Below, in pieces: positions 1-64,000 of a stretch of 64,000 nucleotides of DNA. Each line of letters begins with the position of its first letter. Position 1 is the first letter of the stretch. A program made the translations under genes and the position numbers. This DNA is from Opitutales bacterium. GTDB taxonomy: Bacteria; Verrucomicrobiota; Verrucomicrobiia; Opitutales; JAVBMG01. The notes beneath the pieces are model-generated. The model did no database searches. It had not been told where the DNA came from and saw only the letters and a program-made list of their open reading frames with translations. Where the stretch lies: contig JAVBMG010000005.1 in NCBI GenBank assembly GCA_031552815.1, forward strand, positions 130,030-194,029, written 5' to 3'.

Positions 1-1541
1 ATAACGGCGCAATGATCGACATTAAGGGGAAAAACTTCAAATATGCCGTGGATGTCCGTGTGTTCAACAACGGGGTGGCTTTCCGCTATGTGGTGGAAAA
101 CAAAGGGAAAAGCGTAACCGAGGCGGATAATACGGCTTTTGTGCTCCCGATGGACGCGGTAGCTTACTGGCAAGGCGACATCAATAATTATGAAGGCGGC
201 GGACGGAAGACAAAGGTCGGGGATTTCAACCCGGGACAGACCATCGGACCGCCTTTGACGATCAAGCTGGCGGATGGCGGTTATGCGTCAATCACCGAGG
301 GGGGATTGACCAGTTTTGCCGGTATCTCGCTTGTGAGCGAAGGCAACGGCAGCTTCAAGGCGAAGCTGAACGGGACAGCCACGGTGGAAGGTGACGTGAT
401 TACTCCGTGGCGTGTCATCATGATAGGCAATGACCTGAACAGCCTGGTTAACAACGATATTGTCCACAATGTGTCGCCAAGCTATGACAAGAAGCTTTTT
501 CCGCAGGGATTTGACACGCCCTGGATAAAACCGGGACGCTGTGTCTGGTCCTGGCTTGCCGGAAACGGTCCGGTTTCGTTTGAAAACATGAAAAAGTTCA
601 CGGACTATGCTTCCGAGCTGGGATTTGAATACAATCTGGTGGACGAAGGCTGGGAAAAATGGACCGATGGCGGCAAGGACAAATGGGAGCTGATCAGGGA
701 GCTTGTCGAGTATTCAAACAAGAAAAACGTCAAGATCTGGATCTGGAAAGCCTATGACCGGGCTGACCTCATTGACCTGAAGCGCAAGGAAGACAAACGT
801 GAATTCCTTAAAAAGTGCAAGGAGGCCGGGGTCGTCGGTGTAAAGCTGGACTTTTTTGACCATGAAAACCAGACCGTTATCAAATACTGTCAGGATGCAT
901 TGAAAGATGCTGCCGAACTCGGGCTCATGGTTGATTTTCACGGTATGCCGAAACCTACCGGGGAAACCCGTACCTGGCCGAATGAAATGACACGCGAAGG
1001 GGTTCGCGGGCTGGAAAACAGCAATGATTGGCCGTTCCAGGACACCTGGGCTCCGTTTACCCGTTATCTGGCAGGTCATGCCGATTACACGCCGATGAGC
1101 CTGACGAATATTGCCCAGAAGGAAACCACCTGGCCGCACCAGATCGCATCCGCAGCCATCTTCACGTCTCCTTTCCTGTGCTATGGCGCCAATCCGGAGG
1201 CTATCCTGAAGAACCCGGCAAGAAACATGATCGAAAGCATTCCGGCTGTCTGGGATGAAACGGTTGTATTGCCGCAGAGTGAAATCGGCGAAGTCGCCGC
1301 TTTTGCCCGCCGTTACGGTAATACCTGGTTTGTTGCCATCATGAACGGTCATGAAGCCCGCGAGTTAAAGGTAAACCTGACATTTCTCGATAAAGGCAAG
1401 TACAATGCATCCATGGTTGCGGACAACCTTGAGAAAAACCAGGACGTTATCCTTCAGGATGCGGTGGTGGATAACAAGAAAGAACTTGTGATCAAGATGA
1501 GCAAGGGAGGCGGTTTCATCGCCCGTTTCTCCAAGAAATAG
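1..1541 (+). CDS. Glycoside hydrolase family 97-like protein (alpha-glucosidase/alpha-galactosidase type); 5' end lies outside the window
   Basis: The frame is open from the window edge to the stop at 1539-1541. Motifs LVDEGWEKW, GVKLDFFDHENQ and HGMPKPTGETRTWPNEMTREGVRGLE resemble the GH97 catalytic domain as I recall it. A hairpin terminator follows. Confidence 0.7.
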   Translation, partial: NGAMIDIKGKNFKYAVDVRVFNNGVAFRYVVENKGKSVTEADNTAFVLPMDAVAYWQGDINNYEGGGRKTKVGDFNPGQTIGPPLTIKLADGGYASITEGGLTSFAGISLVSEGNGSFKAKLNGTATVEGDVITPWRVIMIGNDLNSLVNNDIVHNVSPSYDKKLFPQGFDTPWIKPGRCVWSWLAGNGPVSFENMKKFTDYASELGFEYNLVDEGWEKWTDGGKDKWELIRELVEYSNKKNVKIWIWKAYDRADLIDLKRKEDKREFLKKCKEAGVVGVKLDFFDHENQTVIKYCQDALKDAAELGLMVDFHGMPKPTGETRTWPNEMTREGVRGLENSNDWPFQDTWAPFTRYLAGHADYTPMSLTNIAQKETTWPHQIASAAIFTSPFLCYGANPEAILKNPARNMIESIPAVWDETVVLPQSEIGEVAAFARRYGNTWFVAIMNGHEARELKVNLTFLDKGKYNASMVADNLEKNQDVILQDAVVDNKKELVIKMSKGGGFIARFSKK

Positions 1542-1562
1542 AGAAAATAAAGCGATTTCAAG

Positions 1563-1593
1563 GGTCGGTAGCGGATGCTACCGGCCTTTTTTT
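1563..1593 (+). terminator. Rho-independent terminator after the GH97-like gene
   Basis: Stem cggtagc (1566-1572) / gctaccg (1577-1583), loop ggat, then a T-run at 1587-1593. The arms are the recurrent GGTAGC/ATGCTACCG motif. Confidence 0.8.
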
Positions 1594-1700
1594 ATTCTGT
1601 TGCGACGCTGTTTCAGTAATGGCGGGCGACTTTCTCGGCTTGATTTCAGGCTTTTCGGATGTTTTAATCGTCCCCTTTCATTCAAGCATTTTCTCAAAAT

Positions 1701-2240
1701 ATGACAAAAGCCCTGACAGAGACGGAAGTAAAAAATCGAATTGAAAGCGGCGTGGTTTGTTCCCGGTTGGATGCGGTGGTCAATTGGGTGCGTGAGTGTT
1801 CCATGTGGCCGATGCCCATGGGATTGGCCTGTTGCGCCATCGAGCTGATGCACGTAGGGGGGTCGCGTTTTGACATTTCCCGTTTCGGAATGGAGGTGAT
1901 GCGTTTTTCCCCGCGCCAGTCCGATTGTCTGTTGGTCGCCGGGACGGTTACTTACAAGATGGCGGAGTCCGTGCGCCGTATTTATGACCAGATGGTGGAA
2001 CCCAAATGGGTGATTGCGATGGGCGCCTGCGCGTCCACGGGGGGTATGTACCGCAGTTATTCGACCTTGCAGGGCCTGGACAGGATTATCCCGGTGGATG
2101 TCTATATCAGCGGTTGTCCGCCGAGACCCGAGGCATTGCTCGACGGGTTGATGTCTTTGCAGAAAAAGATAGCCGGGGAGCGTTCGTTCAAGGGTATCCT
2201 TGACCGTGATTATGCTACCGGGAAACAGGAAACGGCATAA
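1701..2240 (+). CDS. nuoB: NADH-quinone oxidoreductase subunit B
   Basis: Cys motifs for cluster N2: [33 protein letters not shown]. It is the first gene of the operon. Confidence 0.95.
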
Positions 2241-2252
2241 ATTTGATGTCCC

Positions 2253-2882
2253 ATGATACCGTCTTTACTTTCCAAATATAATTTCCTGAAGGAACGGCCA
2301 AGCCTGGATTATCCGGCTTTTGATGTTCCGGTGAAGCATTTGCTCGAGCTGTGCGGATCGCTTAAGAATGAGTTCGGGTTTTCGCTTCTGTGCAATGTGA
2401 CCGCCATTGACTGGGATGTGAATACCAGTCCCCGTTTTACGGTTATTATCCATCTGTATTCGATCGAATACCGTACCTTTATCCGCCTCGCGGTAGCGTG
2501 TGAGTCCGACGAGTCGCCGGAACTGCCTTCCGTGACCAGGATATGGCCTGCGGCCGATTGGCATGAGCGCGAAACCTACGACTTGTTCGGTATCAGGTTT
2601 ACCGGGCATCCCGATTTGCGCCGTATCCTGATGTGGGATGGTTATCCGCATTATCCGTTACGCAAGGATTTTCCGTTGGCCGGAAAAGATGCCGAGTTCC
2701 CGTCCGAGGATATGCGTCAGCGCTTCAAGGAAGTGTGCACCGAGTATAACGCAAAGGTACGCCCGGTCCCGATGGCGGGCGGTCCGTTCACGGCTGCCCA
2801 GGCTTCCACGGCAGGCGACAGGGAGCCGCATTCGAGAGACCAGAGCTGGAGCGACAGGAAAATCAAACCAACAGAGGAATAA
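2253..2882 (+). CDS. nuoC: NADH-quinone oxidoreductase subunit C, with a roughly 60-aa C-terminal extension
   Basis: The ERETYDLFGIRFTGHPDLRRILM motif is typical of the NuoC/30 kDa subunit, and the gene sits between nuoB and nuoD. Confidence 0.9.
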   Translation: MIPSLLSKYNFLKERPSLDYPAFDVPVKHLLELCGSLKNEFGFSLLCNVTAIDWDVNTSPRFTVIIHLYSIEYRTFIRLAVACESDESPELPSVTRIWPAADWHERETYDLFGIRFTGHPDLRRILMWDGYPHYPLRKDFPLAGKDAEFPSEDMRQRFKEVCTEYNAKVRPVPMAGGPFTAAQASTAGDREPHSRDQSWSDRKIKPTEE

Positions 2883-2884
2883 AC

Positions 2885-4114
2885 GTGAAAAGCACCAGAG
2901 AAATTTCTATCGGCGATATTGCCGCCCGTTCCGAAGACGGTGAACTTGGCGAGAAGATGACCCTGAACATGGGGCCCTCGCATCCGGCTACTCACGGGGT
3001 TTTGCGTCTTGTCCTGGAATTGGACGGGGATGTTGTCACAAAATGTGACCCGGTTATCGGTTATCTGCACCGCGGTTCGGAAAAAATTTCCGAGAACATG
3101 ACGTACAACCAGTTTGTTCCCTACACGGACCGTCTGGATTACCTTGCTCCCCTGGCGAACAATGTGGCCTATGCCATTGCGGTCGAAAAACTGGCGAGCC
3201 TGAAAATCCCGGCCCGTTGCCAGGCGATCCGCGTGATTGTCGCCGAGTTGGCGCGCATTTCGTCGCACCTGCTCGGCCTGGGGGTTTACGGGATGGACAC
3301 GGGAGCATGGACGATTTTCATGTACTGCGCGAATCACCGTGAAAAACTGTACACGCTTTTTGAGCAGGTTGCGGGAGGGCGTCTGACCACCAGTTTTACC
3401 CGTATCGGCGGTTTGGCCAGGGATTTGCCTGACGGTTGGACGGATAGCGTCCTGCGTGTCATGGAAGACACGATTGCCACCGTGAACGAGGTGGATGCGC
3501 TTCTGACCCGCAACAGGATTTTCTGGGACAGAACGGAGAACATTGCGACCATTTCCAAGGAAGTGGCGCAGGCGCACGGTTTAAGCGGAGCCAACCTGCG
3601 TGCTGCGGGAGTGGATTTTGACCTGCGCCGCGACCAGCCTTACAGCGGGTACGAACAGTATGATTTTGATGTTCCCGTCGGAACAAAAGGCGATTGCTAC
3701 GACCGTTTCATCGTCCGCATGGAAGAAGTGCGCCAGAGCGTAAGCATTGTCCGCCAGGCCATCAGGGAGCTTCCCGACGGGCCGTATTACTGCGAGGAAG
3801 CCAGGAAAATCTTTGCCCCGCCGAAAAGCAAGGTGCTGACGCGCATGGAAGAATTGATCCAGAACTTCATGATTGTGACCGAAGGCCCGCAAATGCCGGC
3901 CGGGGAGGTGTATTTTGAGGCGGAAAACCCCAAAGGCGCGCTTGGATTCTTTATTTGTTCCAAAGGCGGGGGTGTTCCTTACCGCCTGAAAATCCGCGGA
4001 CCGAGTTTCTGTTCGCTGAGCATCCTGCCGAAAATCGTTCCCGGTCATTTTATAACCGACATCCCTGCAATCCTGGGTAGCTTGGATTTCGTCATGGGTG
4101 AAGCCGATCGTTAA
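2885..4114 (+). CDS. nuoD: NADH-quinone oxidoreductase subunit D
   Basis: GTG start. MNMGPSHPATHGVLRL and the C-terminal YRLKIRGPSF...LDFVMGEADR are characteristic of the NuoD/49 kDa subunit. Confidence 0.95.
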   Translation: MKSTREISIGDIAARSEDGELGEKMTLNMGPSHPATHGVLRLVLELDGDVVTKCDPVIGYLHRGSEKISENMTYNQFVPYTDRLDYLAPLANNVAYAIAVEKLASLKIPARCQAIRVIVAELARISSHLLGLGVYGMDTGAWTIFMYCANHREKLYTLFEQVAGGRLTTSFTRIGGLARDLPDGWTDSVLRVMEDTIATVNEVDALLTRNRIFWDRTENIATISKEVAQAHGLSGANLRAAGVDFDLRRDQPYSGYEQYDFDVPVGTKGDCYDRFIVRMEEVRQSVSIVRQAIRELPDGPYYCEEARKIFAPPKSKVLTRMEELIQNFMIVTEGPQMPAGEVYFEAENPKGALGFFICSKGGGVPYRLKIRGPSFCSLSILPKIVPGHFITDIPAILGSLDFVMGEADR

Positions 4115-4126
4115 TATTTTAAAACC

Positions 4127-4648
4127 ATGAATCTTTCGCAAAAAACACTCGATGCCATAGACGCCCTGATTCCGCGTTATCCTGAGAAGCGTAGCGCGAG
4201 CCTGGCCATCCTGCATCTGATACAGGAAGAATGCGGTTATGTCTCGCGCAGCCAGATGGAGTGGGTTGCCGATAAACTGGGCATGGAAGCCATTAACATC
4301 CTTGGCCTGGTGACCTTTTATCCGATGCTTCGCGAGGAACCGGCCGGAAAAATCCAGATCAAGGTGTGCCGTACGCTACCGTGTGCGTTGCGCGGCAGCA
4401 TCAAGACGGCCGAGCGCCTGCAGGAACTGATCGGCTGCAAGCTGAATGCGGTGAGCGAGGACGGCGTGTTTTCCCTGGAGTTTGTCGAATGCCAGGCCAA
4501 TTGCGGACGCGCTCCCGTTGTTGTGGTTGACCAAACCATGTACGAGGGCATCACCCCTGATGCTACCGTCGAACAATTTGCCGAGCAGATCAAGGCCCAG
4601 GCAAAGGGCGGCACGGTTGAAAACCCTATTCCCGGAACTCCTGCGTAA
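4127..4648 (+). CDS. nuoE: NADH-quinone oxidoreductase subunit E (2Fe-2S)
   Basis: Cys pattern CRTLPCALRG...CQANCGRAP and the position in the operon. Confidence 0.9.
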   Translation: MNLSQKTLDAIDALIPRYPEKRSASLAILHLIQEECGYVSRSQMEWVADKLGMEAINILGLVTFYPMLREEPAGKIQIKVCRTLPCALRGSIKTAERLQELIGCKLNAVSEDGVFSLEFVECQANCGRAPVVVVDQTMYEGITPDATVEQFAEQIKAQAKGGTVENPIPGTPA

Positions 4649-4663
4649 CCTACCTACGATACT

Positions 4664-6004
4664 ATGGCAAAGGAACTCAGACTTATTTTCAAGCATATCG
4701 ATGCCGAGGGCTATACGAATGACATCGATTGTTATATGCGTAACGGCGGCTATTCGATTTTAACGAAGGCATTCGGCATGAAACCGGAAACGATTTGCCA
4801 GGAGGTGTTTGATTCCGGAGTGCGCGGCCGCGGCGGGGCAGGATTTTCCGCAGGATTGAAATGGAGATTTCTTGACCGGAAGTCAGGTAAACCGATTTAT
4901 CTGGTTGCCAACGCCGACGAATCGGAACCGGGCACATTCAAGGACCGCCAGATCATTTATAAAGACCCGCATCAGTTTATCGAGGGCCTGATGATTTCCG
5001 CTTACGGGATTCAGGCCAGGCAGGTGTTCGTTTATATTCGCGGCGAGATGTATGAGGGCGCACGCATCCTGAAACGGGCGATTGAGGAAGCCCGCGCGAA
5101 GCATTTTGTCGGTAACAACGTTTTGGGCAGTGATTATTCCTGTGATATCGTTGTCCACCGCGGTGCCGGAGCCTATATTTGCGGTGAGGAAACCGGATTG
5201 CTTCAGTCATTGGAAGGCAAGCGTCCGTATCCGCGCATTAAGCCGCCGTATTTTCCGGCAGTCCTTGGCCTGTACCAATGCCCGACCATCGTGAACAACG
5301 TGGAAACCATTTGTCACGTCAAGCATGTGATCGACATGGGCGGAAAAGAATACGCGAAGATCGGTACGGCAAATAATACCGGCACCCGTATCTGGGGGAT
5401 CTCCGGTCATGTGATGAAGCCGGGCTATTATGAATTTGCCTGCGGCGGCGTGACCTTGGGACAGTTGATTTATGATGTCTGCGGCGGTTTGCGCCCGGGC
5501 AGAAAGCTGAAGGCTGTCATCCCCGGCGGTTCTTCCTCGAAGGTCTTGAAAGCAGGAGAACGTTTCACGGGAAAGCTGCGCGACGGGACCGCGTTTGACT
5601 GGGGCCTGGAAGATATTCCGATGGATTTTGATTCGCTTGCGGCTGTCGGTAGCATGTCCGGTTCCGGCGGTGTCATTGTGATGGATGATTCGACCGACAG
5701 CGTGGAAGCCCTGGCCAACCTGAACGCATTTTACGCGCACGAAAGCTGCGGGCAATGCACGCCGTGCAGGGAAGGATGCCTCTGGATGAAAAAGATCACG
5801 GAACGCATGACACACGGGGAAGCGCATGCCGAGGATACCGCGCTGCTTCTGTCCGTGGCTGACCAGATTTGCGGACGTACGGTTTGCGCGTTTGGCGAGG
5901 CCGCCTCCTGGCCGGTTCAGGCCTTTATCGGAAAATTCCGCGAGGAGTTTGAAAACAAGGCAACGGGAGGGATCAATCCCAGCAAAGAATTTTCTCTGAT
6001 TTAA
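4664..6004 (+). CDS. nuoF: NADH-quinone oxidoreductase subunit F (FMN/NADH-binding, 4Fe-4S)
   Basis: GRGGAGFSAGLKW and ESCGQCTPCREG motifs. Confidence 0.95.
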   Translation: MAKELRLIFKHIDAEGYTNDIDCYMRNGGYSILTKAFGMKPETICQEVFDSGVRGRGGAGFSAGLKWRFLDRKSGKPIYLVANADESEPGTFKDRQIIYKDPHQFIEGLMISAYGIQARQVFVYIRGEMYEGARILKRAIEEARAKHFVGNNVLGSDYSCDIVVHRGAGAYICGEETGLLQSLEGKRPYPRIKPPYFPAVLGLYQCPTIVNNVETICHVKHVIDMGGKEYAKIGTANNTGTRIWGISGHVMKPGYYEFACGGVTLGQLIYDVCGGLRPGRKLKAVIPGGSSSKVLKAGERFTGKLRDGTAFDWGLEDIPMDFDSLAAVGSMSGSGGVIVMDDSTDSVEALANLNAFYAHESCGQCTPCREGCLWMKKITERMTHGEAHAEDTALLLSVADQICGRTVCAFGEAASWPVQAFIGKFREEFENKATGGINPSKEFSLI

Positions 6005-6028
6005 AATTAACCGCAGAAGCGCAAAGAA

Positions 6029-7699
6029 ATGAGCGATACAAACCTAATAACGATCAATATTGATGGTGCCGAAGCCAAGGTTCCGGCAGGCATCAACGCT
6101 ATTGAAGCGGCAAAGCGGTACGGGAAGGAAGTTCCACATTATTGTTATCATCCGCACCTCAAGGTCGCGGGAAGCTGCCGCATGTGCTTTATCGAGATGG
6201 GGACCCCTGCAAAGGATCCCAAGACGGGCGAGATGATGAAGAACGAAGACGGTAGCGCCAAGATCGCCTGGGCCCCGAGGCCTGTCATCGGATGTGCGAC
6301 AAACGTTTCTCCCGGAATGCACATCAGGACGAAGTCGTCCGCGATCGACAACTGCCGTGAAAGCGTGATGGAATTTTTACTGATTAATCACCCGCTTGAC
6401 TGTCCGATTTGCGACAAGGCCGGTGAATGTATGTTGCAGGAGCATGCTTCGGGCTATGGCCGGGGATGCAGCCGTTTTACCGAGAATAAGGTGGTAAAAC
6501 CGAAACGCACCGTGCTCGGTCCGCGCGTGATGCTTGACGACGAGCGTTGCGTATTGTGTTCCCGCTGTATCCGTTTTACCCGTGATGTTGCCGGCGAGGA
6601 TGTTCTCGGTTTTGTAAACCGTGGTTCGTATAATACCCTGACTTGTTATCCGGGACGCGAGCTTAATCACAATTACTCCCTGAATGTAACGGATATCTGT
6701 CCGGTGGGCGCGCTGACCAGCCGTGATTTCCGTTTCAGGATGCGTGTATGGTTCCTCAAGCGTACAAAAAGCATTTGCGCGGAAAGCAGTGTGGGTACAA
6801 ACACGGAGTTATGGAGCCGCGAAGGGGTCATTCACCGCATTACGCCGCGTGAAAACACGGCCGTCAATGATTCGTGGATGACGGACAGCGGGCGCGAATT
6901 ATATAAACAGGTCGATGCGCCCGGCCGTTTAAAAAACTATCTGTTGCGGGGTGCTCATGTTTCCGTAGAGGCTGCGGTAGAGGCAGCTGTTGCCTGCCTG
7001 AAAGCAGGGCATGTGGCGGTTGTCGGCAATGGCGGTGCTACCGTGGAGGAAGCCTACCTGCTCAAGCGTTTGGCTGATGCCACGAAGGCGAAAACTTTTT
7101 ATATGGCGCACCTGGATGAAGCCGACGGATTGCTTTTGTCGGAAGACCGTACGCCGAATGTGCGCGGCGCCTTGCTGGCCGGCCTGATCAAATCCTTGCC
7201 GGAAACATCGGCTGATTCCGTTGTCGGGGCTGTTTATTCGGGCGAGGTGAAAACGCTGGTGGTGTTCAATGAGGATATCGGCTCCAAGCTGGATAAATCC
7301 GCTTTGGACAACATCAATATCATTTACTTCGGTGATCAATGGAATGCTACCGCGGAGATGGCGACCATTGCTTTCCCGACAACGCTTGTCTTTGAAAAAA
7401 GCGGCAGTTTTGTGAATTACCAGTTCCGGCTCCAGCGATTTACGGAGGCCATACCCGCTCCCGCGGGCGTTCTGCATATGAGCGATGTGCTTTCGAGGTT
7501 ACTGGGTGCCTTTGGTCTGTTTGTTGACGGTCATTCCATGGCGGCTGTATGGAAACATCTTGCTGAAGAAATTCCTCAGTTTTCCGGAATTCGTTTCGAA
7601 TCAATCGGGGATCTTGGCGTTCCTGTCGACGGAAGCGCGTTCTCCGGTCTTGATTTTCCGGAAAAATCCAAGGGACTTCACTTTCCCGGAACCAAATGA
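6029..7699 (+). CDS. nuoG: NADH-quinone oxidoreductase subunit G, short form (556 aa)
   Basis: N-terminal 2Fe-2S (CYHPHLKVAGSCRMC) and HPLDCPICDKAGEC, CVLCSRCIRF and CPVGALT cluster motifs. The C-terminal molybdopterin-like region is shorter than in E. coli NuoG. Confidence 0.9.
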   Translation: MSDTNLITINIDGAEAKVPAGINAIEAAKRYGKEVPHYCYHPHLKVAGSCRMCFIEMGTPAKDPKTGEMMKNEDGSAKIAWAPRPVIGCATNVSPGMHIRTKSSAIDNCRESVMEFLLINHPLDCPICDKAGECMLQEHASGYGRGCSRFTENKVVKPKRTVLGPRVMLDDERCVLCSRCIRFTRDVAGEDVLGFVNRGSYNTLTCYPGRELNHNYSLNVTDICPVGALTSRDFRFRMRVWFLKRTKSICAESSVGTNTELWSREGVIHRITPRENTAVNDSWMTDSGRELYKQVDAPGRLKNYLLRGAHVSVEAAVEAAVACLKAGHVAVVGNGGATVEEAYLLKRLADATKAKTFYMAHLDEADGLLLSEDRTPNVRGALLAGLIKSLPETSADSVVGAVYSGEVKTLVVFNEDIGSKLDKSALDNINIIYFGDQWNATAEMATIAFPTTLVFEKSGSFVNYQFRLQRFTEAIPAPAGVLHMSDVLSRLLGAFGLFVDGHSMAAVWKHLAEEIPQFSGIRFESIGDLGVPVDGSAFSGLDFPEKSKGLHFPGTK

Positions 7700-7730
7700 A
7701 CAACACGGTAGGATGAAATGATTTAAGATT

Positions 7731-8846
7731 ATGAATGTTGATTTAATCATAGATATTTTGATCAGAACGGGATTTGCCTTGTTGTTCATCGTGGTTGTCA
7801 TGGTGACGGGTCTGTACTCGGTCCTGGCCGAACGTAAAGTGGCCAGCTGGATACAGCGCCGCGTGGGTCCGAACCGCACAACCTTGCCTGTTATCGGCAG
7901 CATTCCGGTCTTGGGCCGGATGCTTACGCGTCTCGGTTTATTCCAGCCGATTGCCGACGGAATGAAGTTTCTTCTGAAGGAAGAGCCGTTTCCCGGGCAT
8001 GTAAACAAATTTTACTACACGATTGCCCCGGTTCTGGTAATGACGCCAGCCCTGCTGACCTTGTCGGTGATTCCGATGGGTTCCTATATCAATGCGGCCG
8101 GCGAAAAGGTTCCTTTCATCCTTGCCAATGTGGATGTCGGACTCCTGCTTCTTTTTGCGATGGCTTCATTGGGCGCTTATGGGGCTATCATGGCCGGATG
8201 GGCATCAAACAATAAGTATTCGTTGATGGGCGGTGTTCGCGCCTCGGCGCAAATGATCTCGTACGAGCTGGCTTTGAGTCTGTCCGCATTGTCCGTGTTT
8301 GTCTGGGTAAGCACACCGGGATCGGGAGTCAGCGGGTTAAGCCTGGTAAACATCGTTGAGGCGCAGCAGAACTATTGGTTCATCCTTGTGCAGCCCCTTA
8401 CGGCATTTCTGTTTCTGATCTGTCTGTTTGCCGAAACAAACCGTCTCCCGTTTGATATGCCGGAATCCGAAACGGATCTGGTCAGCGGATTCTTTACCGA
8501 ATACGGCTGCTTCAAGTTCGGATTGTTCTTTATCACGGAATACTCGCACATGGTTATTGCCGGACTCTTGTTCTCGCTGGTTTTCCTTGGCGGATGGAAT
8601 TTTCTTCCGGGATTGCCGACTCCCTGGGCGGATTGGGGTATCTGGGGCGGGCTGATCGGCATGTGCTGGTTGTGTGCAAAGGCGCTCTTTCTTGTGTTTT
8701 TCTTTATCTGGGTTCGCTGGACTATTCCGCGTTTCCGCTATGACCAGGTCATGCGCCTTGGCTGGAAAGGTTTGTTGCCTCTTGCTTTGGTCAATTTTGT
8801 GTTCAACATCATCCTTATCGGGGCGATAGACAAATACTTTAAATAA
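7731..8846 (+). CDS. nuoH: NADH-quinone oxidoreductase subunit H
   Basis: Polytopic membrane protein with AERKVASWIQRRVGPNR and AETNRLPFDMPESETDLVSGF motifs typical of NuoH/ND1. Confidence 0.95.
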   Translation: MNVDLIIDILIRTGFALLFIVVVMVTGLYSVLAERKVASWIQRRVGPNRTTLPVIGSIPVLGRMLTRLGLFQPIADGMKFLLKEEPFPGHVNKFYYTIAPVLVMTPALLTLSVIPMGSYINAAGEKVPFILANVDVGLLLLFAMASLGAYGAIMAGWASNNKYSLMGGVRASAQMISYELALSLSALSVFVWVSTPGSGVSGLSLVNIVEAQQNYWFILVQPLTAFLFLICLFAETNRLPFDMPESETDLVSGFFTEYGCFKFGLFFITEYSHMVIAGLLFSLVFLGGWNFLPGLPTPWADWGIWGGLIGMCWLCAKALFLVFFFIWVRWTIPRFRYDQVMRLGWKGLLPLALVNFVFNIILIGAIDKYFK

Positions 8847-8854
8847 AGCATCTT

Positions 8855-9400
8855 ATGGCAGGAAAAACAAAAGTGATGAAGCGTAGGCCGCTCAATTGGG
8901 CGGAAAGGACTTACATCCCTCAAATCCTGAGCGGGTTAAAGATTACTCTGGTCAATCTTTTCAGTAAGCCGATTACGCTGGAGTATCCCGAGGAACGTCC
9001 TGTTCTCCCTGAAAAATACCGCGGAGCTCCGACTCTGGTCAAGGATCAGTTCGGGCGCGAAAAGTGCGTGTCATGTCAGTTGTGCGAGTTTGTGTGTCCG
9101 CCGAAAGCCATCCGGATCACTCCCGGTGATATTGACGTGACGGATCCGAATGCCCACGTGGAAAAACGTCCGAAGGAGTTTGAGATCAACATGCTGCGTT
9201 GCATTTATTGCGGATTGTGCGAGGAGGTTTGCCCGGAGGAAGCTATTGTTTTGCAGAATGTATTTACGATCAACGGGTATGACCGTGAAACGTGCGTCAA
9301 CAGAAAAGCCAAGCTTTACGAGATGGGCGGTATCTTGCCCGACAAACATTTGAAATGGGATCATAAGCGCGATGCCGCCGCCCATGGCAATGAACATTGA
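8855..9400 (+). CDS. nuoI: NADH-quinone oxidoreductase subunit I (2x 4Fe-4S ferredoxin)
   Basis: CVSCQLCEFVCP and CIYCGLCEEVCP motifs. Confidence 0.95.
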   Translation: MAGKTKVMKRRPLNWAERTYIPQILSGLKITLVNLFSKPITLEYPEERPVLPEKYRGAPTLVKDQFGREKCVSCQLCEFVCPPKAIRITPGDIDVTDPNAHVEKRPKEFEINMLRCIYCGLCEEVCPEEAIVLQNVFTINGYDRETCVNRKAKLYEMGGILPDKHLKWDHKRDAAAHGNEH

Positions 9401-9438
9401 TACAACGGAAACCAACACCTTTGATTCAATAAAATTTT

Positions 9439-9993
9439 ATGACAGAGTTCTTTTTCTTTTTGTTTGCAACCATGGTTATCGGTGGAGCCGCTAGCATGGT
9501 TTTGCAACGCAACTCACTGAACAGCGCGATGAGCATGATCGTGTCGCTGCTCGGCGTTGCCGGGATCTTTCTGCTGCTGGAGGCATACCTGCTTTCTGTC
9601 TTGCAGATTGTTGTCTATGCAGGGGCCGTGATGGTTCTGATCCTGTTCATCGTCATGCTGATGGACGTCGACTCGCAGGCGAAAAAAGCAGTCAGGATGT
9701 GCCGCGTGCTTGCCGGCCTGTTTTTCTTTGCCCTCCTGGTTGCCGCCGGTGCTTACGTGTTAAAGACATGCGGATACCTGAATCTGACCGAAGGTAAAAT
9801 GGCAACGGTGTCCGAGGGCTCGGCAGTGGAATACAGCACGGGACTGAAAGAATACGGGTATCTGTTGTTTTCCAAATACATGCTGGTTTTCCAGACGGTA
9901 GCATTCCTGCTTTTTGCTGCAATGGTCGGAGTGATTGTTATCAGCAAGAAGTACGTGGCCGAAGAGGACGCAAACAAGGAGGAAATAAAATGA
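9439..9993 (+). CDS. nuoJ: NADH-quinone oxidoreductase subunit J
   Basis: Hydrophobic ND6-like protein at the expected operon position. Its stop overlaps the nuoK start (ATGA). Confidence 0.85.
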
Positions 9994-10295
9994 CAATCAC
10001 TTTGAATGCTTATCTGGTTATAGCCTTTTTGCTTTTTGCAATCGGGTTTCTCGGCGTGTTGATCCGTAGGAATACACTTGTGATGCTGATGTCGCTGGAG
10101 CTTATGCTTACAGCTTCCAATGTTGCCCTGGTTGCTTTCTCGCGATTCAATAATAGCATGGACGGCGCCGTTTTTGTTTTCTTTATCATTACCGTTGCCG
10201 CGGCGGAAGTTGCGGTCGGTTTAGCCATTATCGTGACCTTGTTCCGCAGACGCGGGACAATAGCGATTGATGAATTTAACGGACTGAGGGATTAG
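9990..10295 (+). CDS. nuoK: NADH-quinone oxidoreductase subunit K
   Basis: 101-aa three-helix protein with the [10 protein letters not shown]...[11 protein letters not shown] pattern of NuoK/ND4L. Confidence 0.9.
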
Positions 10296-10297
10296 TC

Positions 10298-12319
10298 ATG
10301 GATATCACAGTTACTCACATTTTATTGGCCATTTTGCTGACTCCGTTGGCAGCAGCGGCTCTGATTGCCTGCTTTTGCCGTCAGAGAGGACTTTTGGCTT
10401 CCCTGGTTTCCGTGGCATCCGCGGGTGTACAGATGGGACTCTGCCTGTATTTGTTCTACAAGGTGTTGCCTGGCACTGCCGCTGTTCCGGAAGTGAACTG
10501 GAACTGGTTGCGTTTCGGTAATTTCTCGCTTGATCTCGGCTATTCGCTTACTTCACAGACAAGCCTGATGCTGCTCGTCGTCACGTTTGTCGGTTTCTGG
10601 ATTCATGTGTTTGCGATGGGATACATGCGGGAGGATGAAAATCGCGGCCGTTTCTTTGGCGGCATGAGTATCTTTATGTTCTCAATGACGGGTATCGTGC
10701 TTTCGAACAACCTGTTCATGATGTTTATCTTCTGGGAACTTGTGGGTTTCAGTTCTTACATGCTGATCGGGCATTACCTGACAAAACCGTCTGCTGCGGC
10801 AGCGGCAAAAAAGGCCTTTATCGTGAACCGTGTCGGCGACTTCGGTTTTCTTCTGGGAATCATCCTTTGCTACTGGTTGTTCGGAACCACGAACTTCAGT
10901 GTCATGTTGTCAAAGATCACGAATGTTTCCCTTGCGAATTTCGAGATGCTTCAGGTAGCGGCTCTGCTTCTTTTCTGCGGCGTTCTCGGAAAGTCCGCCC
11001 AGATGCCTTTGCATGTCTGGTTGCCTGACGCGATGGAAGGTCCTACGCCGATTTCCGCGTTGATACACGCGGCGACGATGGTCGCGGCGGGAGTTTATCT
11101 TCTGGGAAAACTGGCATTCCTCTATTCGGTTGCCCAGTATACGGTTATTGACGGTCAAAATGTGATGACCGGGGTGCCGTATGCAGCAAACGTGGTTGCA
11201 GCCGTCGGTGTCACCACAGCCGTGTATGCGGCTTTCTGTGCTCTCGGTGTCAACGACATCAAAAAGATCCTGGCATATTCGACTCTTTCCCAACTCGGTT
11301 ACATGGTGGCCGCTTTCGGTATCGGCTGTACTTTGACGACGAGTTTCAACGATCCGCGTATCATGGGTGTCATGGTCAGGCCGGAATTGCATGCGGCTTA
11401 TGGTACCGCCGCTTCCATGTTCCATCTGACGACACACGCCTTCTTCAAGGCGTTGCTGTTCCTCGGTGCGGGTTCGGTGATTTATGCCTGCCACCATGAA
11501 CAGGATATTTTCAAGATGGGCGGGTTGTGGAAAAAGATGCCGATAACGACGTTGACCTTCCTGGTCGGTGTACTGGCTATTTCCGGTATCCCTTATCTCT
11601 CGGGTTTTTACAGTAAGGACAATATCCTGGCAGTGGCCTATGTCGGTTCGCCGGTAGCATTCGGATTATTGGTGATGACTGCTTTCCTGACCGCGTTTTA
11701 CATGATGCGTCTGTTCTTTATTGCTTTCCTGGGTAGTCCGAAATCGCATTCGTCAGAGCATGCGCGTGAGAACGGAGTCATCATGGTGCTGCCGTTGATT
11801 GTCTTGTCGGTTTTGGCGGTGATCGGCGGTTTCTATTGGCTTTATCCGAAAATGGCCCGCTCCCTGTTTGAAAAGCACATGCTGCCGCATGACCTGATGG
11901 CTTCGGTATTTGAAGGTCTTCCCGTCAAGGCGACACACATGGATTTTGTGATGGCGGTTTCAATTGCCTGCGGTGTGTGCGGATTGTTCGGCGGATGGAT
12001 GATTTACAGACGGGGTCCGAAGGAAGACATGCTGAACAAGAAGGCTCCTTCGATTTACAAATTCCTTTCAAAGAAGCTCTGGTTTGACGAAATTTATAAC
12101 TATTACGTTGCCAAGATACAGGACCGATTTGCTTCACTGCTGGGTTTCCTGGATATGTTGCTTATCGGCGGCTTGATGGTGCGCGGTATTGCGGGTATTG
12201 CGGCTGCGTGCAGCATGAGTTTGCGCTTACTGCATGTCGGACGTGTAACAGCCTATGTTTACTGGTTTGCCTTCGGCTTGCTGGTTTACTGGGCTCTAGC
12301 TTCAGGATGGTTGAAATAA
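10298..12319 (+). CDS. nuoL: NADH-quinone oxidoreductase subunit L
   Basis: 673-aa antiporter-like subunit with WELVGFSSYMLIGH and GKSAQMPLHVWLPDAMEGPTPISALIHAATMV motifs. Confidence 0.95.
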   Translation: MDITVTHILLAILLTPLAAAALIACFCRQRGLLASLVSVASAGVQMGLCLYLFYKVLPGTAAVPEVNWNWLRFGNFSLDLGYSLTSQTSLMLLVVTFVGFWIHVFAMGYMREDENRGRFFGGMSIFMFSMTGIVLSNNLFMMFIFWELVGFSSYMLIGHYLTKPSAAAAAKKAFIVNRVGDFGFLLGIILCYWLFGTTNFSVMLSKITNVSLANFEMLQVAALLLFCGVLGKSAQMPLHVWLPDAMEGPTPISALIHAATMVAAGVYLLGKLAFLYSVAQYTVIDGQNVMTGVPYAANVVAAVGVTTAVYAAFCALGVNDIKKILAYSTLSQLGYMVAAFGIGCTLTTSFNDPRIMGVMVRPELHAAYGTAASMFHLTTHAFFKALLFLGAGSVIYACHHEQDIFKMGGLWKKMPITTLTFLVGVLAISGIPYLSGFYSKDNILAVAYVGSPVAFGLLVMTAFLTAFYMMRLFFIAFLGSPKSHSSEHARENGVIMVLPLIVLSVLAVIGGFYWLYPKMARSLFEKHMLPHDLMASVFEGLPVKATHMDFVMAVSIACGVCGLFGGWMIYRRGPKEDMLNKKAPSIYKFLSKKLWFDEIYNYYVAKIQDRFASLLGFLDMLLIGGLMVRGIAGIAAACSMSLRLLHVGRVTAYVYWFAFGLLVYWALASGWLK

Positions 12320-12346
12320 GGACTTAACCTTCAGTATTTTACGTTT

Positions 12347-13879
12347 ATGGATTCCTTACTTTTACAGTTATCAATTTTAATCCCGCTGGCTATCGGGGGC
12401 GTTCTCCTCCTGTGCGGGAATCTTTGCGAAGGAGTATCCAAGTTCCTGGCTTTGATCGGTTTTGCTGCTCCCTTTGCCATTGCTGTCAAGCTGGCAATCG
12501 CGTTTCCGTCGTCAGCGAATGCGTTGGGTTATGCATTCGATTGCAATTATAACCTGGGACTTGAAGCGATCGGTGTTTATTTGCACCTGGGGCTGAACGG
12601 GGTCGGACTTCCTTTGTATTTGCTGGCGTCGATTGTCGGACTGGCTGCCGGGTTATACGCATTGCAATCGCAGGCAGAACGCAAGGTCGATTATCTGACA
12701 TTGCTTTTGATCATGCATGGCGGCCTGATGGGCGTTTTTGCGAGCGTGGATGTTTTCTTCTTCTATTTCTTTCACGAACTGGCGCTTATCCCGACCTTTA
12801 TCATGATCGGTTTGTGGGGTGGCCGGGGCCGCCGCGCAGCAGCGATGGAAATGACCATTTACCTGACGCTTGGCGCCATGCTTTCGCTTGCGGGGCTGAT
12901 TGCGCTGCATACGACTTCAGGGAAAGACACCTTTGATCTGATTACCTTGCGCGAGACGTTTGCGCAACAGGCAATCACCGGATTCACGGGAGAAACCATT
13001 GCGGGACTGCTTCTGTTCGGGTTCGGTATCCTTGTTTCCCTTTTTCCGTTTCATTCGTGGGCGCCGCGCGGTTACGCCGCCGCCCCGTCCTCGGCTGCAA
13101 TGCTGCATGCCGGTGTGCTGAAAAAGTTCGGATTATACGGTCTTATACAGATCGCTTATCCGTTGCTTCCTGCGGGAATGGCGCATTGGAGTCATGCATT
13201 GGTATGGCTTGCGCTCGGAAACGTGCTTATCATCGGGTTTGTAACGATGGCGCAACGGGATTTGAAACTTATGCTGGGTTATTCATCCGTAATGCATATG
13301 GGCTATGCGTTCCTCGGTATTGCCACGGTGTCGGTGATGGGCATTTCCGGTGCGGTCATGATGATGTTCGGTCACGGTTTATCGGTAGCATTGCTGTTCC
13401 TCCTGGCGACATCGATCCACCACCGGACGAATACTTATGACATGTATGAAATGGGTGGTCTGGCAAAGCATGCTCCGGTCCTTTCGGCATTTTTTGTCGC
13501 CGGAACCATGGCGAGCATCGGCTTGCCGGGATTTGCGAATTTCTGGGGAGAACTGGTTATTTTCACGGCATTGTGGAACATGAGTCCGTGGGTATGCGCA
13601 GTCGCGGTCTCAGGAATAATCATTTCGGCAGTCTATGGATTGCGTGCCGCCGCCCGGATATTCTTCGGGGAGGAAACAAGACGGTTTTCCGAACAGCTGG
13701 CTGTTGTTCCGGCAAAGGATCTCACCTGGTCGGAGAAAGTTCCGGCGCTGATACTGCTGGTAGCGTTGTTTGTTGTGGGCTTCTGGCCAAAATCCATTTC
13801 GGAATCCTTGAACGAAGGGGTCCAGAAAAGTTACGGCGAACAGAGTTCGGCGGTAGCGTCAAACGGGGTAAACGGCTAA
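12347..13879 (+). CDS. nuoM: NADH-quinone oxidoreductase subunit M
   Basis: Antiporter-like subunit with FFHELALIPTFIMIGLWG and HSWAPRGYAAAPSSAAMLHAGVLKK motifs. Confidence 0.9.
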   Translation: MDSLLLQLSILIPLAIGGVLLLCGNLCEGVSKFLALIGFAAPFAIAVKLAIAFPSSANALGYAFDCNYNLGLEAIGVYLHLGLNGVGLPLYLLASIVGLAAGLYALQSQAERKVDYLTLLLIMHGGLMGVFASVDVFFFYFFHELALIPTFIMIGLWGGRGRRAAAMEMTIYLTLGAMLSLAGLIALHTTSGKDTFDLITLRETFAQQAITGFTGETIAGLLLFGFGILVSLFPFHSWAPRGYAAAPSSAAMLHAGVLKKFGLYGLIQIAYPLLPAGMAHWSHALVWLALGNVLIIGFVTMAQRDLKLMLGYSSVMHMGYAFLGIATVSVMGISGAVMMMFGHGLSVALLFLLATSIHHRTNTYDMYEMGGLAKHAPVLSAFFVAGTMASIGLPGFANFWGELVIFTALWNMSPWVCAVAVSGIIISAVYGLRAAARIFFGEETRRFSEQLAVVPAKDLTWSEKVPALILLVALFVVGFWPKSISESLNEGVQKSYGEQSSAVASNGVNG

Positions 13880-13898
13880 TTTCAACGATAAGGCTTTT

Positions 13899-15446
13899 AT
13901 GAATCTGGATATTTACAGAACGTTTTCAGAAACCAATTTGTGGCAGTACATCCTTCCTGAAATTGCGCTGGCCGTGTTCGCGATACTTTTATTGATCATG
14001 GGAATGATCGTTCCGCGCCGTGAACAAGGTATCATAAGCCGGCTTGCGGTATGGGGGCAATGGGCGATACTGGTCTATTTTCTGATCTTTGAATTTTGGC
14101 AGAATCTTCAACAGCTTTATCTCGGCAAGCTGGAACGTCCGGAGATTCTTTTCGGGGGCATGCTTACGCAGACATTCACTTTTGACGTGATGCGTGTGTT
14201 TTTCATGCTGTGCGGAATTTTTGTGAGCTATATGGGAAGCATTTACCTGAAAAAGCATAAATTGCCGACCATTGAGTTTTATTTCCTGACCATTATCATT
14301 ACCGCCGGATTGATGTTACTCGCCCAGAGCAGCCATTTTGTGATGCTCTTTGTGGCGCTTGAAACGGTGACGGTAGCATTCTATGTGCTGATTGCCTATT
14401 GCAGGACAAGCGTATTTTCGCTTGAAGCAGGGGTGAAATACCTGATCCTGGGCGGGCTGAGTTCGGCAATGTTACTGTTCGGCATTGTCCTGCTTTACGG
14501 GGCTGCTACCAATCCTGAGGTCAACAATGGTCTCTTGCTGGACCGTATGGGCTTCAATGAGTTGGGTAGTTTCATTTTTGCTCATAAGCATGATTTGATG
14601 GTGCAGGCCGGTGCTGTTCTGGTGCTTTGCGGGGTCGCCTTTAAAATCGGTGCGATTCCGTTCCAGATATGGATACCGGATGTTTACCAGGGGGCTCCGA
14701 CACCCGTAACGGCTTTGCTTGCCTGTGCGTCAAAGGCCGGAGGATTTATCCTCTTGCTTAACCTGATTCGCGGTCCGTTTGCCGGTCTCGAATATATGGT
14801 GAAGCCTTTGCTGATTGCGGTTGCGATTGTCACGATCCTTTTCGGAAACCTGACAGCGGTTTCCCAGCAGAACGTGAAGCGCATGATGGGCCTTTCTGGT
14901 ATCGCCCACGCGGGTTATCTGCTGATGGGTGTTGTGGCCGGATATACGGTAGCATGGGCGGATAAAGCGGTATTGTTTTATCTTTTCTGCTACCTGTTTG
15001 CGTCGCTCGCGGTATTCATGGTGATGACCTTTGTGGCCAACGAAAATGATGAGGCGCAGACACTGGATGACTACACGAATCTTTACAGGAACCAGCCGTA
15101 TCTGGCAGGTATCCTGGGAATCGGATTGGGTTCACTGGCTGGGATTCCGCCTTTGGCCGGATTCATGGGGAAATTGCTGCTTTTCATTGCAACCTTCAAG
15201 GCGGGTTTGTTTACCCTGCTGGCAGTAGCGATAGTCGGGGTGGTTATTTCCATTTATTACTATTTCGGATGGGCGCGCGAAGTGTTCTTCACCCAATGGT
15301 TGCTGAAGGATGAAACCCCGGTAAACGCCCAGCTCGGGACCATCGTGGTTTCACCCTTGTACCGTTTTCTTCTCGGGATGCTTGCTGCTGTTGTGATCAT
15401 CATAGGCATCTACCAGGGAAATATCGGGTTTTACCTGTTCATGTAA
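13899..15446 (+). CDS. nuoN: NADH-quinone oxidoreductase subunit N
   Basis: Antiporter-like subunit with the AFKIGAIPFQIWIPDVYQGAPTPVTALL motif; last gene of the operon. Confidence 0.9.
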   Translation: MNLDIYRTFSETNLWQYILPEIALAVFAILLLIMGMIVPRREQGIISRLAVWGQWAILVYFLIFEFWQNLQQLYLGKLERPEILFGGMLTQTFTFDVMRVFFMLCGIFVSYMGSIYLKKHKLPTIEFYFLTIIITAGLMLLAQSSHFVMLFVALETVTVAFYVLIAYCRTSVFSLEAGVKYLILGGLSSAMLLFGIVLLYGAATNPEVNNGLLLDRMGFNELGSFIFAHKHDLMVQAGAVLVLCGVAFKIGAIPFQIWIPDVYQGAPTPVTALLACASKAGGFILLLNLIRGPFAGLEYMVKPLLIAVAIVTILFGNLTAVSQQNVKRMMGLSGIAHAGYLLMGVVAGYTVAWADKAVLFYLFCYLFASLAVFMVMTFVANENDEAQTLDDYTNLYRNQPYLAGILGIGLGSLAGIPPLAGFMGKLLLFIATFKAGLFTLLAVAIVGVVISIYYYFGWAREVFFTQWLLKDETPVNAQLGTIVVSPLYRFLLGMLAAVVIIIGIYQGNIGFYLFM

Positions 15447-15491
15447 GCGGTTACCCGCTCTAACAAATGTTAAGTTTCTGAAACGTATTTT

Positions 15492-17012
15492 ATGGCAAAA
15501 GAAAAAACAGCGATTACGCCGACGCGTGCGGAAGATTATCCTGAATGGTACCAGCAAGTGATCCGTGCGGCGGATCTGGCGGAAAACAGCCCGGTTCGCG
15601 GTTGCATGGTGATCAAGCCCTGGGGTTATTCCATCTGGGAGCATTTTCAGGACTCCTTGGATAAGATGTTTAAGGAAACCGGGCACAAGAACGCATATTT
15701 TCCGCTGTTTATCCCGAAGCGTTTTATCGAGAAAGAGGCCGCGCATGTTGACGGTTTCGCCAAGGAGTGTGCGGTAGTGACGCATTCGCGCCTGGAAGCC
15801 AATGCGGAAGGCAAGCTGGTTCCTGCCGGGGAACTGGAAGAGCCGTTGATTGTCCGCCCGACTTCCGAGACGATTATCGGCGAGGTTTTTTCCGGTTGGG
15901 TTCAAAGTTACCGTGATTTGCCTTTGCTGATCAATCAATGGGCAAATGTTGTCCGTTGGGAGATGCGCACGCGCCTGTTTTTACGTACGGCGGAGTTTCT
16001 CTGGCAGGAAGGACACACGGCGCACGCTACCAAGGAGGAAGCCATCGAGGAGACTTACCGGATGCTGGATGTCTATGCTGATTTTGCGGAGAACTACATG
16101 GCGATGCCTGTGATCAAGGGCGAAAAGACGGAGTCGGAACGTTTTCCCGGAGCCGTGCAGACTTTGTGCATTGAGGCCATGATGCAGGATAAAAAAGCGT
16201 TGCAGGCCGGCACATCGCATTTTCTCGGACAGAATTTTTCAAAGGCAGCGAACATCCAGTTTACTTCCGAGTCCGGTCAACTCGAGCACGCCTGGACAAC
16301 GTCATGGGGCTGTTCAACGCGTCTGATCGGCGGTCTTATCATGACGCACGCGGATGATGACGGGATGGTGATTCCGCCGCGTGTTGCACCATCGCACATT
16401 GTCATCCTGCCGATTCTCCGCGGAGATGAAAACGATGCTGCCGTGATGGAATGTTGCAGGAAGCTGGAAAAACAGATCAAGTCCCAGCGCTACGATGAAC
16501 AGCCTGTGCGTGTTGAGTTGGATAAGCGCGACTTGCGCGGAGGCGAAAAGATGTGGCAATGGATCAAGAAAGGTATTCCGATGTGGGTCGAAGTCGGTCC
16601 GCGCGATGTTGCCGCGGGTACGGTATTTGTCGGTCGTCGTGATCAGGGACCGAAAATGCGTCAATCAATGGCGGCAGATGAATTTGTTTCCAGCTTACCG
16701 TCTGTCTTGCAGGAGATTCAGGACGGATTGTTTGCCCGGGCAAAGCAATTCCGTGAGGATAATACACGTGATATTGATGATGTTAAGGAGTTCTATGCTT
16801 TCTTTACGCCAAAGAACGAGGATAAGCCGGAAATCCATGGTGGTTTTGCCAGAACGCATTGGTGCGGAGACCCTGAGGTGGAAGAGCGCTTAAAGAAAGA
16901 TCTTAAAGTTACTGTCCGTTGCATTCCGCTGAATGCGCCTGAAGAACCGGGCATTTGTCCGTTTACGGGCAAGCCGAGTAAACGGCGCGTTATTTTCGGA
17001 AAGTCCTATTAA
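15492..17012 (+). CDS. proS: Proline--tRNA ligase (archaeal/eukaryote-like class II architecture, no INS editing domain)
   Basis: The N-terminus ITPTRAEDYPEWYQQVIRAADLAENSPVRGCMVIKPWGYSIWE and the C-terminal GKPSKRRVIFGKSY are typical of this ProRS type. Confidence 0.9.
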   Translation: MAKEKTAITPTRAEDYPEWYQQVIRAADLAENSPVRGCMVIKPWGYSIWEHFQDSLDKMFKETGHKNAYFPLFIPKRFIEKEAAHVDGFAKECAVVTHSRLEANAEGKLVPAGELEEPLIVRPTSETIIGEVFSGWVQSYRDLPLLINQWANVVRWEMRTRLFLRTAEFLWQEGHTAHATKEEAIEETYRMLDVYADFAENYMAMPVIKGEKTESERFPGAVQTLCIEAMMQDKKALQAGTSHFLGQNFSKAANIQFTSESGQLEHAWTTSWGCSTRLIGGLIMTHADDDGMVIPPRVAPSHIVILPILRGDENDAAVMECCRKLEKQIKSQRYDEQPVRVELDKRDLRGGEKMWQWIKKGIPMWVEVGPRDVAAGTVFVGRRDQGPKMRQSMAADEFVSSLPSVLQEIQDGLFARAKQFREDNTRDIDDVKEFYAFFTPKNEDKPEIHGGFARTHWCGDPEVEERLKKDLKVTVRCIPLNAPEEPGICPFTGKPSKRRVIFGKSY

Positions 17013-17022
17013 ATAATTACAG

Positions 17023-17052
17023 ACGGTAGCATGAAAGATGCTGCCGTTTTTT
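17023..17052. terminator. Bidirectional hairpin terminator between convergent proS and the permease gene
   Basis: acggtagcat (17023-17032) / atgctgccgt (17038-17047), a 10-bp stem with one G-U pair, loop gaaag, T-run to 17052. The stem is an inverted pair of the recurrent motif. Confidence 0.8.
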
Positions 17053-17063
17053 GTATGCTGTCA

Positions 17064-18128
17064 TCAATGGCAGCATTTCTTTTCCCTGGGTCGTATCTGG
17101 TAAAATAATAACAGGAGTATGGCTGCACCTGACAGGATTTTTATGAGCGGTAACTCATGTGCGCTTGTGACAGTCTGTAGCGTGACGGATGCGGAAACAC
17201 CATTCGCAAGTATTCCCGCAATGAATGCTGTGGCTATCGAAACAGTGAGCAGAAGGCCGGTTGCTTTCCATCCAAGGTATTTACGGAATGTCATGAGATT
17301 GAGCAGGTTCATGGATGGGGCTAATACGAGAAAAACCAGAATGGTTCCGGGTGCCGCGCCGGCATGAAGCCATGCTACCGCTAACGGCGTTGCCGTGATT
17401 GCGCAGAGCGGAAGAAAGAAGGAAAGGAGAACAACGGCAAGCAGGCTCAGTATTCCTGTCCCGAGGTATTGGGCGAATATATTTTCAGGGAGCAATGCTG
17501 TCAGGAGCACAGCCAGAATGATTCCGATGAGGAGCCGCTTGGCAATCGTCTCAGGAATCTCAACAAATGCGTGCATAAGTATTTGCGAAAATGCAGACTG
17601 CGTCTTCTTTTGCGGGTGTGTCAAACGTACCTTTGCTAGGGAGAATTTATCCTGCGGCGTATTGCCGCAGCAGGATGCTTGGGGTTTGCCTGACGTTACC
17701 GTGTCCGGGGATTGCGGAAGTGCGGACGGAGCGATTAAGTGTTTTACCGCTATCCCGGAAAGCAATCCGCTGGTCATGACGATGCAAAAGCGAAAGAGTG
17801 TCAAAAGCCATCCGCACAAGCCATAAGTGACAGCCATAATCTGGAGATTGTTTTGAGGAGTGGAAACGATAGCAGAAGTGATGTTTGCCGGAGTGGTCTT
17901 GTCCTGCCGCAGGGATTGCAGTTTTTGGGCGATCTGGCAGGAGCAGACCGGTGTGAATAATCCGCTGACGGCAGCTTTGAGGAGATCGGAAAACGAGTCA
18001 GAGCGGTTTGCGAATTTATCACCTGCAAATACCTTCAGTATCCCGCTCAGGAGAAAACTTACGAGCAGGTACGGAGCTATTTCGCAGGTGATATTCCAAA
18101 AACCGACAAATGCTTTCTCAATAGGCAT
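17064..18128 (-). CDS. COG0701/ArsP-like permease with Cys-rich motifs
   Basis: Polytopic membrane protein. The TPVCSCQ motif in an early helix resembles the CSC motif of the YraQ/ArsP-type permease family. It also has an ASCCGNT loop and a C-terminal KKCCH. Confidence 0.55.
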   Translation of the reverse strand: MPIEKAFVGFWNITCEIAPYLLVSFLLSGILKVFAGDKFANRSDSFSDLLKAAVSGLFTPVCSCQIAQKLQSLRQDKTTPANITSAIVSTPQNNLQIMAVTYGLCGWLLTLFRFCIVMTSGLLSGIAVKHLIAPSALPQSPDTVTSGKPQASCCGNTPQDKFSLAKVRLTHPQKKTQSAFSQILMHAFVEIPETIAKRLLIGIILAVLLTALLPENIFAQYLGTGILSLLAVVLLSFFLPLCAITATPLAVAWLHAGAAPGTILVFLVLAPSMNLLNLMTFRKYLGWKATGLLLTVSIATAFIAGILANGVSASVTLQTVTSAHELPLIKILSGAAILLLLFYQIRPREKKCCH

Positions 18129-18215
18129 AACAAGTCAAAGCTATGACGATTCACGGAAATGTAAACAGCGCAATCGATTCAACCGGATCGGGAGACGGTA
18201 GCATGCGTCTGAAAA

Positions 18216-18248
18216 CAAAAAAAACTCATGAATATTCATGAGTTTTTT
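18216..18248. terminator. Bidirectional palindromic terminator downstream of tRNA-Asp
   Basis: A-run, then the perfect palindrome ctcatgaat/attcatgag (18225-18242), then a T-run at 18243-18248. Confidence 0.7.
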
Positions 18249-18259
18249 CCTTAAATTGG

Positions 18260-18336
18260 TGGCGGGATGGACGGGACTCGAACCCGCGACCTCCTGCGTG
18301 ACAGGCAGGCGTTCTAACCAACTGAACTACCACCCC
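18260..18336 (-). tRNA. tRNA-Asp (anticodon GTC), CCA encoded
   Basis: The reverse complement folds by hand into a cloverleaf: acceptor ggggtgg/ccatccc, D arm gttc/gaac, anticodon stem cctgc/gcagg with loop ctGTCac, T arm gcggg-ttcgagt-cccgt, discriminator g plus cca. Confidence 0.95.
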
Positions 18337-18400
18337 AAAAAAGAAGAGCCGAACTCTAAAGTGTTTGCCGTTCTTGTCAAGGAATGTTTTTTGAAACCGT

Positions 18401-19159
18401 TTATTTTGTGGAAGGGCTGTCTTCTTTGGGTAAATCGATGGCAAATACGTCATCAATTTCCAGACCGGTCAGCCGCCGGATACCGTTCAATAATTTGAAA
18501 ACTGCCCAGAGGGTCATTCCCATGCAGGGAATCACAATGACCGGCCAGGAAAGGATGTGCATCCGGCTGAGTTCGTCGTTGAATTCCTCGGTGCCGCTCG
18601 GACTGACGATAATCCATTTAGCCAGGCAGAAATTCAGTATGGCGCTGACGAGAAATGAGACGGCAAGAATCCATGTGCATGATTTCATCAGCGATTCAAA
18701 TTCGCTTTTGGTTCCTTTTTCGGCAAGCAGGGCATTTACCTTATCGACATGCATGATTTCGTCGTTGTAGATAAACATCCGGACGAGCGGTTTCTTTGAG
18801 GAAGCGGTGATGACGATTAAAATACCGATAAGCAAGGGGATGGTCGCTTCCTTGTAGGCAATCAGTTCTGCCGGAAGCTTGAGCAATCCGATTCCCCCGG
18901 TAAGCAGGATGCTGACAAACCCGAGTATGGAAATAACGTTAACCTTTTTCCGTGCAAAGAAATCATAAATCCCGTAAATGACGGGGAAAGCCAATGCTAC
19001 CGTGAGGCCGAGTTCAGGTTTCCAGCCGACAATGGCAGCGGCTTTCTTTGTCATGAGCATTGCCGGAATGAGAATGTTAAAGGCAAGGTTTAACAGAATA
19101 TTTTCCCGCTTCTTTTTTGGTTTCTTTCCCTGGTCTGACTGCATCGTGGCTTCACTCAT
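18401..19159 (-). CDS. Inner-membrane protein of unknown function (IspZ/VC0807-like topology)
   Basis: 252 aa with a basic N-terminus (KKPKKKRENILLNLAFNILIP) followed by about 6 hydrophobic helices. The family assignment is from memory only. Confidence 0.4.
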   Translation of the reverse strand: MSEATMQSDQGKKPKKKRENILLNLAFNILIPAMLMTKKAAAIVGWKPELGLTVALAFPVIYGIYDFFARKKVNVISILGFVSILLTGGIGLLKLPAELIAYKEATIPLLIGILIVITASSKKPLVRMFIYNDEIMHVDKVNALLAEKGTKSEFESLMKSCTWILAVSFLVSAILNFCLAKWIIVSPSGTEEFNDELSRMHILSWPVIVIPCMGMTLWAVFKLLNGIRRLTGLEIDDVFAIDLPKEDSPSTK

Positions 19160-19255
19160 ATAAAACCTTTACAAATGACAGACGGCGGCATGCTTGTCCA
19201 TCCTTTGCATGCGAATAATTTGCGGTGTATTTTCAGGAAAATATGTTTAGAACGT

Positions 19256-19924
19256 ATGGTTATGAAAATAAGATGCCTTGTCACAGCCGGTCCGACCCGT
19301 GAGTTTTTCGATCCGGTGCGCTATATCAGCAACCCTTCCTCGGGAAAGATGGGATTTGCGATAGCGGCAGCAGCCCGGAAAATCGGCTGGCAGGTTGATC
19401 TTGTTGCCGGACCGGTTTCATTGCCGACACCGGAAGGCTGTTTGCGCCATGACGTGGTAACCGGCGAAGACATGTACGGCAAGGTGTCCGAATTATTTCC
19501 GTCATGTACTGTTCTGATCATGACCGCGGCGGTTTGCGATTTTCGTCCCAAGGTATTTTTCCCGAAGAAACAGAAGAAATCCGCAGGCGGTAGCATGACT
19601 GTGGAATTTGAATATACACGGGATATTCTGAAGACCATAAGCGGGTCAAAGCAGGCAGGGCAAATGCTGGTAGGCTTTGCGGCGGAGACCGACGATGTGG
19701 AAAACTACGCAAAACGAAAACTGCTTGAAAAGGATCTGGACTGGATTGTGGCAAACCAGGTGGGTGTCTCGGGAAGCGGATTTGAAAGCGACATGAACAC
19801 GGTCACGCTGTTTTCCCGTGAGGGACAGATGCTTTCTTTTGGGCCCGATTTCAAAAAGGCGATAGCGGAACAGATCGTTTCCTTGTTGAACCTGTCGCTT
19901 GCAGGCAGTAAACCTTCCTTATAA
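19256..19924 (+). CDS. coaB: Phosphopantothenate--cysteine ligase, stand-alone CoaB domain
   Basis: [32 protein letters not shown] and [10 protein letters not shown]...[16 protein letters not shown] match the C-terminal (CoaB) half of Dfp/CoaBC. There is no flavoprotein CoaC half. I chose the ATG at 19256 (or 19262) over the ORF-track start at 19175 because the conserved domain begins immediately after it. Confidence 0.8.
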
Positions 19925-19945
19925 TAAGCTATAGTTGATTCATGT

Positions 19946-21082
19946 ATGAGCAGTTTGGATAAAGTACTGGGCCGGTTGGATGATCTGGATTCGGTTAACC
20001 TCACGATTCTTGTGCAAAGGCTCGCCAGGGAGAGACGTTTGCTGGAGACGGTTTTCAATGCTGTTCACGAAGGTATCCTGGTGACAAACGCACTGGGGTA
20101 TATCGAATACTCAAACCAGGCTGCAAACAACATGATCGGACTGAAGTCAGGAAAATCATCGGCCAGCCTGTTCAAGTTGGTTCCCGGATTGAGACATTCC
20201 TTGCCGATATGGGGCGAAGAATCCAATGCTACCGCCGTTTCCAGGGAAATCGAACTGAATTATCCCGAACATCGCTTTGTCCGCTTGTACATGGTCCCTT
20301 TTACGGAAGACAACGAGCAACTTTTTGCGATCATTCTGACGGATGTTACCGCGGATAAGTTTTCGACGGCTGAACTGATAGAAAATGAAAAAACCTCGTC
20401 GATTGTTCTGCTTGCCGGCAGCGTAGCCCATGAAATCGGCAACCCGCTGAATTCCATTTCCATACAGTTGCAGTTGCTTCAGAGACAGGTCCAGAAATTA
20501 TCATTGGACGCAGAGGCCAGGAAAAAAATGGATCTGTCGCTTGCTATTTGCAGTGATGAAATTTCCCGGCTGGACGGAATCATTCAGAATTTCCTGAAGG
20601 CGATTCGCCCGAACGAACCCGATTTCAAGGAAACCGATCTGGTTCAGGTTCTGGAAGATGTCTTGCACATACAAAAACAGGAACTGGAAAACCTGAGCAT
20701 TTCCGTTAACGTGGAAGTGGTAAGCGAGATTCCGAAAATTGTGGGCGACCCGAACCAGTTAAAACAGGTTTTCTTCAATATCATCAAGAATGCGATGGAA
20801 GCCATGCGTGAAGGCGGTAGCATGAAAATCCAGTGTCACGCGGACGATCAGAACATCTACCTGCATTTTGCCGATAGCGGAAAAGGAATCAGCCAGGAGG
20901 ACGTGGCGCGTATATTTCAGCCGTATTTTACGACAAAAAATGACGGAAACGGATTGGGCATGCTGATTGTCCGGCGTATTCTCCGCGCCCATGGCGCCCA
21001 GATCAGCATAGGCAGTCAGAAAGATGTCGGCACTGTTGTATCGATCGAATTTCCGCTGCACCGCATACGCTTGTTGGAGTAG
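19946..21082 (+). CDS. Cytoplasmic PAS-domain sensor histidine kinase
   Basis: H-box [14 protein letters not shown]-box [10 protein letters not shown]1 DSGKGI, G2 GNGLGM. No transmembrane segment and no adjacent response regulator. Confidence 0.85.
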
Positions 21083-21085
21083 CGT

Positions 21086-21838
21086 TTACAGGAAACATTC
21101 GGTTGCGACAAATGCGTAGGGGAGACTGAACTTTCCGGATATTTCTTCGGCCAATGCCTGAACGCCAAAAACTTCGCTGGCATAATGCCCGCAAAGGTAA
21201 AGGTTCAGTCTGTTTTCCTGGGCGAAATTATAATAGCTTTGCTTTACTTCGCCCGTGATAAGGGTGTCGATTCCTTTGGCTATCAATTCCGGTAATGCAC
21301 TGGCACCGCTGCCTGAAAGAATGGCAATTGTTTGAGGATTTTCCGAGCCGAATTCCATCGCGCGGCAAGCGGGAAACAAAGTGTCGATTTTTTTCTTCAA
21401 CGCGGAGCGGTTTCCGGAAAAGGCGGTAGTAATGCCGCAGGCGGTTCTTTCAAACTCGGCAAATTGTCCGGTTACCTGAAGTCCGAGTTTTTTTGCAATG
21501 ATGGCATTGTTTCCGATTTCGGGGTGTGCGTCCAATGGCAGGTGCGCGCTGTAAACGGCAATATTTGCGTTCAGGAGCAATTTGTATTTTTCATAGACAT
21601 TTCCGGTTACGGTGCGTACTCCGTCCCAGAACATTCCATGATGGACAATCAGAAAATCAATGCCTTGCTCCTGCGCCATCCTGAACGGTAGCATGCCGGC
21701 ATCAACAGCGGCGCCGATCTTTGTGATCTTACCGTTATTTGCAAACTGAAGTCCGTTATAGGCTCCGGGAAAATCTTTTATTTCATTTTTGCGTACGCGT
21801 TGGTCGCAATACTGTGTGATTTCGGAAAGGCTTGCCAT
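21086..21838 (-). CDS. Nif3-like dinuclear metal centre protein (YbgI/GTP cyclohydrolase 1 type 2 homologue)
   Basis: DFLIVHHGMFW, YSAHLPLDAHPEIGNN and the C-terminal LYLCGHYASEVFGV motifs of the NIF3 family. Confidence 0.8.
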   Translation of the reverse strand: MASLSEITQYCDQRVRKNEIKDFPGAYNGLQFANNGKITKIGAAVDAGMLPFRMAQEQGIDFLIVHHGMFWDGVRTVTGNVYEKYKLLLNANIAVYSAHLPLDAHPEIGNNAIIAKKLGLQVTGQFAEFERTACGITTAFSGNRSALKKKIDTLFPACRAMEFGSENPQTIAILSGSGASALPELIAKGIDTLITGEVKQSYYNFAQENRLNLYLCGHYASEVFGVQALAEEISGKFSLPYAFVATECFL

Positions 21839-21986
21839 AATGCATTGAATTCAATGGGTTAAGATTACATTTGGCAAGTTCAGGTGATGCAAAAGGAGCT
21901 TGGGTTAATCGTGGAATCTATGGCATTGATCTGTTTTTCAGTTATCCAAATTTTTGAATTTGACATATTTATAGTATAGATTTCAA

Positions 21987-22811
21987 ATGATTCTAACCAT
22001 GAATAAAACAGAATCGAAATTATTGTCGATGAGAACAGTCTTTGCATTGTCTTCATTGCTTCTTGTTTCCAGTTCCCATGCGCAGAGCGTCAATTGGGAT
22101 TTTAACGATGCCACAACGCAAGGATGGACTTTGTCTTACCTTCGAACGAATGGGAGTACCTTTGGTGCTGCAAATCCCGTTGCGTATCCCTTAACGGCGG
22201 CAGGGCAGAATCTGACGATAGATGATGACGCTATCGTATCGCTCTATGCTGATCCGGGGGCGCTGTTTTTTACGATGCCTTCGACCAATCTTTCGCTTTA
22301 CGAAGGAGGAACACTGGGATTTGACATAAGAGCGGATGTCCCGGGTCTCATTGGCCTTGCTCTCTATACTTCAGATAATGATTTTGTTGTCATCAGCGGT
22401 TCTATCGGCGGTGTTGCTACAAAAGTGGCTGCGCCGATCACCTATAGTAAAGATGGAAACGCGCACAGGATTGAGGTCAATTTGACGACGGATAATTTCT
22501 ATACGAATTATCAGTATCAGGGAGGAATCCTTGCGCTGTTGTTTGACGGAAACGGAAGTACTTCGGGCTCATCACTGTCAGCTTCTGATTTCAGTGAATT
22601 ATTAAGTACGGCGACGGGTCTTTATGTGGGCACATATAATGCGGCATTGGGCGTCAATGTACTTGGTGTAGTAACACTTGATTCGGCCAGCATATCTTCC
22701 CTTGATAATATCACGTTGACTGCGCTCCCGGAACCATCCTCTTATGGAATAGTCGCGGGAACGATATTATTGGGAACGGTTGCTTTAAGGAGGAGAAAAA
22801 GCAAAAGATAG
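21987..22811 (+). CDS. Secreted PEP-CTERM sorting-domain protein
   Basis: N-terminal signal peptide (ALSSLLLVSSSHAQS) and the C-terminal PEP-CTERM anchor LPEPSSYGIVAGTILLGTVALRRRKSKR. The start may be an internal Met (MNKTES). Confidence 0.75.
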   Translation: MILTMNKTESKLLSMRTVFALSSLLLVSSSHAQSVNWDFNDATTQGWTLSYLRTNGSTFGAANPVAYPLTAAGQNLTIDDDAIVSLYADPGALFFTMPSTNLSLYEGGTLGFDIRADVPGLIGLALYTSDNDFVVISGSIGGVATKVAAPITYSKDGNAHRIEVNLTTDNFYTNYQYQGGILALLFDGNGSTSGSSLSASDFSELLSTATGLYVGTYNAALGVNVLGVVTLDSASISSLDNITLTALPEPSSYGIVAGTILLGTVALRRRKSKR

Positions 22812-22821
22812 TTTATTTTAC

Positions 22822-22847
22822 GGGCGGTAACATGCCGCCCTTTTTTT
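22822..22847 (+). terminator. Rho-independent terminator after the PEP-CTERM gene
   Basis: gggcgg (22822-22827) / ccgccc (22835-22840), T-run 22841-22847. It contains the motif variant CGGTAACAT (22825-22833). Confidence 0.8.
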
Positions 22848-22883
22848 ATTGTAAAAGCGCTTTGGGAGAATTGATTTCTCTGC

Positions 22884-23405
22884 ATGGCGATTTTAAAACA
22901 GGAGTGGTTTCGGCGGGACACGCCTACGGTGGCATTGGAATTACTGGGGAAAATGCTTGTCCGCCGCATGGAGGACGGTCATTTGATTAAAGGTATTATT
23001 TGCGAGACTGAAGCCTATGACGGGGTCAGTGACAAGGCATGCCATGCGAGCAAAGGAAAAACCGAGCGGACTTCGGTGATGTTTGGCGATGCGGGTGTCT
23101 GGTATGTGTATTTATGCTATGGTGTCCATTGGATGTTGAATGTGACGACGCGTGAGCCGGATTATCCGGCTGCCGTATTGATTCGGGGAGTGACTGTTGC
23201 AATCGGTCCCGGACGTGTGAGCAAATCCTTTGGCATTGATAAGCGATTGAATAAATGCAGAGCGGAAGAGTCTTCGGGATTGTGGATAGAAGATTCGGGA
23301 ATCATGTTTCCGAAAGAATCAATACAACGGGGTCCGCGAATTGGCGTCGATTATGCCGGCCCTATTTGGTCGGAGAAGGCCTGGCGGTTTTATGTGAGAA
23401 AATAA
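22884..23405 (+). CDS. mpg: DNA-3-methyladenine glycosylase II family (Mpg/AAG type)
   Basis: ALELLGKMLVRR, ICETEAYDG..DKACHASKGKTERTSVMFGDAGVWYVYLCYGVHWMLNV and AVLIRG motifs. Confidence 0.85.
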   Translation: MAILKQEWFRRDTPTVALELLGKMLVRRMEDGHLIKGIICETEAYDGVSDKACHASKGKTERTSVMFGDAGVWYVYLCYGVHWMLNVTTREPDYPAAVLIRGVTVAIGPGRVSKSFGIDKRLNKCRAEESSGLWIEDSGIMFPKESIQRGPRIGVDYAGPIWSEKAWRFYVRK

Positions 23406-23490
23406 ACGTTCATTTTGTCTTTACACCGCAGGGCACATATTCTAGTACTATAACCTTTATTTCGTATAATTAATCCTAACAAATATACAT

Positions 23491-23784
23491 ATGAAAAAGT
23501 TCATGATGATCTGTGTAGCCGCTCTCTCTATGTTCCTGGTAGCTTGTGGCGGAGGAAACAAAACAGCTGACGCTCAAATCAGCGCATATGAAGCTGCTAT
23601 CAAGAAGCTGGAAACAGCTAAGGCCAGCGACGTAGAAGCAATTAGCAATGAATTGGCTAAAGCAATGGCTGATTCTGCTGCTAATGCTGATACATCTGCC
23701 GTGACAGAAGCTCAAGCAAAGAAAATTAATGAGCTTGCCACGAAATATGCAGAGCTGATGCAGGCTGCAATGAGCAAACAATAA
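23491..23784 (+). CDS. Small Ala/Lys/Glu-rich lipoprotein, unknown function
   Basis: Lipobox MFLVAC-G after a hydrophobic signal; 97 aa, predicted helical. It is a paralogue of the next gene. Confidence 0.6.
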   Translation: MKKFMMICVAALSMFLVACGGGNKTADAQISAYEAAIKKLETAKASDVEAISNELAKAMADSAANADTSAVTEAQAKKINELATKYAELMQAAMSKQ

Positions 23785-23801
23785 TTTGCCTTTGGCATTT
23801 C

Positions 23802-23831
23802 AAAACCGCCGTTAATCCGGCGGTTTTTTTA
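23802..23831 (+). terminator. Rho-independent terminator
   Basis: accgccg (23805-23811) / cggcggt (23818-23824) followed by a T-run to 23831. Confidence 0.8.
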
Positions 23832-23900
23832 TTTTCTTTTCAGGACAAACAGGTAATTGTGTTTCCTGATTTAATCATTCCTCGGAGTAATACGTAACAT

Positions 23901-24275
23901 ATGAAAAAAAGTATAAGCATTATCCTTTCCCTTTTTGTTTTAATTTTTGTGACAGCTTGCGGAGACAGTAATAGCGATAAAGCTTCATCGACGACAGCGG
24001 ATTCTAAGGAGTCGGCGCCGTCACAACCGGTAGTATCGGCAAGCGCTGTCATGCAGGAGAAGATCGCAGCTATCGAAGCAGCTGCCAAACAGCTGGAAAG
24101 TGCCAATGCGGATGGAGCCCGTGAAATACAGAGAACGTTTACAGACAAAATGGCCGAATTGGACGAGCAACTGGAGAAAGCGGGAAAACAGGTTACCGAG
24201 GAAGAACAGGCAAAACTTTCGGAAGTGCTTACCAAATACCGGATTGCTTTGAAGGCGGCTTATTCGAGACGGTAA
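23901..24275 (+). CDS. Small Ala/Lys/Glu-rich lipoprotein, unknown function (paralogue of 23491..23784)
   Basis: Lipobox IFVTAC-G. It shares the pattern AAI..L(E)(S/T)A.A......(V/T)EE(E)QAK..E..TKY...(M/L)(K/Q)AA with the upstream gene. Confidence 0.6.
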   Translation: MKKSISIILSLFVLIFVTACGDSNSDKASSTTADSKESAPSQPVVSASAVMQEKIAAIEAAAKQLESANADGAREIQRTFTDKMAELDEQLEKAGKQVTEEEQAKLSEVLTKYRIALKAAYSRR

Positions 24276-24335
24276 TGAATCTCTGGACAAAAGGCCGTAT
24301 CCGTTCCATAATGATTTTTTGAACTTTAGACAATT

Positions 24336-25223
24336 ATGACAACAACAGATAAACCCTTGATCATGCTCGGACTTCCCAAGGGAAGCCTTGAGGATTCAAC
24401 CATTGCGCTCTTTGCCAAAGCAGGGTTCAATATTACAAAGAGTTCACGTTCCTATAAACCTGCAATTGATGACTCTGATCTGGATGGACGTTTTGTCCGT
24501 GCGCAGGAAATGAGCCGATATGTGGAACATGGTTTTTTTGACTGCGGATTAACGGGGTACGACTGGATTGTTGAGAACGGATCTGACGTTGTGGAAGTTT
24601 GCGATTTGGTTTACAGTCGCGCATCAACAACCCGTTCACGCTGGATTTTAGCTGTGCCGGAAGCAAGTTCGATCAGGACGGTTAAGGATTTGGAGGGGAA
24701 GCGGATTGCCACGGAGGTAGTCGGAATCACAAAAAACTTTTTGGCGGAAAACGGGGTTAAGGCGGAAGTGGAATTTTCATGGGGAGCAACCGAGGTGAAG
24801 GTTCCTGATCTGGTCGATGCCATTGTTGATCTCACAGAGACCGGCAGCTCGTTACGCGCAAACAAATTGCGTATTGTCGATACTTTGCTTTATACCAACA
24901 CAAAGTTCATTGCGAATAAGAATGCATGGGCTGATCCGAAGAAGCGGGCAAAAATCGAAACGATTGCCATGCTTTTGAGAGCCGCACTTGAAGCAGCAGC
25001 CAAGGTCGGATTGAAAATGAATGCTCCGAAAGCAAATCTGGATAGTATTCTGAAGGCGCTTCCGGCATTGCGTAATCCGACGGTGTCAACATTGACAAAC
25101 CCTGATTGGGTTGCGCTTGAAACGATTATTGATGAGAAGGTAGTGCGCGAAATCATTCCCCAATTGAAGGAACTCGGCGCGGAAGGTATCATTGAATATC
25201 CGTTGAATAAAGTCGTTTACTAA
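24336..25223 (+). CDS. hisG: ATP phosphoribosyltransferase (long form)
   Basis: [45 protein letters not shown] and [17 protein letters not shown] motifs. Confidence 0.9.
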
Positions 25224-25246
25224 ATTTCCTCAGAGAAATAAATAAT

Positions 25247-25280
25247 AAGCTACCATGGAAGCCATGGTAGCTTTATTTTT
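25247..25280. terminator. Bidirectional terminator between convergent hisG and clpB
   Basis: 12-bp perfect stem aagctaccatgg (25247-25258) / ccatggtagctt (25262-25273), A/T runs on both sides. The arms contain the GGTAGC core of the recurrent motif. Confidence 0.8.
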
Positions 25281-25334
25281 ACCATAAAGAACATAAAACC
25301 GATTTACTGCCGCCATTATGCGCGGTGAAGGATT

Positions 25335-27977
25335 CTATTTTTTCTCGTCCGTTTTAGGTTTTGCTTTCTTTTCGGATGAAACGATTTTGTAGGAAAGTTG
25401 ATTGTCCTTTGCCGAGAAGAGAATCTTGTTTCCTGATTCCAGTCCTTCCGCGATGAGTATTTTTGCAATCTGTGTTTCTATGTTTTTCTGCAGGAAGCGG
25501 CGAAGCGGCCGCGCGCCGTAAACAGGGTCGTAACCTTGGGTGGCTACCCAATCGTGGGCATTATCATCAAGTTCGACCGTAATATCACGGTCTGCCAGAC
25601 GTTTATTTATCTGGGCGAGAAGCAGATCGGTGATTTTCCTGATTTCACCTAATCCGAGCGGTTTGAACAGAATGATATCATCAATGCGGTTCAGGAATTC
25701 AGGACGGAAACCTGAACGCAATTCCATCATAATGGTTTCGCGTATCTGTTCCGTTATGCCGCTGGTCAAGTCAAGCAGGTGACGGCTGCCGATATTTGAC
25801 GTCATGATGATGACTGTATTCTTGAAATCAACGGTGCGGCCTTGGGAGTCGGTGATTCTACCGTCATCAAGGACTTGCAGAAGCGTGTTGAAAACATCCG
25901 GATGGGCCTTTTCGATTTCGTCAAAGAGGACGACAGAATACGGTTTCCTGCGGACGGCTTCTGTCAGTTGCCCGCCTTCCTCGAATCCGATGTAACCCGG
26001 AGGAGCCCCGATCAATCGGGCGACACTGTGTTTTTCCATATACTCGGACATATCAAGCCGAACCATGTTTTGCTCGCTGTCAAACAGTGTTTCGCTGAGC
26101 GCTTTTGCCAATTCTGTTTTCCCGACGCCGGTAGGACCAAGGAAAAGAAAAGAACCTATCGGACGGTTGGGATCTTTTATGCCCGAGCGTGCGCGTAAAA
26201 TGGCTTCGCTGATTAATGTCACCGCTTCATCCTGTCCGATGACGCGTTTGTGCAGTTCATCATCAAGATGAAGCAGTTTCTCGCGTTCGCTCTCCATAAG
26301 GCGTGTTACCGGAATGCCGGACCAACGGCTTACCACATCGGCGATCTCTTCGGCAGAGACTTCTTCCTTTAGCAGTCGATTATCAGCAGCGGATTTCTTT
26401 TTTTCCTGCGATTCGAGATCGGAGAGTTCTTTCTCCAGTTGCGGTAGCTTGCCATGGCGTAATTCAGCCAGTTTGTTTAAATCATAGCGTCGTTCGGCGG
26501 ATTGCATCTCGAGTTTTACGCGGTCAATTTCCTCACGTACTTTGCGGATACGTTCAATGTCTGCTTTTTCGCTTTCCCATTGCCGGCGGAGAACAGCGGC
26601 TTTTTCGCGGGTGTTGGCAAGTTCGCCTGCCAGTTGGGTCATACGTTTTTTGCTGGCTTCATCCTTTTCCTGTTTAAGCGCGGCTTCCTCGATCTCAAGT
26701 TGCATGACGCGGCGGTTGAGCGAATCCAGTTCGGTTGGCATGGAATCCATTTCGGTACGGATCATTGCACAGGCTTCGTCAACGAGGTCTATGGCTTTAT
26801 CCGGAAGGAAACGGTCGGAGATGTAACGGTTTGACAAGACGGCAGCATTGACCAATGCGTTATCCTGGATATGCACGCCGTGATGCAGTTCAAAACGTTC
26901 TTTTAATCCGCGAAGAATGGAAATGGTATCTTCAACATTGGGTTGATCGACGAGCACCGTTTGGAACCGGCGTTCCAGAGCGGCATCTTTCTCAATGTAT
27001 TTTCTGTATTCATCAAGTGTTGTCGCGCCGATACAACGCAGTTCGCCGCGGGCAAGAAGCGGTTTGAGCATGTTACCGGCATCCATGGCCCCCTCGGATT
27101 TTCCTGCGCCGACAATCGTGTGTAGTTCGTCGATGAAAAGGATGATTTTGCCTTGGCTGTTTTTGACTTCGTTCAAAACCGCCTTAAGGCGTTCTTCAAA
27201 TTCGCCACGGTATTTAGCGCCTGCGACGAGCGATCCCATATCGAGGGCAAAAACGGTTTTTTCCTTAAGGTTCTCCGGCACGTCACCGCGGACAATGCGT
27301 TGGGCGAGCCCTTCGACAATGGCTGTTTTGCCGACGCCGGGTTCTCCGATAAGTACGGGATTATTTTTTGTTTTTCTTGAAAGGATGCGGATAACGCGCC
27401 GGATTTCGTCGTCACGTCCGATGACCGGATCGAGCTTTCCTGTGCGGGCAAGTGTTACCAGGTCTGTACCGTACTTTTCGAGGGCCTGATAGGTCGTTTC
27501 CGGAGACTGTGATGTGACCCGTTGATTTCCCCGTATTTTCTTCAGGACGGCCATCACGTTTTTTTCGTTGATGGAGAAAGCTGTCAGAAATTTTTTTATC
27601 GCTGGATTTTTTGAGCGGGTTATCGCAATGAAAATATGCTCAACGCTTAGAAAGTCATCCTGGAAATCCTTCTGTACTTTCTCTGCTTCCGTCAGAGCTT
27701 CCTGGAATTCTGCGGTAGCATAAAGGTGTGCCATGTCAACGTATCCCGATACCCGTGGCAGGTTTTCCAGTTCACGGTGTATATGAACGGAAACGGCATC
27801 AAGCGGTATTTTAAGTTCGCTTAAAATAGCGGAGATGGTTCCATGCTCCTGGGCTGTCAGGGCGGCGAGCAAATGCCAGACATCAATCTGTTGGTTATTT
27901 GCATTGCGGGCGAGGTTCTGGGCTTCAACGATAGCCAAAGCCGTTTTCTCTGTAAGTTTGTTTGGATCTAAGTTCAT
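25335..27977 (-). CDS. clpB: ATP-dependent chaperone ClpB
   Basis: 880 aa with two AAA+ modules ([15 protein letters not shown]; [14 protein letters not shown]) and a long coiled-coil middle domain. Confidence 0.97.
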
Positions 27978-28103
27978 GATACAATAAGAATAAGCATTAA
28001 GAGTGCCAATGCGGAATCTGGCGGTAACATAGGATAAAATCTATCAGTGACATTCGATAGTTTCAAACAACAGCACGAAAAAGAGCGCAAATTAGTTACA
28101 AAA

Positions 28104-28120
28104 AGAGACATATTGTCTCT
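28104..28120 (-). terminator. Possible weak terminator hairpin downstream of the DMT gene
   Basis: agagaca/tgtctct stem with a 3-nt loop. On the minus strand a T-rich tail (tttttg) follows. Confidence 0.4.
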
Positions 28121-28166
28121 ATTGGCTATTTGTTCATATTTGCTATAAACTTTTACAGAATTGAAC

Positions 28167-29096
28167 TTATCTTTCCTGCCTGGAGATCGTGATTGAGAGG
28201 ATAATCAGTATGGCTCCGAAAAATACAAGGCCTTCTGGGCGTTCTCCGAGCCAGAGCATTGCTCCGGTTAACCCGAAAATCGGCGTTACTGTGAGCCAAA
28301 GGGAAGCTTTTCCTATGCTGAGATAACGAAGGCTGTAAAGATAGAGCCAAAAGGAAATGGCATATTGAACAATTCCCGAGATGGCTGCGTAGATGAAAAT
28401 CTGCCAGGTGAGCGGATTAGCAGTTTTTGGCTCAAATCCGAATAAACTCGCAAGGAGGAATACGATGATGGCAAAAATCAATCCTACCGTTTGCTGGCCT
28501 GTTGCCAGCGTTGCCGCTGTATAATCTTTGGTAAATCTGGAGGAGACAATGGTGTAGCCGGAGGCCAATATGGTGGATAAGAGGATAAGCCCGTCCCCCA
28601 GCATATTCATTTGCCTGATGTGTGCAATATCGTTCCATGAGACGAGGATCAGGCCGATGAATGCTACCGTTATACAGGTAAACAGTTTGCGTGAAGGTCT
28701 GTTGCCGAAACAGATCCAGGCAAGCAGTACCGTTATGATTGGTTCTGTAGCGCCGATAATGGATGCGTTGCCTGCGGTCGTGAGTCCAAGTCCTATCAGG
28801 CCGACAACATAAGTAAAACCCGGTTCCAGTAAACCGGAAAGCGAGATAACACAGAATCTGCCGTCAAACTTCTTCCAGGGTGAGTCGCGCAAAGAGAGCA
28901 GCAACAGAAAGAACAGGCTTGCTGTCAATTGGATGACAAGTAGGCCGGGTGGTGAGAGCGTGTCGAGAAGGTCCCGGCTCATGACCGTTCCCAGTCCCCA
29001 GCATGCGGCGGAGATAATAATCGCAATGGATGCAATTATCCGGTGACGGCGTTTGGTTTCTTTGGCCTTTGCTACTGAGACAGGACGGATTCTCAT
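28167..29096 (-). CDS. DMT superfamily (EamA-like) transporter
   Basis: About 10 predicted helices arranged as two EamA-like halves. Confidence 0.7.
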   Translation of the reverse strand: MRIRPVSVAKAKETKRRHRIIASIAIIISAACWGLGTVMSRDLLDTLSPPGLLVIQLTASLFFLLLLSLRDSPWKKFDGRFCVISLSGLLEPGFTYVVGLIGLGLTTAGNASIIGATEPIITVLLAWICFGNRPSRKLFTCITVAFIGLILVSWNDIAHIRQMNMLGDGLILLSTILASGYTIVSSRFTKDYTAATLATGQQTVGLIFAIIVFLLASLFGFEPKTANPLTWQIFIYAAISGIVQYAISFWLYLYSLRYLSIGKASLWLTVTPIFGLTGAMLWLGERPEGLVFFGAILIILSITISRQER

Positions 29097-29162
29097 GGAG
29101 GATATACTGATAATGAACGATGTTACCGTCTTTGCACGCCATTTTATCAGGTAAAATAACTT

Positions 29163-29372
29163 ATGTTTTTGAAGGATTCTGTTTCACTTTTAAACGTCTT
29201 TTTGATTTCCTTTCTTTGTCAAAGGCTCATGGATTCAGAAAACAAACCCAAAGATGATGAAGAACGCTTGAAGGTGAAAGCCCGCAGGGCGGAAATGATC
29301 CTGTACATGGCAATGGTCATTTTCATTTTGCTGCCTTTTCTGTTTCTGATTGTCAGAAAACTGCTCAAGTGA
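29163..29372 (+). CDS. Possible small tail-anchored membrane protein (hypothetical)
   Basis: The ORF has a charged segment (ENKPKDDEERLKVKARRAE) followed by one hydrophobic helix. No homology was recognised, and the true start may be the internal Met (MDSEN). Confidence 0.25.
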   Translation: MFLKDSVSLLNVFLISFLCQRLMDSENKPKDDEERLKVKARRAEMILYMAMVIFILLPFLFLIVRKLLK

Positions 29373-29414
29373 TGAAACTATTAGGCGTATTCACCGTTAA
29401 AAAACATATACCCA

Positions 29415-30686
29415 ATGAAATCCGAGAATCAGTCCTTTTTTTCAGAAAGGCAGCGTAAACTTGTTGCTGCAGGATTGGTGGCAGGAGCATTGTTCGTCTT
29501 TGTATTTGTCTGCATTTATGCAGCAAAGGGTCTCGGATGGTTTTTGAATACATTCAGCGGTGTCATCTGGCCGCTTGCTTTGGCGGGAATACTGGCGGGA
29601 ATACTGGGTCCTCTGGTTAATTTTCTGCAAAAAAAGGCAAAGTTCCCGAGAGCGCTGGCAATCGTTACCATCTTCATTTTGTTTTTTGGAGCCGTTGGGA
29701 TGGCATTGTTTTTTCTTATTCCAACATTGATTAACGAAGCAACTGACTTTTTCCGTAATTTGCCCGGTTTCTTCAATCAGTTGCAGGTCTATATCAAGGA
29801 ACAATGGCCCGTCGTCACACAGAAAATCGGATTCCTTGAAATGCTGAGGAGCGGGACAGGGGTGAAACTGGAACTGTCGCCGGAGGAAATGCAGGCATAC
29901 CAGCAGACATTGGGCGAAGAACAGATGTCGCAGATATTCAACAAGGTAAAAGACTACCTGATTTCTTTACCCTTGGATACAAGGTCGATAATCGAAAGCG
30001 TAAAAGGGTTTCTGATGGGAACCGGGAGCGCATTGTTGCATACCATACTGGTATTTATTTATTTGTTTTTCTTTTTGTTTCTGACGCCGAATGTGGCGAA
30101 CATGGTGCGTGATGACATGACTTATGTGTCGGAAAGCATCCGCGAGGATATCCATTTTGTGATTGAGCAATTCATGGCCATCATACTTGCCTTTTTCCGA
30201 GGTCAGTTGATTATCTGCCTTTTGTCCGGCATTCTCATGGCTATCGGTTTCAGTATCGTGGGCGTAAAATACTCGCTTATTCTCGGTATTGTTTTCGGGA
30301 TGCTGAATATCGTTCCTTGCCTTGGTTATATCGTGGGCGCATTGAGCGTTTTCATCCTGGGATTCTTCCAGCCGGACGGTAGCTTGCATATCGCATTGCT
30401 TGGTCTGTTGACAATAGGCGTTACCTTGGCAATCGACAGCAAGGGAATGACTCCTGTCATTATTGGCCGTTCTGTCGGTCTGCACCCGCTCATTATCATT
30501 ATTTCGATCTTTTTCTGGAGTACGGTTATCAACGGTGTTTTCGGATTGCTCGTTGCTGTCCCGTTAACCGCAACGATCGTGGTTATCTGGCGTGTTCTCA
30601 AACTGCACTATTTTCCGAGGTATTCGGTAGCTCCAAAGCCAATCCCGCATTCTGAGAAGGAAACATCGGAATCGGCTGCCAATTAA
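29415..30686 (+). CDS. AI-2E family transporter (PerM/UPF0118)
   Basis: Polytopic protein with a large central soluble loop and the conserved C-terminal half (GMLNIVPCLGYIVG...PLIIIISIFFW) typical of the family. Confidence 0.7.
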   Translation: MKSENQSFFSERQRKLVAAGLVAGALFVFVFVCIYAAKGLGWFLNTFSGVIWPLALAGILAGILGPLVNFLQKKAKFPRALAIVTIFILFFGAVGMALFFLIPTLINEATDFFRNLPGFFNQLQVYIKEQWPVVTQKIGFLEMLRSGTGVKLELSPEEMQAYQQTLGEEQMSQIFNKVKDYLISLPLDTRSIIESVKGFLMGTGSALLHTILVFIYLFFFLFLTPNVANMVRDDMTYVSESIREDIHFVIEQFMAIILAFFRGQLIICLLSGILMAIGFSIVGVKYSLILGIVFGMLNIVPCLGYIVGALSVFILGFFQPDGSLHIALLGLLTIGVTLAIDSKGMTPVIIGRSVGLHPLIIIISIFFWSTVINGVFGLLVAVPLTATIVVIWRVLKLHYFPRYSVAPKPIPHSEKETSESAAN

Positions 30687-30716
30687 AATAAAAACTACTC
30701 AAACCCAATAAGATAT

Positions 30717-32057
30717 ATGAACAAAAAACTATCCCGTCGTCATTTTCTCAAGCAGATCGGCGTTCTTGGCGCAGTTGTTGGTTTTCCGACCATTATCCCG
30801 TCGAGTGTTTTGGGACGGAACGGATACGTTGCCCCGAGTAACCGTATCGTTATGGGAAGCATAGGATTAGGCGGCATGGGCACAGGAAACACCAATACGC
30901 TTTTGGGGAAATCCAATGTCCAGCTTGTGGCCTTGTGCGATCCCTGCCGCCGTTCGAATCTCTATGGTTACGACCATAAAGGTACTTTTGGTTGGGAGCC
31001 GATGAAAGAACGTATAGAGAAACGCTATTCCGAAAGATACGGGAAGGATTATAAGGGTTGCGATATCTATACGGATTTCCGGGAACTGATAGCACGGAAA
31101 GACATTGATGCCATCACCACCGCAACGCCTGATCATTGGCACGCGCTGATTGCCATTGCCGCCATACGTTCGGGAAAGGATGTGTTTGGGGAGAAACCGT
31201 TGACACGCAGAGTGACGGAAGGCCGCGCGCTGGTTAATGCGGTGAAGGAATACGGGCGTGTTTGGCAGACGGGTTCATGGCAGCGTTCGTCCGGTCACTT
31301 TTTGCGCGTATGCGAACTTGTGAGAAACGGGTACGTCGGCAAAGTGCATACGGTGAAAATCGGATTACCGGCAAACAATTATCTGGCGCCTGTTCCGAGC
31401 GAACCGATTCCGGATGGTTTTGATTGGGAGATGTGGCTTGGTCCGGCTCCGCATGCCGATTACTGTCATCACCGCGCTTTCACTACCTGGCGTTTTATCA
31501 GTGATTATTCGCATGGAAAGATCGGTGATTGGGGTGCACACCACGTGGACACGATGCATTGGGCATTGGGCTATGATTTCAGTGGTCCGGTAAGCATTCG
31601 TCCGGTAAAAATCGTTTGGCCGAAAGACGGACTGTTTGATCATCCGACCCATTACACCATGGAGGCCATTTATCCGAGAGGCGAAAAAGTACTGATTTCG
31701 GATGAATACAAAAACGGCATAGAATTTTTCAGTGACAAGGGACGGATGTTTGTTGATCGTTCCGGTGTTGAATCTGATCCGAAAACCATCTGGAGAGAAC
31801 AGGTGAAAATCGGCGATACGCGGCTCTACCGTTCAACAGATCATATGGATAACTTCCTTGATTGCGTTCGCAACCGCCGTGCTTCCGCGACCCAGATTGA
31901 AATCGCTCACGGTAGCAATGCCGTCACTTTGCTCGGTGAAATCGCATACAGGGTCGGACGGGAAATCAAGTGGGATCCGAAAACCGAAACAATCGCCAAT
32001 GACTCACAAGCTACCGCCTTGCTCAGTCCTACCTATCGCGCTCCTTGGACAATGTAA
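30717..32057 (+). CDS. TAT-signal Gfo/Idh/MocA family oxidoreductase
   Basis: Twin-arginine signal SRRHFLKQIGVLGAVVG, Rossmann GSIGLGGMG, and TPDHWHA / GKDVFGEKPL motifs. Confidence 0.85.
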   Translation: MNKKLSRRHFLKQIGVLGAVVGFPTIIPSSVLGRNGYVAPSNRIVMGSIGLGGMGTGNTNTLLGKSNVQLVALCDPCRRSNLYGYDHKGTFGWEPMKERIEKRYSERYGKDYKGCDIYTDFRELIARKDIDAITTATPDHWHALIAIAAIRSGKDVFGEKPLTRRVTEGRALVNAVKEYGRVWQTGSWQRSSGHFLRVCELVRNGYVGKVHTVKIGLPANNYLAPVPSEPIPDGFDWEMWLGPAPHADYCHHRAFTTWRFISDYSHGKIGDWGAHHVDTMHWALGYDFSGPVSIRPVKIVWPKDGLFDHPTHYTMEAIYPRGEKVLISDEYKNGIEFFSDKGRMFVDRSGVESDPKTIWREQVKIGDTRLYRSTDHMDNFLDCVRNRRASATQIEIAHGSNAVTLLGEIAYRVGREIKWDPKTETIANDSQATALLSPTYRAPWTM

Positions 32058-32076
32058 TTTTAATCAACTATTACCA

Positions 32077-33435
32077 ATGAAAGCAGAAAAACAAAATTCG
32101 CGTCGGCAGTTTATCAAACAAATGGGAATCCTTGGTGCTGTCGTAGGATTTCCCACCATTATCCCGGCAAGTGCTTTGGGACGTAACGGTTACGTTGCTC
32201 CAAGCAACAGGATTACGATGGCGACGATCGGATGCGGAGGAATGGGAACATACAATACCGGATGTTTCCTCGGAAAATCCGACGTCCAGTTTCTTGCCGT
32301 TTGCGATGTCCTTAAGTGGACGGACAAACTCGGTTCCTGGCATACCAGTACCGAAGGATGGGAGCCGCTCAAAAACCGCATAGAGGAACACTATGGGAAA
32401 GCATCGGGGAAAAAATACACCTGTGATGTGTATACCGACTACCGTGAGTTATTACAGCGTAAGGATATTGATGCCGTGACAATCGCATTACCCGATCATT
32501 GGCATGCGCTTGTATACACGACAGCCGCCCGTTCGGGAAAAGATGTTTACGGGGAAAAACCCTTGACCCGTTACATCAAGGAAGGCCGTGCAGTTGTGAA
32601 CGCCGTTCGTGAATATGGGCGTGTCTGGCAAACCGGTTCGTGGCAACGATCTGTCGGCCAGTATTACAAGGCATGCGGCTTGGTGCAAAACGGTGCCATA
32701 GGAAAAGTGCATACCATTAATGTGGGTATCCCTAAAAATCCGTATATGGCTGCAGTTCCGCCTGAACCCATACCGGAGGGATTTGATTGGGAATTCTGGC
32801 AAGGGCCTGCTGCCAGAGCTGATTTTTCCATTCATCGTGCATTTTATACCTGGCGCTTCAATAATGCCTATTCCAACGGGCAAATCAGTGACTGGGGGGC
32901 TCATAATATTGACATTGCGCATTGGGGCATGGGATATGATAAAACAAAAATAGGTCCTAAATCCGTTCGTCCGATCCTTGAGGAGATGGAATGGTATGAA
33001 GACGGTTTGTTTAATCAGCCGAAAGCAATAAAAATAGAACTTATTTATCCCGATGGGGTGAAAATGTATGTTTCCGATTCATTCAATTGCGGAACGGAAT
33101 TTATCGGCGAGAAAGGAAAAATCTACGTGGATCGTTCGTCCGCATCCTTTTCACCAAAATCATTGGAACGTATAGAAATCCCTGCGAACGGGGAACATAT
33201 CTATCACTCGACGGATCATTACCAGAATTTCATTGATTGCGTGAAGAACCGCAGAAGAACCATTACCGATGTTGAAATCGCGCACCGGACAAATACTTCC
33301 TGCCTGCTCTGCGAAATATCATACCGTATCGGGCGGAAAATAGAATGGGACGCGGGGAAGGAAACCTTTGCAAACAACGACACCGAAGCCGAAAATTACC
33401 TGATGGGCGCTTATCATGCCCCATGGGTATTATAG
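32077..33435 (+). CDS. TAT-signal Gfo/Idh/MocA family oxidoreductase (tandem paralogue)
   Basis: Start moved to the ATG at 32077 (MKAEKQNSRRQFIKQMGILGAVVG), where the TAT signal begins. It aligns by eye with the upstream gene along the full length, with very many identical residues. Confidence 0.85.
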   Translation: MKAEKQNSRRQFIKQMGILGAVVGFPTIIPASALGRNGYVAPSNRITMATIGCGGMGTYNTGCFLGKSDVQFLAVCDVLKWTDKLGSWHTSTEGWEPLKNRIEEHYGKASGKKYTCDVYTDYRELLQRKDIDAVTIALPDHWHALVYTTAARSGKDVYGEKPLTRYIKEGRAVVNAVREYGRVWQTGSWQRSVGQYYKACGLVQNGAIGKVHTINVGIPKNPYMAAVPPEPIPEGFDWEFWQGPAARADFSIHRAFYTWRFNNAYSNGQISDWGAHNIDIAHWGMGYDKTKIGPKSVRPILEEMEWYEDGLFNQPKAIKIELIYPDGVKMYVSDSFNCGTEFIGEKGKIYVDRSSASFSPKSLERIEIPANGEHIYHSTDHYQNFIDCVKNRRRTITDVEIAHRTNTSCLLCEISYRIGRKIEWDAGKETFANNDTEAENYLMGAYHAPWVL

Positions 33436-33502
33436 GACTATGGTCTGTTGATCGAAAAATTGACTCACTTTAAAACTTACGAAATTTAAAAACGGAAAAA
33501 TT

Positions 33503-36106
33503 ATGAAAAATAAATCGCTTGTATTACTCGCTGCCATAGGGGCTTTTTGTACCGCAAATTTTCATGCTACCGTCTCTGCGCAGAATGAAAATCCGGCAGC
33601 CGTTCAAAAGGCGGCATCATGGAACGATGCCTGGATTGAAGGCATGCTGAATTACAATGAGAATGACAACAAATCTATTTTTGTCATTGAAGATGCTTTT
33701 CGCAGGGAATCACCCGCAAATTACAGCGTATGGGAGGAGCGACTCATTGCGCTGTGGAACAATCCTAAGCTCACGCCGCAGGCACGGCATCGTTTGCCTA
33801 TCCTGCTTGCGAGTGTAATCACCGATAACGGTCTGGAAAAAATCGCCCCGTCGCTGATTGATCCTGTACGCACGCACGACGCTGCGCGCGTATTTTCTGT
33901 CACGCAGGGTAAAACCGCGAATAAACTCTTGCTTGATGCATACGGAAAAACAGACAATGTTGATTGCCGCATCTGTATTGTCGAATCGCTTGGCATACGA
34001 GGCGCGCCGGAACTGTTGGAAGTAAACAAGACATTTCCTTCGCTTAAAACGGAGTCGGAGCAGATAGCAGTGATTCGGGCAGCCGGGAATTTTGCCGATG
34101 AACGTTCGGCGGAATTTTTGCTTCGTTTGATAAAAAGCAGCGAGGGTAATATTCGTAACGAGGCTTGGTTTGCCTTCATCAAGGCAGCGGACACTCATCA
34201 CAAGCGAAGCGGGGAACCCGTTGTGATAAAGGAGGTGATGCCGGTTCTTGCCATGGCAAAAACCTGGCAGGAAACATCATCATTAGGTTTTCTGGTTGCC
34301 AAATATTGCAACGATAAGGATGCTGCCGTGAAATTCCTGCAAAAGTATTTCACAGATGAAAACCAGTATCTTGCTGTGAATATGGCCAGTTATCTCCGGG
34401 AGACCGGAAGCGGAAAGCACCTGGATCAGGTAGCAAGGCCTTTCGGTGACTATACCGTTGAAGTTCAGGGAACCCTGTTACGTGTTTTTGAAGACCTTGC
34501 TTATCAGCCGGCGGTAACATTGGTCAATAAATCCATCGGCTCGGATGATGAATGGCTGGCTGTTGAGGCGATTAATGTTGCGGCAAAGATCAGCGACAAG
34601 GACACAACGGCCCGTTTGGTGGAAGTATTGAACCGTGGGGGTAAAGTAGGTGACGCGGCGGCGTATACGCTTGGAAACGCCGATATTTGCTGCGTAGAGC
34701 CGGCATTGTATTCGCTTGCGGTTGGATTGGATGAAGGACTTTCAAAGAAAGCAATAGACATCTTGTCCACACGCCGGAGTCAGGCCAGCAGCGAGACGCT
34801 GCTTAAGCTGTCAGGAGAAAAGAAATATAAAACAGCCGCCTTGCGTGCTTTGGAAAAACAGGCCGATTTAAATCTGTTAAATACGTTAAAGCCAAGAGTC
34901 GCTGCGGTTAAAGATGAAGCAGAGGCAAAGGCATTACTGCGCCTGGTTGCTCTTTCATCGGAGTCTGCCGCAGACGGTAATGATGAACGCGCAAAACTGA
35001 TCATTGATGCGGTGCCGAAAACAAATAATGTGGCCACGGCTTCGATGCTGCCGTTGCTTCCCCGCTACGAGTCGAATACCGCCTTGGCGGAAATCGAACG
35101 TAGCCTGAACAGCAATGATGCTGCCGTGAAGGAGGAAGCATTTCGCGCATTGAGCAACTGCAAGTCCGGAGCAGCGGTTCCTTTGTTCGAGAAAGCGCTG
35201 GCCATGAATTGCAGCGATTCGCTGAGGGTTGTTAACTTCGAAGCCTATATCCGGACGTTGCTTGAAAATAACAGCACGCCGAAGATGAATATCAAGATCG
35301 CTTTTGATGCTTTTGAAAAGGTAAGCTCTGTGGATTTGCGTGCGCGCCTGGTCCAGTACCTTGCACAGAATCCATTCTGGGGAACAACTGTCTTGCTGGA
35401 TAAACTGGCAAATGAATCGTCTCAGGCGTCCGTGCGCGATGCTGCGAAAAAGGCCCTTGTGGAGGCACGTTCCTTGGCTGCTCCGGATGTGAACGGAGAA
35501 GGTTTCGTTTCCTTGTTTAACGGAAATCTGGATGGATGGCGCAAGGTCGGCTCGGCAAATTACGAAGTGCGTGACGGTAGCATCGTTGGCATTTGCGATC
35601 CCGATGCGAAACAAAACAGTTTTCTGATTACCGAGAAAAAATACGCAAATTTCATTTTTGTCTGCGATTTCAAAATGCAGGTTCCCGGAAATTCAGGAAT
35701 CCAGTTCCGTTCCTTCAATAAAGATAATAAAGTGGGAGGTTATCAGTCTGAAATCTGTGATAATCTGAAGCGCAAATGGACATGCGGTTTATACGATGAA
35801 GGCAAGGATTGGATTTATCCCGTTACTTCGGACACTACGGAAGCGAACCGGATGAAGGACAAACTGTTTGAGCCGGCCAGAAATGCATTGAAACCTTTTG
35901 GCGAATGGAATCAGGTTATCATTAAAGCCGACGGTCCACGTATCCAAACCTGGCTAAATGGCGTACTTGTCACAGATATGCTTGATAACCGATATGATGA
36001 AGGTATCTTCGGTCTTCAAATCCATGCTGGAAAGCAAGGTGAAGTCTTATGGAAGAACATCCGTCTGAAGGAGCTTCCAAAGGCAAAGCAAGGCAGCCAG
36101 CAGTAG
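33503..36106 (+). CDS. Secreted HEAT-like repeat protein with a C-terminal DUF1080 (3-keto-disaccharide hydrolase-like) domain
   Basis: Signal peptide; about 640 aa of helical repeats rich in A/L/E/K. The C-terminal 200 aa carry GFVSLFNGNLDGWRKVG...YEVRDGSIVG...NSGIQFRS...GLQIHAG..GEVLWKNIRLKEL, typical of DUF1080. Confidence 0.7.
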   Translation: MKNKSLVLLAAIGAFCTANFHATVSAQNENPAAVQKAASWNDAWIEGMLNYNENDNKSIFVIEDAFRRESPANYSVWEERLIALWNNPKLTPQARHRLPILLASVITDNGLEKIAPSLIDPVRTHDAARVFSVTQGKTANKLLLDAYGKTDNVDCRICIVESLGIRGAPELLEVNKTFPSLKTESEQIAVIRAAGNFADERSAEFLLRLIKSSEGNIRNEAWFAFIKAADTHHKRSGEPVVIKEVMPVLAMAKTWQETSSLGFLVAKYCNDKDAAVKFLQKYFTDENQYLAVNMASYLRETGSGKHLDQVARPFGDYTVEVQGTLLRVFEDLAYQPAVTLVNKSIGSDDEWLAVEAINVAAKISDKDTTARLVEVLNRGGKVGDAAAYTLGNADICCVEPALYSLAVGLDEGLSKKAIDILSTRRSQASSETLLKLSGEKKYKTAALRALEKQADLNLLNTLKPRVAAVKDEAEAKALLRLVALSSESAADGNDERAKLIIDAVPKTNNVATASMLPLLPRYESNTALAEIERSLNSNDAAVKEEAFRALSNCKSGAAVPLFEKALAMNCSDSLRVVNFEAYIRTLLENNSTPKMNIKIAFDAFEKVSSVDLRARLVQYLAQNPFWGTTVLLDKLANESSQASVRDAAKKALVEARSLAAPDVNGEGFVSLFNGNLDGWRKVGSANYEVRDGSIVGICDPDAKQNSFLITEKKYANFIFVCDFKMQVPGNSGIQFRSFNKDNKVGGYQSEICDNLKRKWTCGLYDEGKDWIYPVTSDTTEANRMKDKLFEPARNALKPFGEWNQVIIKADGPRIQTWLNGVLVTDMLDNRYDEGIFGLQIHAGKQGEVLWKNIRLKELPKAKQGSQQ

Positions 36107-36125
36107 TTTATAAAGCTTATTATCC

Positions 36126-37589
36126 ATGAAAAAATCAAATTACACACGACGCGACTTCCTCAGGAAGTCGCTCATTGGTGGTGCAGGCATGAGTCTTCTG
36201 GGACTGACAGGTTGCACCACCACAAATGCATCCGCAAGGAAATCGTATTACGATAAAATTATTGATCCATCTGTTTCCGGAGCTGCCAAGTTACCGCGGC
36301 GAACCGGGAAATCCGTTTACGGCCTGCGCGTTGACCCGATGCCTGTTGTCAGGATGGGGGTGGTCGGCGTTGGCGGTCGTGGCTGGGGCGTGACGGATCT
36401 GTTTATTAAAACAGGGGGCGTAGAAGTCCGTGCTGTCTGCGATATTATTCCGGAAAAGGTCGCGAATGCAAAACGCTGGGTAACAGAACGCGGATTTGCG
36501 ACACCTGCGGGGTACGATGACAGTGAGGAGGCCTGGAAGAAGCTATGTGAGCGCGATGATTTGGACATTATCTTTGTCGCCACTCCATGGGAATTGCATA
36601 CTCCCATCGCTGTTTATGCAATGAAACAGGGCAAACACGTATGCATTGAGGTACCTGCGGCCATTTCGGTGGAAGAGTGTTGGGATTTGGTCCGTACAGC
36701 TGAAGAAACCCAACGCCATTGCACCATGCTGGAAAATTGTTGTTACGGTGAGACGGAAATGCTTACGCTCAGCATGCAACGGCGTGGCGTTTTTGGAACG
36801 CTGACCCACGGGGAATGTGCTTATATCCATGATTTGCGCAGTCTGCTTTGCTCTGAGCAGGGAGAAGGGTTATGGCGCAGGAACCATCATATTCTTTATA
36901 ACGGGAACCTGTATACGACACACGGATTGGGCCCTGTAGCACAATACATGGATATAAATACCGGAGACAAATTTGAGTATGTTGTCTCGATGAGTTCGGT
37001 GGAAGCAGGATTGACAAAGTTTGCCAAGGATCATTTTCCCGAGGGACATAAATACCGGCAGGAAAGGTATATTTGCGGAGACATGAACACGACTCTGATC
37101 AAGACCGCAAAAGGTCGTTCAATCATGCTGCAGCATGATGTGATCAGTCCCCGTCCGTACAGCCGTATCAATCTGCTCTCGGGAACCGGAGGTACCTTTG
37201 CGGATTATCCTCCTCGGCTTGCTTTGGATGAAGGTAATCCGTTTTACATCCCGAGTGAAGGAAGGGAGAAAGGTAATTCGCACGAGTGGATGGAAGGTAG
37301 CAATCTTTCGCCTTATTTTGAAAAATACCAATCGCGGATATGGAAAGAATCGGGTGAACGGGCGCGTCAAAACGGCGGGCACGGCGGCATGGATTTTATC
37401 ATGTGTTACCGCCTGGTCGAAAGCCTGAAAAAAGGTGAAGCTTTGGATATCAATGTTTATGATACAGCGGCATGGTGTGTTATTGGACCGCTCAGCCGTA
37501 TTTCGGTAGCCAATAACGGTGTTCCCGTACAGGTTCCTGACTTTACGCGAGGTGAATGGAAAAATGCGAAGTCATGCATGCAGTGTTAA
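36126..37589 (+). CDS. GH109-like NAD-dependent glycosidase / Gfo/Idh/MocA oxidoreductase with TAT signal and lipobox
   Basis: TRRDFLRKSLIGGAGMSLLGLTGC (TAT signal plus lipobox), GVVGVGGRGWG, and ATPWELHTPIAVYAMKQGKHVCIEVPAA...RHCTMLENCCYG as in the GH109 family. Confidence 0.75.
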   Translation: MKKSNYTRRDFLRKSLIGGAGMSLLGLTGCTTTNASARKSYYDKIIDPSVSGAAKLPRRTGKSVYGLRVDPMPVVRMGVVGVGGRGWGVTDLFIKTGGVEVRAVCDIIPEKVANAKRWVTERGFATPAGYDDSEEAWKKLCERDDLDIIFVATPWELHTPIAVYAMKQGKHVCIEVPAAISVEECWDLVRTAEETQRHCTMLENCCYGETEMLTLSMQRRGVFGTLTHGECAYIHDLRSLLCSEQGEGLWRRNHHILYNGNLYTTHGLGPVAQYMDINTGDKFEYVVSMSSVEAGLTKFAKDHFPEGHKYRQERYICGDMNTTLIKTAKGRSIMLQHDVISPRPYSRINLLSGTGGTFADYPPRLALDEGNPFYIPSEGREKGNSHEWMEGSNLSPYFEKYQSRIWKESGERARQNGGHGGMDFIMCYRLVESLKKGEALDINVYDTAAWCVIGPLSRISVANNGVPVQVPDFTRGEWKNAKSCMQC

Positions 37590-37616
37590 AGTCGGATAAA
37601 TCAGGCTTTGATTTCC

Positions 37617-37640
37617 GCGCCTCTTCCAGAGGCGCTTTTC
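37617..37640 (+). terminator. Rho-independent terminator after the GH109-like gene
   Basis: gcgcctct (37617-37624) / agaggcgc (37628-37635), then tttt. Confidence 0.75.
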
Positions 37641-37735
37641 ATGTTACCGTCAGTTCTGTAACGTGATTTTGCCGGAAAATATAACTTTGCGCTTGCTCCG
37701 TGCGGATTAAATGACTTGATAAGAAAACTTCATTG

Positions 37736-37823
37736 GGAGAGATGGCAGAGCGGCCGATTGCGGCGGTCTTGAAAACCGTTGTGGGGCAACCCACCGGGGG
37801 TTCGAATCCCTCTCTCTCCGCCA
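37736..37823 (+). tRNA. tRNA-Ser (anticodon TGA), long variable arm, CCA encoded
   Basis: Acceptor ggagaga/tctctcc, anticodon loop ctTGAaa, long extra arm, T loop ttcgaat, terminal gcca. Confidence 0.95.
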
Positions 37824-37833
37824 GATTTATTGT

Positions 37834-37865
37834 AAAAAAGAGACATGGTTTATGTCTCTTTTTTT
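37834..37865. terminator. Bidirectional terminator between tRNA-Ser and the convergent TPR gene
   Basis: A-run, agagacat (37839-37846) / atgtctct (37852-37859), then a T-run at 37860-37865. Confidence 0.8.
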
Positions 37866-37891
37866 ATGTGCGGTAGCATGGGAAAACTAAA

Positions 37892-39676
37892 CTACAGTAA
37901 TTTCCGGTTCTTAAGGAATGTCTCCAATTCGCCAAGTAATGAGTCTCTGCCGGGAACAAAAAGACAGCGGTCACTGGAAAAATTATCGTAGGCCATGAGT
38001 ACCACTTCGGAGGAAGGACGGCGCGCTTTCAGCAGGACACGGATATAATTGGGAAGATTGTCGACGATACCCAGTTGTGCATCAACGCGAACCAGTTCGG
38101 AGATGAGTTCCTGGCGGGTATTGTTGCGGCGGTAAGCTTCGAGCAGCAGCGCGCGTGCCTGTTCGTAGGCTCCAATGTTTCGCAACTGCCTGCTGACAGT
38201 GGTTACTGCTTGAATGCGTAAATTGGATACTGCCTTGAATTGATTGAGATAAACGTCACCTTTCTGGAAATCTTTCGCTCCGTAGTAGGCAACTGCCTGT
38301 AACCCGGAAAATGTAACTTCAACCGGTTTAAGCCAGTTCGGGTTTTCGGAAGTGATATCTTCGGAGTAACGGATAGCGCCATTATAATCCTTGGAGACAA
38401 TGAAAGCGCTGAGCAGCATTAAGGATGCATTGCTCATTGGCATTTCTGAGCAGAGCATTTCGGTATAAATGCGTTTTGCAAGGCTGAGGTTTCCGTTATT
38501 GGCTGCAGTATCAATAAGTGCGGAAAGGGACTGTATCGCAGTCATACGGTTTTCCTGTGAGAATGAGTCCTTTGAGTTTGGTACAAACTTTCTGAAAAAC
38601 TCATTGATAATCGGCTGTGCTTCCTGTGTTTTTTTTGCCTTAAGCAATGCGGAAATAAGATCCACGGAAGACTGGTAGTTTTCCGGTGCAATAGCATAGC
38701 GCATCTGTGCGTAAAATATGGCATTATCATAATCATCCAGTTCGCCGTAACGTTTGGACAGTAATCCGTACACGATGCTCTGGCGTTCCTTTATTCTGGA
38801 TTCTACAGTGGCGTCAAATCTCGGATCTGTGTTTTTAAGCCGGAGCATTTTATCCAGTTCGGCGCTTATTGCTTTAAGCTGAGCGATGGACTGTTGTTTT
38901 TCTCCCTTATCCCAAAGCACGCTGGAATAGAGAATGATTCCCTCGGGAATTTTTGTAAGTTCGTATTTTTCCAGGATACTTTCAGCCTCATCGAAGTCGC
39001 TCATGTAGTTGTAGGACGTTGCCAGAAAAAAGGCGGCCTGATTACGGATGAGTTTATCTTCGGATGTTTTCAGAATATCCTGGGCAATCTCAACGACAGA
39101 CTCATTTTCATTGAGGGTACTGAGTGTCTTTAATGTCTTGGTGACATATTGTATATCGTTTTTCCCGTATTTGATTCCGTCTTTTAAAATATCTGCGGCG
39201 CGATCCGGACGGTTAAACTGTTGAGACATGATATCGGAGAGAAACACACGGCCTTCAAGGTTTTCCGGAGCACGGCCAAGTCCCGTGCTGATCAGTCCAA
39301 AGGCCTGAGCAAATTTATCCTGGATAATTTTCTGACTGACTCCTTTCTGGGATAACCCCGGAAGCGATTCAAACAATTCTATGCCTGCGCCTATCTGGTA
39401 GTTTCCGCGTTCCTTTCTGTCTTCTGCGATTCTGAACGGTAACATCTGGGTTTTCCAGAAACTGATGTTTGGGTAATTGTTTCTTCTGACGAGGTAGGCA
39501 ACGGAGAAGAAGCTGAACCAGAACAATACGGCAAATACAAGCAATGCAATGGTAATACGTCCCCAGCGTAGTTTTACATAGATGCTTCCGTTTGCCCGTC
39601 GGACGCGTACCCCGAACCCCAGAAGCACTGAGTCCAGATGCTGTTCTTTAAAACTATCTTTTGGAGGATTAGCCAT
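37892..39676 (-). CDS. Membrane-anchored TPR-like repeat protein, unknown function
   Basis: One N-terminal transmembrane helix (ITIALLVFAVLFWFSFFSVAYLV) followed by about 500 aa of helical repeats with TPR-like A/Y/L spacing. Confidence 0.55.
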   Translation of the reverse strand: MANPPKDSFKEQHLDSVLLGFGVRVRRANGSIYVKLRWGRITIALLVFAVLFWFSFFSVAYLVRRNNYPNISFWKTQMLPFRIAEDRKERGNYQIGAGIELFESLPGLSQKGVSQKIIQDKFAQAFGLISTGLGRAPENLEGRVFLSDIMSQQFNRPDRAADILKDGIKYGKNDIQYVTKTLKTLSTLNENESVVEIAQDILKTSEDKLIRNQAAFFLATSYNYMSDFDEAESILEKYELTKIPEGIILYSSVLWDKGEKQQSIAQLKAISAELDKMLRLKNTDPRFDATVESRIKERQSIVYGLLSKRYGELDDYDNAIFYAQMRYAIAPENYQSSVDLISALLKAKKTQEAQPIINEFFRKFVPNSKDSFSQENRMTAIQSLSALIDTAANNGNLSLAKRIYTEMLCSEMPMSNASLMLLSAFIVSKDYNGAIRYSEDITSENPNWLKPVEVTFSGLQAVAYYGAKDFQKGDVYLNQFKAVSNLRIQAVTTVSRQLRNIGAYEQARALLLEAYRRNNTRQELISELVRVDAQLGIVDNLPNYIRVLLKARRPSSEVVLMAYDNFSSDRCLFVPGRDSLLGELETFLKNRKLL

Positions 39677-39761
39677 GGTTATTAAAAGAGAATACCTTAT
39701 TTATACTTGCTCTCTTCCCGTAAACAAGAATTAAACGGGTACTGGAAAATCAGCAAATCGT

Positions 39762-42218
39762 TTAGTTGTCAGGATCGAGAATTTCCCTGCCTTGGCCGTT
39801 GTCAGGACTGACGATGCCTTCTTCCTCAAGAAGATCCATGATACGCGCGGCACGGTTGTACCCGATTTTCATTCTTCGTTGGAGAAAGGAAATGGATGCT
39901 TTTTTGCTGGTACGGATGATCTCAATGGCCTGAGGAATCAATGGGTCATCCCAGTCGCCTGCCTCCATGTTACCGCCTGTACCGTCAGGTTCAGCAGCAG
40001 CGTCCATATGTTCCTGTACTGCTTGGTTGATTTGCGGTCCGCCGTTTCTCTCATGCAGAAAATCAACGATCGCCTGGACTTCTTCATCGCTTACAAATGC
40101 GCATTGGGCGCGCGTCGGTTCGGATGTTCCCGGGGGGACGAAGAGCATATCGCCCCGTCCGATCAATCGTTCGGCTCCGTATTCGTCAAGAATGGTGCGG
40201 CTGTCTATACCGGAGGTTACTTTAAAAGCTATCCGGCTTGGTAGGTTGTTCTTCAGGTTTCCGGTAATGACTTTTACATTGGGACGTTGGGTGGCAAGGA
40301 TAAGATGAATGCCGGCAGCACGCGCCTTGGCAGCCAAACGTTGCACGCCAAGTTCTACTTCGGCAGGATTTACGGCCATCAAATCTGCAAATTCATCGAT
40401 AATACATACGATATAAGGCAGTTTCTTTTCTTCTTCCATGCCTGTTTCGAGATCGCGCGGGACTTCGATATTCATGTTATCATCATGAATGGTTTGGTCG
40501 TCATCCGCTTCCTCGTCATTTTCTTCGACAACACCTTTCTCAATCAGGGCGTTGTATCCTGAGATATTGCGGACCTTCTTTTCCGCGAAGAGATGGTACC
40601 GCCGTTCCATTTCATTGATTAACCACTTGAGTGCTCCGGGTACTTTCTTCGGGTCGGTAACAACAGGGATGAGCATGTGCGGAAGCACGTTGTACATCTG
40701 CATCTCCACGACTTTGGGGTCGACCATGATGAAACGTAATTCTTCCGGGCTGCAGCGGTAGAGGAGGGATGTAATGATTGCATTGATACATACACTTTTC
40801 CCGGATCCGGTAGAGCCTGCAATAAGAAGGTGGGGCATCTTTGCGAGGTCAAGTACGACAGGCTTTCCGCTGACTTCCTTGCCGAGCGCCAGCGGGATGT
40901 CGGCTTTTATTTCGCCCCATATGCGGGACTCCAGTATCTCACGTAACACTACAGGCGATTTTATGCGGTTGGGAACTTCCACGCCCATGCAGCCTTTTTC
41001 CGGTACCATCAAAACGCGGACTCCCTGGGCGTGCATGCCCATGGCAATGTCCGATTCAAGGCTGAGAATGCGGTTTGTGCGCACACCCGGAGCCGGAGAA
41101 ATATCATAGCGTGTGATAACCGGACCTGTATGGATGTCGCCGAGTTCCACTTTTATGTCAAATTGTGCCAAGGTGCGCAGGAGTGATTGTGCCCTTTCGG
41201 CATGATCCTCGGTGGAATCTGTAGCGGGGGCCTGCGGTTCGCTCAGCAGATCGGCCGGCGGAAACACATAATCACCGTGTTTTTTCTGTGGCTTGATGTT
41301 ACCGCGTTCAACCTGCTGATTTGAAATGATACGCAGAGATTTTTCATCGACGGTAGCATTTTTCCTGGCGGTAGCATCAGCAATTTTTCCCGGTTTGTCT
41401 TCTTTTTCCTTAGGTATGGCAGGTAGGGATTCGATGGCCTTGATGTTTTTTTTGGCACCATACTTTTCTTCGTCGGAAAGAAGATCTTCGGGTTTGGTGG
41501 AAGTACGGCTTTTCTTTTTGTTCTCTTCGGTTGCTGGTTCACTGTTTTTCGCAAGAAGGGCTTCTTCTTCAGCCTGACGTTTTTTTTCTGCTGCCGCAGC
41601 AGCACGTATTAATCGGTGTTCACGCCATTTATGGTAAGCTTTTATTATGACGTCAACGGTAAGCAGGAAAATGGAGGAGGTAACCAGGATGACCACTAAA
41701 ACGATAAAGATACCGACAGGACCGATGAATTGTTCTATCGCCTTATGATTAAGCAATTCTCCGAGGACACCGCCGATTCCGCGGGGCAAATAATCATCTT
41801 TTCCCGGTTTTATCCAAGTAAGTAATCCTGAAATGGACACAGTGATGAGAACCATCCACAATAATTTCGACCAACGTGTCCAAGTGGTTCTGAGGCAAAA
41901 GGCGAGTCCCATCCAAGTCGAGAAAATGGAAATCAGCCAAGCGCTTAAGCCAAACCATCCGAATAACCATTCACCGATGGTCCTTCCTATGCGACCGGTC
42001 ATAGGGTGGCTTTCTGTCGATTGCAGAGGACTCCAATCAAGAAGTACAACAAATATGCACAACCCGAACAAAAGAAAAAATGCTGCCCAGAATGGTCGTA
42101 TTTTCGGAGCCGGAGGCAGTATGGATTCTTTAATGTTAGCTTTGCTTGTTTTACTGGAGGCCATGTGTATCGCTTTAATAAACCATGAGATAATGAAAAA
42201 CAAAAGAACTTCCTTCAA
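39762..42218 (-). CDS. ftsK: DNA translocase FtsK
   Basis: N-terminal transmembrane helices, a charged linker, a motor with Walker A GSTGSGKSV, and a C-terminal gamma (winged-helix) domain ISFLQRRMKIGYNRAARIMDLLEEEGIV. The alternative start is the Met at 42164. Confidence 0.95.
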   Translation of the reverse strand: MKEVLLFFIISWFIKAIHMASSKTSKANIKESILPPAPKIRPFWAAFFLLFGLCIFVVLLDWSPLQSTESHPMTGRIGRTIGEWLFGWFGLSAWLISIFSTWMGLAFCLRTTWTRWSKLLWMVLITVSISGLLTWIKPGKDDYLPRGIGGVLGELLNHKAIEQFIGPVGIFIVLVVILVTSSIFLLTVDVIIKAYHKWREHRLIRAAAAAEKKRQAEEEALLAKNSEPATEENKKKSRTSTKPEDLLSDEEKYGAKKNIKAIESLPAIPKEKEDKPGKIADATARKNATVDEKSLRIISNQQVERGNIKPQKKHGDYVFPPADLLSEPQAPATDSTEDHAERAQSLLRTLAQFDIKVELGDIHTGPVITRYDISPAPGVRTNRILSLESDIAMGMHAQGVRVLMVPEKGCMGVEVPNRIKSPVVLREILESRIWGEIKADIPLALGKEVSGKPVVLDLAKMPHLLIAGSTGSGKSVCINAIITSLLYRCSPEELRFIMVDPKVVEMQMYNVLPHMLIPVVTDPKKVPGALKWLINEMERRYHLFAEKKVRNISGYNALIEKGVVEENDEEADDDQTIHDDNMNIEVPRDLETGMEEEKKLPYIVCIIDEFADLMAVNPAEVELGVQRLAAKARAAGIHLILATQRPNVKVITGNLKNNLPSRIAFKVTSGIDSRTILDEYGAERLIGRGDMLFVPPGTSEPTRAQCAFVSDEEVQAIVDFLHERNGGPQINQAVQEHMDAAAEPDGTGGNMEAGDWDDPLIPQAIEIIRTSKKASISFLQRRMKIGYNRAARIMDLLEEEGIVSPDNGQGREILDPDN
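41351..41377 (+). repeat. Two direct copies of the CGGTAGCAT motif 18 bp apart (inside ftsK)
   Basis: cgacggtagcatttttcctggcggtagcatcagc; the GGTAGCAT cores are at 41352-41359 and 41370-41377. Confidence 0.9.
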
Positions 42219-42390
42219 TCTGTTTTTCCTGATTATGCATGATTTGCCTTGGGATAAGCAGTATTTTTCATTTTCTTTGTCGGTTTATTCCGGACAAGAG
42301 CGTACAAATATAATTTGCTATTTGCAAAAAACTTTCATCTGTGTAAAGTTTCATGCTTTTACTAAGGATTGAAAAAAGCTTTCTAACTGA

Positions 42391-42969
42391 ATGAGAATTG
42401 GTCTGACAGGGGGTATCGGTTCAGGGAAATCGACTGCCAGTAAAGTTTTCCGGGATTTAGGTTTTAATACGTTATCAACGGACGAAGCGGTTCATGCTCT
42501 CTACGCGGGGGATGCCGTATTAAGACAAAAATTGGCATCCCGGTTCGGGGGCGGTATCATTACAAAAGAAGGCGATATTGACAGAAAAGCGCTGGCCGAG
42601 ATTGTTTTTCAGGACGTGCAGGCAAGGAAGGATCTGGAATCAATTGTCCATCCCATGGTCCGTGATTATTGGCTGAATGCTACCGCAAATAAGGACGAGC
42701 GTTGGCTGGTAGAAATTCCCTTGCTTTTTGAAAACAAATTGGACACATTGTTTGACCATACTGTCTGCGTTGTGGTCAGCCCCTCTGTTCAAACCGAACG
42801 GTTGAAACTTCGAGGTATGGATATCGTTGATGCACAAAGACGTATTACCCAGCAGCTTCCCCTTGATGAAAAGATCAGAAGAGCCGATTGCGTGATATGG
42901 AACGACGGTAGCATCTCTTCTTTAAATCAGCAAATTTACTTCTGGGTCTCCCAAGTTTTAAATTTTTAA
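42391..42969 (+). CDS. coaE: Dephospho-CoA kinase
   Basis: [16 protein letters not shown]-loop and the size typical of the family. Confidence 0.9.
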
Positions 42970-42982
42970 CAGTTTCAGTGTA

Positions 42983-45064
42983 ATGAGCGAGGATAACGAA
43001 TCCGAACAAGACAAAACAGAATTTCTACCCGAATCCTTTCCTGACCAGGCGGAACCGGTGAAAAAAACAACCCGGAAACGTGTTTCTAAAAAAACGGACC
43101 CTGAAGAAGGTGAAGTGAAGAAAACGCGTAAACCAAGGAAAAAAGCGACAGAAAAAGCCGAATCAGAGGAAGATGCGGTGGTTGATGCTGTCAATATAGA
43201 AACCGCAGAGAAGGATGTGTCTGATGAAGATGTGTTCAAGGGTGGGGAATCCATCAGTTTTGATCCGGATGAAGAATCCGTGAAAAATACTGACGAGGAG
43301 AAGCCATCTTCGGAAATGCAGGAAGGAAATGTGCCATCCGGAGCTGGAAAACGTGATTTACGGCAGATTATTCTGGCGAGAAGAGGCAATGGCGGAGGAG
43401 ATAGTTCTAATGAGGCTGTTGCCGGACAGAACAAAGAGAAGGAGACGAATCCTGAGGAGAAAGCCGTGCAGGAAAATGCATCCTCTGTTCCTGCCAGAAA
43501 TGAAGATACTCCCAATAATGGGAACAACAAGAAATTTGACCGGAAAGATTGGGGTGACCGGCGTCAGCATACGGATAAAAACCCGCAGAACCAAGGTAAT
43601 AAGGTTCATCAGAAAAGCAGTAGCCAGAAACCCTTTGAAAAGAATAAGGGCAAGGAAAAAGGGCCGAAATTCCGCTCAAAAGGATTTGGTCTGGATGGCG
43701 AACAGAATTTGGACATAGGCGATCTTCCTTATTATGGATTGTTTGCCCAGCAGGAAGAGTTGGAAATGCTGGCATCAACCTTGTGTTCCAGCAATACGGA
43801 GCCGCTGTTGTATAACCACATTTATACTGCGCCGATAAAAGAATTACTGGCTTGGGCGCAAATGAAACAGTTGCAGCTGGGAGGTTCTCCGGGACGCGGG
43901 CAGCTCATTGACGGTATCGTTCAGTTGGCAGCAAATGAACAGCAGGAATTGCGTGCTACCGGTGTTCTTGATATTGTCGAGGACGGATTTGGTCTCTTGG
44001 TTTTCCAATCAGACAGTTATGCCCAGAAATCCCGTAGCGTTTACGTCGACAGAAGCTTTATTAAACGGTACGGATTGCAACGCGGGCACATTCTGACCGT
44101 ACAAATCCATCCGAAACGCGAACATTGTACGTGCCCGTTCTGTATCCGTGTCATTGATGTTATGGGTAAGGACCTTACCAGTTTGGAAGGCGTTACCCCA
44201 TTCCAGGAGCTGACTCCCTATTATCCGTTGGATCGTATCCGTTTGGAAACAGACGGAAAGGGCGGTTGGGACAATATTTCCATGCGTATTGTGGATATGC
44301 TTTCCCCGGTAGGGCTTGGACAGCGCGGGTTGATTGTTGCACCGCCCAGAGTGGGAAAAACCATTCTTTTGCAAGGCATTGCCAATGCGATTCAGTCAAA
44401 CTATCCGAATGTTCATCTGATCGTTTTGCTCATTGATGAGCGTCCCGAAGAAGTAACGGACTTTAAACGGCAGGTAAAAGGTGAGGTGATCTGTTCGACT
44501 TTTGATGAATCAGCGGAAAGTCATTGTCATGCTGCTGAATTGGTTATTGAAAAGGCCCGCAGAATGGTGGAACAGGGGCAGCACGTGGTTATTTTACTTG
44601 ATTCGATTACCCGTTTGGCACGCGCTTATAATACACTTAGCCCAAATAGCGGTAAAATCCTTTCCGGTGGTGTGGAGGCGAATGCCCTGCAAAAGCCCAA
44701 ACGGTTCTTCGGTTCCGCCAGAAACATTGAAGGCGGCGGTAGTCTGACTATCTTGGGAACTGCCCTGGTTGAGACCGGCAGCAAGATGGATGAGGTTATT
44801 TTTGAGGAATTCAAGGGAACCGGGAACATGGAGCTCCATTTGGACAGGGAATTGGCTGATAAACGCATATTTCCGGCCATCAATATGGATAAAAGCGGTA
44901 CCCGAAAGGAGGAACTTTTGTATCATAAAGATGAAATGAATAAAATTTATTCGTTGCGTCGGGCCATGAAAGGTGTTCCATCTACAGACGCAATGGAATT
45001 ATTAATTCAACGTGTTCGTAAAACTCAAACGAATGCCGAATTTTTGATTTCCATGAATCGTTAA
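42983..45064 (+). CDS. rho: Transcription termination factor Rho with a roughly 260-aa charged low-complexity N-terminal extension
   Basis: Core: RNA-binding [15 protein letters not shown], Walker [13 protein letters not shown], and the C-terminal [20 protein letters not shown]. It is 693 aa versus about 420 aa for a canonical Rho. Confidence 0.95.
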
Positions 45065-45087
45065 ACTTTCTACTCTATTAAACACTG

Positions 45088-46812
45088 ATGATCTCAGACG
45101 ACAAATTCTTACTTCAGTTGTTGCAGGACAAGGAAATCCTTGACCCTAAGGTAATCGATGTTGCTCGCAAGCAATTGCAAAGCGAAGGTGTTTCGGAAGA
45201 TTCGCTGGATTCTGCAATCCTTAACCTGCTCGTTGAAAAAAACTATCTGACCTACGACGTTGTTGCTAACGTTCTCGCCGAAGAGTTTAACATAGAACAG
45301 GTTGACATCAGCACATTTACGCCGGACGAGGAGATGCGCCGTTATGTAAGTCGCCGTTTCGCTTTGGACCGCAAGGTGTTTCCGATCTCTATGGAAGGTG
45401 AGGTCTTACGTATAGCGATTATTGATCCGCTTGATCTCGACCCGGTCGAAGAGTTAAGCAATCGCCTGCGTAAATCCGTCGAAACGTATCTTACGACGAT
45501 TCCTGCGATTGAGGATGCCATTGCGCGTTATTATAAGGAAAGCGACGCTGCTGCCGATGACATCGCAAACCAGTTTGCTCAGGCCAAGGAAGAGGGAAAT
45601 GTCGAGGTTGATATCGGCGTTGACGCGAAAACAGCAAAGAGTGCTGAGGATGCGCCGATTATCAAATATGTCCAGATGGTCATCACAGAGGCCATCAAAC
45701 GCCGGGCATCAGATATTCACATGGAGCCGCTTGAAAAACGGTTCCGTGTCCGTTATCGTGTGGACGGCGTGTTACAGGAAGTTGAGAATCCGCCAAAACG
45801 ATTGCAGCCGTCCATTGTTTCCCGCCTCAAGATCATGGCAAACGTCAGCATTGCTGAGAAACGTATTCCGCAGGACGGACGTATCAATATTAAGGTAAAC
45901 GGAAAGAGTATTGACTTGCGTGTGTCTGTGTTGCCTACCGCTTACGGTGAAAGCATCGTCATGCGTATCTTGGACAAGGAAGGACTGAAACTTGGTCTTC
46001 CGCAGCTTGGCTTCTTCAGTGATGACCAAACTATGTTCGAGAAGCTGATTTCCATGCCGGACGGAGTGTTTCTTGTCACAGGACCTACCGGTTCCGGTAA
46101 ATCAACAACCCTTTATTCGGCTCTCAATTACATCAATAAACCCGACAGAAAAATCATTACTGTTGAAGACCCGGTCGAATATGAAATGTCAGGTATCAAT
46201 CAGGTTCAGGTGCGAAGGGATGTCGGTATGACTTTCGCGGCCGCCCTGAGAGCTATGTTGCGCCAAGCGCCCAACATCATCATGATCGGGGAAATTCGTG
46301 ACTTGGAAACTGCGGAAATCGCGGTCCAGGCATCACTTACGGGTCACATGGTGTATAGCACGCTTCACACCAATGACGCTCCCGGTGCAGTGACCCGTCT
46401 GGTAGATATCGGAGTGAAACCCTATCTCGTATCTGCGGCATTGCGCGGAGTATTGGCGCAACGACTCATCCGGAAGATATGCAGTGAGTGTAAGCAACCC
46501 TACATTCCATCGAATGCGGAACTTATGACCATTGGATTGACGGAGTCAGACCGTGCGAATGCAAACTTTATGATCGGCGGTGGATGTACCCGTTGTACAG
46601 GCAGAGGCTATCGCGGTCGTATAGGACTTTTTGAGCTGTTTGTTGTTAATGAGGAAATTCAACAAATGGTTTACGAAAATGCAACCCTTGTCGAATTACG
46701 GCAAAAAACACGCGAACTCGGAATGCGATCTATGCGTGAAGACGGTATTCGTAAGATCACAGCCGGGTTAACCACCATAGCGGAAGTTATATCGGCAACA
46801 GTAGGAGACTAA
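45088..46812 (+). CDS. GspE/PilB-family type II secretion / type IV pilus assembly ATPase (copy 1)
   Basis: T2SSE_N-like N-terminal domain, Walker [14 protein letters not shown], Asp/His boxes, and the tetracysteine CSEC...CTRC motif. Confidence 0.9.
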
Positions 46813-46831
46813 TCTTTAAACCCTTTTGCGT

Positions 46832-48517
46832 ATGTTCGAAGATCACAACTCAGCAATTTACGAAATATTCCAAAACAGCGACATTATCAACCCCGCACAG
46901 CTTCGGGAGTTTGTGGAAACGCAAAACACCACGTCAAAACCTTTGGCGAATGTTATTCTGGAATCGGAGGTTATCACGCGTCAGCAGTTCCTTCAGGCAG
47001 TCGCTCAGTATCTCGGGTACGAATATACGGAAGATATTCCCGATGAGATACCTGAGGAAATGATTCAGATGCTTGGCGCGAGCAAGGCGCACATGTACGG
47101 AGTCGTTCCCATAAAGGCGCAAGGAAGCACGCTTCATCTCGTCGCGATGGATCCGTTTAATTATTCGATCATCGATGACTTATCTTTTGCCCTGAATCGT
47201 GATATCAGCATTATTGTAACAGATCCAAGTCTGGTGGAAGCGTTGTTAAATGAATATTACGGGGAAGAGTCCAGTTACACCTCATTTCTTGATGAAATCG
47301 CGTCCTCATTTTCTGGCGGTGATGATTTAAATAATGACAAGAAGCTGAATGAGGCTGCCAATCAGACTCCGATTATCCGTTTCGTTGATATTGTTTTGCA
47401 ACAGGCAATCAAAGACGGCGCTTCTGACGTTCACTTCGAACCATACGAAGATAGATTCCGTTTGCGTTACCGTATTGACGGTTCTCTGTACGAGATGGCG
47501 CCGCCGCCAAAGAATATGGCCTTGCCGATTGTTTCTCGTATCAAAGTGCTTTCCAATCTGAATATTGCCGAGCAACGTATCCCGCAGGACGGACGTATTA
47601 AGACGACGATTGCAGGAAGACAGGTCGATCTTCGTGTATCTACGCTGCCAACGCAGTTCGGTGAAAGCGTAGTGCTTCGTGTGCTTGACAAATCCGCTGT
47701 GAATCTGGATTTGGACAAGCTCAGTATGGCGGACGAAATTCTGAACAACATCCGTTCAGTCGTAAACCGTCCGAACGGTATCTTTATTGTTACAGGACCT
47801 ACCGGTTCCGGTAAAACGACAACACTTTATTCCGCCTTGCGCGAAGTAAACACTGTAGATACAAAAATTCTGACCGCTGAAGATCCTATCGAATACGAAA
47901 TCGAGGGGATCATGCAGGTCGGCGTGAACCATCAGGTTGGATTAACATTTGCTGCGGCACTTCGCTCCTTCCTGCGTCAAGACCCGGACACGATCATGGT
48001 GGGGGAAATTCGTGACTTGGAAACTGCGCAGATTGCGGTGCAGGCATCGTTGACCGGTCACATTGTGCTTTCTACCTTGCACACGAATGACGCCTCGGGT
48101 GCTGTTACCCGTATGATTGATATGGGTCTGGAGCCGTTCCTTATTTCCGCCTCACTGGAGGCCGTGCTTGCCCAGCGACTCCTTCGCAGGATTTGCCGGC
48201 GTTGTCGCACTGCTTACGAGCCCGATCAAAAGGTCTTGGAAATGCTTGGAGCCGATGCGCTGGAAATTGCCGACAAACAATTCTATTACGGAAAAGGTTG
48301 CCACGAATGCAGTAAAACAGGTTATCGCGGCCGTCAGGGACTTTTCGAAATGATCATGATGACCGATGCTATTCGCGAACTTATCAACGTGAAGTCGCCG
48401 ACTCTGGTCATTAAGCAGAAAGCAATAGAGCAAGGCATGCGTACATTGCGTGACGACGGTTTGCGCGCTATTTTTGATGGTGCTACTACCATTGAAGAAG
48501 TCTTGAAATACACCTAA
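46832..48517 (+). CDS. GspE/PilB-family type II secretion / type IV pilus assembly ATPase (copy 2)
   Basis: Same architecture as copy 1 ([13 protein letters not shown]; CRRC...CHEC). I prefer the ATG at 46832 over the TTG at 46826. The core aligns by eye with copy 1, with many identical residues. Confidence 0.9.
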
Positions 48518-48540
48518 TCTAACAGAAACTTTATCCCAAA

Positions 48541-49791
48541 ATGCCAAAGTATTCTTACACAGCAATCGATTTGTCCGGTAAGCAAAAAACCGGAACCATT
48601 GACGCAGCAAGCGAAGCCGAAGCCAATGCAAAAATCACCGCCATGGGTCTTATGCCCATGAGTGTCGAGGAAGGCAAAGGCAGCGGGAAAAAGTCGTCAA
48701 AGAAACGTGCTACCGGTGGTAGGAAAAAACCACTTCTAGCATTCGGTAGAGCCATTGATGATGAGGGAATGAGTATGTTTACCCGTCAGATGGCCACCTT
48801 GATTCAGGCAAATCTTCCGCTTCTGCGAAGCTTGGAGGTTATGGTGCGCCAGGAGAAAAATGTACGGTTTCGTGGTGTCCTGGAAGATTTGGCGGACAGT
48901 GTCCGTTCCGGTAATCCTTTTTCTGAGGCACTTCAGAAATATCCGGATCTCTTTGACCGTCTCTATGTAAACATGGTGAAGGCCGGTGAGGCCGGTGGTG
49001 TTTTGGACGTGGTTCTTTCCCGTTTGGCTAAGTTCAAGGAAAACGCCCTCCGTCTGAATAAGAAAGTGAAATCAGCCATGGTGTATCCGATGGTTGTTAT
49101 CGGCGTGGCGGTTATCATTGTTATCGTGTTGATGTTGGTGGTTGTTCCGAAGTTTGAAAACATCTTCCAGGATATGTTGAAAGGAGCCGCATTGCCTGCG
49201 CCCACGCAATTGCTGATTGACGCCAGTAACTTTGTTCAAAACCATGCGATAGTCACTCTTGGCTTTTTGATCGGTATATGGATCGGCTTTAAGGTTTTCC
49301 TGAAGACGGAATTTGGTCAACGCACGATGGATGGTCTCGTGCTCAAGTTGCCGAAGATCAGTGATTTGGCTGCAAAAGTAAATATCAGCCGTTTCACAAG
49401 AACCTTCGGAACATTGCTTGCCAGCGGTGTTCCTATTTTGGATGCTCTGAATATCACCAAGGAGGTTGTCGGAAATGCAAAATTCCGTGACGCTATTTCC
49501 CGTATTCATGATGCTGTTCGTGACGGTGAACCTATTTCCGCACCGATGGAACGTGAAAAAATATTCCCGTCCATTGTATCAAGCATGGTGGATGTGGGTG
49601 AAGAAACGGGTGAACTTTCGAACATGTTGAACCGTATTGCGGACAACTATGACGAAGACGTGGACAATGCTGTTTCCAGTATTACGTCAATTATTGAACC
49701 GATCATGATTGTGGTCTTGGCTTTGATCGTCGGTTACGTTGTTATCGCGCTCTTTATGCCAATCGTTGAAATTATTCAGAACGTTAAATAA
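48541..49791 (+). CDS. GspF/PilC-family inner-membrane platform protein
   Basis: 416 aa, two repeated GspF domains with three transmembrane segments, [20 protein letters not shown] motif. Confidence 0.9.
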
Positions 49792-49805
49792 TCCGACGGT
49801 AGCAT

Positions 49806-49837
49806 CAAAAAAACCTCCGCGGCAGTGGAGGTTTTTT
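49806..49837 (+). terminator. Rho-independent terminator after the pilus/secretion genes
   Basis: cctccgc (49813-49819) / gtggagg (49824-49830) with one G-U pair, T-run 49831-49837. A motif copy at 49797-49804 precedes it. Confidence 0.8.
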
Positions 49838-49890
49838 TGTGAGGACAGTTCCTGTTTTGGCAATAATTTCCATTTAAATACATAAAATCA

Positions 49891-50475
49891 ATGAAAGCGG
49901 AAAAACCTGTGAAACGCTGTGACTGGTGCGGAACAGACCCTCTTTATCAAAAATATCATGATGAGGAATGGGGAAGGGAGGTCACTGATGATGCGACAAT
50001 GTTTGAGTTCCTGGTTCTTGAGAGTGCCCAGGCCGGGTTGAGCTGGATAACGATTTTACGGAAACGGGAAAATTACAGAAAGGCTTTTGCAGGGTTTGAT
50101 CCGGAAAAGATTGCAAGGTTTACGCAAAAAGATGTGGAACGCTTGATGCAGAACGAAGGGATTATACGCAACCGGCTAAAAATTAAAGCTACCGTTACAA
50201 ATGCGATTCATTTTCTGGAGGTGCAACGCGAATTTGGCAGCTTTTGCAATTACATGAAAGGTTTTTTGCCGGGAGGTAAGCCGATAATCAATCACTGGAA
50301 AACAATAAGCGAGGTTCCCGCTTCCACCAGTATTTCCGACACAATCAGTAAGGACATGAAACGGCGTGGATTCAAATTTTTCGGAACGACCATTTGTTAT
50401 GCCCATTTACAGGCGGTCGGTTATGTTAATGATCATCTATCCGACTGTTTTCTCAGAAAAGGAAAGAAAAAATAA
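49891..50475 (+). CDS. tag: DNA-3-methyladenine glycosylase I
   Basis: CDWCGTDPLYQKYHDEEWG and LVLESAQAGLSWITILRKRENYRKAF motifs. Confidence 0.9.
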   Translation: MKAEKPVKRCDWCGTDPLYQKYHDEEWGREVTDDATMFEFLVLESAQAGLSWITILRKRENYRKAFAGFDPEKIARFTQKDVERLMQNEGIIRNRLKIKATVTNAIHFLEVQREFGSFCNYMKGFLPGGKPIINHWKTISEVPASTSISDTISKDMKRRGFKFFGTTICYAHLQAVGYVNDHLSDCFLRKGKKK

Positions 50476-50563
50476 AACGGCAATCGTAATACGAACTGTC
50501 ATATTAACCGTTTGACTGTTTCTTCTTTAGCGGTTTCATTACTAGCAAATAAATAATCATACA

Positions 50564-51106
50564 ATGGCTGACACAAGAATACTTAGCAGGGACTGTGCCT
50601 CCACGATGATACCTTCCGGGGAAACATTTAATTTGCCCCAAGGAACGGAGGTAACGATTACTCATCGGTTGGGGGATAATTTCACGGTAACATGCGAATT
50701 CGGAATGATGCGCATTGCCGGAAAAGATGCGGATGCTATTGGCGAAAATGTTGTTCAGAAAGGCAATGCTGCCGCTAATCATGACGGGGGGCCGCCCGAC
50801 ATAAAAGCCTGCTGGGATGCACTGAAGACAGTTTTTGACCCGGAAATACCCGTAAACATTGTTGATCTCGGGTTGGTTTATACATTGGAGCCGATCACCA
50901 TGGAGGATGGCAAATACAAGGTTGATTGTGCCATTACCCTGACAGCTCCCGGTTGCGGCATGGGTCCTGTCATTGCGGAAGATGCGCGTTTACGTCTCAT
51001 GACAGTGCCGGGAGTAAGCGACGCGGAAGTCTCGATTGTCTGGGATCCGCCCTGGAATCAGGATATGATTTCCGAAGAGGGCAAGATGGAGCTTGGGCTT
51101 ATATAA
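50564..51106 (+). CDS. sufT: Putative Fe-S cluster assembly protein SufT (DUF59/MIP18 family)
   Basis: C-terminal DUF59 core [20 protein letters not shown]...LTAPGCGMG plus the SufT-type N-terminal domain. Confidence 0.7.
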
Positions 51107-51141
51107 GCTATTTAATTGGTAACTCTTAATTTATTTTATTC

Positions 51142-51726
51142 ATGGCAAAGAAGAAAGACGAAGAAATCCAGACGAATGCACCGTTTCAGAATATCATTGG
51201 GGAAAAATTCCTCAAGGAACGGAAAGTTTTTCTCTGGGGTGAGGTGAATACGGATTCCGCAAAGGTAATCACGGAAAAACTGCTCTATCTTGAATTTGCC
51301 GATCCCGGAAAGGAAATTACTTTCTATATCAATACGCCGGGCGGTAGCATCACGGACGGAATGGCGATTTATGATACCATCAAACTGATTTCCTCTCCTG
51401 TGAAAGTCGTTGTTACGGGTATGGCCGCCAGCATGGGTTCGATTCTTTTGTCTGCGGCAGAGAAGGGAAATCGCTACCTTTATCCGCATTCGCGTGTGAT
51501 GATTCACCAACCGTTGATCGGCGGGCATTTTTATGCTCCTGCCGTGGATATACATATTCAGGCAAAGGAAATGGAGCGTATCCGCGATGAACTGAACAAG
51601 ATTCTTGCCGAGGCATCAGGACAGGCTATCGAGAAAATCATTCAGGATACGGACAGGGATTTCTACCTGAATGCCGAGGAGGCAATCAAGTACGGGCTTG
51701 CCGACAAGATTATCGAGAAGATTTAA
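51142..51726 (+). CDS. clpP: ATP-dependent Clp protease proteolytic subunit
   Basis: INTPGGSITDGMAIYDT, GMAASMGSILL (catalytic Ser) and IHQP (His) motifs. Confidence 0.95.
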   Translation: MAKKKDEEIQTNAPFQNIIGEKFLKERKVFLWGEVNTDSAKVITEKLLYLEFADPGKEITFYINTPGGSITDGMAIYDTIKLISSPVKVVVTGMAASMGSILLSAAEKGNRYLYPHSRVMIHQPLIGGHFYAPAVDIHIQAKEMERIRDELNKILAEASGQAIEKIIQDTDRDFYLNAEEAIKYGLADKIIEKI

Positions 51727-51796
51727 GCGGTGAATTGACTTTTAAAACGCTTGATTAAAAATGTGAGTGTAACGGCTATGCTGCCGTTTGCATGTC

Positions 51797-52681
51797 ATGA
51801 AGGTTATCTTAGCACAGAGTGCCGGGTTTTGCTGGGGAGTTGAACGGGCGATCAAGAAAGCCGTTGATTTTGCCGAGGGAGGCCATTATCCGGTGTATAC
51901 GGACGGTCCCTTGATCCACAACAAGCAGATGATAAATCGTCTGGAAAACATGGGTGTCCGGGAAATCGGGGACTATGTGAATGAGGGCGAATTTAAGGCC
52001 GACAAGGATCAATCCGAAAAATCAATACTTCTTGTCCGGGCGCATGGTATTTCTCCCGACCGCCGCGCTTATCTGAAAAATCTGGGCATCAAGTTTTCGG
52101 ATGCTACCTGTCCCGATGTTAATTTCATTGCCGGAAAAATCAGGACTTATGCCAAGAAAGGTTATACGACTATTATTTTTGGCGACGCAAAGCATCCGGA
52201 AGTCATTGGTTTGCTGGGATATACGGAAGGTAAGGGGTATGCCGTGGAATCAAGGGCAGATGTGGACAAACTGCCCAAGATTGAAGATGCCATTGTTTTT
52301 GTTTCGCAATCAACCATGTTTACGGATGAATTCGATGAACTGGCGATCTATCTGAAGGAGATATATCCGGAGGTGATTGTCTTCGATACGATCTGTAAGG
52401 CGACAAAGGAACGGCAAAACGATTTGGTGAGATTGGTACAGATGGGTGTGGATGCCATCGTGGTCATAGGAGGTTTACATTCTGCGAATACCGTTAAACT
52501 GGCTAAATTGGCCAGAAAACAAAACCTACCTACTTATCACATTGAGACTGCGGATGAAATTGATGAAGCATCTATGGCTCAATATGCCACCGTTGGCGTG
52601 ACCGCTGGGGCTTCAACTCCGAAATTTATCATTGATGCCGTGTGCAAACGCTTGGAAGCGATACAGCCTGAAATGAAATAG
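51797..52681 (+). CDS. ispH: 4-hydroxy-3-methylbut-2-enyl diphosphate reductase
   Basis: AGFCWGVERAI, TCPDV and the SANTVKL motif near the C-terminus. I prefer the ATG at 51797 over the TTG at 51788. Confidence 0.9.
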   Translation: MKVILAQSAGFCWGVERAIKKAVDFAEGGHYPVYTDGPLIHNKQMINRLENMGVREIGDYVNEGEFKADKDQSEKSILLVRAHGISPDRRAYLKNLGIKFSDATCPDVNFIAGKIRTYAKKGYTTIIFGDAKHPEVIGLLGYTEGKGYAVESRADVDKLPKIEDAIVFVSQSTMFTDEFDELAIYLKEIYPEVIVFDTICKATKERQNDLVRLVQMGVDAIVVIGGLHSANTVKLAKLARKQNLPTYHIETADEIDEASMAQYATVGVTAGASTPKFIIDAVCKRLEAIQPEMK

Positions 52682-52685
52682 GTGA

Positions 52686-53249
52686 TCAGGATTCGGCAGT
52701 CAGATTGCTTTTTTCCTGATTTTCTTTTAATGCTGCTTTCTCTTTCTTTTCTTTTTCGTCGGCAATATAGCTGTAAACAATATACAGAAAAACACCGACA
52801 CAGATGCCGATATCCGCAATATTGAATGCGGGAAAACGGCCGATGAGAGGCAGCAGAAAATCGAGAAAATCAACCACATGCCCAACAAACATACGGTCAA
52901 TCAGGTTTCCTATGATACCGCCGATCATTACTCCGAAAGCCAGTTGAGGAACCGGTTTGCTCAATGACAGGTGGTGACGGAAAAAGAATATGAGCGTCAG
53001 GGAGGCAATGGCAAATATTCCCAGCCAAAAGCCGAAACCATGGAACATGCCCCAGGCAGCACCTTCGTTTCCGATATGAACAATATGGAAGAAATTCGGA
53101 ATGACCGTGATAATGTTGGGGTCATTGAAATTCCACGTATTGAACGGGATGTGGGAAACAATCCATTTCTTGCTCAGTTGGTCAAGCAACAGAATAAGTA
53201 TGCTGCTTATCCAAAAGAGCTTGTAACGCTTCAGGCGTGAGAAATGCAT
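52686..53249 (-). CDS. lspA: Lipoprotein signal peptidase (signal peptidase II)
   Basis: LLDQLSKKW, NEGAAWGMF, and IIGNLIDR...VVDFLDF...FPAFNIADIGI motifs. Confidence 0.9.
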   Translation of the reverse strand: MHFSRLKRYKLFWISSILILLLDQLSKKWIVSHIPFNTWNFNDPNIITVIPNFFHIVHIGNEGAAWGMFHGFGFWLGIFAIASLTLIFFFRHHLSLSKPVPQLAFGVMIGGIIGNLIDRMFVGHVVDFLDFLLPLIGRFPAFNIADIGICVGVFLYIVYSYIADEKEKKEKAALKENQEKSNLTAES

Positions 53250-53252
53250 AGA

Positions 53253-54458
53253 TTATTCTTCTTCCTCCTGGAATTCAACTTCGTTGGCTTCGGAGAAAAT
53301 GTTTGTGCGCTGTATGTTGGAACGTTTGTTGCGCTCCATTTGTTGCTGGCCTTCCAGCGAGTAGCGTGTGTAAGGAATGGCTTCCAGGCGTTCCTGGTCT
53401 ATCGGTTTTCCTGTTATTTCGCAGACGCCGTAAGATCCATCCATGATACGATCAATGGCGAGTTCGATTTCAGAGAGCAATTCCTTTTCGTTGGAAAACA
53501 GGCTGAAAGCAAGATCGCGCTCAAATGTTTCCGTTCCGGCATCCGATGTATTGGTGGTCAGGTCTCCGCTGTCTTCACGGCTGGAGCGTCCGATGTATTC
53601 CTGGGAATGTTCGTTAATATCGGCTTCTATCTTGTCGCGCATATTAATGAGATTCGTGTAGAATTTTTTCCACTTTTTGGGAACCTTGTCGACATTGTCT
53701 TCGACAACGACCTTTTGGTTTTTGAAAGGATTGAATCCGAGAATATCCGCAATGGATGCTGGTCCGTGTTTGCGTTTTTGTACCGGCAGTTTGGCCGGTT
53801 TCGTCTTTTGAGATGAGGAAATAGCCTGTTGCCTTGTGGTTGCAGGCGTTTTCTTGGGAACGATGTTAGTGTTGGCTGCCGGATTTTTCAGATAGGTCAG
53901 AGCGTCTTCCAATGAGAAATAAATATGGGAAGTTTTTTCCAATGCTTTAGGCTTTTTATCTTCCTTCTTCTTTACCTTGGCGGCAACTTCCTTGACGATC
54001 TTGGAGTGGTTGGCTTTCTCCACTTTTGCGGGCTTGGTTTCCTTTTTAGGAGAAGCAGCGGCCTTTATTTTCTTTTGTCCCTCGGGTTTTCTGGCAACCG
54101 TTTTCTTGGCTGAAACGATATTTTTCTTTGATTCAGCTTTTGGACTGGGACTGGTTTTTGCCGGCTTGCTTGCCTTTTTTGCTTTCGTATCTGCCTTCTT
54201 GGGAGAATTTTTTTTCGGCATACTTTTCTTTGAAACAGGTACAACCTTTTTGATCGGTTTTTTTGCCTTTGCAGCCGCTTTCACTTTCGAAACCGTTGGT
54301 TTCTTTTTATTCTGCTTGGCGGGAGCCTTTTTGCTTTTTACGGCAACAGCTTTTTTAACCGAATTTGCTTTAGGTTTGGATTTGGTAGGTGATTTGGATT
54401 TTTTTGCAGCTGGTTTGCTGCTCTTTGTCTTTTTCGAAACAACTTTCTTTGCAGACAT
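53253..54458 (-). CDS. DksA/TraR-family regulator fused to a long Lys/Ala/Pro-rich histone-H1-like N-terminal region
   Basis: The C-terminal part, SDAGTETFERDLAFSL...ELAIDRIMDGSYGVCEITGKPIDQERLEAIPYTRYSLEG, resembles the DksA coiled-coil tip and C-terminal finger region but has a single Cys. Roughly the first 175 residues are KKxxAKPxxK-type repeats. Confidence 0.7.
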   Translation of the reverse strand: MSAKKVVSKKTKSSKPAAKKSKSPTKSKPKANSVKKAVAVKSKKAPAKQNKKKPTVSKVKAAAKAKKPIKKVVPVSKKSMPKKNSPKKADTKAKKASKPAKTSPSPKAESKKNIVSAKKTVARKPEGQKKIKAAASPKKETKPAKVEKANHSKIVKEVAAKVKKKEDKKPKALEKTSHIYFSLEDALTYLKNPAANTNIVPKKTPATTRQQAISSSQKTKPAKLPVQKRKHGPASIADILGFNPFKNQKVVVEDNVDKVPKKWKKFYTNLINMRDKIEADINEHSQEYIGRSSREDSGDLTTNTSDAGTETFERDLAFSLFSNEKELLSEIELAIDRIMDGSYGVCEITGKPIDQERLEAIPYTRYSLEGQQQMERNKRSNIQRTNIFSEANEVEFQEEEE

Positions 54459-54465
54459 GACAGGA

Positions 54466-57255
54466 TTAATTAGGTTTTATCGCCTCTAGTGCTTCGTTGC
54501 AGCGAGGACAGCATGATCCTTCATGAAGATCCTGAATCCAGCGCCAGCAACGCGGACAACGAACGCCATCCGCTTTTTGGGCGGTGACGGTAATGGATGG
54601 TGTTTCCTTGGTCTCATTGATGGAAACCTGGGAAACAATGAAAAATTCTTCAAGTAATTCCGCGTGTTTTTTGAGGATGGCAAAAAGCGGATCACTCATG
54701 CTACCGCTGATTGTTACCTTTGCGTCCAGGGATTGTCCGATGATTTTCTCCTGCCGGAGTGTTTCCAGTTGTTCATTGACGCGATCACGGAAGCCGAGGA
54801 TTTGTTCAATCTCGCTTACAGTGGCTTCATTAAACCAGGATTTATCTGCCTGTGCAAAATCTTCCAATAGAATACTGTTGCCGATGAAGTCCTTCTCGCT
54901 TTTTGCGAAGGAAAAAACTTCATCCGCAGTAAACGGAAGAATAGGCGCAATCAGTTTAATCAATTGTTCGAAAATAATGTCGATTGCCGTCTGTGATGAA
55001 CGGCGTAACGGATGGTTCGGAGCAAGCGTGTAGAGCCGGTCTTTCAGTATGGTGTGGTAAACGGCTGAAAGTGTGCTGGTACAGAACCGGTTGATCGCCT
55101 GATAAACCTTGTGAAATTCATAATTGTCATAGGCTTGCGTGCATTCTTCGATCAATGAGGCTGTATATTTCAATGCCCATTGGTCGATGGGGCTAAGCCT
55201 GTCACAGGCTACCGCATCCTTCGCGGTAAAATCATAAAGATTGCTGAGCTGGAAACGCAGCGTATTGCGGATGGTGCGATAGGCTTGAGCGATATGATTC
55301 AGGATTTCATCGGAAATCGGAATGTCCATCCGGTAATCCTCAGAGGCAAGCCAGAGACGGATGATATCGGCGCCGTACTTGTTGACGTAAAGATCGGCAG
55401 TCAACGGCTTTCCGTCACTTTTAGAAATCTTTTTACCGTCTTGTCCGACAATAAACCCGTGGGTGATGATTTGTTTATACGGGGCGGATTTGTCGGCTAC
55501 GACAGCCGTCCAGAGAGAAGATTGGAACCATCCCCGGTGTTGGTCGCTCCCTTCGAGATAGAGGTCTGCCGGCCAACGGAGGTTTTGCTTATTCTGTAAA
55601 ACCGCACGGTGGCTGCAACCTGAATCAATCCATACGTCGAGCGTGTCGGTTCCTTTTTTAAGGAGCTCGGCATTCCATGTTTTGGGGAGTGTGATTCCCG
55701 AAAGGATTTCCTGTGCGGATTGTTCGAACCAGATATTTGTTCCGGCTTTTTCAACCTTGTCGGCAATGGCATTGATAACGGTAGCATCAACGTAAACTTC
55801 CTTGTTGTCGTCGTAGAAAACAGGAATCGGAACGCCCCAAGCGCGTTGGCGTGAAATACACCAGTCGGGACGGGTTTCCACCGCGCCGCGAATGCGGTTT
55901 TCGCCGAATGCAGGAATAAATTTAACTTTTGAAATTTCCTCCAATGCCTTGGCGCGGGTTCCGTTTTTATCAAGGGAGACAAACCATTGGTCCATTGCAC
56001 GGAAGATGACGGGAGTCTTTGAGCGCCAGCAGTGAGGATAGGAATGCGTTATTTTCTTCAGTTGCAGCAATGCTCCTTTTTGTGTGAGCATTTCAAGAAC
56101 CTTTTTGTTGGCTGCGGAACCTTTTTCGGTTTCAAGCACACTTACGCCGACAAGTTCGCCGGGAACCTGACAATCGTCGAGATAGCAACCCGCGTCGTCC
56201 AGCGGGGAATAAATGTCCAAACCGTACTTGAGGCCTGTCTGGTAGTCTTCGACACCATGACCGGGAGCTGTGTGCACGCATCCTGTTCCGGAATCGGCGG
56301 TGACATAGTCGGCGAGAACCACAAGGCTTTGTCTGTCAATGAAAGGATGGAGCGCCTTGATGTATTCAAAGGAGCGGCCGGAATGCTTGTTCGTAATGGT
56401 CGCATTTTCCAGTTTGCAATCCTTGATAAAGGATTCGGCAAGTGTTTCGGCAACCATGTACGATTCATTGCCGCACTCGATTTCCACGTAGGTGAATTCC
56501 GGATTGACAGCGATGCCAAGGTTTGCCGGCAGCGTCCAGGGCGTGGTTGTCCAGATGACAAAGAAAACACTTTTGTCAGTGCGGAATTTTTTTTCCCCGG
56601 GTGCTATTGCAAATTTCACCCAGATGGACGGGCTTGCAATTTCCTTATATTCGATTTCCGCTTCGGCAAGCGCGGTAGCGCAGGGAATAGACCAGTAGAC
56701 AGGTTTTTTGCTGCGATAAACGATGTCCTGTTCAACAAACTTGGCAAACGTGCGGAGGATGACCGCTTCGTATGCAGGGTTCATGGTACGGTATTCGTTT
56801 TCCCAGTCGGCAAGCACTCCGAGACGTTTGAACTGTCCGCGCTGCTTTTCAATGTAGCTTTTGGAAAAGGCTGCGCAGGCCTCGCGCAGCTCCGCTGTGC
56901 TGAGTACTTTCTTTTCCTCCTGGAGCTGGCGGGAAACTTTGTGTTCGATCGGTAATCCGTGACAATCCCAGCCAGGTATGTACGGAGAATGGAATCCGCG
57001 CATTCCCTTGTACTTTAAAATAATGTCCTTGAGGATTTTGTTGAGAGCCGTTCCGATGTGAACGTCGCCGTTGGTGAACGGAGGGCCGTCATGAAGGACG
57101 AATGTCTCGCCTTTGGCATTCTTGCTTTGAATCTTTGCATACAGATTTAGACTCTCCCAATGCTTAATTCGTTCCGGCTCACGCTTTACGAGGTCACCGC
57201 GCATCGGGAAACCGGTTTTCGGAAGGTTCAAGGTATCTTTTAAATCTGTTGCCAT
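54466..57255 (-). CDS. ileS: Isoleucine--tRNA ligase
   Basis: 929 aa with class I HIGH (PFTNGDVHIGT) and KMSKS (KISKS) motifs and C-terminal zinc-binding Cys pairs (CPRCWRW...CCPRC). Confidence 0.97.
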   Translation of the reverse strand: MATDLKDTLNLPKTGFPMRGDLVKREPERIKHWESLNLYAKIQSKNAKGETFVLHDGPPFTNGDVHIGTALNKILKDIILKYKGMRGFHSPYIPGWDCHGLPIEHKVSRQLQEEKKVLSTAELREACAAFSKSYIEKQRGQFKRLGVLADWENEYRTMNPAYEAVILRTFAKFVEQDIVYRSKKPVYWSIPCATALAEAEIEYKEIASPSIWVKFAIAPGEKKFRTDKSVFFVIWTTTPWTLPANLGIAVNPEFTYVEIECGNESYMVAETLAESFIKDCKLENATITNKHSGRSFEYIKALHPFIDRQSLVVLADYVTADSGTGCVHTAPGHGVEDYQTGLKYGLDIYSPLDDAGCYLDDCQVPGELVGVSVLETEKGSAANKKVLEMLTQKGALLQLKKITHSYPHCWRSKTPVIFRAMDQWFVSLDKNGTRAKALEEISKVKFIPAFGENRIRGAVETRPDWCISRQRAWGVPIPVFYDDNKEVYVDATVINAIADKVEKAGTNIWFEQSAQEILSGITLPKTWNAELLKKGTDTLDVWIDSGCSHRAVLQNKQNLRWPADLYLEGSDQHRGWFQSSLWTAVVADKSAPYKQIITHGFIVGQDGKKISKSDGKPLTADLYVNKYGADIIRLWLASEDYRMDIPISDEILNHIAQAYRTIRNTLRFQLSNLYDFTAKDAVACDRLSPIDQWALKYTASLIEECTQAYDNYEFHKVYQAINRFCTSTLSAVYHTILKDRLYTLAPNHPLRRSSQTAIDIIFEQLIKLIAPILPFTADEVFSFAKSEKDFIGNSILLEDFAQADKSWFNEATVSEIEQILGFRDRVNEQLETLRQEKIIGQSLDAKVTISGSMSDPLFAILKKHAELLEEFFIVSQVSINETKETPSITVTAQKADGVRCPRCWRWIQDLHEGSCCPRCNEALEAIKPN

Positions 57256-57541
57256 GACAAAACCACTGAGAAATTATTTCCGTCTCGGGCGTATATTGGA
57301 ACCCCGATTTAAGAAATGCGGAAATTCTGTACTTTCAAGCACTTAAGTCAAGGAAAACGGCAGTTTCAAGAATAGGTCGGATTACCGTTTTTTACGTGAA
57401 GAATCATAGCACGGATTACTCTGGTATGGCTGCAGGGACCATGGGGATTTAAAAAATGTTAAACAAAATGGATAACAAAACCGATCTTTCTGTTTTGCCT
57501 TTGTGCCAATCAGTCAATAAAAGCAAAAAGCTTATTATACT

Positions 57542-60262
57542 ATGCCAACATTTCTCTGTATTCTCTGTATTTTCGTTTTGGTCTCATTCATCATGGTTTT
57601 GATAGACCGTTCCCGTTTGAATAAAGCGGAAGAGCGCATTAAGTTATTGGAAAAGGAACTCAATTGGCTGAAACGTTCCTCTGCTGACTCTGTCGGAGCA
57701 AAAACCGGAGAGGAGTCGACTAAGCCTGGACAACCCGTTAAAACGGAAACAGAAAAGACGGTTCAGACTCCTGGACCTGCGATGGTTCCTGCGGCTCCTA
57801 TGCAGGCAATTTCACCGGAACCTACGATCAGTCAAAAGGTGGATCCGGTGGATCAACAGGAAGCAAAAACGGAAGCGATTGCTGAAACACGGTCCGAGAT
57901 AGTGCCCGAACCGTTGCCTGCTCCCGTACAGCCCAACCGGCAGCCTGAACCGCAAAAGACATATGAACCGCGGATCAAGGATCGAAAACCGGTTGCGGAG
58001 GAAGATTGGGCCTTTGGCGCTCTTCTGCGGCAATGGAAGATATTACCGCCTGAAGATTACGGAAACAGTGAGATCGGGCTTATGCAGTGGTGGCTGCCCC
58101 GTATCGGCGGATTGCTTGCGGTTCTGACCCTGATCTTTTTCGGAGTCTGGGCGAGTCAGGGCACGCCTCCCTGGGTGAAATTCTGTGAAATGCTTGGCGC
58201 CACATTGGCGGTGATCGGATTGGGGGCGTGGTTTGTCAAAAGGCATTCCAATGTCGGCGAATCCTTGCTTGCTTCGGGGCTGGTGATGCTTTACGTGGAC
58301 GCGATGGCTGCCTACATGCTACCGCCTGTTCGCGTGATTGAGAATCCCATGATTGGGTTGTTGGTCCAGTTTATCGCGCTTACGCCGACACTGTTTGTCG
58401 GCTGGCGGAGACGGTCCATGAACTACCTCATAACCGGCCAGGTCTTTGCGTTTGTCAGTTCATATTTTGCCATCCGTGAGGGAATGGGCTATGCGGCGCT
58501 TGTTTCAGCGATGCTGCCGTATGTCTTGGGTTTTGTCGCATTCCGGCGTGTGCCGAAAACAGCGTTAATCGCCGTTGGCTGCATCGGCGTATATTTACCG
58601 CTTTGGGCATTGGCGGTTCAGATTCATGATTCCGGTCATGGGTTCTATGTTCCGGATGCGACCGTCTGGGGAGCCTTTGTTTTCTTTGCGGTGGTGGTGT
58701 CGGTGATGCCGCTTTTGTTTTTCCTGCGAGGAAAGTCTTACTTTTCCGATTCGCGCAGTGAGTGTTTCTGGCAGATATGGAACAGCTCAAATGCGTTGCT
58801 CTCAATGTATTTCCTGTGTGAAAACCTGGATCGATCTTCCTTCTTCTCGCTTAAGATTTTCTATGCAGTGGCAGCCGTTTTGTTTCTTTCGTGGGCTGCG
58901 CTTTTTGCGAAGCGTGATTTTCGGGGATTTCATTTCCAGTTGTTTTTCCTTAAGGGAAGCACGTTGCTTTCGTTGTTTTTGATCAATCATTTTCACGGGA
59001 ATTATCTCTGGGCTACCTTGCTTGGCCAATTTGTGGCCTTTGTCTGGACGGCCCGCCGGACTGAAAGTAAGTGGATCAACGGATTCACGGTAGCATCATT
59101 CATGCTTGCTTCATTTTACTGGTCTAATTCCGTCGAATTGCTTGATGTGGAGGATTGGATGAGTTCAGACTGGTGGATCCTGTGTGTTTTCCCTTGGTTG
59201 GGAGCCGGGGCGGTCGCATGGTTCCTGAAAAAATACATCACCGAAGCCTGGGCGATCGTGTTTGCTGTATTTGCCGGGGTTTCCATTTATGCGCAGACAT
59301 TTGTCATGGGATTGAATGTCAGCGTTTACCGTGAATTTGTTTTATTGGCAGCCATATTCCTCTCGCTTGCCTGGATTGTTCTCCCGTGGCTTGAGAGACG
59401 CTTTTCGCTTATCATGACCGGTGTTTTCTTTGTGGTTGCACACATAAATTTCTGGGTTATGTGTTCTGATACGGATATCGGGATTGCAAGGCATTTGGAG
59501 GTGTTTCCCGGGCAGAATACGGTATTTTGGCTGGTACTTTCAGCCTTTTCGTTGGGGATTGTTTTTGTTCTGAAACGATTCAGTTCAAGGTTATCTTCCG
59601 GTCAGCATTATGCCGCCGATTGTGTCACGATGACGTTGCTCAGCATATCAACCTTGGTTTGGCTGGCGACTTACACAGACAGTGCGCTTGTCAGTGAATT
59701 TTCGGCAGCGTGGATGATTCTTTTGGCATTGGTGCTTCTGGCGGCAGGAAAGCGAATCTCCCTGTCGTCCGGCGATATTTCCATCGGCATATTGCCTTTT
59801 GTCATTTGGTCTGTCTCCAATAACGAATTTTCCGAAAGAGCATTTATTACTGTGGCGGTGCTGACGGTAACATGGATGCTCTTACCGATTTGCGTGAAAG
59901 GATTCAGTAACGGATTCGTTAAATTGAAGGATAATGCGTTATGGAAATGGGCGCTGCCTGTCGGGGGATACATTATTATGGCGGGCGTATTGGTGAATTA
60001 TCCGTTTGATCTGGAACAGTATTTTACATGGCTTTTCTCGCTTACCTCGCTTGTGTTGATAGTCGCAGGCATTATTCGCAAGGTGAGACCGTACCGTATT
60101 GTCGGGCTGATAACGTTGGGATTGTCTGTTATCCGGCTCTTTGTCTTTGACATAGAAAAAACAGCTACGCGTATCATAGCGTTTGCGGTGTTGTCCGTGA
60201 TACTGATTTTTCTCGGTTATCTTTACGGGAAATTCAGGCATTACCTTGAAGATGAAGTGTGA
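57542..60262 (+). CDS. DUF2339-like large polytopic membrane protein
   Basis: N-terminal helix, a short coiled-coil (RIKLLEKELNWLKR), a Pro/Glu-rich linker, then more than 20 hydrophobic helices. This architecture matches DUF2339 as I recall it. Confidence 0.55.
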   Translation: MPTFLCILCIFVLVSFIMVLIDRSRLNKAEERIKLLEKELNWLKRSSADSVGAKTGEESTKPGQPVKTETEKTVQTPGPAMVPAAPMQAISPEPTISQKVDPVDQQEAKTEAIAETRSEIVPEPLPAPVQPNRQPEPQKTYEPRIKDRKPVAEEDWAFGALLRQWKILPPEDYGNSEIGLMQWWLPRIGGLLAVLTLIFFGVWASQGTPPWVKFCEMLGATLAVIGLGAWFVKRHSNVGESLLASGLVMLYVDAMAAYMLPPVRVIENPMIGLLVQFIALTPTLFVGWRRRSMNYLITGQVFAFVSSYFAIREGMGYAALVSAMLPYVLGFVAFRRVPKTALIAVGCIGVYLPLWALAVQIHDSGHGFYVPDATVWGAFVFFAVVVSVMPLLFFLRGKSYFSDSRSECFWQIWNSSNALLSMYFLCENLDRSSFFSLKIFYAVAAVLFLSWAALFAKRDFRGFHFQLFFLKGSTLLSLFLINHFHGNYLWATLLGQFVAFVWTARRTESKWINGFTVASFMLASFYWSNSVELLDVEDWMSSDWWILCVFPWLGAGAVAWFLKKYITEAWAIVFAVFAGVSIYAQTFVMGLNVSVYREFVLLAAIFLSLAWIVLPWLERRFSLIMTGVFFVVAHINFWVMCSDTDIGIARHLEVFPGQNTVFWLVLSAFSLGIVFVLKRFSSRLSSGQHYAADCVTMTLLSISTLVWLATYTDSALVSEFSAAWMILLALVLLAAGKRISLSSGDISIGILPFVIWSVSNNEFSERAFITVAVLTVTWMLLPICVKGFSNGFVKLKDNALWKWALPVGGYIIMAGVLVNYPFDLEQYFTWLFSLTSLVLIVAGIIRKVRPYRIVGLITLGLSVIRLFVFDIEKTATRIIAFAVLSVILIFLGYLYGKFRHYLEDEV

Positions 60263-60363
60263 TGTTACCGTTTGACGGGTCTCGGAATGGTTATTTTTCT
60301 CTCAGAGGTTGACGGGCATCGGCTTTTTTGTTTCACTTGTTACGAACTCTTAATTGAAAAAAT

Positions 60364-60807
60364 ATGAGCGAAAAAGCTATCTCGATTTATTATGCTACGG
60401 AAACCGGAAACTCCGAAGACCTTGCCAACCGCACAGGCGAAAAGCTTAAGGGTCTTGGTTTCAGTGTGAAAGTTGAAAATGTCAGCGATGTTGCTGCCGA
60501 TTCACTGGCCGAAGGCGGCAAAATGATTTTCGTTGTTTCCACCTGGGGCGACGGCGAACCTCCGTTTTCCGCGGAAGATTTCGGTAATGCGGTAATCAAC
60601 GGTAACGCGGATCTGAGCAAGATTGATTTCTGCGTATTGGCTCTTGGTGATTCAGGATATGACGATTTCTGCGGATTCGGACGTAAGCTTGAAGAGGCCA
60701 TTGTTCGTCAGGGAGGAAAAACATTCCTGGCACGCAAGGATCTGGATATCGACTTTGAAGATGATTACCAGAAATGGGCGGAAGAATTGGCAGGAAAGCT
60801 CCAGTAA
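60364..60807 (+). CDS. Short-chain flavodoxin
   Basis: ISIYYATETGNSEDLA (FMN phosphate loop) and VVSTWGDGEPP motifs. Confidence 0.8.
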   Translation: MSEKAISIYYATETGNSEDLANRTGEKLKGLGFSVKVENVSDVAADSLAEGGKMIFVVSTWGDGEPPFSAEDFGNAVINGNADLSKIDFCVLALGDSGYDDFCGFGRKLEEAIVRQGGKTFLARKDLDIDFEDDYQKWAEELAGKLQ

Positions 60808-60827
60808 ACAGTTTTTAAAGGCAAAAG

Positions 60828-60852
60828 GACGCGGATTACCGCGTCTTTTTTT
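60828..60852 (+). terminator. Rho-independent terminator after the flavodoxin gene (overlaps the 3' end of the convergent ABC ATPase gene)
   Basis: gacgcgg (60828-60834) / ccgcgtc (60839-60845), T-run 60846-60852. Confidence 0.75.
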
Positions 60853-61642
60853 GTGCTCTGATTTCCTTCGGATAGATGCCGAGGGTGACGTATCCGTATT
60901 GGCTTGAAACCTGTTTTTCCGTTGCCACATGAAAAGCGTCTGCAACCCGTTCAGGTGATAAACAGTCTTCAACTTTGCCGGTAGCATGAATGCTGCCGTT
61001 CATTAACATGATTGCATAGTCGGCGAAGTGGTAGGCCAGGTTCAGATCATGAACAACCGCCAGAATCGTAACACCCTTATGCTTCAGTTCCCGGATGGTG
61101 TGGAGGCAGGCAAACTGATGCTCGATATCGAGGTTTGAGGTTGGTTCATCAAGAATAAGGCAACCTGCCGGATTATCCAGTCCGCCCAGTTGCATCAGTG
61201 CGCGCGCCAGTAAAACGCGCTGTTTCTCGCCCGAGGAAAGCAGCGGATAGAGACGGCTTCTGATGGAAGCGATATCCATCGCTTCCAGCACCGCATTGAG
61301 TTCGGTTAATGCGTCCCGTTTGAAACGGTGAGCATTCGGCTCCATTCCGAAGCGGACCACTTCTTCTACGGTGAAAGCAAACGGGAGGCTGCTCTCCTGC
61401 AAGACGACAGCACGTTTTTCCGCCAGTGTTTCCGTATCCCATGTCTGCAACGGCCGGTTGTCGAAAGTAATGCTGCCGCCGTGCGGCGTAATCAATCCCG
61501 TCATTATTTTCAGCAAGGTTGATTTTCCGGCACCGTTGTTACCGACGATCACGGTAAAATGATCGCGCGGAACAGTAAAGCTCACGTCCTTTAATATTTC
61601 GGTGCCGTCAGGCTGAAAATGAATATTGGATACCTGAAACAT
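60836..61642 (-). CDS. ABC transporter ATP-binding protein, iron-chelate/haem/B12 (FecE/HmuV) type
   Basis: Walker A GNNGAGKSTLL, signature LSSGEKQRVLLARAL, Walker B ILDEPTSNLD. It is paired with a FecCD permease. Confidence 0.85.
   Translation of the reverse strand: MFQVSNIHFQPDGTEILKDVSFTVPRDHFTVIVGNNGAGKSTLLKIMTGLITPHGGSITFDNRPLQTWDTETLAEKRAVVLQESSLPFAFTVEEVVRFGMEPNAHRFKRDALTELNAVLEAMDIASIRSRLYPLLSSGEKQRVLLARALMQLGGLDNPAGCLILDEPTSNLDIEHQFACLHTIRELKHKGVTILAVVHDLNLAYHFADYAIMLMNGSIHATGKVEDCLSPERVADAFHVATEKQVSSQYGYVTLGIYPKEIRAQKKTR
60979..60998. repeat. Inverted motif pair inside a coding region
   Basis: cggtagcat (60979-60987) ga atgctgccg (60990-60998). The same imperfect palindrome forms the proS terminator at 17023-17047. 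Confidence 0.85.
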
Positions 61643-61647
61643 GGCGG

Positions 61648-62718
61648 TTAAAAGAGGAATTTTTTCCGTGAACCGTAAAGCAGAAACAAAAAGAAAGGCG
61701 CGCCGATCAGTGATGTCAGAATACCGATAGGCATTTCCTGCCCCAGATTAAGCTGTCGGCAAACCCAGTCGGCTACCAGCAGTAATCCGGCGCCCATGAT
61801 GGCCGAGCCGGGCAAAAGGTAACGGTGATTCGGGCCGACCCAGATACGCACTAGGTGAGGAACCACCAGACCGACAAAGCTGATGATACCGACAAGCGAA
61901 ACGCAGGCGGAAATCATGAGGGAAACCAGCAGGATAATAACTGTTTTCAGCCGATGGATATTTACTCCGAGATGGTAGGCTTCGGCTTCGCCGAAAAGCA
62001 GCAGGTTCAATGGTTTGACAAAGAAAATCAATGCTACCGCCGGAATCAGGACAAACGGAAGGAGGACGAGAACGATCTGGTTATTGGCTTGCGCAAAACT
62101 GCCTAATGACCAGAAGACAAAAGAGCGCAATGACTGGTCGGATGCTACCGTGATCATCATCGCGATGATACCGCTCGCAAAGGCATTGATCGCTATACCC
62201 GTGAGCAGCAAATGCGTGATGTCGGCATTGCCGTGCCGGCTGGCCAATTTGAAAACAAAAGCCGTTGCGATCAGTCCGCCCAGAAATCCGGCAAGCGGGA
62301 AAAACCAGAGTCCGAGCGTATTCAGCCAGGCAAAACAAGCGCTTCCGCTTAAGATCATTCCGAGAAGCGTGGCGATGGCGGAACCGGCGGAAACCCCGAT
62401 AAGGCTCGGTTCTGCAAGCGGGTTTCTGAACAGAGCCTGCACCAATACGCCGGAAAGTCCGAGCGCAAACCCTACCAGTACAGCCAGACAGGCCCGGGGA
62501 AAACGGATTTGCCAGAGTACCGTGGAAATCAATTCAAAACGATCCTGGTCTTCTGCATTGGCGGAACACCCGAGGCGGTGTGTGAACTGTTGCCAAAGGT
62601 CACCCATGTCAAGATTGATGACACCGCCAAGCAGCGAAAGCACGAAGAGGCATAACAGGAAAAACACGGATAGGTATATCCGGCCTAAAGCATGCTTTCT
62701 TGTCGGGATCAGTTTCAT
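61648..62718 (-). CDS. FecCD-family (BtuC/HmuU-like) ABC permease
   Basis: About 9-10 helices with motifs RFPRACLAVLVGFALGLSGVLVQALFRNPLAEPSLIGVS and GPNHRYLLPGSA. Confidence 0.85.
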   Translation of the reverse strand: MKLIPTRKHALGRIYLSVFFLLCLFVLSLLGGVINLDMGDLWQQFTHRLGCSANAEDQDRFELISTVLWQIRFPRACLAVLVGFALGLSGVLVQALFRNPLAEPSLIGVSAGSAIATLLGMILSGSACFAWLNTLGLWFFPLAGFLGGLIATAFVFKLASRHGNADITHLLLTGIAINAFASGIIAMMITVASDQSLRSFVFWSLGSFAQANNQIVLVLLPFVLIPAVALIFFVKPLNLLLFGEAEAYHLGVNIHRLKTVIILLVSLMISACVSLVGIISFVGLVVPHLVRIWVGPNHRYLLPGSAIMGAGLLLVADWVCRQLNLGQEMPIGILTSLIGAPFFLFLLYGSRKKFLF

Positions 62719-62805
62719 CGGAAAACAAAACGTAAAACTGTCTTATCGGAAATCGGTTTTCAATATATAAGTGAACATTCCTTGCAGCCGTTCACTGAAT
62801 CCTGA

Positions 62806-63636
62806 TTATTTCCCGTATTTGTTGCGGAGTTTGTCCAGCAGGGGATTTTTCGGGGAAGTTTTCAGCTGTGTCCTGTTCCCGTTTTTTCCGGACAAGTGAG
62901 CTGAAAGCGTTTCCGGCGTTATATTCAGCGCTTTATAGAAACTTTCCGGCAGAGGTGATTCCGCGATAAAACGTATATGTCCGATGCTGAGTTCGAGTTT
63001 GGCTGAATGGAGAAACAGGCGTTTCTCGGCGCTTGCCTGAACGAATTGACGGTTCATCTGGAAATCACCGTAAGTCTGGTCGCCGATGATCGGGACATGA
63101 TGGATTGCGCTGTGGCAGCGAAGTTGGTGCGTGCGTCCCGTTCTCGGAGACAATTCCGCAAGGGTGAGGTGCATGTTACCGTGTTTCGTTGAAAACAGAT
63201 TGCGACATTGCGTGATTGCCGGATACTGGGAACCTTTGCGTGCGCGTAGTTGCCCGTGAACGTTTTCAACGGAAAGCGAATCCTGCCAAAGGACTTCCTG
63301 GGATGGCAGAAGACCGAAAAGCAGCGCGTAATATGTTTTTTTTACCTTTAGCTGTTCAAATGCGGCAACGGCAAGTTTGGCGGTAGCTTCATCACGGGCG
63401 AGCAATATCACTCCCGATGTCGCTGAATCCAGACGGTTAATGAGAAAAAGCTGTTGGTTTTTCCCGTCTTCCTTCCAATGGAAGAAACGGCTTTGCGGCG
63501 AGTAATCAGCATCAAGCAAGGCATCCTTCCGGTCGGCTGAGCTGTTGGGATGCGACAGTATTCCGGTCGGCTTATCAAGAGCGATCAATCCATCGCGTTC
63601 CAGGAGGCACTTTACTGTCGGATGTAACGGTAACAT
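62806..63636 (-). CDS. RluA-family pseudouridine synthase
   Basis: LINRLDSATSGVILLA (catalytic Asp motif, with N in place of the usual H) and GRTHQLRCH motifs. Confidence 0.8.
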   Translation of the reverse strand: MLPLHPTVKCLLERDGLIALDKPTGILSHPNSSADRKDALLDADYSPQSRFFHWKEDGKNQQLFLINRLDSATSGVILLARDEATAKLAVAAFEQLKVKKTYYALLFGLLPSQEVLWQDSLSVENVHGQLRARKGSQYPAITQCRNLFSTKHGNMHLTLAELSPRTGRTHQLRCHSAIHHVPIIGDQTYGDFQMNRQFVQASAEKRLFLHSAKLELSIGHIRFIAESPLPESFYKALNITPETLSAHLSGKNGNRTQLKTSPKNPLLDKLRNKYGK

Positions 63637-63651
63637 CAGCAGATGACACCC

Positions 63652-64000
63652 TTATTTCTTTTTCCCGATATTCAGCTCGGTCTTTATCTCGTTGACGATT
63701 GCCTGCATTTCCTTGTCAACGTTCTCCATGTTTTCAACCAGCTTTAGCTGGGTGCGGCAGCGATGGAGATTATGGTCGGGATAGCGTGTCTTGAAATAGT
63801 GGTCGCCTTCCAGAAAATCGGTCAGGAAACGGATGCCGATAGTGAGCGTGATGAGTCTTCCGGAGAATGGGAGGTTTTCGATTTCTGTCGGTGTAAGCGA
63901 ATGACCGACAGCCTCAAGAAATCCCTTTACGAGTGCGTGGAAAAAAGAAAGACGGAACACTACTTTGCTCAGATCTTTTTCGTCTTCGGGAGCTTCACAG
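63652..64000 (-). CDS. Hypothetical protein, 3' part only (possibly the C-terminus of a phosphotransferase/kinase-like protein)
   Basis: The frame stays open past the GTG at 63960 to the window edge. The weak resemblance of LTIGIRFLTDFLEGDHYF to APH-like kinase C-termini is from memory only. Confidence 0.3.
   Translation of the reverse strand, partial: CEAPEDEKDLSKVVFRLSFFHALVKGFLEAVGHSLTPTEIENLPFSGRLITLTIGIRFLTDFLEGDHYFKTRYPDHNLHRCRTQLKLVENMENVDKEMQAIVNEIKTELNIGKKK

Follow-up and report, generated by a model that had tools for sequence, protein, structure and literature searches.

Sequence-biased DNA uptake is, to our knowledge, experimentally known from two proteobacterial families only, and whether the uptake words themselves arise through molecular drive or through selection is a matter of ongoing debate. 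The words concerned are the DUS of the Neisseriaceae (GCCGTCTGAA and its dialects) and the USS of the Pasteurellaceae (AAGTGCGGT or ACAAGCGGT). Other over-represented chromosomal words include HIP1 (GCGATCGC) of the cyanobacteria, a palindrome linked to cognate methyltransferases, as well as the Chi and KOPS octamers. Models of mutational or repair bias have been proposed both for the HIP1 palindrome and for the very-short-patch repair words of E. coli. The stretch of DNA analysed here (64 kb, hereafter the window) carries an abundant word of its own, with consensus gRCGGTAGCAT, which spans 9–10 bases, is non-palindromic, occurs about once per 1.8 kb (about 0.57 consensus copies per kb) and, judged by analogy with the systems above, behaves like an uptake sequence.

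The abundance of this word far exceeds expectation, whichever form of it is counted. The 9-mer CGGTAGCAT, together with its reverse complement ATGCTACCG, is the most frequent 9-mer of the window (36 copies), the 7-mer CGGTAGC is present 55 times where shuffled sequences contain 3.39 ± 1.93 copies, and ACGGTAGCAT with at most one mismatch is found 67 times for 2.49 expected. At the same tolerance of one mismatch, CGGTAGCAT has 104 copies with a mean spacing of 616 nt, and the copies are distributed in a roughly even, Poisson-like manner (CV of 0.88–1.04). The sequence logo reaches approximately g-R-CGGTAGCAT; conservation ends at about 10–11 nt and the flanks outside are random. Positions 1–3, 5 and 7 of the word are near-invariant, and the two transition variants CGGCAGCAT and CGGTAACAT are each present 15 times, compared with 4.3 and 6.0 copies in shuffles. 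This graded profile of variation gives the word the appearance of a site recognised by a protein. Furthermore, the word is again the top 9-mer in three other stretches of the source organism (30 kb in total), which brings the pooled count to 54 copies in 94 kb. Two classes of repeat were considered and rejected: a REP- or MITE-type intergenic repeat, as the conserved unit measures only about 10–11 nt between random flanks and 86% of the copies are genic, and a HIP1-type palindrome, as CGGTAGCAT differs from its own reverse complement.

Two regions of the source organism deserve a description of their own. The interval 43953–48707 of the window (4.75 kb), which takes in the C-terminal half of the Rho gene and the two genes for PilB-type ATPases, contains no copy of the word even with one mismatch; either these very conserved proteins leave no space for it or the stretch was recently acquired. 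The Rho protein itself (42983–45064, 693 aa) has its RNA-binding domain starting at residue 326 and hence a long N-terminal extension. The second region, located about 3–4 kb upstream of the start of the window (L205, 4556–5245), is an intergenic segment of 690 nt with two copies of a repeat of about 90 nt as judged by eye, reading caaggcagtcgctacgc.cggtaac.gtctgaa...ttctttg.ggct, and each repeat copy is followed within a few nucleotides by a copy of the word, one of them consensus and the other a variant.

The distribution of the word between genes and spacers indicates the level at which it is imposed. Of the 36 window copies of the 9-mer, 31 (86%) are genic; they use both orientations and four frame classes, and the frame in which the word would read TAG is empty. 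When synonymous codons were shuffled so that proteins and codon usage were both kept, the mean count fell to 6.05 copies, of which 5 are the fixed intergenic ones; approximately one genic copy is thus expected where 31 are observed, a genic enrichment of roughly 30-fold which shows that the word is imposed at the DNA level. On the other hand, intergenic DNA makes up 6.8% of the pooled sequence yet holds 15% of the consensus copies, and the intergenic density is three times that of the genes. These results bear directly on the proposal that amino-acid or codon-pair usage alone generates the word, which would then carry no DNA signal at all. Such a proposal could draw on the mostly genic location of the copies and on the dominance of a few frames (x-A-T-x, G-S-I and T/A-V-A), but it is refuted by the synonymous shuffles and is further contradicted by the use of both orientations and four frames and by the higher intergenic density, so that we attribute to it a negligible probability.

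A protein-level look was restricted to four word sites, and the sites below illustrate how the word is accommodated. At the orthologous proS site, the window reads GAT GCT GCC GTG (D-A-A-V) and a close relative, described below as L082, reads the consensus GAT GCT ACC GTT (D-A-T-V), within a segment that is freely variable among 22 other ProRS sequences. In NuoG of the window, GGT GCT ACC GTG (G-A-T-V) replaces x-S-S-V; the position of the Thr is occupied by Ser in 21 of 23 homologues and that of the Ala by Ser, Met or Gln. At a second NuoG site, AAT GCT ACC GCG (N-A-T-A) stands in place of the N-A-T-S of the homologues (23 compared). The word therefore occupies sites where the ancestral peptide was already close to one of its readings, conservative replacements completing it with some cost to the protein. 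Findlay and Redfield described the same behaviour in proteins for USS and DUS. A further genic arrangement is the following:

41351–41377, plus strand: a pair of consensus copies in direct orientation, separated by 18 nt and lying within a poorly conserved linker of FtsK, the gene strand encoding D-A-T-A...N-A-T-V

The orientation of the copies was then considered with respect to replication. The GC skew lies between +0.07 and +0.12 in every 8-kb bin regardless of gene strand, and this uniformity places the window on one replichore. CGGTAGC is found 34 times on the plus strand and 21 times on the minus strand (62% on the leading strand), which does not depart from an even distribution (P = 0.10), and the mild excess follows from the G-richer composition of the leading strand. 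The word is therefore devoid of replication-strand polarity. This result weighs on the suggestion of a polar signal of the Chi type (RecBCD/AddAB) or of the KOPS type (FtsK), in favour of which one may invoke the presence in the window of an FtsK with a gamma domain and the slight leading-strand excess. Indeed, the counts reject a KOPS-like polarity of 90% (P = 3e-8) and disfavour a Chi-like polarity of 75% (P = 0.02), and a genic enrichment of about 30-fold is far beyond that of any known Chi or KOPS; such a signal is largely refuted and can be considered extremely improbable.

The taxonomic distribution of the word is narrow. The window has matches among the Logan contigs of run SRR23967709. 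The best ProS matches of the source organism belong to Opitutae-type Verrucomicrobiota, with at most 75% identity among the matches listed apart from one locus, and among species-representative genomes the best identity among the matches listed is 74%. The best explanation is that the source is a deep-branching, Opitutae-like member of the Verrucomicrobiota. The exception is L082, a contig from SRR26434396 and the only close relative among the matches listed (ProS identity of 91%, GC content of 43%, no synteny around proS). In this contig the word again heads the list of 9-mers, with 8 copies over 12.4 kb and likewise with R at position -1, so the two organisms have the word in common yet differ by about 5 points in GC. 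By contrast with these two, the 80 loci whose ProS has 62–74% identity among the matches listed contain 0–1 copies each. A search with NuoG for the nuo operon of the relative returned nothing above 58% identity. In the literature, a search with the word sequence retrieved primers only, and a second search found no link between uptake sequences and Verrucomicrobiota.

Several other sequences surfaced during this survey. Among the 80 unrelated ProS loci screened, L077 (QHPD01000102.1, positions 1–21512, from the MAG Verrucomicrobia bacterium AV37) is the sole standout of this type at moderate GC: it contains a different dispersed word, (A)AGATCGACA(T), also given as AAGATCGACA, with 14 copies in 21.5 kb where about 0.16 are expected by chance, 7 on each strand, nearly all genic and with variable flanks. 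The frequent 9-mers of L069 (a Chthoniobacterales MAG) and of L074 (Desulfobotulus alkaliphilus) were set aside as REP-like elements with conserved flanks, another kind of repeat; those of L069 form inverted pairs about 65 nt apart. Also excluded were L159 (Ga0302117_10065827, 426–1678), a tandem array from an unrelated lineage with a period of about 49 nt and one CGGTAGCAT per unit (22 copies in 1.7 kb), and four contigs (L114, L088, L115 and L162) that have the GAAAG loop of the proS hairpin and zero homologues of the window proteins, the shared loop being taken as a coincidence. Finally, a metagenome scan for perfect convergent pairs retrieved 120 contigs, essentially all of them isolated chance palindromes without other copies, and the source lineage was absent from them.

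Two further explanations for the word as a whole can be weighed against these data. According to the first, which is the main rival of an uptake-based reading, a biased mutation or repair process tied to a DNA-modification system would drive the word in the absence of uptake, terminators being simply free to drift toward it. The enrichment indeed acts at the DNA level whatever the orientation, single transitions are the commonest variants, and the window encodes two base-excision glycosylases, Tag and MPG, which admittedly belong to the common housekeeping repertoire. However, the word lacks the palindromic symmetry of HIP1, neither a methyltransferase nor a Vsr-type gene was found in the 94 kb, the word has been kept in two species about 5 GC points apart, and the one-off transition variants are enriched and not depleted as the source of a conversion would be, with the reservation that these counts are small. 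We regard this explanation as unlikely. According to the second, the word would be bound by some abundant protein of the chromosome (nucleoid-associated, condensin-loading or self-marking) and would be kept for chromosome function, in line with its graded information content, the Poisson-like spacing of the copies and its conservation in two species. But none of the known nucleoid or partition systems is known to read an asymmetric, unpolar 9–10-mer at about one copy per 1.8 kb, selection on individual sites could hardly prevail over conserved NuoG residues, being far too weak unless helped by a drive, and a stretch of 4.75 kb does without the word; a role of this kind is clearly improbable.

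Besides genes, the word is found in and next to terminators, which were called in the window as a hairpin followed by a T-tract (10–11 intergenic loci). Pfam supports the labels of the GH97, ProRS, ArsP-type permease, HisG, ClpB and ABC ATPase genes given in the initial annotation, and the PEP-CTERM label is consistent with a C-terminal LPEPSS, a hydrophobic stretch and an RRRKSKR tail. The relevant loci are:

1560–1596, plus strand: intrinsic terminator of the GH97 gene (Pfam GH97 12–1541), with stem AAGGGTCGGTAGC / GCTACCGGCCTTT, then U7
17021–17055, plus strand: intrinsic terminator of proS, with a consensus copy at 17024–17032 (plus), a T>C variant at 17038–17046 (minus), a GAAAG loop and U6
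18196–18249, minus strand: terminator after tRNA-Asp (18218–18249) and consensus copy at 18196–18204, gap of 14 nt, the copy lying in a small hairpin of 5 bp
22822–22847, plus strand: terminator of the PEP-CTERM gene, -14.7 kcal/mol, z = -3.9, U7
25247–25273, strand not assigned: hisG–clpB intergenic hairpin, probable terminator for either strand, -18.5 kcal/mol, arms TGGTAGCTT
37617–37649, plus strand: terminator of the GH109-like gene (37617–37635) and variant ATGTTACCG at 37641–37649, gap of 6 nt
37836–37879, plus strand: terminator after tRNA-Ser (37836–37862), convergent with a TPR gene, and consensus copy at 37871–37879, gap of 9 nt
49797–49841, plus strand: consensus copy at 49797–49805, past the stop codon of the PilC-type gene and ahead of its terminator hairpin at 49811–49834, -22.1 kcal/mol

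In two of these loci the word is present in both arms of the stem. The hairpin downstream of the GH97 gene, described initially as CGGTAGC-GGAT-GCTACCG at 1566–1583 and followed by T7, is confirmed: it combines the 7-mer core (1566–1572, plus strand) with a full 9-mer (1575–1583, minus strand), extends over 1560–1589 with a folding energy of -21.6 kcal/mol (z = -5.4), starts 19 nt past the stop codon and was called by two scans. The proS hairpin (17021–17049) is of similar quality on the plus strand (-18.9 kcal/mol, z = -5.4, 9 nt past the proS stop codon, called by two scans). Its inner part at 17023–17047, ACGGTAGCAT-GAAAG-ATGCTGCCGT followed by TTTTTT, 11 nt past the stop, had been presented as a bidirectional terminator shared by proS and the permease gene; the proS half of this claim holds, but the hairpin is not bidirectional: on the minus strand the stem contains a C.A mismatch, reaches -10.5 kcal/mol only and has no U-tract. 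G.U wobbles are present in both the GH97 and the proS stem, with C.A mismatches in their place on the opposite strand. Since such wobbles pair only in the RNA of the plus strand, they point to selection on RNA structure and not on a DNA palindrome. These two hairpins are best explained as ordinary Rho-independent terminators, predicted to act in the plus direction.

The other hairpins relate to the word in looser ways. The variant announced in the PEP-CTERM terminator is present: the hairpin 22822–22840 (GGGCGGTAACATGCCGCCC plus T7) contains a single variant copy, CGGTAACAT (22825–22833), that runs across the 5' arm and the loop, and no inverted pair. The single copies reported beside terminators are also found, at 37871 (given as 37872) and at 49797, 9 and 6 nt from their hairpins. 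The hairpin between hisG and clpB is real, but its status as an example of the word does not stand, as its arms are two mismatches away and hold only GGTAGC; TGGTAGC is moreover at background in the window (7 observed, 7.6 expected), hence this hairpin does not count as a copy. As a separate observation, each of the two tRNA genes, tRNA-Asp (minus strand, palindrome at 18218–18249) and tRNA-Ser (plus strand, palindrome at 37836–37862), is followed by a perfect AT-rich palindrome with runs of A and T on its sides, and these could ensure bidirectional termination.

The association between word and terminators was evaluated statistically. Three terminator loci of the window have a copy with at most one mismatch in the stem, and 7 of 10 have a copy within 14 nt, compared with a null mean of 1.9 (P of about 4e-4) obtained by re-dealing the 13 intergenic copies over intergenic positions, with edge-to-edge gaps and six distances, the cut-off of 14 nt having been picked after the data were seen and the association having been noticed in the very window where it was tested. 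In a version with stricter placement, where the whole 9-mer has to lie within 13 nt of the terminator, P rises to 0.056. For comparison, one variant copy lies in the roughly 1 kb of spacer between divergent promoters. Outside the window, the two flanks (18 kb) contain zero hairpin-plus-T-tract terminators at the stricter cut-off of -9 kcal/mol used as pooling threshold, the additional 12.3 kb from the source organism (L207) has copies at 0 of 3 terminators by the caller and 0 of 4 by eye, and one terminator in the relative L082 is without a copy. The initial annotation held that the word builds terminators: this is borne out by the two U-tract hairpins with the word in both arms, while the association is absent from the terminators called elsewhere in the source organism. 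It rests on the discovery window alone and was not replicated in independent source-organism sequence. Likewise, the measure put forward with that claim, the share of terminator stems containing the word, amounts to 3 of 14 when the window, flanks and L207 are pooled, above the null of 1.23 and short of significance (P = 0.11); a copy lies within 14 nt at 8 of the 14 loci. Earlier studies reported that 13–29% of terminators hold an uptake sequence in DUS and USS systems, and the pooled 3/14 falls inside this range, which makes the parallel with Neisseria and Haemophilus drawn at the outset an apt one.

A stronger claim of the initial annotation was that the inverted pair itself is selected as DNA, on the grounds that an imperfect palindrome also lies inside a gene:

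60979–60998, minus strand: imperfect inverted pair in the ABC ATPase gene, CGGTAGCAT-GA-ATGCTGCCG, encoding N-G-S-I-H-A-T-G (residues about 215–222)

The palindrome is present as described. If inverted pairs were favoured as a doubled uptake signal or as a palindrome bound by a protein, one would account for three convergent arrangements with an identical order of arms (1566/1577, 17024/17038 and 60979/60990), all the more so as chance alone predicts roughly 0.1 pair in intergenic DNA. However, convergent pairs with at most one mismatch and within 14 nt number 2 in the window against 0.81 by random placement (P = 0.20), and 2 against 1.26 in the 107 kb of both organisms (P = 0.36). The pair 1566/1577 lies outside this count, one of its arms being the 7-mer core only, and its addition leaves the conclusion unchanged. 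The single divergent pair and the two direct pairs of the window also match expectation, no perfect pair of 9-mers exists in the 107 kb, and the flanks, L207 and the relative yielded no pair. Moreover, both intergenic pairs keep their pairing by G.U wobbles, which are useful to the RNA of one strand only. As for the genic pair, it uses the two commonest frames of the word (G-S-I in sense and x-A-T-x in antisense), its fold in the mRNA sense (-8.2 kcal/mol, z = -0.7) is no better than that of shuffled sequences, and, the number of pairs being at random expectation, it fits chance; we judge it to be two ordinary genic copies brought together by chance adjacency. One should also keep in mind that a stem containing the word necessarily contains its complement, so that each terminator pair is a single event and not an independent observation. 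The claim of selection on pairs thus fails, with pair counts at random expectation, a genic pair devoid of structure and wobbles directed to RNA, and selection of this kind seems quite doubtful. In sum, the initial observation is partly confirmed and the interpretation attached to it partly supported.

The following scenario would then account for the data. Some DNA-level process favouring gRCGGTAGCAT would have spread the word wherever it is tolerated. Within genes, it would have been completed through codon choice and conservative amino-acid replacements, and between genes it would have built up in unconstrained DNA near gene ends. The sequence of a terminator stem is presumably free provided that the arms pair; stems being tolerant, some would have come to contain the word, its complement following automatically. 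We infer that the most likely driver of this process is sequence-biased uptake of DNA with subsequent recombination, along the lines of the molecular-drive model proposed for the DUS of Neisseriaceae and the USS of Pasteurellaceae, and by analogy this combination appears as the only established process known to yield the full pattern. Taken as a whole, this scenario of a DNA-level word, with terminators as tolerant sites and an uptake-driven spread, is the best explanation at hand and has in our opinion about an even chance of being correct. The uptake reading of the word, considered by itself, comes close to even chances or falls slightly short of them. As regards the machinery, the 94 kb encode two PilB-type ATPases and one PilC, which could equally serve type II secretion, and contain no ComEA, ComEC, DprA, secretin or candidate receptor pilin. 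The genes in question (45088–49791) are organised as tandem PilB/GspE-type ATPases with MshEN (574 and 563 aa) followed by PilC/GspF, with no adjoining gene for a pilin, a secretin or a prepilin peptidase. That the lineage evolved its own DUS, gRCGGTAGCAT, read by a putative receptor on a type IV pilus-like machine, is a tentative proposal, by analogy plausible but somewhat less than evenly probable.

Should this be the case, uptake-sequence-biased transformation would have arisen independently for a third time, and here for the first time outside Proteobacteria, a prospect that we rate at a little under even chances. With a word statistically indistinguishable from known uptake sequences in an uncultured lineage, and another in a second MAG of the phylum, the phenomenon would be broader than thought, an independent system would become available for receptor hunting, and the word would offer a genome-intrinsic marker for metagenome binning and for the detection of recently acquired DNA. 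The separate word of L077 suggests that self-recognition words recur in Verrucomicrobiota. Word-built terminators, for their part, are an expected corollary of a DUS/USS-like word and add little on their own; the interest resides in the word itself, in a phylum for which the literature searched describes no counterpart.

Compared with known systems, the word shares with the Chi and KOPS octamers the nature of an over-represented short chromosomal word read by DNA-processing machines in their case, but those are strongly co-oriented and enriched a few-fold, whereas the word described here is unoriented and enriched roughly 30-fold in genes. It resembles HIP1 by its hyper-abundance, with about one copy per kb, by its presence both within and between genes and by its restriction to a lineage, and differs from it by being asymmetric and by the lack of a methyltransferase in the 94 kb. 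With respect to terminators containing DUS or USS, the likeness lies in a GC-rich stem where the word pairs with its complement, a loop of 4–5 nt, a U-tract and a position directly after the stop codon; the arms are imperfect here (7-mer core at 1566, T>C variant at 17038), the stems are one-directional and the organism also encodes Rho. Relative to DUS and USS themselves, the word has another sequence, belongs to another phylum (Verrucomicrobiota and not Proteobacteria), is 86% genic where published values are 35–65%, and forms no perfect inverted pairs, in an organism known from metagenome assemblies alone. The resemblances are nevertheless extensive: DUS and USS are, like this word, asymmetric, 9–12 nt long and present at about one copy per kb, show no strand polarity, use several genic frames while avoiding stop frames and settling at permissive residues, are surrounded by a halo of one-off variants, may further resemble it in their intergenic enrichment and in contributing inverted copies to some terminator stems (13–29% as published, 3/14 here), and are common to related species and absent from distant ones.
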